This document shows positions 1 through 31,231 of a stretch of 31,231 nt of DNA, piece after piece. Below the pieces are notes generated by a model. The model had not been told where the DNA came from. It made no database searches and saw nothing but the letters and a program-made list of their open reading frames with translations. Source of the DNA: Acidimicrobiales bacterium. Its GTDB lineage: Bacteria; Actinomycetota; Acidimicrobiia; Acidimicrobiales; SZUA-35. The translations under genes and the position numbers were made by a program. The stretch is taken from positions 1-31,231 of the forward strand of contig JABDJU010000151.1 of assembly GCA_013003325.1 (NCBI GenBank), read 5' to 3'. Positions within the stretch are counted from its first letter, which is position 1. Each line of letters opens with the position of its first letter.

Positions 1-151
1 TCGCAGACGCCATGACGATCGGCTCATCGAATGAGATCTGGCTCACCCAATGACTGGTGTAGGCCCGTTCGATCCCATCGTGGCTGGCACCGACGACCTG
101 AACCCCTTTGATCATCTGTCCGAGCGAGCGCTTGATGGTCGGGTCAATCAT
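1..151 (-). CDS. Flavin reductase-like protein, N-terminal part (runs off the window edge; absent from the ORF track)
   Basis: Manual translation from ATG at 151: MIDPTIKRSLGQMIKGVQVVGASHDGIERAYTSHWVSQISFDEPIVMASA. Resembles the flavin reductase N-terminus (GV.VV...W..Q.SF.P). ATGA overlap with the NUDIX stop at 148-150. Confidence 0.7.
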   Translation of the reverse strand, partial: MIDPTIKRSLGQMIKGVQVVGASHDGIERAYTSHWVSQISFDEPIVMASA

Positions 152-660
152 TTTGAACTCCCTGCCAATGTTCGAACGATTGTGAGCAGCTCGGGCCACG
201 CCGCGGCGAACCCGCTGTGGAGATCGAGCATGGCGACCTCATCTGGCGGAAACCACGCAACCTCGTCGGTTTCGAAATTGAGCGAATCCCCGAACCGGGC
301 TGGCACCTCCACGACCGTGGTGACGTACCGCCAGTCGCTGGCGGGGGCGAACGTCACCTCACCGAGAACCTCGAGCGGCTCGGGAATGGCGCCCACTTCT
401 TCCGAGGCTTCCCGCAAGCCGGCTTCTAGCCATGTCTCCCCCGGTTCCACCGCCCCTCCGGCGCACGACCAGGTTCCGCCTTCGTGGGCGAAGGCCGACC
501 GCTTCTGCAGCTGCACCGTAAGAGTGCCATCGGCTTCTCGGTGCACGAACACGACGCCGGCGGCCCCGTACAGTCCCCACCGCACCTTTCCGTCGGAACA
601 TCGAAGGAAGCCGCTGCCACCGTGACGCGGTCCAGGGCCTTCAGGAACGGGTCGGGTCAT
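148..660 (-). CDS. NUDIX hydrolase
   Basis: Nudix box GGAVEPGETWLEAGLREASEEVG; abuts the stop of the upstream synthetase. Confidence 0.92.
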   Translation of the reverse strand: MTRPVPEGPGPRHGGSGFLRCSDGKVRWGLYGAAGVVFVHREADGTLTVQLQKRSAFAHEGGTWSCAGGAVEPGETWLEAGLREASEEVGAIPEPLEVLGEVTFAPASDWRYVTTVVEVPARFGDSLNFETDEVAWFPPDEVAMLDLHSGFAAAWPELLTIVRTLAGSSK

Positions 661-2202
661 TCAGGACACCGCTTTGACGTCGGCCCAGTATTCGTCCTTG
701 AGCAGTCGCTTGTACAGCTTGCCGGTCGGATGGCGGGGAAGCTCGTCGCGAAAGTCGACGCTGCGAGGGCACTTCACATCGGCGAGACGCTCACGGCAGA
801 ACATGATGAGCTCCCGTTCGAGCCGAGCATCGGCGGTGACGCCGGGAGCGGGCTGCACCACCGCCTTGACCTCCTCGCCGAACTCCTCGTTGGGCACGCC
901 GATCACGGCGACATCGGCGACCTCAGGGTGCATCGTGAGCACGTTCTCAGCCTCTTGGGGATACACGTTGACGCCACCGGAGATGATCATGTGCGCTTTC
1001 CTGTCGGTCAGATACAGAAATCCATCTCCGTCGAGCCTGCCGATGTCGCCGAGGGTCGACCACCCGCTCGGGTGGCGTGAGCTGGCGGTCTTGGCTGGGT
1101 CCTGGTGATATTCGAAGTCGCCGCCGCCGCCGAAGTAGACCGTGCCTTCGTCGCCGACGGGCAGTTCCTCGCCACTGTCGTCGCAGATGTGAATCTCGCA
1201 GTTGATCGGCAAACCGACGGTGCCAGGGTGGGCGAGCCACATCTCCGAGTTGCAATACACGATCCCGTTGCCCTCGGTGCCGGCGTAGTACTCGTGGAGG
1301 ATTGGCCCGAGCCAGTCGATCATCTGCTCCTTTACCGCCACCGGACACGGTGCCGCCGCATGAATGATCGTTTCGAGAGAACTCATGTCGGCATTGTTTC
1401 GGATCGCCGGTTCGAGCTTGAGGAGTCGCACGAACATGGTGGGGACCATCTGCATATGCGTGACGCCGAACGTCGACACGAGATCGAGAAAATACGCCGG
1501 GTCGAACCGCTCCATGACGACCACGGTGGAACCCAGTACATGACTTCCCATCGAGAACCGCAGTGGTGCGGCGTGATACAGCGGAGCTGGTGACAAATAC
1601 ACCGAATCGGCGGTCTGTGCGAACAGCAGGCTCTGGAGCCGACTCACCGGATGGTCGGCCTGTTCCAGCGGTTCGGGTGGCAGGGTGCGCAACACCCCTT
1701 TGGGTCGTCCAGTCGTCCCGCTGCTGTACAACATGTCGTGGCCGGCTATCCGGTCGGCCAGCGGTTCGGCCGGAACCGAGCGTAGGGCCTCGTCGAAGGG
1801 AAGGTACCCCTCGACGGTCCCATCCAGCATGTATCGATGGCTGACACCCGGCATGCGGCGTGTGAGTTCCCCGGCCTGGTACGCCTTGAACTTCGATGTG
1901 ATGAAGACCTTGGCACCGCAATTGTCGACGATGTATTCCATCTCGTCGGTGGTGAGGCGGGAACTCAGCGCGGTGAAGATCGCTCCCGCATACCGGCAGC
2001 CCCATGCGATGGGTAGGAACATGCGATGGTTCTCCATGCAGAAGGCGACGTGGTCGCCGACCTGCACGCCGATGTCTCGCAACAGCCGTGAAATCTGGTT
2101 TGCCATGCGGTCAAGTTCGGCGTAGGTGATCACGGTGCCCGCCGAAGCCATGATGATGGCCGGACGGTCGGGGGTGCTGGCGGCGTGTGCTCCCGGATAC
2201 AC
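661..2202 (-). CDS. Acyl-CoA synthetase (AMP-binding family)
   Basis: YSSGTTGRPKG, YAGTE, GDIG..D.DGFLY..DRK..MIISGG.N.YP.E.E and TGKLYKR motifs. Start moved to GTG 2202 (MYPGAHA), which lies 7 nt downstream of a TAGGTT -10 hexamer. Confidence 0.93.
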   Translation of the reverse strand: MYPGAHAASTPDRPAIIMASAGTVITYAELDRMANQISRLLRDIGVQVGDHVAFCMENHRMFLPIAWGCRYAGAIFTALSSRLTTDEMEYIVDNCGAKVFITSKFKAYQAGELTRRMPGVSHRYMLDGTVEGYLPFDEALRSVPAEPLADRIAGHDMLYSSGTTGRPKGVLRTLPPEPLEQADHPVSRLQSLLFAQTADSVYLSPAPLYHAAPLRFSMGSHVLGSTVVVMERFDPAYFLDLVSTFGVTHMQMVPTMFVRLLKLEPAIRNNADMSSLETIIHAAAPCPVAVKEQMIDWLGPILHEYYAGTEGNGIVYCNSEMWLAHPGTVGLPINCEIHICDDSGEELPVGDEGTVYFGGGGDFEYHQDPAKTASSRHPSGWSTLGDIGRLDGDGFLYLTDRKAHMIISGGVNVYPQEAENVLTMHPEVADVAVIGVPNEEFGEEVKAVVQPAPGVTADARLERELIMFCRERLADVKCPRSVDFRDELPRHPTGKLYKRLLKDEYWADVKAVS

Positions 2203-2265
2203 AGCCTGCAACCTAGCCAGCGCCGCAACCTGCGACACATCCGGGCCGGGCGCTGTTGCCTCGAA

Positions 2266-2496
2266 TCAGCAGGCCACCAGGACCGGGACCTCGTCTCGGT
2301 ATGCGTCCTCAGCGCGGATCACACTCGTCACGTCAGCGGTCCTGAAACTGGCGACCCGCCGGCTCCACGAATCGATCGTGGTGCAATTGGAGCCGTATTG
2401 GAAGAAGGTGAGCATGGTGGATTCTTGGGCATATGCATCACAATCGATGACGATCGGGGTGTCGTGGGAACAGAGCTGCACGGTGAAGGAGGCCAT
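2266..2496 (-). CDS. Small hypothetical protein (76 aa)
   Basis: Protein-like composition and high GC3; TAGGTT-6 nt-ATG leaderless promoter pattern; occupies an otherwise empty gap. Confidence 0.7.
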   Translation of the reverse strand: MASFTVQLCSHDTPIVIDCDAYAQESTMLTFFQYGSNCTTIDSWSRRVASFRTADVTSVIRAEDAYRDEVPVLVAC

Positions 2497-2511
2497 GGTC
2501 CAAACCTAGGA

Positions 2512-2581
2512 CCACCACCCTGTGGATTTGAAGTACCACGACCTGTGGTAATCCGGTGGAAATCCACGTCGGGATTGGTGG
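2512..2581. promoter_or_regulatory. Cluster of GTGG/CCAC motifs, candidate multi-site operator
   Basis: GTGG at 2522, 2545, 2556, 2578; CCAC at 2512, 2515, 2536, 2564; includes TACCAC-N5-GTGGTA and GTGGA-AA-TCCAC, in a divergent intergenic region. Confidence 0.4.
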
Positions 2582-2671
2582 AAACCCCGCTCGCTAGGAG
2601 ATCGTCGGCGACCAGGGATTTCGCCGGCCTCACAACTCAAGACCACCCATGTTGGTGTCGATGAGAACCAT

Positions 2672-3385
2672 ATGGGCAAGCGAGTTCTCGGTCTGTCGAT
2701 AGCGGTGATGCTGTGTGCCGGCGCGTGCGCCGAGCAGGAGGCGACCGCGCCAACGTTTCAGGTGACGTCGCCGACGCTGGCGTCGACCTCGACGACGCAG
2801 CCTGACCGACTCGAGTACCTCGGCCTGCCCGAGCTCAGCCAGGCCGAGAACGACATGTGCCGCTTCATCGTCAATGTCGGCCAGGACCTGGAGGCGAGCG
2901 ACGGTCAGAGCCGGAGGGCGACCGCAGCGATGGAGTCGGCGATCGAGAGCCCGACGCTCAGCGAGCCCCTGCGCGTCCGCCTCATCCGCGACACCGAAAT
3001 CGCCAACGCCCAACGATTCGCCAATGTCCTGAGCCGCTTCGCTGACGCCATCGCATTGATCGATGCGATCGAGCCCGGCCCGCTGTCCGATGAAGAAACC
3101 CTCGCCAACGATGCCCAAGACGCTGCGCTGATCACCGAAATCGGTGCCGACATCCAAGAGACCATCGACTCGAGCCGCCCGCTGAGCGCCGCCGAGCAAG
3201 CGGCCTATCTAGCGCGGACCGGAACAGAATGGATCGACCTCTTCACCGAACGAGAACTCGAGAACGTGCTTCGTACCCTCCACAATGAGACGACCGGGAT
3301 GGGCCGCGAAGCCCAAGCGCGGGACGCGATGGAACGCCTGGACGACTGGTCGTGGCGCCACTGCGCCGCAGGGCTCACCAACTAG
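2672..3385 (+). CDS. Putative lipoprotein of unknown function
   Basis: Basic N-terminus, hydrophobic stretch and lipobox-like AGAC, then a Thr/Ser/Pro-rich linker and a helical acidic body; strong GC3 bias. Confidence 0.7.
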   Translation: MGKRVLGLSIAVMLCAGACAEQEATAPTFQVTSPTLASTSTTQPDRLEYLGLPELSQAENDMCRFIVNVGQDLEASDGQSRRATAAMESAIESPTLSEPLRVRLIRDTEIANAQRFANVLSRFADAIALIDAIEPGPLSDEETLANDAQDAALITEIGADIQETIDSSRPLSAAEQAAYLARTGTEWIDLFTERELENVLRTLHNETTGMGREAQARDAMERLDDWSWRHCAAGLTN

Positions 3386-3401
3386 GCACTCCGGCCGCCC
3401 G

Positions 3402-4196
3402 CTACACGTTCTGGGCGGTGAGTCCCCCGTCGACCACAAGCACCGTGCCGTTCACGTACGACGCGCTGGGCAGGCACATCGACAAGACGGCGTGAGCAAC
3501 TTCTTCAGGACTCCCATAGCGACCGACGGGCACCCGACGTCGAGCGAACGCCTCCTTGTCAGCCTCGCTGATCGCCGCCGTCATGCCGGTTCGAATAGGC
3601 CCTGGTGCCACACAGTTGACCGTGACACCGCGCCGCCCGAGCTCAACGGCTAGCCCGCGGGTGAGCCCGATGACACCGTGCTTCGAGGCGGTGTAGGGGG
3701 TCATATACGGCGTCGCGCCGAGTCCCTCGGTTGAAGCGATGTTGACGATTCGTCCGTCGCCGTTGCGTAGGAGGTCGTCGAGGCAGGAACGGATCAAGAA
3801 CGTGTACGCCTCCAAGTTGGTGCCGATTGTCGACTCCCATGCCGCGTCGTAATCGTCGGAGTCGATCGGGGCTGGGATCGACACTCCGGCGTTGTTGACC
3901 AGAATGTCGACCGGACCGAGCTCGCTGCGAATCCCTTCGATCGCCTTGGTGATCGCTTCATGGTTGTTGACATCGGCCACCCTTCCAGCACACCGGTGAC
4001 CCGCAGAGTTGATTTCATCCGCAACCAGTTCAATACCGCCCGCGGTTCGGTCGATCAGCCCCACCTTGGCCCCCTCGTCGGCGAAGAGGTGGGCCACCGC
4101 TCGACCCATCCCGGAGGCTGCGCCGGTGACGACGACCACTCGGTCCCGAACCGAGCGAGACAGCCGACTGAGCTGAACGGATGACTGAGTTGCCAT
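3402..4196 (-). CDS. SDR family NAD(P)-dependent oxidoreductase
   Basis: TGAASGMG, NNAG, YTASK, VNCVAPG and VDGG motifs; start set at ATG 4196 (GAGGG immediately upstream). Confidence 0.93.
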   Translation of the reverse strand: MATQSSVQLSRLSRSVRDRVVVVTGAASGMGRAVAHLFADEGAKVGLIDRTAGGIELVADEINSAGHRCAGRVADVNNHEAITKAIEGIRSELGPVDILVNNAGVSIPAPIDSDDYDAAWESTIGTNLEAYTFLIRSCLDDLLRNGDGRIVNIASTEGLGATPYMTPYTASKHGVIGLTRGLAVELGRRGVTVNCVAPGPIRTGMTAAISEADKEAFARRRVPVGRYGSPEEVAHAVLSMCLPSASYVNGTVLVVDGGLTAQNV

Positions 4197-4255
4197 CCCT
4201 CGGAGGCTATGAGCTAAGTCGTGGGTTGCACTCGACGACAAGTAACGTCAATCCC

Positions 4256-5080
4256 ATGGAACCGGAGAACATACGGGATCGCATGACCCTCTATCGCGAC
4301 GGTGCGGTGGCCGACGTGCGGCTCGATCGACCCGACAAGCTGAACGCCCTCGATCCCGACATGTTCTCCGCTCTGGTCGAAACCGCTGACGCGCTCTCCA
4401 AGGACAACAGCGTGCGGGCGGTCGTGCTGAGCGGTGAGGGCGAATCGTTCTGCGCCGGACTCGACTTCATGAGCTTCATGGCGCTGGCCGAGAGTGACTC
4501 GGCACCAGACCTCACCGCCACCGCCCCCGACCGCATCACCCATTTCGCCCAGCAGGCCGTCTTCGGATGGACAGAGCTTCCCGTACCGGTCATCGCCGGC
4601 GTCCAGGGCCATGCCCTAGGAGGGGGAATTCAGCTCGCCTTGGGTGCTGATATTCGAATCGTCCATCCCGATGCCAAGATGAGCGTGCTCGAGATCCGCT
4701 GGGGCCTCATCCCGGACATGACCGGAACACAAGCACTGGTCGATCTGGTCGGCCCCGACGTGGCAAAGGAGCTCACCTTCACCGGCCGCCCGGTGTCAGG
4801 GGTCGAGGCCAAGGAGCTCGGTTTGGCGACCAGGACCAGTCTGACCCCGCACGCCGATGCGATGAAGCTCGCCCAGGAAATCGCCTCGAAGTCACCCCAC
4901 GCCATTCGGGCCGGCAAGCGGCTCCTGTCCGAGGCGGCTCGATTCGACCGCGCTACCAGTTTCGAGCGGGAGCGTGACGAAATCGCCAAGCTCATCGGGT
5001 CTCCGAATCAGGCCGAATCGGTCGCAGCGTATTTCGAGAAGCGGGCCGCATCGTTCGCCGATCCCGATCTCAGCGACTGA
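4256..5080 (+). CDS. Crotonase / enoyl-CoA hydratase-isomerase family protein
   Basis: RPDKLNAL, FCAGLDF, GHALGGG and EIRWGLIPD motifs; start at ATG 4256, 7 nt after TAACGT. Confidence 0.92.
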   Translation: MEPENIRDRMTLYRDGAVADVRLDRPDKLNALDPDMFSALVETADALSKDNSVRAVVLSGEGESFCAGLDFMSFMALAESDSAPDLTATAPDRITHFAQQAVFGWTELPVPVIAGVQGHALGGGIQLALGADIRIVHPDAKMSVLEIRWGLIPDMTGTQALVDLVGPDVAKELTFTGRPVSGVEAKELGLATRTSLTPHADAMKLAQEIASKSPHAIRAGKRLLSEAARFDRATSFERERDEIAKLIGSPNQAESVAAYFEKRAASFADPDLSD

Positions 5081-5090
5081 GGGGCGATCG

Positions 5091-5330
5091 GTGGCGAGCG
5101 AGGATTCTTCGACCGTTCGGGTCGATGGTCTCACCACGCCGCATCCCGACCGCCTCTCAACCGACCACCCCCTATTCGACGAGATCATGCGCCGCCACCG
5201 AATGGCGTGCCAAGGCGGCGACATCGGCTACATCGACCCCGGTACCGGGTTGTTCGCTATGACGGCTGAGTATCTGTCGACCCGCCCGTGCTGTGACCGA
5301 GGGTGCCGGCATTGCCCCTACGTCAGATGA
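5091..5330 (+). CDS. DUF5522-like small Cys-rich protein
   Basis: GYIDPGTG...TAEYL..RPCCDRGCRHCPY signature; GTG start at 5091 inside the tracked ORF. Confidence 0.75.
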   Translation: MASEDSSTVRVDGLTTPHPDRLSTDHPLFDEIMRRHRMACQGGDIGYIDPGTGLFAMTAEYLSTRPCCDRGCRHCPYVR

Positions 5331-5331
5331 C

Positions 5332-6090
5332 ATGAGAGCACCACGCCCCGACGACTTCCCGTTTCTCGACTTTCCGGGCGTGATCGCCTTCGCCCACCGG
5401 GGCGGCACAAGCACCGCACCCGAGAACACCGAGGCTTCCTTCGACTCCGCCGTTGAACTCGGTTATCGGTATCTCGAGACCGACGTCCACCCCACCGCCG
5501 ACGGGGTCCTGGTCGCCTTTCACGACGTGACCCTCGAACGGATCGCCGGCGACGAACGGCCGATCGCTCAGGTCGGCTGGGACGAGCTGTCAGAGATTCG
5601 TTTCGATGGGCACTCGATTCCTCGAATGGATCAGCTGTTGGCGCGGTTTCCGGGCGCCCGCTTCAACATCGATCCAAAGGTCGATGAGGCCGTTGAGCCG
5701 CTTGCCCAGTTGCTCATGGAGACCGGCTCGATCGACCGAGTGTGCATAGGGGCCTTCAGCGACGCCAGGGTGGAGCGTATGCGAGAGCTGGTCGGACCCC
5801 GGCTCTGTACTTCACCCGGACCCCGCTCGATCGTGAGCGCGGCGCTGCCGTGGCCCCTGACCCGAGATCATCCCTGTGTCAGCATTCCTAACACCCTCGG
5901 TTCGTTCCGGCTGGGTCGCCGGGTGGTGCACCGATTCCAAAGCCAGGGCTATCGAGTCCATGTATGGACGATCAACGAGCGATCGGAGATGGAGCGCATG
6001 ATCGACCTCGGGGTCGACGGGATCATGACCGATGAGTGTGGACTCCTCAAACAGGTGCTTCAGGAGCGCGACCTGTGGCTCGAGGTCTGA
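5332..6090 (+). CDS. Glycerophosphodiester phosphodiesterase
   Basis: AHRGG...PENT, ETDV..TADG.LV.FHD, NID.K, VWTIN and GIMTD motifs. Confidence 0.93.
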   Translation: MRAPRPDDFPFLDFPGVIAFAHRGGTSTAPENTEASFDSAVELGYRYLETDVHPTADGVLVAFHDVTLERIAGDERPIAQVGWDELSEIRFDGHSIPRMDQLLARFPGARFNIDPKVDEAVEPLAQLLMETGSIDRVCIGAFSDARVERMRELVGPRLCTSPGPRSIVSAALPWPLTRDHPCVSIPNTLGSFRLGRRVVHRFQSQGYRVHVWTINERSEMERMIDLGVDGIMTDECGLLKQVLQERDLWLEV

Positions 6091-6104
6091 GCGACAGGTG
6101 AGTC

Positions 6105-6665
6105 TCAGCCGGTGGACTGGGCCATCGTCATGGCATGACGAACCAGGGCTACCAGAGTGTCGCGGACCGCAGCCCGATGCCGGGCATCGGTCACAACCAC
6201 CGGGATGTGGCGGGGCAGGTCGAGCGCCTCGCGAACATCTTCGGGGTGGTGGCGAAGCATCCCGTCGAATGCGTTGATGGCCACGATGAAAGGAACGCCT
6301 GCGTTCTCCATGTAGTCGATCGCCGGGAAGCATTGATCGATTCGGCCGGTGTCAACCAAGACGCAGGCACCGATGGCGCCGCGGACGAGCTCGTCCCACA
6401 TGAAGTGGAATCGGTCCTGACCCGGTGTACCGAACAGATACAGCACCAGCTCTGGGCTGAGTCCGACGCGTCCGAAGTCCATCGCGACAGTGGTCGACTT
6501 CTTGCCGGTGGCATCACCCCAATCGTCGACGCCCTCGGAGACTTTCGTCATCGCAGCCTCGGTTGTCAGTGGATCGATGTCGGAGATTGCTGTGACGAAG
6601 GTCGTCTTGCCGACGGCGAATCCGCCTGCGACCACGATCTTTACTGGGATTGGATTTGCACTCAT
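6105..6665 (-). CDS. Conservon small GTPase (CvnD-type ATP/GTP-binding protein, MglA-related)
   Basis: KIVVAGGFAVGKTT (P-loop), TTVAMDFG, LFGTPGQDRF and DAR; last gene of the four-gene operon; start ATG 6665. Confidence 0.92.
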   Translation of the reverse strand: MSANPIPVKIVVAGGFAVGKTTFVTAISDIDPLTTEAAMTKVSEGVDDWGDATGKKSTTVAMDFGRVGLSPELVLYLFGTPGQDRFHFMWDELVRGAIGACVLVDTGRIDQCFPAIDYMENAGVPFIVAINAFDGMLRHHPEDVREALDLPRHIPVVVTDARHRAAVRDTLVALVRHAMTMAQSTG

Positions 6666-6675
6666 GTCATCAACC

Positions 6676-7041
6676 TCAGAGGGATTGCAGGCCATCGAGG
6701 ACCCGCTCCAGCAACTGGAGGTCGGGTCGATCGGCGGATTCGGCGGTCGCAGTATGGGTGGCGAGATAGCCAGCGTGGACAAGGTCTCCGACCAGCACCT
6801 TCGAGACTTGAAGATGTAGCCGGAGGTGGGCAGAGATTTCGGCGATCGAGAGTGGTTGGTGGCAGATGTCGACGATCTGGCGAGGTTCGAGATTCAGCGT
6901 CCCGACCGCCTTTTGACCCTCAGGTGTCACCCTGATGATCGCCTCCAAGGGCAGTTCTACGGCACTGCGCGTCCGACCCCCGGTCACCATGTAGGGCCGC
7001 ACGCGGACCCCTTGTAGTGCATCGGGTTCGGGACTTGTCAT
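6676..7041 (-). CDS. DUF742 protein (CvnC-type)
   Basis: VRPYMVTGGRT, SIAEISAHLRL...KVLVGDL and LLERVLDGLQSL; ATGA overlap with the roadblock gene. Confidence 0.9.
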   Translation of the reverse strand: MTSPEPDALQGVRVRPYMVTGGRTRSAVELPLEAIIRVTPEGQKAVGTLNLEPRQIVDICHQPLSIAEISAHLRLHLQVSKVLVGDLVHAGYLATHTATAESADRPDLQLLERVLDGLQSL

Positions 7042-7460
7042 CGCGGAAGTGCCGCCTGCAGTTCTGCTCGGAGGGCCGGGGTGAGCACGGCGCCGGTCTT
7101 TTCAACGAGCACGGCCATTTCGTAGGCGACCATCCCGACATCACAGGCTGCTGCCGCTTTCACGGCGAGGAGCGAGCCATCGCTGATGCCGGTCACAAAG
7201 AGGAACGCATGCTCCATCTCGACGATCACCTCGGTCACAGCACCGCCGCCGAACCGACCGGCTGCACCGTAGGCAAGACCGATCAGACCTGACGAGACGG
7301 CCGAGAACCGGTCGACGCCGTCTCGATCGAGCCCCATCGAGGCAGCGATCGGCAGCCCGTCGCTGGACACAACGACCGCTTCGGTGACTCCGGGCACTCG
7401 CTCGACGAAGTTGTTCACCAACCAGTTGACGTTGTTTGCTTGATTGCTCAATCCGCTCAT
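7038..7460 (-). CDS. Roadblock/LC7 protein (CvnB-type, MglB-related)
   Basis: NWLVNNFVERVPGV..AVVVSSDGL and DVGMVAYEM..LV motifs; AGGAG Shine-Dalgarno. Confidence 0.92.
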   Translation of the reverse strand: MSGLSNQANNVNWLVNNFVERVPGVTEAVVVSSDGLPIAASMGLDRDGVDRFSAVSSGLIGLAYGAAGRFGGGAVTEVIVEMEHAFLFVTGISDGSLLAVKAAAACDVGMVAYEMAVLVEKTGAVLTPALRAELQAALPR

Positions 7461-7478
7461 GTGGATTCTCCTGATTGG

Positions 7479-9413
7479 CTAGTGGGGTCCGTCACCGGTT
7501 TCGGGACGACCTTTGAGTCCGTCCCGGTACCGAGCGAGCATGTTGCGAATCTCTTCGGGGCTGCGGTTGCTTGCTGCGGCCGCTGGTGCCGCCGCCGCGC
7601 TGGGGATCGTGCGCCCTTCACTGGCGGGAGCGTGGTTTCGGGCGCGATCTCTCCTGACCAGGCCCGAGTCGGTGCGATTGGCCGGTGAATCCAACAGCGC
7701 ATCGACACCCTGGTCGAATGCGGGGCCCGATGGCATCGCCTGAGCCATGCTTTCGGGGGGCTCTGAGTGATCGGGCGCGGCGGGGGGCGACCAGGCCTCA
7801 GCCGGCTGCTCGAACACCGCAGGTGACGGCTCGGGTGCGGGCGCCGGCTGGGGTGCCTGACTCGGCGCCGGGGTAGGCGGCGGGGTCCATGTCTGTGCCG
7901 GCGGCTCATGAATCGGTTGGGGGGTTGGCTGCTGGAATGCCTGAGGAATCTCCTGAGGAACAGGAGCCTGCCGCTGAGGAGCCGGAGCCGGCTGCTGGAA
8001 AGCCTGGGGAACCGGAGCCTGGCGCTGAGGAGCCGGAGCCGGCTGCTGGAATTCCTGGGGAACAGGAGCCTGCTGCTGAGCAGTCGGAGCCGGCTCGTCG
8101 GCCCAGGGGCTCTCCTGCTCGGAGGCGAAGGCTGGCGGTGCCTCGGGTTCGGGCGCCGGCGCGACGGGAGCGCTCTGGATCGGCTGCGGGACCGGTGCGG
8201 GCTGAGCGATCGGAGGGCCGGCACCAAGGGGATTCTGATGCGGCACGGCCGGCTGACTGATCGTGGGAGCGCTCGACGGCATCGACTGAAACGCGGCGGG
8301 CACATTTGCTGCGGCCCCGCTCGAGAGCGCTCCGCCCGGGATCTTGATCGAGGCGGTGGTGCCGCCGCCTTCGGTGTGGGAAAGATGAACCTGAACTTCG
8401 AGACGCTCTGCGAGGCGGCCGATCACCTGGAACCCGAGTGAACGGGTCAGGGCCAGCCCGAGTTCGGGCGGGTTGGCGATCGTTTCGTTGGCGACCTGCA
8501 GTTGCTCAGCGCTCATGCCGATGCCGCGATCCTGAACGATGATCTCGTAGTAGCCGCCGGCGTCGAAGTCGCCAGTCACCATGACCGGTGCGTCAGGGGG
8601 TGAGAACTGGGTGGCGTTCTCGAGGAGCTCGGACATGAGGTGGGCAACGTCGACGGCGCCCTGGGGGCCGATATGGGCGGTCTTGATGGCGCCCATCGTC
8701 ACGTGCTGGTAGTCCTCGATCTCACTCATCGCCACCCGGATGACATCGGCGAGTACAACCGGTCCGCCGCGTCGCCGGCTGGGCTCAGCACCGGCCAGGA
8801 CCAGAAGGCTCTCTGCGTTGCGGCGCATACGGGTGGCAAGGTGGTCGAGACGGAACAGGCTCTCGAGGCGGTCGGGATCCTCCTCGGTTGACTCGAGCGA
8901 GTCGATGCTCTCGATCTGCCGATCGAGAAGGCTCTGGTTCCGGCGAGCTAGGTTCACCACCAACTCGCTGATGCCTTCCTTCACCACGCGCTGCTGCTCG
9001 TTCGCAACGGTGACAGCGCGGTTCTGGAGGCTGTTGAGGGCTTCGCCGAGGTCGGCGAGCTCGGTCTGGCCACTGACTTCGAGCGGCTCGAAGTCGGGCA
9101 TCGCGATCCCAGGATTCGAGAGTGACTCGATGAGTTTCGGCAGTCGGATGTCAGCCAACTCGCGGGCGGCGTCGGACACCTCGTTGATCGGTTCGAGCAC
9201 TCGTCGGCCCACGGCCAGAAGAACCCCGACGCTCAAGAGCATTCCGGCGATCGCGACAACGCCCAGCGTCAGAGTGTCGGACTTCAACTCATCGACAGAG
9301 GGATCGCCAAGGAAGTACGTCGACAGACCGAACGCGGCGATGAACGCCAACAAGAGGATCGGCGGAATGGCGATCAGCGCCATTAGGTTTCTGAGATTGA
9401 GTTTCTTCGACAT
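7479..9413 (-). CDS. Conservon membrane sensor histidine kinase (CvnA-type) with Pro/Gln-rich C-terminal linker
   Basis: Two TM helices, HAMP-like region, LFRLDHLATRMRRNAE, ELLENATQFSPP, DRGIGM, GGGT; tail motifs TDSGLVRR and RSPEEIRNML. Confidence 0.92.
   Translation of the reverse strand: MSKKLNLRNLMALIAIPPILLLAFIAAFGLSTYFLGDPSVDELKSDTLTLGVVAIAGMLLSVGVLLAVGRRVLEPINEVSDAARELADIRLPKLIESLSNPGIAMPDFEPLEVSGQTELADLGEALNSLQNRAVTVANEQQRVVKEGISELVVNLARRNQSLLDRQIESIDSLESTEEDPDRLESLFRLDHLATRMRRNAESLLVLAGAEPSRRRGGPVVLADVIRVAMSEIEDYQHVTMGAIKTAHIGPQGAVDVAHLMSELLENATQFSPPDAPVMVTGDFDAGGYYEIIVQDRGIGMSAEQLQVANETIANPPELGLALTRSLGFQVIGRLAERLEVQVHLSHTEGGGTTASIKIPGGALSSGAAANVPAAFQSMPSSAPTISQPAVPHQNPLGAGPPIAQPAPVPQPIQSAPVAPAPEPEAPPAFASEQESPWADEPAPTAQQQAPVPQEFQQPAPAPQRQAPVPQAFQQPAPAPQRQAPVPQEIPQAFQQPTPQPIHEPPAQTWTPPPTPAPSQAPQPAPAPEPSPAVFEQPAEAWSPPAAPDHSEPPESMAQAMPSGPAFDQGVDALLDSPANRTDSGLVRRDRARNHAPASEGRTIPSAAAAPAAAASNRSPEEIRNMLARYRDGLKGRPETGDGPH
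7957..8080. repeat. 51-bp in-frame tandem repeat, about 2.4 copies (17-aa unit QAPVPQ(E/A)FQQPAPAPQR)
   Basis: Units start at 7957, 8008 and 8059 (ggaac[a/c]ggagcctg...). Confidence 0.9.
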
Positions 9414-9474
9414 GGGCCTCTCACACTTTGGATGTCTGATATTCAGTCGGCGCTGACGCCGCTTCCTTTAGTCC

Positions 9475-9488
9475 GAATCGATCGATTC
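9475..9488. promoter_or_regulatory. Perfect 14-bp palindrome GAATCGATCGATTC in the divergent kinase/DUF4388 intergenic region
   Basis: Self-complementary sequence read directly; function not established. Confidence 0.35.
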
Positions 9489-9551
9489 ATGAGATTCACC
9501 GATGGCAGGTGGGTGAACCGCCTTGCTGTTCGATTGGGGTAGCTTCTTGAG

Positions 9552-10247
9552 GTGATGTCCGCTTCACCTACCGAAGGCTCCCTGGAGGAGCAGGATCTGA
9601 GCGAACTCCTGCTCCAACTGGCCGAAAGCCGCTCCACCGGAGCACTGAGAATTAGCAACGGTGGAGCGGTCTGGATGTCCGAAGGCCGTATCTACCTCGC
9701 CCAATCAGCCCAGGGACCGCGAATCGCCGACGTTCTGTTCGGCGCCCACGTGGGCTCGCTCAGCGAGATCCACGCCGCCCTCAACGGGGCGGGAACCACA
9801 ACCGCCCTGGACAGCCTTTTGGCCCAGCACCCCGACCGGGCCCAGGTAATCGAGAGATTGATCCACGAATCGAACCTGACCGCTATGTTCGAACTGCTGG
9901 TTCCGAGCCAGGACCAGTACACCTTCGACGACGGTGCAACCCACCGATTGGGCGCCACCTTTGCCGAGCCGGCGGCGGCGTTGCTCGACCAGGCCCAACG
10001 CCGTTTGGAGATCTGGAAGCAGATCGCTCAACGAATCCCAAATACCTCGGTTCGATTCGGCCTCAACCCAGATCTGCCCGGAGACGAGCAGGTGATCACA
10101 AACGACGAGTGGCGTTACCTCTCCATGCTCGACGGCAACAACACCGTTGCCGATGTCATCGCCGAGACCGGTGACAGTGCCTTTCGTGTCTGTTCAGGGC
10201 TCTACCGCCTGTTGCTCGAAGATCTCATTCACGAAATCGTCGACTAA
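9552..10247 (+). CDS. DUF4388 (PATAN-like) domain protein
   Basis: GSLEEQDLSELLLQLAESRSTGALRI...G.VWMSEGRIYLA N-terminus; C-terminal EWRYL..LDG..TV.DVI...G...F.VC..LYRL; TAGCTT-6 nt-GTG. Confidence 0.8.
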   Translation: MMSASPTEGSLEEQDLSELLLQLAESRSTGALRISNGGAVWMSEGRIYLAQSAQGPRIADVLFGAHVGSLSEIHAALNGAGTTTALDSLLAQHPDRAQVIERLIHESNLTAMFELLVPSQDQYTFDDGATHRLGATFAEPAAALLDQAQRRLEIWKQIAQRIPNTSVRFGLNPDLPGDEQVITNDEWRYLSMLDGNNTVADVIAETGDSAFRVCSGLYRLLLEDLIHEIVD

Positions 10248-10305
10248 CTCTCGGCCCTTGTGGCAACCACTAACTTCCGACTCATCGCCGCCGACTGGCT
10301 CACCG

Positions 10306-10839
10306 ATGGCCACGGCACACAATCAGCAGGTCCCAACCGCTGTAGCTCTCGAGAAAGCGCGCCGCCGGGTCGGCTTCTCGGTGGAAGCCGCCGCCGACGA
10401 ATTGAATATCACCACCCGCCTGCTCGGCGATATCGAATCGGGCCTGCGGACACCGGGTCCGGATCTGATCGAGGCGATGGTGTCTCTGTACGGAGTGGAG
10501 CCGGGTCGCATCGAAGGCCGCGAGTTGGTTCCCCGTGTACCGGCCCGCTACGACGCCGAAAGCCACGTGCTCCAGATGGGTTGGACTTCGATCCAGATCA
10601 AAGAGAAGGACAACGACCACATCGCCCGCTCGCTCGCTGTGGCGCTGCGAGAAATGCGATCGCTCCCCGGCGACGGTCCGGTCGTGCTGCGCTCGACAGA
10701 GCTGGGATTGCTGGCCCCGCTCTTCGATTTGAGTGCACCGGATCTACCCGAGATCCTGACGAGGTATCTCAGGTTGACACCGAATGACGCGTTGAGCCTG
10801 GTCAACCAGATGGTCGTGCTCGACAGCGTTCACGGCTAA
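10306..10839 (+). CDS. XRE-family helix-turn-helix protein with an uncharacterised C-terminal domain
   Basis: LEKARRRVGFSVEAAADELNITTRLLGDIESGLRTP is an HTH_3-like motif; start ATG 10306. Confidence 0.8.
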   Translation: MATAHNQQVPTAVALEKARRRVGFSVEAAADELNITTRLLGDIESGLRTPGPDLIEAMVSLYGVEPGRIEGRELVPRVPARYDAESHVLQMGWTSIQIKEKDNDHIARSLAVALREMRSLPGDGPVVLRSTELGLLAPLFDLSAPDLPEILTRYLRLTPNDALSLVNQMVVLDSVHG

Positions 10840-10851
10840 ACGGCCGAGACC

Positions 10852-12330
10852 TCAGCCGAGGGGCCGGTCGGTTGGCGCGACCGGGCTGGGCAACAGCGTG
10901 TCCCCCATCAGTGCTCGGTCGACCGAGGCTGCGCAGGCCCGCCCCTCGGCGATGGCCCACACGATGAGACTCTGGCCGCGGCCCATGTCTCCGCAGGAAA
11001 AGACTCCCTCGACCGATGTGCGCCATGCGTCGTCGCGGGCGACGTTGCCGCGAGCGTCTAACCCGACGCCGAGGTCGTTGAGCAGTCCTCCCTGTTCAGG
11101 GCCGGTGAACCCCATCGCCAGGAGCACCAGATCGGCATCGAGTTCAAACTCAGAGCCCGGAACTGGCTCAAATGTCGGCCGGCCGTTCAGCACTGACGAC
11201 TCGACTTGGTTGCCGTGGAGCTTTTTGACCACCCCGTCGACCCCGGAGAAGTGGGTGGTGTTCACCGAGTACAGCCGCTCGCCTCCCTCTTCGTGGGCCG
11301 ATGTGACCTTGTAGACCAACGGAAACGTGGGCCACGGAGTGCGCTCGGATCGTGTGTCGGGGGGACGAGGCATGATCTCGAACTGGTGGACCGACGCTGC
11401 CCCCTGACGATGAGCGGTTCCCAGACAGTCGGCACCGGTGTCGCCTCCGCCGATGATGATCACATGCTTGCCCTCGGCGCTGATCGGGGGTTGAGCCAGG
11501 TCGCCCATTTGCACCCGATTGGCCGGCGGCAGGTACTCCATCGCTTGGTAGATACCGTCGAGTTCGCGACCGGGAACGGGCAGGTCGCGCCACTGGGTCG
11601 CTCCCCCGGCGAGCACCACCGCGTCGAATTCCTCCCGCAGCTCGTCGACCCCCACGCTGGTCGCCTCCCCGGCCGGACCGCCGACGTTGGCATTCACCCT
11701 GAACTCGGTGCCTTCGGCCGCCATCTAGTCCAGGCGGCGATCGATGACCCATTTTTCCATCTTGAACTCAGGGATTCCGTAGCGCAGGAGCCCACCGATC
11801 CGGTCGGCTCGTTCGAAGACGACAACCCGATGTCCAGCCCGGGTGAGCTGCTGGGCCAGGGCCAGGCCGGCAGGACCCGAACCGACCACGGCCACAGCCT
11901 TGCCGGTGACCTTCGAGGGCAGAACCGGTAGGACCCATCCTTCTTCGAAGGCTCGCTCGATGATCGTGACCTCGACCTGCTTGATCGTGACAGGATCTTC
12001 GGCGATTCCGACCACGCAGGCACCTTCGCAGGGCGCCGGGCACAGGCGGTCTGTGAACTCAGGGAAATTGTTGGTGGCGTGCAGTCGCTCGATGGCCAAC
12101 TTCCACTGGTCCCGGTACACGAGGTCATTCCAGTCGGGGATCAGGTTGCCCAATGGGCAGCCGTTGTTGCAGAAGGGGATGCCGCAGTCCATGCACCGGG
12201 ACGCCTGGAGCTTGAGCTCGTCCGGCCCGAAGTCTTCGTAGACCTCGTTCCAGTCCTTCAGGCGAACCGGCACCGGTCGGCGGGTCGGCGTGACCCGTTC
12301 GTGGGTCATGAATCCGGTCGGATCACCCAT
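10852..12330 (-). pseudogene. gltD: Glutamate synthase small subunit, interrupted by an in-frame TAG at codon 202 (pseudogene or sequence error)
   Basis: The two tracked ORFs are in one frame: [28 protein letters not shown] | GGGDTGADC, GDMGRGQSLIVWAI. Junction reads CTG GAC TAG ATG GCG. Confidence 0.88.
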
Positions 12331-15300
12331 GGCTTGCTCCCATCACGGCCGCCACCGGGTCTTCACCGGCGGATTCGGCCTGCTTCATCGCCTCGAGAAC
12401 CCGCTTGAAGTCCCGTGGCATCACCTTGACGAACCGCTCGACCTCCCGTTCCCATGCTGCCAGCACCCGTTCGGCGACGGTGGAGCCCGTCTCGCCGAAA
12501 TGGACCTCGATGATCCTCTTGAGTTCGGCCTGGTCGTCGCGGTCAAGGGGTTCGAGGTCGACCAGTTCACGATTGACCTTCGCCGGAAAGCTCCCGTCGG
12601 CATCGAAAACGTACGCAATGCCTCCGCTCATTCCGGCAGCGAAGTTCCGACCCGTCGACCCGAGAATCACGGCTCGCCCACCGGTCATGTATTCACAGCC
12701 GTGATCGCCGACGCCTTCAGCGACCGCCGTCGCACCGCTGTTGCGGACACAGAATCGCTCGCCAACGACGCCACGCAGGTAGACCTCGCCTGAGGTCGCC
12801 CCGTAGAGGATCACGTTGCCGGCGATGATGTTGTGCTCAGCCGCGAACGGAGAATCCGCCGGTGGGCGGATGGCGATCCGGCCACCACTGAGACCCTTTC
12901 CGACGTAGTCGTTGGCGTCGCCGCTGAGTCGTATGGTGATCCCGGACGGCATGAAGGCACCGAGGCTCTGCCCCGCCGAACCGTCCAAATCGATCTGGAT
13001 GGTGTCGGCGGGCAAACCAGCACCTCCGTGCACCTTGGTGAGCTCGTGGCCGAGCATCGTGCCGACGGTCCGGTTCTCGTTACTGATCTCGTAGGCGAGG
13101 CGCACCGGTGTGCCCTCGGCGACCGCTGCCGCCGCATCGTCGATGATGACTCGATCGAGGGCCCGGTCGAGGCCGTGGTCCTGGCCGACCGCATTCAGAC
13201 GAGCCGCACCGGTTGGGATCTCTGGCAGGTGCAGGATGGGGGCGAGATCGAGACCGGCCGCCTTCCAATGAGCGACGGCCCGATCGGCGTCGATCACCTC
13301 GACCCGACCGACCGCTTCCTCAATCGAACGAAAACCCAGTTCGGCGAGCAGTTCGCGCACCTCTTCGGCGATGTATTCGAAGAAGGTCTCGACGAACTCG
13401 GGTTTGCCGGTGAACTTGGCTCGAAGCTCGGGGTTCTGGGTTGCGACGCCAACCGGGCAGGTGTCGAGGTGACACACTCGCATCATCACGCATCCGCTTA
13501 CGACCAGCGGTGCCGTGGCGAATCCGAATTCCTCGCCTCCGAGCAGCGCGGCGATGACGACGTCGCGTCCGGTCTTGATCTGGCCGTCGACCTGCACCAC
13601 GATCCGATCGCGCAGATCGTTGAGAAGGAGGGTCTGTTGGGTCTCGGCCAATCCCAGTTCCCACGGTCCGCCCGCGTGCTTCAGCGAGGTGAGGGGTGAT
13701 GCCCCGGTCCCGCCGTCGTGGCCGGAGATGAGCACAACATCTGCCTTTGCCTTCGACACGCCTGCTGCCACGGTGCCGACCCCAACCTCAGCAACCAGTT
13801 TCACGTGGATTCTGGCGTCAGGGTTCGAGTTCTTGAGGTCGTGAATGAGCTGGGCGAGGTCCTCGATGCTGTAGATGTCATGGTGGGGTGGCGGCGAGAT
13901 CAGCCCGACACCCGGGGTCGAGTGCCGCGTCTTGGCGATCCAGGGCCACACCTTCTTGCCTGGGAGCTGGCCCCCTTCGCCCGGCTTGGCGCCCTGGGCC
14001 ATCTTGATCTGGATGTCGTCTGAGTTGGTGAGGTATTCGGCGGTTACACCGAAACGGCCGGAGGCAACCTGTTTGATCGATGAGCGACGGGAGTCGCCGT
14101 TGGCGTCGGGAATCCAACGCTCGGGGTCCTCGCCTCCTTCGCCGGTATTGGACTTGCCTCCGAGTCGATTCATCGCGATCGCAAGGGTCTCATGGGCCTC
14201 AGCGCTGATGCTTCCGTAACTCATGGCCCCCGTGGCAAACCGCTTCACGATCTCGCTCACCGGTTCGACTTCATCGATGGGGATGGCCTCCCGGTTGGAC
14301 TTCAACGTGAACAGCCCCCGAAGCGTCGCCAGATGCTCGGCCTGAGCGTTGACCAGGTTGGTGTATTCCTTGAACACCTCGTATCGCTTGGTGCGGGTGG
14401 CGTGCTGGAGCTTGAAAACGGTCTCGGGGTTGAACAGGTGGTACTCCCCCTCTCGTCGCCACTGATATTCGCCGCCGAACGGGAGTTCCCGATGAGCTCT
14501 GAGTTCAGCGCGGTCGGGGAAGGCGATTTGATGTCGCGCCGCGCACTCGGCGGCAATCTGGGCAAGGCCAATGCCACCAAGTTTCGAGGTGGTGCCAGTG
14601 AAGAATTCGTCGACGACCTCTTGGCCGATACCGACCGCTTCAAAGATCTGTGCACCGGTGTAGGACGCCACGGTCGAGATGCCCATCTTCGACATGACCT
14701 TGATGATCCCCTTGGTGGCCGCCTCCACATAGTTGGAGGCGGCGAGATCGAGATCGATGGCCAGTTGACCGCTGCGAATCCGATCCTCGAGGGTCTCCAT
14801 GATCAGCGAGGGGCAGATCGCGTTGGCACCAAACCCGAGCAGGAGGGCGAGGTGGTGGACCTCGCGCACGTCGGCCCCGTCGACGATGATCCCCAGCTTG
14901 GTACGGGCTTTCAGCTTTACGAGGTGTTGGTGGATCGCCCCGGCCGCCAGCAGGGACGGGATCGGGGCGCGGTCGGCGGTCGCACCGCGATTGGTGATGA
15001 CGAGAATACCGACGCCGTCTTCGGCAGCGGCCGCTGCCTCGCTTCGAATTCGGTCGAGGGCATACCTGAGCCCGCGCTCGCCTTCGTTCACGTTGTACAG
15101 AGCACTGATCGTGGCCGAGCTGAACTGTGGGAACGCCCCCTCGGCATTGGCCTGCTCGATCCGGAGCAACTCGTCGGCGGTTACGACCGGGTGCTCGAGT
15201 CGGAGCTGGCGACACCAGTCCGGACCAGGGGCCAGGATGTTGGCCTGTGGACCGAGCCGCACCTCGGCAGATGTGACGAGTTCTTCCCGAATCGCATCGA

Positions 15301-16861
15301 GGGGCGGGTTGGTGACCTGAGCGAACAGCTGGCTGAAGTAGTCAAAGAGCATCCTGGGCTTGTTCGACAGAACGGCCAGGGGCGTGTCGGTGCCCATCGA
15401 CCCGATGTTTTCTTTGCCGTCGAGGGCCATCGGGGCGACGATCACGCTGAGATCCTCCTCGGTCAGCCCGTTTGTGACCTGCTCGGCCACGAGGTCTGCA
15501 TGGCTGGGGGTTTGATGCGGGCGTTCGGGAAGGTCGTTCAGCTCGGTGAGACCGCTGGTCCACTCCTGATAGGGGTGTTCTGCGGCGAGGGATGCCATGA
15601 TCTCCTCGTCGTCGACGATGCGCCCTTCGGAGGTGTTCACCAGGAACATCTTTCCGGGCTCGAGGCGCCCCTTGCTCACGACCTGTGAACTCGGCACGTC
15701 GATGACTCCGACCTCAGATGCCATCGCGACGAGGCCATCGCTGGTGACCCAGTAGCGTGACGGCCGAAGTCCATTGCGATCGAGCACTGCTCCGACAACC
15801 TCACCGTCGGTAAAGGTGACCGAGGCGGGACCGTCCCATGCTTCCATGCCCGATGCGTAGAAGTCGTAGAACGCCCGAATCTCGGGGGGCATGTTCTCGT
15901 TGCGCTCCCACGCCTCGGGCATCAGCATGAGCATGGCGTGGTGGATCGGGTAACCCCCCAGGTGCAACAGCTCGAGCGCCTCGTCGAGGCTGGCGGTGTC
16001 GGATGCGTCGGGGGTGCAGATCGGGAAGATGTGGTTGAGCTTGGAGCCCCAGAAGTCGGTTTCGAGGAGCCCTTCTCGCGCTCTCATCCAGTTTCGGTTG
16101 CCCATCACGGTGTTGATCTCGCCGTTGTGGGCGATAAAGCGATACGGGTGGGCCAACGGCCAGGCCGGGAATGTGTTGGTGGAGAATCGGCTGTGGACCA
16201 GCGCGATGGCACTCTCGATGCGCTCGTCGGCCAGCTCGGGAAAGAAGCTCAACAACTGCGGGGTGGTGAACATGCCCTTGTAGACCACGGTCCGGCTCGA
16301 CAGGCTGGCGAAGTACAACTCGGCCCCGGTCTTGTCGGGCACCTCGTGCTCGACCCGCTTGCGGGCGAGATAGACCTGTCGGTCGAGGTCGAGACCCACG
16401 TTGTCCAACAGCGAGGTGATGAACACCTGCTCGAATCGGGGCATCAGTTCCTTTGCCTGTTCGCCGAGGTCTCCGACGTCGTAGGGAACCGGGCGGAAGG
16501 CGATCGTCTCGAGCCCCTGTTCGGCAAAGGTCCGCACAATCGCTTCACGGGCCGCCAGCGCCAGGTCCTCATCGGGTGGCATGAAGAGCATCCCGGTGGC
16601 GTAGTGTCCGAACTCGGGAAGCTCGGGTATCAAGCTTCGGTAATACGCATCCGGAATCTGAATGAGGATTCCCGCTCCATCGCCGGTGGTGGGTTCGGCG
16701 TTGGTGGCGCCCCGATGCTGCAGCTTCACGAGGGCGGTCAGCGCCCGATCGACGACATCACGGCTGCGACGACCATGAAGATCGGCGACGAATGCAACAC
16801 CACACGCATCGTGTTCCATGCGGGGGTCGTAAAGGCCCTGGGCCTGTGGCAAGTGGTTCAC
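12323..16861 (-). CDS. gltB: Glutamate synthase large subunit
   Basis: HDACGV catalytic Cys, [51 protein letters not shown] and GXGXG domain; GTG start at 16861 with AGGAGG; 8-bp overlap with gltD. Confidence 0.97.
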
Positions 16862-16968
16862 GGTTGATCCTCCTGGGCGAACGGTCGAAGCCCGAGGGCG
16901 ACGAAGAACGGGACGACGTTGGCCCGCACGGAGTGATCCGAAGCGTATCTCCTGTTCGCCGATCAACC
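16862..16968 (-). promoter_or_regulatory. Candidate structured 5' leader of gltB covering the ribosome-binding region
   Basis: Minus-strand GGTTGATC-GGCGAAC (16968-16954) is complementary to GTTCGCC[CAGGAG]GATCAACC (16882-16862), directly before the start codon. Confidence 0.45.
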
Positions 16969-16974
16969 ACAACA

Positions 16975-16991
16975 CAGCCCGGTACGGGCTG
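16975..16991 (-). terminator. Hairpin downstream of the M18 peptidase gene
   Basis: CAGCCCG-TAC-CGGGCTG followed by a T/G-rich tract, 5 nt after the stop. Confidence 0.45.
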
Positions 16992-16996
16992 GGGAT

Positions 16997-18292
16997 CTAG
17001 GTGTGCTCGAGGACTGCGGCCAGGGAATCCTTGAGGTAGCACGCGTCGAGTGCACCGGCGGTCTCCCGAGCCGAATGCATCGCCAGCTGAGGGGCTCCCA
17101 CGTCGATCGTCCGAACCCCCAGCTGGGCCGACGTGGCCGGACCGATGGTCGATCCGCACGGCAGATCATTGCGATGAATGTAGGTCTGCACCGGAACTCC
17201 CGCCTTCGAACACGCAGCCCGGAACGGAGCTTCACTGACCGCATCCGACGCATAGCGCTGGTTCGAATTGCGTTTGACCACAACCCCGTCGTTCACGTTG
17301 ATGTGGTGGCTCGGCTCGTGCTTATCCGCATAGTTGGGGTGAGTGGCGTGGGCGCCGTCGGCTGACACCACGTAGCTTCTGGTGAGCGCCTCGAGAAAAT
17401 CGCTCCGCGAAAGACCTATCGACATGGCGATCCGCTCCAGCGTGGAGCTGAGTGACGCACCGTCGGCGCCGGTGGCCGAAGCCGAACCGACCTCTTCGTG
17501 ATCGAATAGCGCCACGACCTTCACCGCTCCATCTCCGACCGACCCTTCTGCCGACCCGACCACCTCAGCCAGCGCTTCGGTCGCGGCGAAACAGCTCAGC
17601 TGGTTGTCGATTCGAGCCGACGCGATCAGGTCCGAATTCAGACCGACCACCGCCGGCGCGTTGGTGTCGAAGACCATCGCATCCCAGGCCAGCACTTCGT
17701 TGGCCGGGGCCCCCACCTGTTCGGCGACATAGTCGACGAACGCCGGGCCCTGGTCGGCGATCGCCCATAAGGGTGTCAAGTGGGTTTGAGGGTCGAGCTT
17801 GAGGCCCTGATCACGGATCTCCCGATCGAGATGGATCGCCAATTGAGCCACACGCGCAACCGGGCGGTCGTCGAGAAAGAGACGAACCTCCCCATCGGCC
17901 AGCGAAACCCTGCCGGCCAGGCCGAGGTCGCGGTCGAGCCACGAGTTCAAGAGCACACCGCCGTACACCTCGACACCGAGCTGGGCCCAGTTTGCGCTCG
18001 ACTGATCGGCGTTCGCTCTGATCCGGAGGTTGGGCGAATCGGTGTGAGCACCGACCACGGTGAATCGGTCGGGTGTTGACTCCGGCGTCGCCCACGCGAT
18101 CAACGAGCCTCCGTCGACCCGAACGTAACGACCACCGCCCGAAGGCACGGGGTCGGTGCGTCTGACCTCCACAAAGCCGGCATCGGAAAGGCGCTCTGCT
18201 GCGGTGCGGGCACAGTGGTATGGCGTTGGACTGACCTCGATGGATGAGAGCAACCGGTTGACGAACTCGTTGTCGATGAGGCCTCGTTCCAT
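16997..18292 (-). CDS. M18 family aminopeptidase
   Basis: SPTPYH, GAHTDSP, RIDNQLSC, FDHEEVGS, SADGAHATHPNY, CGSTIGP and PQLAMHSARE; start moved to ATG 18292 (TACTCT-6 nt-ATG). Confidence 0.93.
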   Translation of the reverse strand: MERGLIDNEFVNRLLSSIEVSPTPYHCARTAAERLSDAGFVEVRRTDPVPSGGGRYVRVDGGSLIAWATPESTPDRFTVVGAHTDSPNLRIRANADQSSANWAQLGVEVYGGVLLNSWLDRDLGLAGRVSLADGEVRLFLDDRPVARVAQLAIHLDREIRDQGLKLDPQTHLTPLWAIADQGPAFVDYVAEQVGAPANEVLAWDAMVFDTNAPAVVGLNSDLIASARIDNQLSCFAATEALAEVVGSAEGSVGDGAVKVVALFDHEEVGSASATGADGASLSSTLERIAMSIGLSRSDFLEALTRSYVVSADGAHATHPNYADKHEPSHHINVNDGVVVKRNSNQRYASDAVSEAPFRAACSKAGVPVQTYIHRNDLPCGSTIGPATSAQLGVRTIDVGAPQLAMHSARETAGALDACYLKDSLAAVLEHT

Positions 18293-18324
18293 CGGGCCAG
18301 AGTACTGGCCGCTGCAGCTCGACC

Positions 18325-18909
18325 TCAGCTTCGACCGGGCAACCGAAGCTGCTGGATGGCGTCGTGGGCGGCCCGAAAGAACCGTCGGGGGTGACGGCGA
18401 GACACAAGACTCAGTTCGACCGCGGTGAACATCGTGTTGAAGCGGGTCGCTCTCAGCTCCACCTCGACCGGGCGTGACCGCCAGGCGTAGGCGCCGCAGA
18501 GCGACCCTGACCAGCACAACTCGATGTCGTCGGGAAATCGATGCCGCTGTCGCACGGAGCCGGGGTGAAAGGTGAGCAGCTCAGTGCTCGGCTCGGTCTC
18601 CAACACCTCGAAGACGGCGGCAGGCTCAGCCTTGAACAGGCGGATCGATCTCGATCCCTTGCGGGGGATTCCGCTCGTGCCCGCTCCCCACAGCTGAAGC
18701 CGTGGGGCATACTCGGGTCGGGTGTGGATCCGGAGCTTGGGCTTGGCCGTGGTGTCGGGTTCGGCGTCGCCGAGCGCATCGGCATAGAGCTCCTGGGCGC
18801 TGAGCATTCGGTGCGACTCATCGATGACCTCGACCGCGTCGAGCAGCGCCACCCCTCCGACGACCGCTTCGGACTTGACCGGCAGAGGGGCGACCCCCAG
18901 ATCATGCAT
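18325..18909 (-). CDS. Hypothetical protein
   Basis: Open frame with high GC3 and normal composition filling the gap; start ATG 18909 is tentative; no motif recognised. Confidence 0.65.
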   Translation of the reverse strand: MHDLGVAPLPVKSEAVVGGVALLDAVEVIDESHRMLSAQELYADALGDAEPDTTAKPKLRIHTRPEYAPRLQLWGAGTSGIPRKGSRSIRLFKAEPAAVFEVLETEPSTELLTFHPGSVRQRHRFPDDIELCWSGSLCGAYAWRSRPVEVELRATRFNTMFTAVELSLVSRRHPRRFFRAAHDAIQQLRLPGRS

Positions 18910-19181
18910 GACCACGCTATGACGCGGCCGATGAGGTGAACGACCCGTTCGACGGTGACCGGCTTTGAACATCTCATGACCAGGCTCTCACGCCCCGGCC
19001 GAAAACACCATCGGCGAGGTGCAGATGATGGAGTCCAGGCTCGCCTGAGTACACGACTTGTGACACAAGAACAGACACTTGGGGGTATCGCCCCTTGGAG
19101 ATCAGGGGTGCGGCAAACTAGCCTCGCCCGGTCGCTGGCTGTTCGCGGCTGCGCAATCATGCCCTCTAGCAGGAGTTTTCC

Positions 19182-21305
19182 GTGGAACTCATTCCGTATC
19201 TTGCCTTCCTGTCCGCCCTGGCCGCCCTCGGCGTGGCAGTTTTCTTCTACAACAACGTCAAGGCGGCCAGTCCGGGGAACGAACGAATGGTGTTCCTCAT
19301 GACCGAAATCCAAAAGGGTGCCCGTGCGTTCCTCAAGCAGGAGTACACCTGGGTGGCCGGATTTGTGGTCGTCATGGCCATCCTGTTGACGATCGCCATC
19401 GCCCCCCTTGCAGCGATCAGCTACATCATCGGCGCGATCCTGTCCGGCGGGGCTGGATATGCGGGCATGACCGTCGCGACCATGGCCAACGCTCGGACCA
19501 CCGAAGCGGCGAAAGAAGGGCCGGCCAAGGCCCTGCCGATCGCCTTCCGCGGCGGTGCCGTGATGGGATTCTCCGTCGCTGGTATGGCGTTGGCGGGCTT
19601 GATGATCGTCTACGTCGTCTTCGTGCTGTGGCTCGATGTTGACAAAGCATTCGAGATCGTCACCGCCTACGGCTTGGGCGCATCCTCGATCGCACTGTTC
19701 AGCCGTGTCGGTGGAGGTATCTACACCAAGGCGGCCGACGTCGGCGCTGACCTCGTGGGAAAGGTCGAAGCAGGAATCCCCGAAGACGACCCTCGCAACC
19801 CGGCCACCATCGCTGACAACGTTGGCGACAACGTCGGCGACGTTGCCGGCATGGGAGCCGACCTCTTCGAGTCGTACGCAGGGTCGATCATCGCACCCAT
19901 CTCCCTGGTCGCCTTCGCTGCGGCGACGGCGGCCGAAACGCCCGACTCGGGCGCTGCCCTTTCCCTGTTCATGTTCCCGATGGCGGTCGCTCTCGTCGGC
20001 ATGGTGTCGTCGATCATCGGGTCGTTCCTGGTCAAGGGTGGATCGTCGACCGACAGCCGGGCGCTGAGCAGCGCCCTCCACCTCGGCACCAACGTGGCCA
20101 TGGGCATCACGGTTGTGGGCACCGTCGCGCTGGCCTACTGGATGTTCAGCGGCGACGAGTTCGGTGGCAATCCGATCGGGCTCGGGATCTCAGTGATCGG
20201 CGGCCTGATCGTCGGTTGGGCGCTGGGCAAGACCGCCGAGTACTACACCAGCGATCACTTCGGCCCCGTCAAGAAGATCGCCCAGCAGTCGGAGACCGGC
20301 CCGGCCACAACGATCCTCGGCGGCATCAGCGCCGGGATGGTGTCGGTCGCCGCGTCGGTGGTGCTGATACTGGTCGGCGTCGGCGTCGCCTACTACGGAG
20401 GCGAACTCACATTCGGATCCGACGGCGACATCGAGCAGCTGCAGGGCGGTATCTACGGCATCGCTGTCGCAGCCATCGGCATGCTGGCAACGACCGGCGT
20501 CGTCGTTTCGGTGGATGCCTATGGTCCGATCGCCGACAACGCCGGCGGTATCGCCGAGATGGCCGAGCTCGACCCGAGCGTTCGTGAGGTCACCGATGCG
20601 CTCGACTCGCTCGGCAATACCACTGCTGCGGTCGCCAAGGGCTTCGCGGTGGGCTCAGCCGCCCTCACGGCGCTGGCCTTGTTCAAGAGCTTCGAATTCG
20701 CCGTCAACAAAGCTGGTGGAGCGGGCACCCTCGACCTGAACATCGGCAATGTCGACGTGTTCGTCGGGCTCTTCATCGGAGCGGCCCTACCGTTCCTTTT
20801 CGCCGCCCTTACGATCGACGCCGTCGGTCGTGCCGCTCAGGAGATGATCGAGGAGGTGCGCCGCCAGTTCCGTGAAATCCCGGGCTTGCGCGAGGGCAAG
20901 CCCGGCGTTATCCCCGACAGCGCCCGCTGTGTGGCCATATCCACCCGGGCATCGCTGCGGGAGATGATCGTCCCTGGAGCGCTCGCCGTGGTCGCTCCCC
21001 TGGTCGTTGGTTTCCTCAGCGTCAACGCACTCGGGGGGCTCCTGGCCGGAGCTCTGGTCACCGGGTTCGCCCTCGCCATTTTCATGGCCAACGCCGGCGG
21101 GGCATGGGACAACGCCAAGAAGTACATCGAAACCGGAGCCCACGGCGGCAAAGGCTCAGATCCGCACAAGGCTGCGGTGGTCGGTGACACCGTGGGTGAT
21201 CCGTTCAAGGACACCAGCGGACCTGCCATGAACATCCTTCTAAAGGTCATGACGATTGTGAGCCTCGTGTTCGCGACGGCATTCGTCGACAACGCGATCT
21301 TCTAG
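19182..21305 (+). CDS. hppA: Membrane-bound cation-translocating pyrophosphatase, K+-dependent, probably Na+-pumping
   Basis: GGIYTKAADVGADLVGKVEAGIPEDDPRNPATIADNVGDNVGD, DLFESY, GNTTAA, AWDNAKK and GDTVGDPFKDTSGP; AGGAG upstream. Confidence 0.96.
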   Translation: MELIPYLAFLSALAALGVAVFFYNNVKAASPGNERMVFLMTEIQKGARAFLKQEYTWVAGFVVVMAILLTIAIAPLAAISYIIGAILSGGAGYAGMTVATMANARTTEAAKEGPAKALPIAFRGGAVMGFSVAGMALAGLMIVYVVFVLWLDVDKAFEIVTAYGLGASSIALFSRVGGGIYTKAADVGADLVGKVEAGIPEDDPRNPATIADNVGDNVGDVAGMGADLFESYAGSIIAPISLVAFAAATAAETPDSGAALSLFMFPMAVALVGMVSSIIGSFLVKGGSSTDSRALSSALHLGTNVAMGITVVGTVALAYWMFSGDEFGGNPIGLGISVIGGLIVGWALGKTAEYYTSDHFGPVKKIAQQSETGPATTILGGISAGMVSVAASVVLILVGVGVAYYGGELTFGSDGDIEQLQGGIYGIAVAAIGMLATTGVVVSVDAYGPIADNAGGIAEMAELDPSVREVTDALDSLGNTTAAVAKGFAVGSAALTALALFKSFEFAVNKAGGAGTLDLNIGNVDVFVGLFIGAALPFLFAALTIDAVGRAAQEMIEEVRRQFREIPGLREGKPGVIPDSARCVAISTRASLREMIVPGALAVVAPLVVGFLSVNALGGLLAGALVTGFALAIFMANAGGAWDNAKKYIETGAHGGKGSDPHKAAVVGDTVGDPFKDTSGPAMNILLKVMTIVSLVFATAFVDNAIF

Positions 21306-21326
21306 ACCAGCAAGATCTGTACCGTC

Positions 21327-21360
21327 GAAGCTCCTCCCCAGGTTGGGAGGAGCTTCTTCG
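21327..21360 (+). terminator. Intrinsic terminator-like hairpin after hppA
   Basis: GAAGCTCCTCCC-caggtt-GGGAGGAGCTTC, a 12-bp stem followed by TTCG. Confidence 0.75.
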
Positions 21361-21377
21361 CGTGCAAGGATCGGTCG

Positions 21378-22241
21378 ATGGCGCTGCGCAAGCTGACAAC
21401 CACCGACGCCTTCGTCGTGACCGACGTTCCCGATGCCCCTGCCTCGGGGCTGGTGCGGATGGGCAAGAAGATCTTGCAGTCGAGCGCCATGGACCTCGCA
21501 CGGTCCGCCACCTACAGCTTCGCTGCGTTCGGTGTTGAGCGGGGCGGGGCGTCGGCCGGGATCAATGCCGTCGGCGATGCTGCCATCGCCGCCCTCGAAG
21601 CCTTTCTCGAAGAGACCGCTGACCTGGTCGATCTCGACTTTCACAGCGGCAAAGGGGTGCCCGAGACCGCCTTCGACTCGTCGACGACGACCCCTGATGC
21701 CGAGCTGAACCTGACGAGCGTTGTCGAGACCGCCCGGTGGGCTGCGGGGGGCTCGTTCGACAATGTCACCGCCGCGGTCGAGGGGGTCGGCAGCAGTCCG
21801 ATGGCTCAGCGTCTAGCCGACGAGCTCGCTCGGCTCGGTGTAGAGCTCGTACACCCTGACCCGGCACACGAGCCGTGGGCCATCTGGGGGTCAGAGGTCG
21901 ATCTCATTCTGGCTGGGTCGAAGCCGGGTGTGCTGAACCATCAGGGCGCAGGCACGGTGTCAGCCAAGGCGATCGTGCCGTGGGGACCGCTGCCGGTCAC
22001 GACCAAGGCCTACGTGATGCTCGAACGGGCCGGCACGACGGTGGTGCCAGACTTCGTCGGCGCAGCCGGGGCCCTGGTCGCTCGCCACCTCGAAGTCAAT
22101 CTGACCGAAGCCATACCTCAGATCCTCGACGCGTGTTCCGCTCACCCGGAGGGGGTGCTGATGGGTGCCTGCGTACGAGCCGAGGAGTTCCTCACCACCT
22201 GGACCGATTTCTCCCCATTCGGGCGACCACTGGCAGCTTGA
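21378..22241 (+). CDS. Divergent Glu/Leu/Phe/Val dehydrogenase-like protein lacking the catalytic lysines
   Basis: DLARSATYSFAAFGVERGGASAGIN aligns by eye to [24 protein letters not shown]; VEGVG dinucleotide loop; VVPDFV..AG matches YAPDYV.NAG. Confidence 0.65.
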   Translation: MALRKLTTTDAFVVTDVPDAPASGLVRMGKKILQSSAMDLARSATYSFAAFGVERGGASAGINAVGDAAIAALEAFLEETADLVDLDFHSGKGVPETAFDSSTTTPDAELNLTSVVETARWAAGGSFDNVTAAVEGVGSSPMAQRLADELARLGVELVHPDPAHEPWAIWGSEVDLILAGSKPGVLNHQGAGTVSAKAIVPWGPLPVTTKAYVMLERAGTTVVPDFVGAAGALVARHLEVNLTEAIPQILDACSAHPEGVLMGACVRAEEFLTTWTDFSPFGRPLAA

Positions 22242-22299
22242 TCAGGGTTAATCGATCACCCCGCTAGGATGATCCGGCCGATGAGGGAGGGCAACACCT

Positions 22300-23304
22300 A
22301 TGGCGCGAACATCCAGAAGGCAGGCGAAACGAGGCGAGCAGTACGTCGAGGACCGACGGGGCTCGACCGGGAGGAGCGGTCGCGGCACCACCTTCGGGCG
22401 AGGTGGGATGACAACGGGACGTCGGGTGCCAGGCGGTGGCAAGGCAGCCGGCGGCCTCGGCGCGCTCATCATCGCTGTCATAGGCCTTCTCTTCGGGGTC
22501 AACCTGGGTGGGGGCGGCGGCACGACCACGGTCGACTCCCCCTCTGCGTCCGGAGGCGGAGCGTTCACCATCGACGGGCCCACGTTCGGTTCCGACACCG
22601 GCGATGCCGGCGGCGATCCCAACGAAATCATCAGTTGTGACATCGAGGTCGAGGCCTGCCTGGCTGCCCTGATGGCCGACACGCAGGACGTCTGGTCAGC
22701 CCTGTTCGAGAATGCTGGCCGCCAGTACGAATTCACGAGCATGGTGCTCTACTCGGGCGAAACCCGCACCGACGGATGCGGAATCGGTCGTGCCGCGGCC
22801 GGTCCGTTCTACTGCGGCGCTCCTCAGGACCAGAAGGTCTATATCGACGTCGGCGCCATGGAAGGGCTGCAGCGCAGCCTCGGAGCTGCCGGCGACTTTG
22901 CCCAGGCCTACATCATCGCTCACGAGGTCGGCCATCACATTCAGACGATCACCGGCATCAGTGAGCAGGTCCGGGCGCTGCAAGGTCAGAACCCGAACGC
23001 CCGCAACGACCTGTCAGTGCGTCAGGAACTGCAGGCCGACTGTTTCGCCGGGGTCTGGGCCTACTACGCCAACCAGCGGCAGGGCGACGCGTCCACCGGA
23101 TTCGTACTCGATCCCGGTGACACCGAAGAAGCCATCAACGCCGCCGCCGCGGTGGGCGACGATTCGATCCAGAAACGTTCCGGTTACGTCGACCCTCACA
23201 CCTTCACCCACGGAAGTTCAGCCCAGCGAATCAAGTGGTTCGAGCAGGGATTCAACACCGGCAATCCGGACACGTGCGACACCTTCAGCGTCGCTCAGCC
23301 CTGA
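22300..23304 (+). CDS. Neutral zinc metallopeptidase (YpfJ-like)
   Basis: GPFYC, GDFAQAYIIAHEVGHHIQ (HExxH), ELQADCFAGVW and THGSSAQR; N-terminal TM helix; GGGAGG upstream. Confidence 0.92.
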   Translation: MARTSRRQAKRGEQYVEDRRGSTGRSGRGTTFGRGGMTTGRRVPGGGKAAGGLGALIIAVIGLLFGVNLGGGGGTTTVDSPSASGGGAFTIDGPTFGSDTGDAGGDPNEIISCDIEVEACLAALMADTQDVWSALFENAGRQYEFTSMVLYSGETRTDGCGIGRAAAGPFYCGAPQDQKVYIDVGAMEGLQRSLGAAGDFAQAYIIAHEVGHHIQTITGISEQVRALQGQNPNARNDLSVRQELQADCFAGVWAYYANQRQGDASTGFVLDPGDTEEAINAAAAVGDDSIQKRSGYVDPHTFTHGSSAQRIKWFEQGFNTGNPDTCDTFSVAQP

Positions 23305-24184
23305 GCGCGGTCGCCACCTCGGCAGCCACGGCCGCATTCGACTCAGCGAGGGCCACGTTCGACGCGATGCTCTGACCGTCGGTCAACGACGCAATCTCTG
23401 ACAGTACGATCGGGGTGATCGCGGCGCCGACGGTCCCTTCGGCCCTGGCGAGGGCGCGATCGACGGCCGACTCCAGTATCGACATCTCGACGGCGTACGC
23501 CTCGGGGACGGGGTTGACCAGGAGGATTCCTCCCCCGCCGAGGGACCAGTGCTCCCTCGCGATGGCGGCCACCTCCGCCGCCGACTCGACCCGATGCGGA
23601 ACGGGTAAACCGGCCGACCTGGAGTAGAAGGCCGGGAACTCGTCGCAACGGAATCCGAGCACAGGAACCGAGTGCGTCTCCAGGTACTCGAGTGTGCGGG
23701 AAAGATCGAGGAAGACTTTCGCCCCGGACGACACGGTGATCACCTTGTAGGAAGCGATCGCATTGAGATCGGCACTGACGTCGAAGGAGCGGTGTGCGTC
23801 ACGATGAACCCCGCCAATACCGCCGGTGGCGAAGACTTGAAGCTCAGCGGCAGCGGCAAGGGCCAGCGAGGCCGACACCGTGGTCGCTCCGTAGGCCCAT
23901 CGCTGCCGAATCGCAACCGCCAGATCCCGCTGACCGACCTTGCGGGCCGGGCCGCAGATCGTGGCAACACGATCGGCCTCCACCCCCACCGTGGCCTTCC
24001 CTTCGAGCACGGCGGTCAACGCCGGCTCGGCGCCGCCGGCTATCACGGCCTGCCGACACCGATCGTGAGCCTCGATATTCGCAGGCGGCGGCAATCCCAG
24101 ATTCGAAAAAATCGTGGATTCCAGCGCGACGACCGGTCGGCCCTCGAGCAGCGCGCCGGAGACCCGTGGTCCGAGGGTGATCAA
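23285..24184 (-). CDS. psuG: Pseudouridine-5'-phosphate glycosidase
   Basis: VALESTI, ATTVSA, FATGGIGGVHR, DVSADL, SGAK.FLD and ETHSVPV; TTG start at 24184 just after the flavodoxin stop; 20-bp convergent overlap with the peptidase. Confidence 0.9.
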   Translation of the reverse strand: MITLGPRVSGALLEGRPVVALESTIFSNLGLPPPANIEAHDRCRQAVIAGGAEPALTAVLEGKATVGVEADRVATICGPARKVGQRDLAVAIRQRWAYGATTVSASLALAAAAELQVFATGGIGGVHRDAHRSFDVSADLNAIASYKVITVSSGAKVFLDLSRTLEYLETHSVPVLGFRCDEFPAFYSRSAGLPVPHRVESAAEVAAIAREHWSLGGGGILLVNPVPEAYAVEMSILESAVDRALARAEGTVGAAITPIVLSEIASLTDGQSIASNVALAESNAAVAAEVATALRAERR

Positions 24185-24185
24185 G

Positions 24186-24623
24186 CTAGGCCGGGACCCT
24201 CGGGAGGGCCGACGAGGCGAGTACCCGCTCGACGAACTCAGCCGCGCCGCCGACGATGTCGTCCCGCTTGATCGCATATCCGCCGATCACATCGCCGCCA
24301 CGACGCTCGACAACCCCTTGGAGTTTCTCGAGCACCTTGCCCGGATCGAGGGCATATGTGCAGAAGATGGCGGTCTGCTTGCCGTCGATCACCGGCAGTT
24401 TGGCAAGTTTCCACGGACGACCGGGCTTCTGTCCAAAGAAGAACAGCCCGTCGACCCACGTACCCACAATCACAAGCTCTGATTCGCTCAGCCATTGAAG
24501 GTCGACACGATCGACCGGGCACGCCATGGCTTCGACACCGGCCTCACGGAGGCCGTGTGCGATCAGATCGCCTGCGTCGCGGGTGTTGCCGGTGAGTGAC
24601 TCATAGACCACGGTTGCCTTCAT
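24186..24623 (-). CDS. Flavodoxin family protein
   Basis: MKATVVYESLTGNT FMN phosphate loop, VGTWVDG and AIFCTY; start ATG 24623. Confidence 0.85.
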   Translation of the reverse strand: MKATVVYESLTGNTRDAGDLIAHGLREAGVEAMACPVDRVDLQWLSESELVIVGTWVDGLFFFGQKPGRPWKLAKLPVIDGKQTAIFCTYALDPGKVLEKLQGVVERRGGDVIGGYAIKRDDIVGGAAEFVERVLASSALPRVPA

Positions 24624-24646
24624 TGGCGCAATAGTAGAGTCCCCCA
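24624..24646. promoter_or_regulatory. Overlapping divergent -10 hexamers for two leaderless genes
   Basis: + TAGAGT (24635-24640), 6 nt before ATG 24647; - TACTAT (24636-24631), 7 nt before ATG 24623; only 23 bp between the start codons. Confidence 0.6.
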
Positions 24647-24901
24647 ATGCAGATCGCAGAGTTTCAGGCGCTGATGGAAGACCTCTACGGACCGGCCGAT
24701 CGCGAGCGAGGTATCGCCGCAACCGTGGCGTGGCTCTGCGAGGAACTCGGCGAACTGGCCCAGGCGGTCCGCAAAGGAACTCCGGAGAGCCAGCTCCACG
24801 AACTGGGCGACGTCTTGGCCTGGACCGCATCCCTGGCCAACCAACTCGACCTCTCCCTCACCGACGCCGCCCAGCGCTACGTCACCGACCCTCCGGGCTG
24901 A
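24647..24901 (+). CDS. MazG-like nucleotide pyrophosphohydrolase
   Basis: WLCEELGELAQAVRK...HELGDVLAW..SLANQL (EExxE...ExxD). Confidence 0.88.
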   Translation: MQIAEFQALMEDLYGPADRERGIAATVAWLCEELGELAQAVRKGTPESQLHELGDVLAWTASLANQLDLSLTDAAQRYVTDPPG

Positions 24902-25006
24902 TCCCTCCGGGACCGCAGTTCGATGCCGGTTCGTCAAGCGAGGCGAAGCCGAGCGAGAAGACGAACAAGAAGGCCCGAAGGCGAGCGTGGAGGGCCCCCG
25001 GAGGGA
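24902..25006. repeat. 105-bp element with 10-bp terminal inverted repeats and internal hairpins (REP/MITE-like or structured RNA)
   Basis: TCCCTCCGGG...CCCGGAGGGA ends; internal stems TTCGTC/GACGAA, GGCCC/GGGCC, ACCG/CGGT and GGC/GCC. Confidence 0.45.
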
Positions 25007-25830
25007 GTAGTGCGGGCTTGTTGGATCGCGTAGAAGGCGACAGATGCGGCGGAGCCGACGTTAAGGCTGTCGACCGAGCCGCTCATCGGGATGCGCACAC
25101 GCATCGAGCACGCGTGGATCGTGCCGTCGCTCAGCCCGGGTCCTTCGCTTCCCAGAACCAGAGCCACTCGTTGGTCAGCACCGAACGACAGATCACCGAT
25201 GTCGGTGTCGCCTGATGGGGTCAGCGCGAGTGTGGTGAAGCCGCTGTCGTGGATCACGGCGAGGTTGTCGGGGAACGAACCGAGCCGGGCGTAGGGCAGA
25301 CGGTACGCCTCTCCCATGCTCACCCGGCCGGCCCGTCGGTAGAGGGGGTCGCTGCAGGTGTGATCCATCACGAAGGCGTCGACTCCCAGCGCAACCCCGC
25401 ACCGAAGGATCACTCCCAGGTTTGTGGGATTGTTGATCCCTTCGAGCACCAGCAGTGTGGTCGAAGTCGCCAGCACCTCGTCAACCGGGCGCAGCGGCCG
25501 GCGGTGGAAGCAGGCCAGCAACCCCCGGTGAAGGTGGTAGCCGGTGATGTGCTGAAGCACGTTGGGCGCGGCGCCATAGATGGGGGCACCGGCCGCCTCG
25601 ATCGCCGGTGGGATCGCCTTGCGGCGAGCGCCGTCGACAAGAATCGAACACAGCCCGTATCCGGCGTCGATCGCTCGTTCGACCACCAAGTCCCCTTCCG
25701 CAACGAAGACGCCGGACATGTCGCCGCCGTCGGCCTCGCGTAGCTGGCGAAGCTGATGGTCGCGGAGACCTTGAAAGACACTGATTCTTGGATCGGCAGG
25801 ATCGTCGATCGGGATCCAGGAATCGAACAA
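24934..25830 (-). CDS. TrmH/SpoU family RNA methyltransferase
   Basis: LEGINNPTNLGVILR, RVSMG, LVLGSEGPGLS and IPMSGSVDSLNVGSAA SPOUT motifs. Confidence 0.92.
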   Translation of the reverse strand: MFDSWIPIDDPADPRISVFQGLRDHQLRQLREADGGDMSGVFVAEGDLVVERAIDAGYGLCSILVDGARRKAIPPAIEAAGAPIYGAAPNVLQHITGYHLHRGLLACFHRRPLRPVDEVLATSTTLLVLEGINNPTNLGVILRCGVALGVDAFVMDHTCSDPLYRRAGRVSMGEAYRLPYARLGSFPDNLAVIHDSGFTTLALTPSGDTDIGDLSFGADQRVALVLGSEGPGLSDGTIHACSMRVRIPMSGSVDSLNVGSAASVAFYAIQQARTTPSGGPPRSPSGLLVRLLARLRLA

Positions 25831-25833
25831 GTG

Positions 25834-26109
25834 TCAGGTTCCGTAAATCGGCACGTCGGGGCCGACGAACTCCTTGAAGAGTTTCAGGATCTCGCCGGGT
25901 TCGGCATGGCGGCCGGTCTCATCCTTGCTGTACAGCACCGTGTCGTTGACCACGACATCAAAAACCCCCGATCCACCCATCTCCAGCGTGAAGTCGTCGA
26001 TGATGTGCTGGTAATTGGTGATGAGGTCTGCGGTCGCGCTCACGGCGTGACTGGAATAGTCTCAGGGCACGCAGTACTTGAGGGAGATGCGGTAACGCTC
26101 GGCAGCCAT
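25834..26109 (-). CDS. Rdx-family (SelW/SelT/SelH-like) selenoprotein, 91 aa, Sec at codon 16
   Basis: ATG 26109 gives MAAERYRISLKYCVP-TGA-DYSSHAVSATADL...GGSGVFDVVVNDTVLYSK; CxxU motif; TAGACT-6 nt-ATG promoter pattern. Confidence 0.85.
26033..26051 (-). promoter_or_regulatory. Candidate bacterial SECIS hairpin
   Basis: GTC-A-CGC[CGTGA]GCG-C-GAC starting 11 nt after the UGA; loop begins after 17 nt, with G at loop position 2. Confidence 0.45.
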
Positions 26110-26118
26110 GCGGCCAGT

Positions 26119-26847
26119 CTAGGGGCGCTCGTCAGCACCCCGAGCGATCGGTGATGATCGGGCGGCTCGGACCAGTGCGCCGAGGGCGGCGTGAAGCTCA
26201 GCGGAGTCATCCAGACGCTGCGGGAACGGGACCCGGCCTCGGTTCCGCCGTCCCGGTTCGTCGACAACAGCCACGACGCCGTACCGATCGATGTGAACAA
26301 GCTCGGCGGAACGAGCAAGCCAGCGGCCTCCGAGCGACCTGAAGATGAGCAAGAGGTTGTCGTCGAGCCGGTCGGCGACGTCATCGATGTCGGCGGCGGT
26401 GAGATCGGCCAGCGGGTCGGGCTCGGCGCCGAAGAGATCTTCGGGCCGAAGCCAGTGTTCATCGCCGTCGTCATCGGTCCACCGCACCCGCTCAACCCGC
26501 AAGCCAAACCAGCTGTAGTCCAACGACTCGACCTGACGGGTAAGGGTTGGGTGGAGAGCAACAAACCGAGGCTGTAGCTCCAACTGTTGCAGGCCCGGTA
26601 CCGCCACCAGCTCTCCCTGCAGGAGCAGACGGTCGGCGATGCTCATCGCCGCACGGCTATCGCGACGGGCCCGTTCGGTATGGGTCGTTAGGTTCGACAA
26701 GACCGTGATCGGTTGGCCCGACCCATCGTCCACGATCGGTACCGGTGCCACGACCGGACGTCCGTCGGTGTCGACGGTGGCGAGACCGGCGGTCTTTGCG
26801 ACCGAGACAACGCTTCGCGCCTGTTCTGGCATGGTCGGGGCGAGCAC
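26119..26847 (-). CDS. HugZ-like / pyridoxamine 5'-phosphate oxidase-like split-barrel protein with a DUF2470-like C-terminal domain
   Basis: LATVDTDGRP, LSNLTTHT...DSR, PDPLA, IDRYG and RVPFP pattern; start uncertain (26847 or 26832). Confidence 0.7.
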   Translation of the reverse strand: MLAPTMPEQARSVVSVAKTAGLATVDTDGRPVVAPVPIVDDGSGQPITVLSNLTTHTERARRDSRAAMSIADRLLLQGELVAVPGLQQLELQPRFVALHPTLTRQVESLDYSWFGLRVERVRWTDDDGDEHWLRPEDLFGAEPDPLADLTAADIDDVADRLDDNLLLIFRSLGGRWLARSAELVHIDRYGVVAVVDEPGRRNRGRVPFPQRLDDSAELHAALGALVRAARSSPIARGADERP

Positions 26848-26962
26848 AGTGACGTATCGACCCGTCGTTCACCGACCCTTAGCGCCACCGGAACGGACCG
26901 AAGCGCCGCCGGCGCAATTACCATGTCCTCGTGACCGCTCGAGTCAGATCGCAGATGACGTC

Positions 26963-27769
26963 GTGACGGCGTCCTACGCCTTCGATCGCGAGCACGGGGG
27001 CCGGCTGGCCAGCCTCAGGTTGGGAGAGTGCGAGCTGCTGTACGGGGATGCTTCCAACAAGGCCACATCCTGGGGGGCCTATCCCATGGTGCCCTACGCC
27101 GGCCGGGTTGCCCATGGCCGGTTCGAATTCGACGGCGACGCTTACCAGCTCGAAGTCAACCACGGGCCCCACGCGATCCACGGCACCGCCTTCACCGCCC
27201 CCTGGGACCAACTGGGCCCAGGACATCTCGTTCACGAGCTCGATTCTCGATGGCCGCTCGGTGGGACCGTGTCCCACCGAGCCGAACTCGCCGGAGATGC
27301 CCGCGCCGGGAGGTTGGTTCTCGAGCTCGCCGTGATGGCCACCGACCGGGCCATGCCGGCAATGGTGGGCTGGCACCCATGGTTCAGACGCCAACTCACC
27401 CCTGGCGGTCCGAGTGTCCAGATCGAAATCGACGAGCTGGAATCAGCACAGCTCTACCAAGTCGCAGACGACATGATCCCGACCGGCGAGCTCATCTCAC
27501 CTCCACCTCCCGGTCCGTGGGACCATCCCTTCCGCCGGATCACCGAGCCGATACGGCTCCGCTGGGAAGGCCACCTGCTGCTGCACCTAGCGTCGACCTG
27601 TGACCATTGGGTGATCTACAACCGGCCCGAACATGCAGTATGCGTCGAGCCCCAAAGCGCTCCGCCCAACATCTTCAATCCCGAATCGTTCGACCTAGCT
27701 CCGACCGTGCTCCAGCCCGGCGAGCAACTGGTCCACACCTTCACCATCGACTGGACGTCGCTACGGTGA
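26963..27769 (+). CDS. Aldose 1-epimerase family protein
   Basis: HGGRLASL, YPMVPYAGRV, HAIHG, GWHPWF and CVEPQS; start uncertain (see finding). Confidence 0.85.
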   Translation: MTASYAFDREHGGRLASLRLGECELLYGDASNKATSWGAYPMVPYAGRVAHGRFEFDGDAYQLEVNHGPHAIHGTAFTAPWDQLGPGHLVHELDSRWPLGGTVSHRAELAGDARAGRLVLELAVMATDRAMPAMVGWHPWFRRQLTPGGPSVQIEIDELESAQLYQVADDMIPTGELISPPPPGPWDHPFRRITEPIRLRWEGHLLLHLASTCDHWVIYNRPEHAVCVEPQSAPPNIFNPESFDLAPTVLQPGEQLVHTFTIDWTSLR

Positions 27770-29244
27770 CGGCCCTTGCCCGTGACGATGCCTGCGTGCT
27801 GGGTGTCGATTCCAGCACCGGATCGACCAAGGTGGAGATTCTCAGCCTCGCCGATGGTCGGCTGATCGACCAAGCCCGTTCACCGCACCCGGCGACCACC
27901 CCGCCGGTGAGTGAACAACACCCAGACACGTGGTGGCAGGCGTTCCTCCACTGTCTCGATCAGGTCGCCGAGAACCTATCCAGCGTGCGCGCCATCAGCA
28001 TCTCCGGCCAGCAACATGGGCTCGTCGTTCTAGACGGTGCGGATCAACCACTCCGCCCGGCCAAGCTGTGGAACGACACCACCTCGGCCCTCGAGAGTCA
28101 ACAGATGATCGATCTGCTCGGCCGGCAACGATGGGCACACGAGGTGGGATCCCTCCCGGGACCGTCCTTCACGGTCACCAAACTGAAGTGGCTCTCGGAT
28201 CACGAACCGGCGACCTTTGGTTCGGTTCGTCGGGTTGGCTTGCCCCACGACTACTTGAACCTCAAAATCACAGGTCGCTGGACCACCGATCGCGGTGACG
28301 CGTCCGGAACCGGCTACTGGTCGCCACGGGAGGGCCGTTACCGTGCCGATCTTCTTTCCGAGGTTGGCCTCGATATCGACTCGATCGAATTCCCCCGGGT
28401 CGCCAACCCCTTCGCGTCGATCGGCACAGTCTCGAGTCACGAGCTGACCAACCGCGGAGTTGCCAGCGACACCCTCGTCGCGCCGGGCAGCGGCGACAAC
28501 ATGAGCGCCGCTCTCGGGTTGGGTGTCGGACCCGGTGATCTTGTCGTTTCGTTGGGCACGTCGGGCACGGCCTATGCGGTCTCGAATACGCCCACATCCG
28601 ACGAAACCGGTTTGGTCGCCGGCTTCGCCGATGCCACCGGTCGATATCTGCCGTTGGTCTGCACCTTGAACGCAACCAAGGTGACCGAGTCGTTCCGCGC
28701 CCTGCTCGACGTGGACCATACCGAGTTCGATCGTTTGGCGATGGCTGCCCCGCAGGGTGCAAACGGATTGACGCTCGTGCCGTACTTCGACGGCGAAAGA
28801 ACGCCGAATCTGCCCAACGCCCGCGGGCTGCTCAGCGGCCTGCGAGCACCGATGAATCGGCCACAGATCGCCAGGGCCGCGGTCGAAGGTGTCACGTGCG
28901 GGCTGCTCGACGGGGTGGATGCGCTGCTCAACGCTGGTGTTCCATTGCCGGGACGTTTCTTCCTCATCGGTGGCGGGGCGCGTTCGCAGGCCTTCGCCAC
29001 ATCGTTCGCATCCCTTTCGGGACGATCGGTGCTGATTCCCGAAGCCGACGAAACAGTGGCCCGGGGGGCGGCCGTGCAGGCGGCGTGCGTGGCCACCGGA
29101 GAAACACCAACTTCCATCGCAGAGAGATGGAAGCTCGATCGCGCTGAGACGGTCGAACCATTGATCCACGAGGAGGCAGAGTCGGCCGAGGCGGTTCGGG
29201 CGCGGTATCGTCATGTCGCATCGCTCGCCGGAGAGCTGTGGTGA
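27766..29244 (+). CDS. xylB: Xylulokinase (FGGY carbohydrate kinase)
   Basis: GVDSST, SGQQHG, PAKLWNDT, TDRGDASGTG, SLGTSGT, PYFDGERTP and IGGGARS; GTGA overlap with the epimerase stop. Confidence 0.85.
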   Translation: MTALARDDACVLGVDSSTGSTKVEILSLADGRLIDQARSPHPATTPPVSEQHPDTWWQAFLHCLDQVAENLSSVRAISISGQQHGLVVLDGADQPLRPAKLWNDTTSALESQQMIDLLGRQRWAHEVGSLPGPSFTVTKLKWLSDHEPATFGSVRRVGLPHDYLNLKITGRWTTDRGDASGTGYWSPREGRYRADLLSEVGLDIDSIEFPRVANPFASIGTVSSHELTNRGVASDTLVAPGSGDNMSAALGLGVGPGDLVVSLGTSGTAYAVSNTPTSDETGLVAGFADATGRYLPLVCTLNATKVTESFRALLDVDHTEFDRLAMAAPQGANGLTLVPYFDGERTPNLPNARGLLSGLRAPMNRPQIARAAVEGVTCGLLDGVDALLNAGVPLPGRFFLIGGGARSQAFATSFASLSGRSVLIPEADETVARGAAVQAACVATGETPTSIAERWKLDRAETVEPLIHEEAESAEAVRARYRHVASLAGELW

Positions 29245-29801
29245 GCGAGGGCGTGTCGACGCGTCGACTCAACGCTGCCGCTTCGCTGCTCACCGGACCG
29301 GGCACCGCCGAGCTGGTGCTCGAACGCCTCGACGACGCCGAGCTCGGCAACGTCATCGAGCTCTCGCGGCAACTGCAGAGCCGCAGAGCGATCGACCGGG
29401 GAGACCACGACGAGATCATCGCAGCCGCCTTCGAGAATTCGTTCAACGGCGACGGTCTGGGGTCTGACCCCTACCTGGTCGGCAACGTGGTGGTCTGTCC
29501 CGGCGCTCTGATCTGGACGTCCAAAACGAGCCACACGTGCAGGTTTGTCAGCGTCAACGACACGTGGGTGTGGGACAGTCTCGAACTGATTCGCGAGGAC
29601 AAGCGCAGCAGCCCCGGCTCGCGAGACGGGTTCCGAGCCGTGGCGCTGATCCCAACCGCGACCGGCACCGAACTCGATGTGGTGAGTGGCAAGGCCCGTT
29701 CGGGCGGGCACCAGGTCACACGGGTCGTTTCTTATCGCATCGATCGCGATGGCTTGACACAGGTCAGCCAGCGCAATGTGACTCCCGCGGGCATGAAGTA
29801 G
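29241..29801 (+). CDS. Hypothetical protein, translationally coupled to xylB
   Basis: GTGA overlap at 29241-29244; high GC3; helical N-half and beta-rich C-half by composition. Confidence 0.75.
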   Translation: MSEGVSTRRLNAAASLLTGPGTAELVLERLDDAELGNVIELSRQLQSRRAIDRGDHDEIIAAAFENSFNGDGLGSDPYLVGNVVVCPGALIWTSKTSHTCRFVSVNDTWVWDSLELIREDKRSSPGSRDGFRAVALIPTATGTELDVVSGKARSGGHQVTRVVSYRIDRDGLTQVSQRNVTPAGMK

Positions 29802-29823
29802 GCGGCGACGCGAAGCTTGTCGA

Positions 29824-29976
29824 TCAGCCGGAGTTGCCCGCGCCGTTGCCGAATCCCACTCCGAAGTAGAAGATGGCGATAACGATCAACAACGCCAGGA
29901 GCGTAAGGGCCAGCCATTGTTGGCTCGGGTTGAGAAATCCCTGCTTGTTGCGGGCTGACGGCTTGTTACCTGCCAT
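29824..29976 (-). CDS. Small single-pass membrane protein (50 aa)
   Basis: MAGNKPSARNKQGFLNPSQQWLALTLLALLIVIAIFYFGVGFGNGAGNSG; AAAGGGAG upstream of ATG 29976; basic N-terminus then one TM helix. Confidence 0.6.
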   Translation of the reverse strand: MAGNKPSARNKQGFLNPSQQWLALTLLALLIVIAIFYFGVGFGNGAGNSG

Positions 29977-30061
29977 GGACGTCGACGCTCCCTTTGTCAC
30001 TCGATACTGAACAATGTGCCCTATAGTAGATGTATCGGCGGGTCGGGTAGCTGCTTGATCC

Positions 30062-30146
30062 ATCGGTGGTGTCAACACCGATTTCGCCATCACAACGCAC
30101 GACACGCTGGCCCCAACGCCAGCCGCTCTGGAAGTGGTGATTTGAA
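30062..30146 (+). promoter_or_regulatory. Candidate structured leader of the homocysteine methyltransferase gene
   Basis: Stems ATCGGTG/CACCGAT, GCTGGC/GCCAGC and CATCAC/GTGGTG; the last overlaps the GGTGAT Shine-Dalgarno. Confidence 0.35.
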
Positions 30147-31151
30147 ATGAACGATTCCGCCGTAGCACTCAATCCATTCCTGGACCTTCTCAGGTCGGAC
30201 CGACCGCTGTTAGCCGATGGAGCCATGGGAACGTCGTTGTTTGCCCTCGGGCTGATCTCGGGCGACTGTCCGGAACGATGGAACATCGAAACCCCTCAGC
30301 GGGTGGTCGAGGTACACCGCGGCTACATCCGGGCGGGATGCGACATCATCCTGACGAACTCCTTTGGCGGCAACGGGTACCGGCTGAAACTGCACGGCCT
30401 CGAGGGCCAGGTGCACCAACTGAACGAGGCCGCCGCGCAACTAGCTTGCTCGACGGCGCTGGAAACGGACAGGAGCATCGTGGTGGCCGGGTCGATGGGA
30501 CCCACCGGCGAATTGCTCGAACCGATGGGCACGATGTCACCAGAGGCGTGTGCGGCGGCGTATGCCGATCAAGCGAAGGGTCTGGATGCGGGCGGGGTCG
30601 ACGTGCTCTGGCTCGAGACCCTCAGCGACATCGGCGAAGTCCGAGCCGCTCTGGCCGGGATTCGTTCGGTATCTGAGCTGCCTGTGGTGGTGACGATGAG
30701 CTTTGATACCAATGGCCGCACGATGATGGGACTGACGGCCACCGACATGGCCGAGGAACTTCTGGCCCTCGGTGTCGACGCCTTCGGGGCCAACTGTGGA
30801 AACAATCTCGCTGACACCGAAGAGGCGGTCCGCCAGTTGATGCAGGCAGCGCCCCAGATCCCGATCGTCAGCAAGGCCAACGCCGGTATCCCGCAATGGC
30901 ACGATGACGGGCTGGTGTATTCGGGAACCCCTGAGGTGATGGCCGCCCATGCCCATCGACTGCACGAGCTCGGGGTCCGGATCATCGGCGGATGCTGTGG
31001 ATCGACCCAGGACCACATCGCAACGATGCGACAGGTGATCGACGGTGAACTCGATCCGCCCGATATCCCGGCACCGCGTCCCGAGCCGAGACCAACAAGG
31101 ACCGCCCCGTCGAGTCGGCGAACGCGCCGCGGCCGGGCCGGGCGGGGCTAA
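30147..31151 (+). CDS. Stand-alone homocysteine S-methyltransferase (betaine-homocysteine methyltransferase / MetH Hcy-domain type)
   Basis: LADGAMGT, TNSFGGN, GSMGPTG, GANCG and IIGGCCG (Zn ligands), MSFDTNGRTMMG, KANAGIP; Arg-rich tail; no pterin or cobalamin domain. Confidence 0.9.
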   Translation: MNDSAVALNPFLDLLRSDRPLLADGAMGTSLFALGLISGDCPERWNIETPQRVVEVHRGYIRAGCDIILTNSFGGNGYRLKLHGLEGQVHQLNEAAAQLACSTALETDRSIVVAGSMGPTGELLEPMGTMSPEACAAAYADQAKGLDAGGVDVLWLETLSDIGEVRAALAGIRSVSELPVVVTMSFDTNGRTMMGLTATDMAEELLALGVDAFGANCGNNLADTEEAVRQLMQAAPQIPIVSKANAGIPQWHDDGLVYSGTPEVMAAHAHRLHELGVRIIGGCCGSTQDHIATMRQVIDGELDPPDIPAPRPEPRPTRTAPSSRRTRRGRAGRG

Positions 31152-31231
31152 ACCGCCGACGTCGGTTGGCGCATTCGCCCGGTGCCGGGCGCGGCGGCTG
31201 AGATCGGTACTGTCGATGCATGGCTCCCTCC

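Follow-up and report, generated by a model that had tools for sequence, protein, structure and literature searches.

A stand-alone PATAN domain gene conserved beside a conservon in Acidimicrobiales and other Acidimicrobiia suggests a five-gene conservon variant

RESULTS

Gene content of the locus

The locus belongs to an uncultured Acidimicrobiales bacterium (assembly GCA_013003325.1, contig JABDJU010000151.1), from which a stretch of 31,231 nt, read on the forward strand and referred to here as the window, was analyzed. ORF and Pfam predictions placed a complete conservon at positions 6105 to 9413 on the minus strand, with kinase, Roadblock, DUF742, and small GTPase genes following one another in the same direction. 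The gene cvnA (7479 to 9413) encodes a kinase-like sensor protein containing both HAMP (residues 68 to 132) and HATPase_c (residues 255 to 359) domains, and cvnB (7038 to 7460) encodes a Roadblock/LC7 (MglB-type) protein (PF03259, Robl_LC7; E = 2.1e-20). These are followed by cvnC (6676 to 7041), which overlaps cvnB by 4 nt and encodes a DUF742 protein (PF05331; E = 1.6e-29), and by cvnD (6105 to 6665), encoding a small Ras-like GTPase (ATP_bind_1; E = 5.5e-26). The open frame of cvnD extends to a TTG at 6782 (6105 to 6782), but the ATG at 6665 is the likelier start; GAGG stands just before this ATG, which lies 10 nt past the cvnC stop, and ortholog alignments of CvnD begin near residue 40. 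The operon is followed past cvnD by a GDPD gene in convergent orientation, and no P450 or GAF gene occupies this position.

On the plus strand, a stand-alone DUF4388/PATAN gene (9552 to 10247; PF14332) encodes a protein of 231 amino acids and is followed by an XRE-family HTH gene (10306 to 10839; HTH_31/HTH_3). The 138-bp divergent gap between the DUF4388 and kinase genes given in the original prediction was reproduced, with ORFs and Pfam matches in agreement: positions 9414 to 9551 separate the starts of cvnA (9413) and the PATAN gene (9552). The listed XRE ORF, which begins at a TTG (10147), runs over part of the DUF4388 gene; translated instead from the ATG at 10306, 58 bp past the DUF4388 stop, the protein has 177 amino acids, and the gene ends with the stop at 10839. 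The PATAN, XRE, CvnB, and CvnC proteins had no named family in NCBIfam. DNA of the locus was also found in beach-sand and sediment metagenomes, with no RNA data set among those listed for it.

Blocks conserved within the genus occur next to each start codon in the intergenic region. Among them are a GGGTGAACCGCC box and a −10-like hexamer (TAGCTT) located 6 nt ahead of the GTG start. The position of TAGCTT would fit a leaderless mRNA. A σ70 consensus scan of the intergenic region found no promoter, the GGGTGAACCGCC box showed no enrichment in the window (4 matches versus 5.9 expected), and no inverted or operator-like repeat was found in 9414 to 9551.

Features of CvnA and CvnD

The N terminus of CvnA contains two hydrophobic segments (read by eye) joined by a loop of ∼15 amino acids. 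With HAMP starting at residue 68, an extracytoplasmic sensor domain is absent from the window CvnA, as it is from the family orthologs. The linker is long and rich in Pro, Ala, and Gln, and its coding sequence contains a 51-nt tandem repeat at 7952 to 8095. The C-terminal tail is conserved (GLVRR...RSPEEIRNMLARYRDG). An LPxR motif has been reported as conserved at the CvnA C terminus (PMC4316618); at this position, the window has GLVRR and orthologs have GL[V/T/P][K/R]R followed by RSPEEIR.ML.RYR, such that Leu and the final Arg are retained in the window's family and Pro is mostly replaced by Val. In a FastTree phylogeny of 71 GTPases, the window CvnD clustered with other conservon CvnD proteins, away from the GTPases of the Roadblock-PATAN-GTPase trios described below. 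This tree, built without reference MglA Group 1 to 5 sequences, places the window GTPase among conservon GTPases, the lineage known as Group 2 MglA. MfpC, a homologue of CvnC, is reported to be a GEF (PMC11343762).

Conservation of the PATAN-conservon pairing

Of the 36 genomes in the window's family, 34 had a PATAN ortholog, and orthologs also occurred in two further families of the order. Ortholog loci were retrieved with ∼8 kb of flank each (n = 33; family f1, G051, and G059). The linkage had originally been proposed from adjacency, with a lack of conservation in related genomes named as evidence against it; for the DUF4388 gene, the adjacency was retained in all 33 loci and was also found in distant Acidimicrobiia with other flanks and in a co-directional version. 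The PATAN gene was divergent from cvnA in each of the 33, with a gap of roughly 65 to 220 bp, and cvnB to cvnD were also visible in the 32 loci that extended far enough. PATAN identity across these loci went down to 30%, and CvnB identity among orthologous loci was 66 to 98%. The gltBD genes were syntenic beside the pair in most ortholog loci. Four loci (L057, L058, L061, and L064) contained the intact five-gene block and lacked all of the window's other flanks (gltBD, ECH, and GDPD genes).

Among distant Acidimicrobiia, the PATAN gene was again divergent from a full conservon in P0157, P0176 (30% identical), and P0255, two of which had it beside genes other than the window's flanks, and the same divergent pairing was found in three genomes of another family (G419, G463, and G475). 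The co-directional architecture was represented by a 17-kb contig on which two PATAN genes precede cvnA (NIT)-cvnB-(uncalled gap)-cvnD, with a kinase 47% identical to the window CvnA, and by G432, in which a single PATAN gene is located ahead of cvnA. The five genes move as one block through the Acidimicrobiales family and several other lineages of Acidimicrobiia, whatever the flanks.

One genome (G027; 96% complete) lacked both the PATAN ortholog and the orthologous conservon; the best match to CvnB there was 49% identical, versus 83% in its congener G014. Thirteen paralogous conservons, found in the genomes that carry the pair, had no PATAN neighbor. Across a class-wide sample, a PATAN match was located beside a conservon in only 4 of 33 other conservon-bearing genomes, and representatives of two families of the same order (G039 and G045) carried the orthologous gltBD-adjacent conservon without PATAN. 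PATAN-linked CvnD sequences formed a single clade in the GTPase tree; they are one vertically inherited lineage, so that the 33 loci cannot be counted as separate events. A second PATAN gene of the window's genome is located on another contig (C20), and no Roadblock or GTPase gene was found near it or its relatives.

The XRE gene, which the original prediction had included as a partner in the module, did not share this constancy. It was present in 18 of the 32 assessable loci and not found in the other 14, and it was never present where gltBD was absent. Its strand was that of the PATAN gene in seven loci, all from the window's genus (g1), and the opposite in 11 loci, where it was co-directional with gltD. 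The XRE gene is a facultative neighbor rather than a constant part of the module.

Domain architecture of the PATAN protein

The PF14332 match scored 45.2 bits (cutoff, 25) and spanned the full model (positions 1 to 122) over residues 8 to 156, so that 149 residues are aligned to a 122-position model. The AF2 model (pLDDT, 94.6) contains a PATAN β-sheet core with an α-clip, in which four helices (residues ∼58 to 115) are inserted between strands; the α-clip is said to be a helical insertion within the PATAN domain. The C-terminal half consists of a long helix (141 to 161) followed by a winged helix (∼163 to 231). Structural matches to this winged helix (Z = 7 to 9) were headed by protein- or peptide-binding winged helices, such as GATOR1/SEA subunits and RRE/PqqD, with MarR/AsnC/ArsR-type regulators at Z = 6 to 7. 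The window's winged helix has 4 Lys and Arg versus 13 Asp and Glu residues (pI 4.1), and the last 70 residues of the family orthologs have a pI of 4.1 to 5.0.

Foldseek searches of the model against the PDB gave no match at an E value of ≤0.001, and VIA-align matched the C-terminal winged helix alone. No REC, P450, or GAF domain was matched in the protein. A relationship between the winged helix and DUF742 was considered and dropped after profile-profile alignments of PATAN with CvnC (probability, 0.4%). Clusters containing distant PATAN homologues were mostly unnamed or named "hypothetical protein." The PATAN domain of Synechocystis has been identified experimentally as a protein interaction output domain (bioRxiv 10.1101/2021.06.11.447907). 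The combination of PATAN, α-clip, and acidic winged helix in the model suggests a protein adaptor and not a DNA binder.

PATAN modules beside other GTPase genes

The association of PATAN with MglA/MglB-type modules, mentioned in the original prediction, has been published (PMC4316618, Wuichet & Søgaard-Andersen; Makarova 2006 as cited therein) and was reproduced here within the same phylum. In 40 sampled homologue loci from other families of Actinomycetota, the PATAN plus winged-helix module was encoded beside a CvnD-like GTPase gene in 18, and in 16 of those 18 it was placed between the Roadblock and GTPase genes. Two unpublished genomes (G061 and G108) enter only this tally. In the FastTree phylogeny, the GTPases of these trios branched as a lineage of their own, apart from those of conservons.

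A pilus link for the window locus, prompted by the location of trios near pilB, was rejected, as no T2SSE gene was near any conservon-PATAN locus. T2SSE had no matches within ∼8 kb in conservon loci L035 to L088, T2SSE genes of five family genomes were far from the PATAN gene, and the three genus-level genomes searched had no full-length PilB-type match.

DISCUSSION

A probable fifth component of the conservon

Because the PATAN gene stands back-to-back with the conservon across the family and beyond, it has the appearance of a fifth component not described before. A functional tie between PATAN and the conservon is very likely, and the locus is probably a five-gene variant of the conservon (actinobacterial G protein system [AGPS]), in which cvnA to cvnD are joined by a lineage-specific, stand-alone PATAN gene divergent from cvnA. 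In the proposed mechanism, the PATAN protein would work through protein-protein contact and not through DNA binding, its likeliest contact would be the Roadblock/GTPase switch CvnB/CvnD, and its function as adaptor or effector would be to read the GTPase or to position it. The choice of CvnB/CvnD as the contact follows from the homologous PATAN plus winged-helix modules encoded exactly between Roadblock and CvnD-like GTPase genes; as the direct partner, CvnB/CvnD is a serious candidate, if short of a probable one. A complex prediction combining two CvnB copies, CvnD, and PATAN scored 0.01 against a mark of 0.32 in a job run without controls, and it counts as evidence on neither side of the binding question.

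PATAN may be an effector or a localization partner, as the original prediction proposed. The more specific proposal is that of a locus-encoded effector or adaptor that would recognize CvnD in one of its nucleotide states and link the switch to cytoplasmic machinery, which may be a positional landmark or an ATPase of the PilB/CpaF type, for example. In that exact form, it is tentative and rather unlikely. If true, this proposal would give the conservon a direct, nontranscriptional output and would tie kinase-driven conservons to the PATAN-linked trios of pilus control.

Alternative explanations

PATAN could instead act on the input side, as an accessory that binds and modulates CvnA in the manner of CvnF8 and stands in for a lost extracytoplasmic sensor domain. 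In published systems, CvnE and CvnF accompany sensor-less CvnA, with CvnF8 both binding CvnA8 and stimulating it (PMC13343842). The sensor is likewise missing from CvnA in the window and family orthologs, and the PATAN-free paralogous conservons have extracytoplasmic regions of ∼300 amino acids. The promoter region of PATAN is moreover common to cvnA, which the co-directional version directly precedes. However, PATAN also accompanies NIT-bearing CvnA (G049, G051, and contigs of P0157, P0176, and P0265), and the kinase-less trios indicate that the module can work without CvnA. An input-side role is possible on this evidence, though unlikely.

The adjacency could also be inherited synteny only, with an unrelated function for PATAN and a gene that has simply stayed next to the conservon. 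The family loci are one vertical lineage, gltBD is likewise kept beside the pair in most of them, and some related families carry the conservon without PATAN. Against this, the pair persists after full replacement of both flanks, a second (co-directional) architecture exists, PATAN and the orthologous conservon are jointly missing in G027, and the domain family is independently tied to Roadblock/GTPase pairs elsewhere. Such an explanation is improbable.

Similarly improbable is a role for PATAN as a DNA-binding transcription factor that acts through its winged helix and serves as conservon output on, for example, gltBD or its own divergent promoter. HTH domains have reportedly been predicted in PATAN proteins, residues 163 to 231 resemble MarR/AsnC/ArsR-type regulators, and the locus adjoins gltBD across the order. 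However, the winged helix is strongly acidic throughout the family, its best structural matches bind proteins or peptides, searches of the intergenic region found no inverted repeat or enriched motif, and DNA binding by PatA-type proteins was deemed unlikely in the Synechocystis study (bioRxiv 10.1101/2021.06.11.447907). For the XRE protein, a role as output or autoregulator is very improbable. Members of the window's genus have its gene on the PATAN strand, 58 to 120 bp downstream of PATAN, where cotranscription is possible, but the gene is inconstant in presence and strand and was never found apart from gltBD, and no operator-like repeat was found in the intergenic region.

Comparison with known systems

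Conservons occur widely in Actinomycetota, for example in Streptomyces and mycobacteria, and their outputs are largely obscure except for MfpA. The original prediction had placed PATAN outside the canonical Streptomyces conservon, and this agrees with published work, in which CvnE (P450) and CvnF (GAF) are the only known AGPS accessories (PMC13343842; Komatsu 2006 as cited therein); no paper linking PATAN to conservons was found. Both accessory types appear to be kinase directed, and PATAN as a third type would offer a testable candidate for readout or positioning of the GTPase switch. As a small system of five genes with soluble partners of 120 to 230 amino acids, it makes biochemical tests practical. 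The PATAN-conservon would also join classes that Wuichet & Søgaard-Andersen kept separate, namely, Group 2 conservons, which had no PATAN, and PATAN genes that neighbor MglA of other groups.

The CvnE/CvnF conservons and the window locus agree in their four core genes and the order of these, in having a lineage-restricted fifth accessory gene, and, as far as the window's family is concerned, in a kinase without an extracytoplasmic sensor. In contrast, the accessory here is a PATAN plus winged-helix protein and not a P450 or GAF protein, and its gene is located upstream of cvnA, divergent from it or co-directional before it, whereas CvnE and CvnF are encoded downstream of cvnD. CvnE and CvnF have been reported only from large-genome clades, whereas the PATAN accessory is found in small-genome Acidimicrobiia and accompanies NIT-bearing kinases in some lineages.

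The Roadblock-PATAN-GTPase trios contain a homologous PATAN, α-clip, and winged helix (profile of residues 6 to 231; E = 1e-30 to 1e-39), and both arrangements combine the PATAN gene with genes for a Roadblock protein and a GTPase of the ATP_bind_1/Ras type. Kinase and DUF742 genes are missing from the trios, whereas the PATAN gene of the window is divergent from a kinase-led operon with DUF742. The trio PATAN protein is long (350 to 1,400 amino acids), with its gene between those of both partners, and 17 of 18 trios are beside pilB, whereas conservon-PATAN loci have no T2SSE gene within 8 kb. PatA-type response regulators of cyanobacteria (PatA, PixG, and PixE) have the same PATAN domain with an α-clip, and there the PATAN domain alone is the protein interaction output, binding PilB1 and PilC; unlike them, the window protein has no REC domain, is outside chemotaxis-like systems, and has no adjacent pilus gene. 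In the Mfp conservon of mycobacteria, the product of an extra adjacent gene, MfpA, is the effector of the GTPase (PMC4316618), which provides a precedent for an output protein encoded within a conservon locus.

Organization of the locus

The window contig (C336) belongs to an 81%-complete, 2.9-Mb metagenome-assembled genome and carries cvnA to cvnD as a tight four-gene cluster, or conservon, on the minus strand: cvnA (7479-9413; HAMP and HATPase_c), cvnB (7038-7460; Robl_LC7), cvnC (6676-7041; DUF742), and cvnD (open frame, 6105-6782; ATP_bind_1), whose likely start is the ATG at 6665, 10 nt past the cvnC stop. The cvnA start is separated by 138 bp from a plus-strand gene (9552-10247) encoding 231 amino acids and matching PF14332 (DUF4388/PATAN; 45 bits, cut-off 25), referred to as the PATAN gene. 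An XRE-type helix-turn-helix gene follows on the plus strand; its long ORF runs into the PATAN gene, and a start at ATG 10306 avoids the overlap, giving a 177-amino-acid product (10306-10839) encoded 58 bp downstream. ORFs and Pfam matches agreed with the original prediction of a conservon, a 138-bp gap, DUF4388, and XRE in every detail.

Upstream of the PATAN gene, the box GGGTGAACCGCC (9511-9522) and the hexamer TAGCTT (9540-9545) are conserved in the genus. The hexamer ends 6 nt ahead of the PATAN GTG start, a position that would fit a putative leaderless transcript. An in-frame TAG (11725-11727, minus strand) interrupts the glutamate synthase gene gltD; the codon encodes Gln in 20/20 orthologous loci (CAG in 18, CAA in 2), so the TAG, specific to this genome, reflects either one C-to-T substitution or an assembly error.

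Conservation of the PATAN-cvnA pair

Full-length PATAN orthologs were found in 34 of the 36 genomes of the window genome's family (f1) and in two further families of the order, at 29 to 83% identity. Neighborhoods of ~8 kb on each side were fetched for 33 of them, and the window proteins were mapped onto these. The PATAN gene was divergent from cvnA in all 33 loci, at a distance of ~65 to 220 bp; cvnB to cvnD were visible in 32 loci; the exception was L040, whose contig stops inside cvnA, and the L065 contig stops after cvnA. Because the glutamate synthase genes gltBD were also retained on the other side in most loci, plain synteny had to be excluded. At four loci (L057, L058, L061, and L064; two genera), the five-gene block was intact and the window's other flanking genes were all absent. 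Among more distant stand-alone relatives recovered by a profile search over 1.8 billion representatives, P0157, P0176, and P0255 are encoded divergently from a complete conservon, as in the window. P0176, labeled "Acidimicrobiia bacterium" at its source, shares 30% identity with its window counterpart, and the flanks of P0157 and P0176 (Peptidase_M18, H+-PPase, PGA_cap, and TrkH) are unrelated to those of the window. In a class-wide sample, G419, G463, and G475, all from one other family, also had the divergent pair. The predicted DUF4388-conservon adjacency was thus conserved at every ortholog locus examined and in some more distant Acidimicrobiia with other flanks.

A co-directional arrangement was found as well. 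One 17-kb contig from a metagenome carries two PATAN genes (258 and 229 amino acids) followed by cvnA (NIT-HAMP-HATPase, NIT being a nitrate/nitrite-sensing domain), cvnB, an uncalled 280-bp gap in the place expected for cvnC, and cvnD. DNA of this locus was taken from a shorter copy (L089), in which the kinase is 47% identical to window CvnA over HAMP-HATPase (E = 3e-77) and the PATAN protein 26% identical to its window counterpart. In G432, from yet another family, a single co-directional PATAN gene lies immediately upstream of cvnA.

Specificity and limits of the link

The PATAN ortholog and the orthologous conservon were both missing from G027 (96% complete), whose best CvnB match was 49% identical, versus 83% in its congener G014. 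In G003 the contig begins with the conservon, which would leave the PATAN gene beyond the contig end, and G008 is only 55% complete. Genomes of f1 carry one to six conservons; no PATAN neighbor was found at 13 fetched paralogous conservons of family genomes, among them the second conservon of the window genome (contig C36, L068). Likewise, no Roadblock or GTPase gene lay near the second PATAN gene of the window genome (contig C20, L131) or its relatives.

The link is lineage specific. Two genomes from two families of the same order (G039 and G045) lack a PATAN gene at the orthologous gltBD-adjacent conservon, three more families have conservons that likewise lack one, and a PATAN match adjoined a DUF742 match in 4 of 33 other DUF742-bearing genomes in the class sample. 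The CvnD proteins of PATAN-linked f1 conservons form one clade (support, 0.97), so the many f1 loci represent one inherited arrangement rather than independent cases.

The XRE gene was present in 18 of 32 assessable loci and not found in 14. It was on the PATAN strand in 7 loci, all from the window's genus, and on the other strand, in the same direction as gltD, in 11; it was never present in assessable loci where gltBD was missing. Its site between gltD and the PATAN gene is constant and its orientation is inverted in the window's genus (window 10306-10839; L043 to L055). The gene behaves as a variable spacer between gltD and PATAN, not as a module member; its absences, variable orientation, and tie to gltBD contradict its predicted place in the system.

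The kinase CvnA

The HAMP domain of window CvnA begins at residue 68; two hydrophobic segments (read by eye) and a ~15-residue loop lie before it, indicating that no extracytoplasmic sensor is present. Its f1 orthologs are likewise sensor-less, and paralogous conservon kinases have an extracytoplasmic region of ~300 amino acids; that of the window genome's second conservon is also long. NIT domains were found in CvnA of PATAN-linked outgroups (G049, G051, and the contigs of P0157, P0176, and P0265) and in the PATAN-less G039 and G045. Association with PATAN is thus not limited to kinases without a sensor.

Among gltBD-adjacent cvnA genes, NIT occurs in several outgroup families (L065, L069, L072, and L140) and was lost throughout f1. 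Throughout the order the conservon is next to glutamate synthase genes, a hint that it may have a nitrogen-related role. A 51-nt tandem repeat in window cvnA (7952-8095; 2.8 copies, 89% matches) encodes a 17-amino-acid Pro/Gln-rich unit in the ~240-amino-acid linker that joins the HATPase domain to the conserved C-terminal tail, and alignments with orthologs break within this linker. In L070 (G045, contig C3; 4478-7529), the 5' portion of cvnA that encodes NIT and the portion that encodes HAMP/HATPase are read in different frames, suggestive of a frameshift or sequencing error.

Structure of the PATAN protein

An alignment of 26 orthologs (A1) was the input for a confident AlphaFold2 model of the window protein (pLDDT, 94.6; pTM, 0.82). 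The model has a beta-sheet core, four inserted helices (58-115) that form the alpha-clip described by Makarova et al., a long helix (141-161), and a C-terminal beta-alpha-beta-alpha-alpha-beta unit (163-231), the most conserved part of the protein in A1. The second PATAN protein of the window genome (L131) is without the alpha-clip. The C-terminal unit aligned structurally with winged-helix domains (Z, 7 to 9), with GATOR1/SEA-complex subunits, peptide-binding RRE/PqqD, and also MarR/AsnC-type regulators among the top matches; the N-terminal part had no match among solved structures. The PATAN protein showed no detectable homology to DUF742.

Across f1, the C-terminal 70 residues are strongly acidic (pI 4.1 to 5.0; 4 K+R versus 13 D+E in the window protein), which argues against DNA binding. 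The corresponding region was basic in L065 and L072, which represent two outgroup lineages whose kinases bear NIT (last 70 aligned residues; pI 9.5 and 11.4); the comparison is rough, as these fragments end earlier in the alignment.

The wider PATAN family

The A1 profile matched 8,174 proteins (E ≤ 0.001), many of them long proteins with the whole module (6-231) at the N terminus. From 301 sampled genomes of the phylum, 40 homologue loci were fetched. In 18 loci the module adjoined a CvnD-like GTPase gene, and in 16 of them it had this gene on one side and one or two Roadblock genes on the other; none of the 18 had a kinase or DUF742 gene, and their GTPases form a lineage apart from conservon GTPases. 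These trios correspond to the published MglB-PATAN-MglA neighborhood (PMC4316618), and the predicted association of PATAN with MglA/MglB-type modules is thus both documented and seen in this phylum. All but one of the 18 (17/18; L093 to L129, other Actinomycetota) adjoined pilB, whereas no T2SSE gene lay within ~8 kb of any conservon-PATAN locus. Among the remaining 22 PATAN genes, 12 were next to a PilB- or CpaF-type gene. Many solitary PATAN genes lie directly upstream of pilB; f1 genomes have two PATAN genes only, neither near pilB.

Function and comparison with described systems

Gene-neighborhood evidence makes it very probable that the PATAN gene is functionally linked to the conservon: the pair occurs in two architectures, its flanks change, both partners are absent from one genome, paralogous conservons have no PATAN neighbor, and the same module is independently associated with Roadblock/GTPase pairs. 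The acidic winged helix, and experiments showing that PATAN serves as a protein-binding output domain (bioRxiv 10.1101/2021.06.11.447907), point to a protein adaptor. CvnB/CvnD may tentatively be placed first as its partner, because the module lies between Roadblock and GTPase genes elsewhere. Action on CvnA in the manner of CvnF, ranked second, is rather unlikely: within f1, sensor-less CvnA with PATAN parallels the published rule that accessory proteins go with sensor-less CvnA (PMC13343842), but NIT-bearing kinases are also accompanied by PATAN.

The conservon accessories named in a 2026 mBio survey of 485 actinobacterial genomes (PMC13343842) are CvnE (P450) and CvnF (GAF) only, placed after cvnD and in large-genome clades; the word PATAN is absent from that survey. 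Wuichet and Sogaard-Andersen reported PATAN only in the vicinity of MglA of Groups 1 and 5, and gave the four core genes as the Group 2 (conservon) neighborhood (PMC4316618). A literature search, with most subscription journals outside its scope, returned no paper with both "DUF4388" and "conservon" and, beyond PMC4316618, none tying PATAN to DUF742 or CvnD. PATAN lies outside the described conservon, as predicted, and its gene is a real, conserved, and apparently undescribed accessory gene of a known signaling system.

Follow-up and report, generated by a model that had tools for sequence, protein, structure and literature searches.

The window, the whole 31,231-nucleotide stretch of DNA analysed here, very probably carries a genuine SelW-like gene encoding a selenocysteine (Sec)-containing protein, at 26109-25834 on the minus strand (Table 1). 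Reading the in-frame TGA of this gene as Sec (U) gives a 91-residue product with the motif Cys13-Val-Pro-Sec16. Translated in this way the product begins exactly with MAAERYRISLKYCVPU, the addition that the original prediction had proposed from read-through of a shorter open reading frame (ORF). The frame opens three codons before the ATG and offers no other start ahead of the Cys codon, leaving the start unambiguous. The shorter ORF, of 69 residues at 25834-26043, begins at a GTG and lacks the redox motif, as had also been noted. The host is an uncultured Acidimicrobiales bacterium represented by a metagenome-assembled genome (MAG) of 374 contigs, which is 81% complete with 1.8% contamination.

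In the proposed mechanism, SelB with Sec-tRNA(Sec) would bind a hairpin 10 nt past the UGA, and Sec would be delivered at codon 16 in place of termination. The product would most likely be a thiol/selenol-disulfide oxidoreductase that cycles via a Cys-Sec selenenylsulfide. It would be translated from a leaderless mRNA that begins from a TAGACT box and runs on into a SpoU-family gene.

Table 1. Features of the SelW-like gene and its immediate neighbours, in window coordinates.
Feature	Position	Strand	Remarks
SelW-like (Rdx family) selenoprotein gene, predicted	25834..26109	-	91 codons plus TGA stop; Sec is codon 16
Start codon ATG	26107..26109	-	Sole in-frame start between the upstream stop and the Cys codon
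Cys13 codon TGC	26071..26073	-	First residue of CxxU; invariant in 37 aligned read-through products
In-frame TGA, predicted Sec codon 16	26062..26064	-	TGA in 38/38 distinct related loci
True stop TGA	25834..25836	-	No hairpin behind it; relatives have TGA, TAA or TAG there
-10-like box TAGACT	26116..26121	-	6 nt before the ATG; putative leaderless promoter
GTG inside the SECIS loop, false start of the 69-residue ORF	26041..26043	-	ORF 25834..26043
SECIS-like hairpin	26033..26051	-	7-bp stem, 5-nt loop; covariation in 37 sequences
SpoU-family RNA 2'-O-methyltransferase gene	24934..25830	-	PF00588, E 1.5e-31; TTG start
PNPOx-like/DUF2470 gene	26119..26847	-	PF01243, PF10615; ends 9 nt before the ATG

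The read-through product, with C replacing U, matches the Rdx family PF10262 with an E value of 2.2e-13 and a score of 50.6 bits, where the cut-off is 22.6. Residues 7-78 align with positions 1-72 of the 74 in the profile, hence the complete domain needs the N-terminal extension. The NCBIfam model for the SelT/SelW/SelH family, TIGR02174, is also passed (36.2 bits, cut-off 34.2). The equivalog cut-off of NF041051 SelTWH_Campy (88 bits) is missed at 60.6 bits, so the product is related to this group but falls outside it. Searched by sequence, the PDB yielded the bacterial SelW-related structures 3dex (E 8e-8) and 2fa8. When the alignment was run, U16 paired with the second Cys of the C-T-Q-C motif in both 3dex_A and 2fa8_A, bearing out the earlier placement of the UGA at the column where Rdx proteins have their second Cys or Sec.

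An AlphaFold model computed with 37 read-through homologues as input has a pLDDT of 94.5. It contains strands at residues 6-12, 37-44, 50-54 and 57-61, and helices at 19-36, 62-65 (short) and 73-82, which together give a predicted thioredoxin-like beta-alpha-beta-beta-beta-alpha fold. C13-V-P-U16 lies directly after strand 6-12 and ahead of helix 1. The best fold matches are 3dex, 2fa8, 2obk, 2p0g and 2ojl, together with mouse SelW 2npb, and every chain among the top 23 PDB matches belongs to the Rdx family. The five solved bacterial SelW-related proteins, among them SAV_2001 (3dex) and Atu0228 (2fa8), share the fold of the model with TM-scores of 0.79-0.89 (by target) and rmsd values of 1.3-2.0 A. 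In these Cys-form homologues the redox motif occupies the equivalent position, but as CxxC (C-T-Q-C) instead of CxxU. They are 15-29% identical to the product and have a slightly extended N-terminus.

Searching 40 relatives in six frames located the gene in 21 genomes besides the window's own, with exactly one in-frame TGA in 20 of the 21 matches. The TGA stands at codon 16 in all 20 loci fetched from relatives and in all 22 found by a scan of species-representative genomes, together 38 distinct loci; the related genomes are kin and these counts are not independent. The 22 scan loci come mostly from Acidimicrobiales MAGs, with three from Chloroflexota and one from Deltaproteobacteria. Across the 37 aligned read-through products, Cys13 and position 16 are invariant, and the UGA has conserved sequence on either side. 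In the eight codons that precede the TGA, variation is almost confined to third positions, where the Val codon uses all four bases, and this pattern is the signature of translated sequence ahead of the TGA. A search for a Cys-form orthologue within the clade found none, and the U/C pairing at position 16 is drawn from the more distant CxxC homologues. One relative of the same genus (G008, 55% complete, selA not found) was considered as an exception with no stop in the gene. This was rejected, as the match was a frame jump and the TGA is present there too.

The original prediction called for selA, selB, selC and selD in the genome, and a search of the genome found tRNA-Sec and all three protein genes. 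The tRNA-Sec scores 68 bits and is called SeC with anticodon TCA by ARAGORN; selA scores 379 bits, selB 280 bits and selD 373 bits, and all four, tRNA-Sec included, exceed their family cut-offs. The MAG is fragmented, so the tie between this machinery and the contig of the selenoprotein gene depends on binning. The selA and selB genes (L009, L010) lie 30 nt apart on one strand at G000:C95:11763-14623, and tRNA-Sec is on a separate contig at C347:1979-2070. Among the 41 genomes searched, selA scores above its cut-off in all 21 with a TGA-bearing SelW-like match versus 9 of the 20 others, which is consistent with dependence; the genomes are kin, and the comparison does not amount to a statistical test.

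The same genome holds other candidate selenoprotein genes. The selD gene (L018; G000:C222:5993-6910, minus strand) has an in-frame TGA at its active site, in the motif G-A-G-U-S-C-K, and selenophosphate synthetase is thus predicted to be a selenoprotein itself. A gene for an FdhA-like molybdopterin oxidoreductase (L062; G000:C258, ~3300-5400) has an in-frame TGA in the motif R-T-U-H-A-P-S-V and is probably the third. A second TGA near the very start of its open frame probably precedes the true start. With U sites in the SelW-like, SelD and FdhA-like proteins, the organism has at least three predicted selenoproteins. This Acidimicrobiales lineage thus appears to be an active selenium user, which bears on trace-element ecology.

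A hairpin at a SECIS-like distance after the UGA had been proposed, and comparative analysis shows that it is real. Its 5' arm at 26051-26045 and 3' arm at 26039-26033 enclose the loop CGUGA (26044-26040), and a 10-nt spacer separates it from the TGA. Over 37 distinct sequences 81.9% of the hairpin cells are paired, and six of the seven pairs show compensatory changes. The covariation of 0.294 compares with 0.199 for shuffled alignments, none of 500 shuffles reaching the observed value, and falls to 0.117 or less once the partners are slid by 1-3 columns. A smaller sequence set agreed. The G and U of the loop are nearly invariant. The codons of the conserved residues A-V-S-A overlap both loop and stem, hence nucleotide conservation here is partly protein-driven, but such a constraint does not account for the compensatory changes. 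The window's own copy of the stem has an internal A-C mismatch, and a single-sequence fold of the 81 nt after the TGA is no better than shuffled sequence (z = 0.45). This fold alone would dismiss the hairpin, which only the comparison of sequences reveals. The published criterion for bacterial SECIS elements is a stem-loop with a small G-containing apical loop just after the UGA (PMC1088965). The 10-nt spacer, 7-bp stem and G-containing loop CGUGA agree with this description.

It is very unlikely that the UGA is instead read as Trp or Cys, whether by near-cognate suppression or through a recoded genetic code. TGA is an ordinary stop elsewhere in the window, as had been claimed: it closes 20 of 27 long open frames and the selenoprotein gene itself. 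Relatives end the gene with TGA, TAA or TAG, so that TGA has not been reassigned in general. Also against this reading are the complete set of Sec genes, the covarying hairpin spaced from the UGA like a SECIS, and the alignment of position 16 with a redox Cys rather than with Trp. What speaks for Trp is that three of the 82 database homologue clusters have products of 92-93 residues with W at the Sec position. Public full-length homologues with C-V-P-W (P0010, P0012, P0015) come from short metagenome contigs. The W entries were presumably translated with a TGA=Trp table, which is the simplest account of such calls on short contigs.

Less likely again is that the TGA is a real stop, leaving either a functional 69-residue protein made from the GTG at 26043 or a decaying pseudogene. 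Product lengths of 63-70 residues in the other 79 of the 82 clusters would fit a genuinely short protein, and those read back begin at the loop GTG. This GTG is, however, merely part of the conserved hairpin loop, and the form that starts there is without strand 1 and the redox motif. Moreover, across 38 loci the stretch of 15 codons that precedes the TGA is conserved at the protein level, with an invariant Cys and variation at third positions. Decay finds some support in relative G008, where the gene (L070; G008:C30:3761-3998) keeps its TGA and has two frameshifts. A pseudogene was rejected as the best reading of that copy, because the adjoining SpoU gene is frameshifted as well and the frameshifts are thus likely to be assembly indels. 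As for a sequencing or assembly error in place of TGC or TGT, the window does come from a fragmented MAG, but 38 distinct loci, assembled independently and in separate studies, share the TGA, which leaves this scarcely credible.

With Sec at codon 16 as the preferred reading, the short products in databases become explicable. The false GTG start sits within the conserved SECIS loop, and nearly all database relatives are truncated alike as a result. The correct product has 91 residues and a Cys-x-x-Sec site, not 69 residues without one, making this chiefly a correction of annotation for an error that runs through the public records of the whole clade. Since the conserved GUG supplies gene callers with the false start, a family-specific rule could repair hundreds of entries. 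The gene had been described as a hidden selenoprotein. It is hidden from ORF callers, but not as biology, as SelW-like CxxU proteins have been described since 2004-2005 (PMC1088965, PMC1794560).

Bacterial SelW-like selenoproteins were described by Zhang, Fomenko and Gladyshev in 2005 (PMC1088965) and by Zhang et al. in 2006 (PMC1794560). No selenoprotein family was more abundant in the Sargasso Sea data, where they accounted for 48 genes (PMC1088965), and in organisms that use Sec their Cys forms are rare or lacking (PMC1794560). The window's gene resembles them in its length of ~90 residues, the position of CxxU right after strand 1, a UGA-encoded Sec, a SECIS with a small G-containing apical loop and the scarcity of Cys forms. 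Like this gene, they are routinely mis-annotated by gene callers. There is no essential difference between them; the Acidimicrobiales copy has V-P between Cys and Sec, appears to have a leaderless mRNA and has a SpoU methyltransferase gene as its partner. The gene adds to a known selenoprotein family and exposes a systematic annotation error, but it is not new biology, and knowledge of Sec decoding and of the Rdx family is unchanged by it.

Mouse SelW (2npb) and MIEN1 (2ljk; PMC3527542) share the thioredoxin-like Rdx fold and the CxxU/CxxC motif with the product. Mouse SelW is a weaker match, with a Foldseek E value of 1.4e-2. Eukaryotic SECIS elements lie in the 3' UTR and have a different structure, whereas the candidate SECIS of the window is in the coding region. 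We know of no bacterial counterpart of eukaryotic SelW partners such as 14-3-3. The SECIS of E. coli fdhF is a coding-region hairpin ~11 nt after the UGA, in which a G and a U of the apical loop contact SelB. The window's hairpin is likewise in the coding region at a similar distance from the UGA and has the loop G and U, but its stem is shorter (7 bp), its loop is CGUGA and it has no evident bulged U.

Transcription of the selenoprotein gene probably begins at the A of its ATG, giving a leaderless mRNA. The TAG of the TAGACT box doubles as the stop codon of the upstream gene. Among the 38 distinct loci, 31 show a TANNNT motif 6-8 nt upstream of the ATG, including one with a different upstream gene (L023). 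The seven loci without it include Shine-Dalgarno (SD)-led Chloroflexota loci, a Deltaproteobacteria locus and a Microthrix MAG; most of the seven carry an SD instead, two of the three Chloroflexota loci among them. No SD precedes the selenoprotein ATG in the window. A scan for E. coli-type promoters over 25500-26500 found nothing and no -35 element, so that the leaderless idea stands on the conserved -10 box alone. What had been termed an ideal leaderless promoter therefore holds as a TAGACT box 6 nt before the ATG with a conserved TANNNT, but without a -35 element it is not ideal. The box overlaps the upstream stop, and transcription of the selenoprotein gene may thus also occur by read-through from that PNPOx/DUF2470 gene, whose end is 9 nt from the ATG.

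At four loci (L054, L056, L039, L037), two of them from Chloroflexota and two from distant relatives, a clear SD replaces the -10 box. The gene thus seems to have switched, at the level of lineages, between initiation led by an SD and an apparently leaderless mode.

The selenoprotein gene is probably co-transcribed with the SpoU-family gene, whose TTG at 25830 follows the selenoprotein stop by 3 nt and has no strong SD. The N-terminus of the SpoU-family protein is conserved from the TTG/GTG on. In 19 of the 38 distinct loci, counting that of the window, the SpoU-family gene immediately follows the selenoprotein gene in the same orientation. The 3-nt gap to this gene agrees with what had been stated, but its earlier name, TrmH, goes too far, as only membership of the SpoU family can be demonstrated. 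The TrmH equivalog NF008295 is missed at 37.9 bits against 227, and the best model, RlmB TIGR00186, reaches 108 against 160.

The PNPOx/DUF2470 gene is upstream on the same strand in just eight of the 38 loci, again counting the window's own, and is elsewhere in others. In ten loci (L023, L026, L028, L029, L031, L035, L043 and L045-L047) it is found on the other strand, past the SpoU gene, and the selW-spoU pair has been kept together through this rearrangement.

Orthologues of the methyltransferase with 52-65% identity are present in four relatives where the SelW-like gene was not found (G011, G014, G019, G024) and in two where neither this gene nor selA was found (G016, G040). That the methyltransferase is tied functionally to Sec use was considered, but these orthologues weaken the idea and make the selW-spoU pairing look more like a case of conserved synteny than a function specific to Sec. 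It has also been considered that selenium supply gates a housekeeping RNA methyltransferase by translational coupling to the selenoprotein gene. Under such gating, failed Sec insertion would halt ribosomes at codon 16 and leave the methyltransferase under-translated; we regard this as improbable.

Further downstream, a MazG-like ORF at 24647-24901 (+) overlaps the long 5' extension of a minus-strand flavodoxin-like ORF at 24186-24830. Since its flavodoxin domain starts only at residue 74, the true start of this ORF probably lies much farther downstream. At locus L023 a MazG-like gene immediately precedes the selenoprotein gene in the same orientation.
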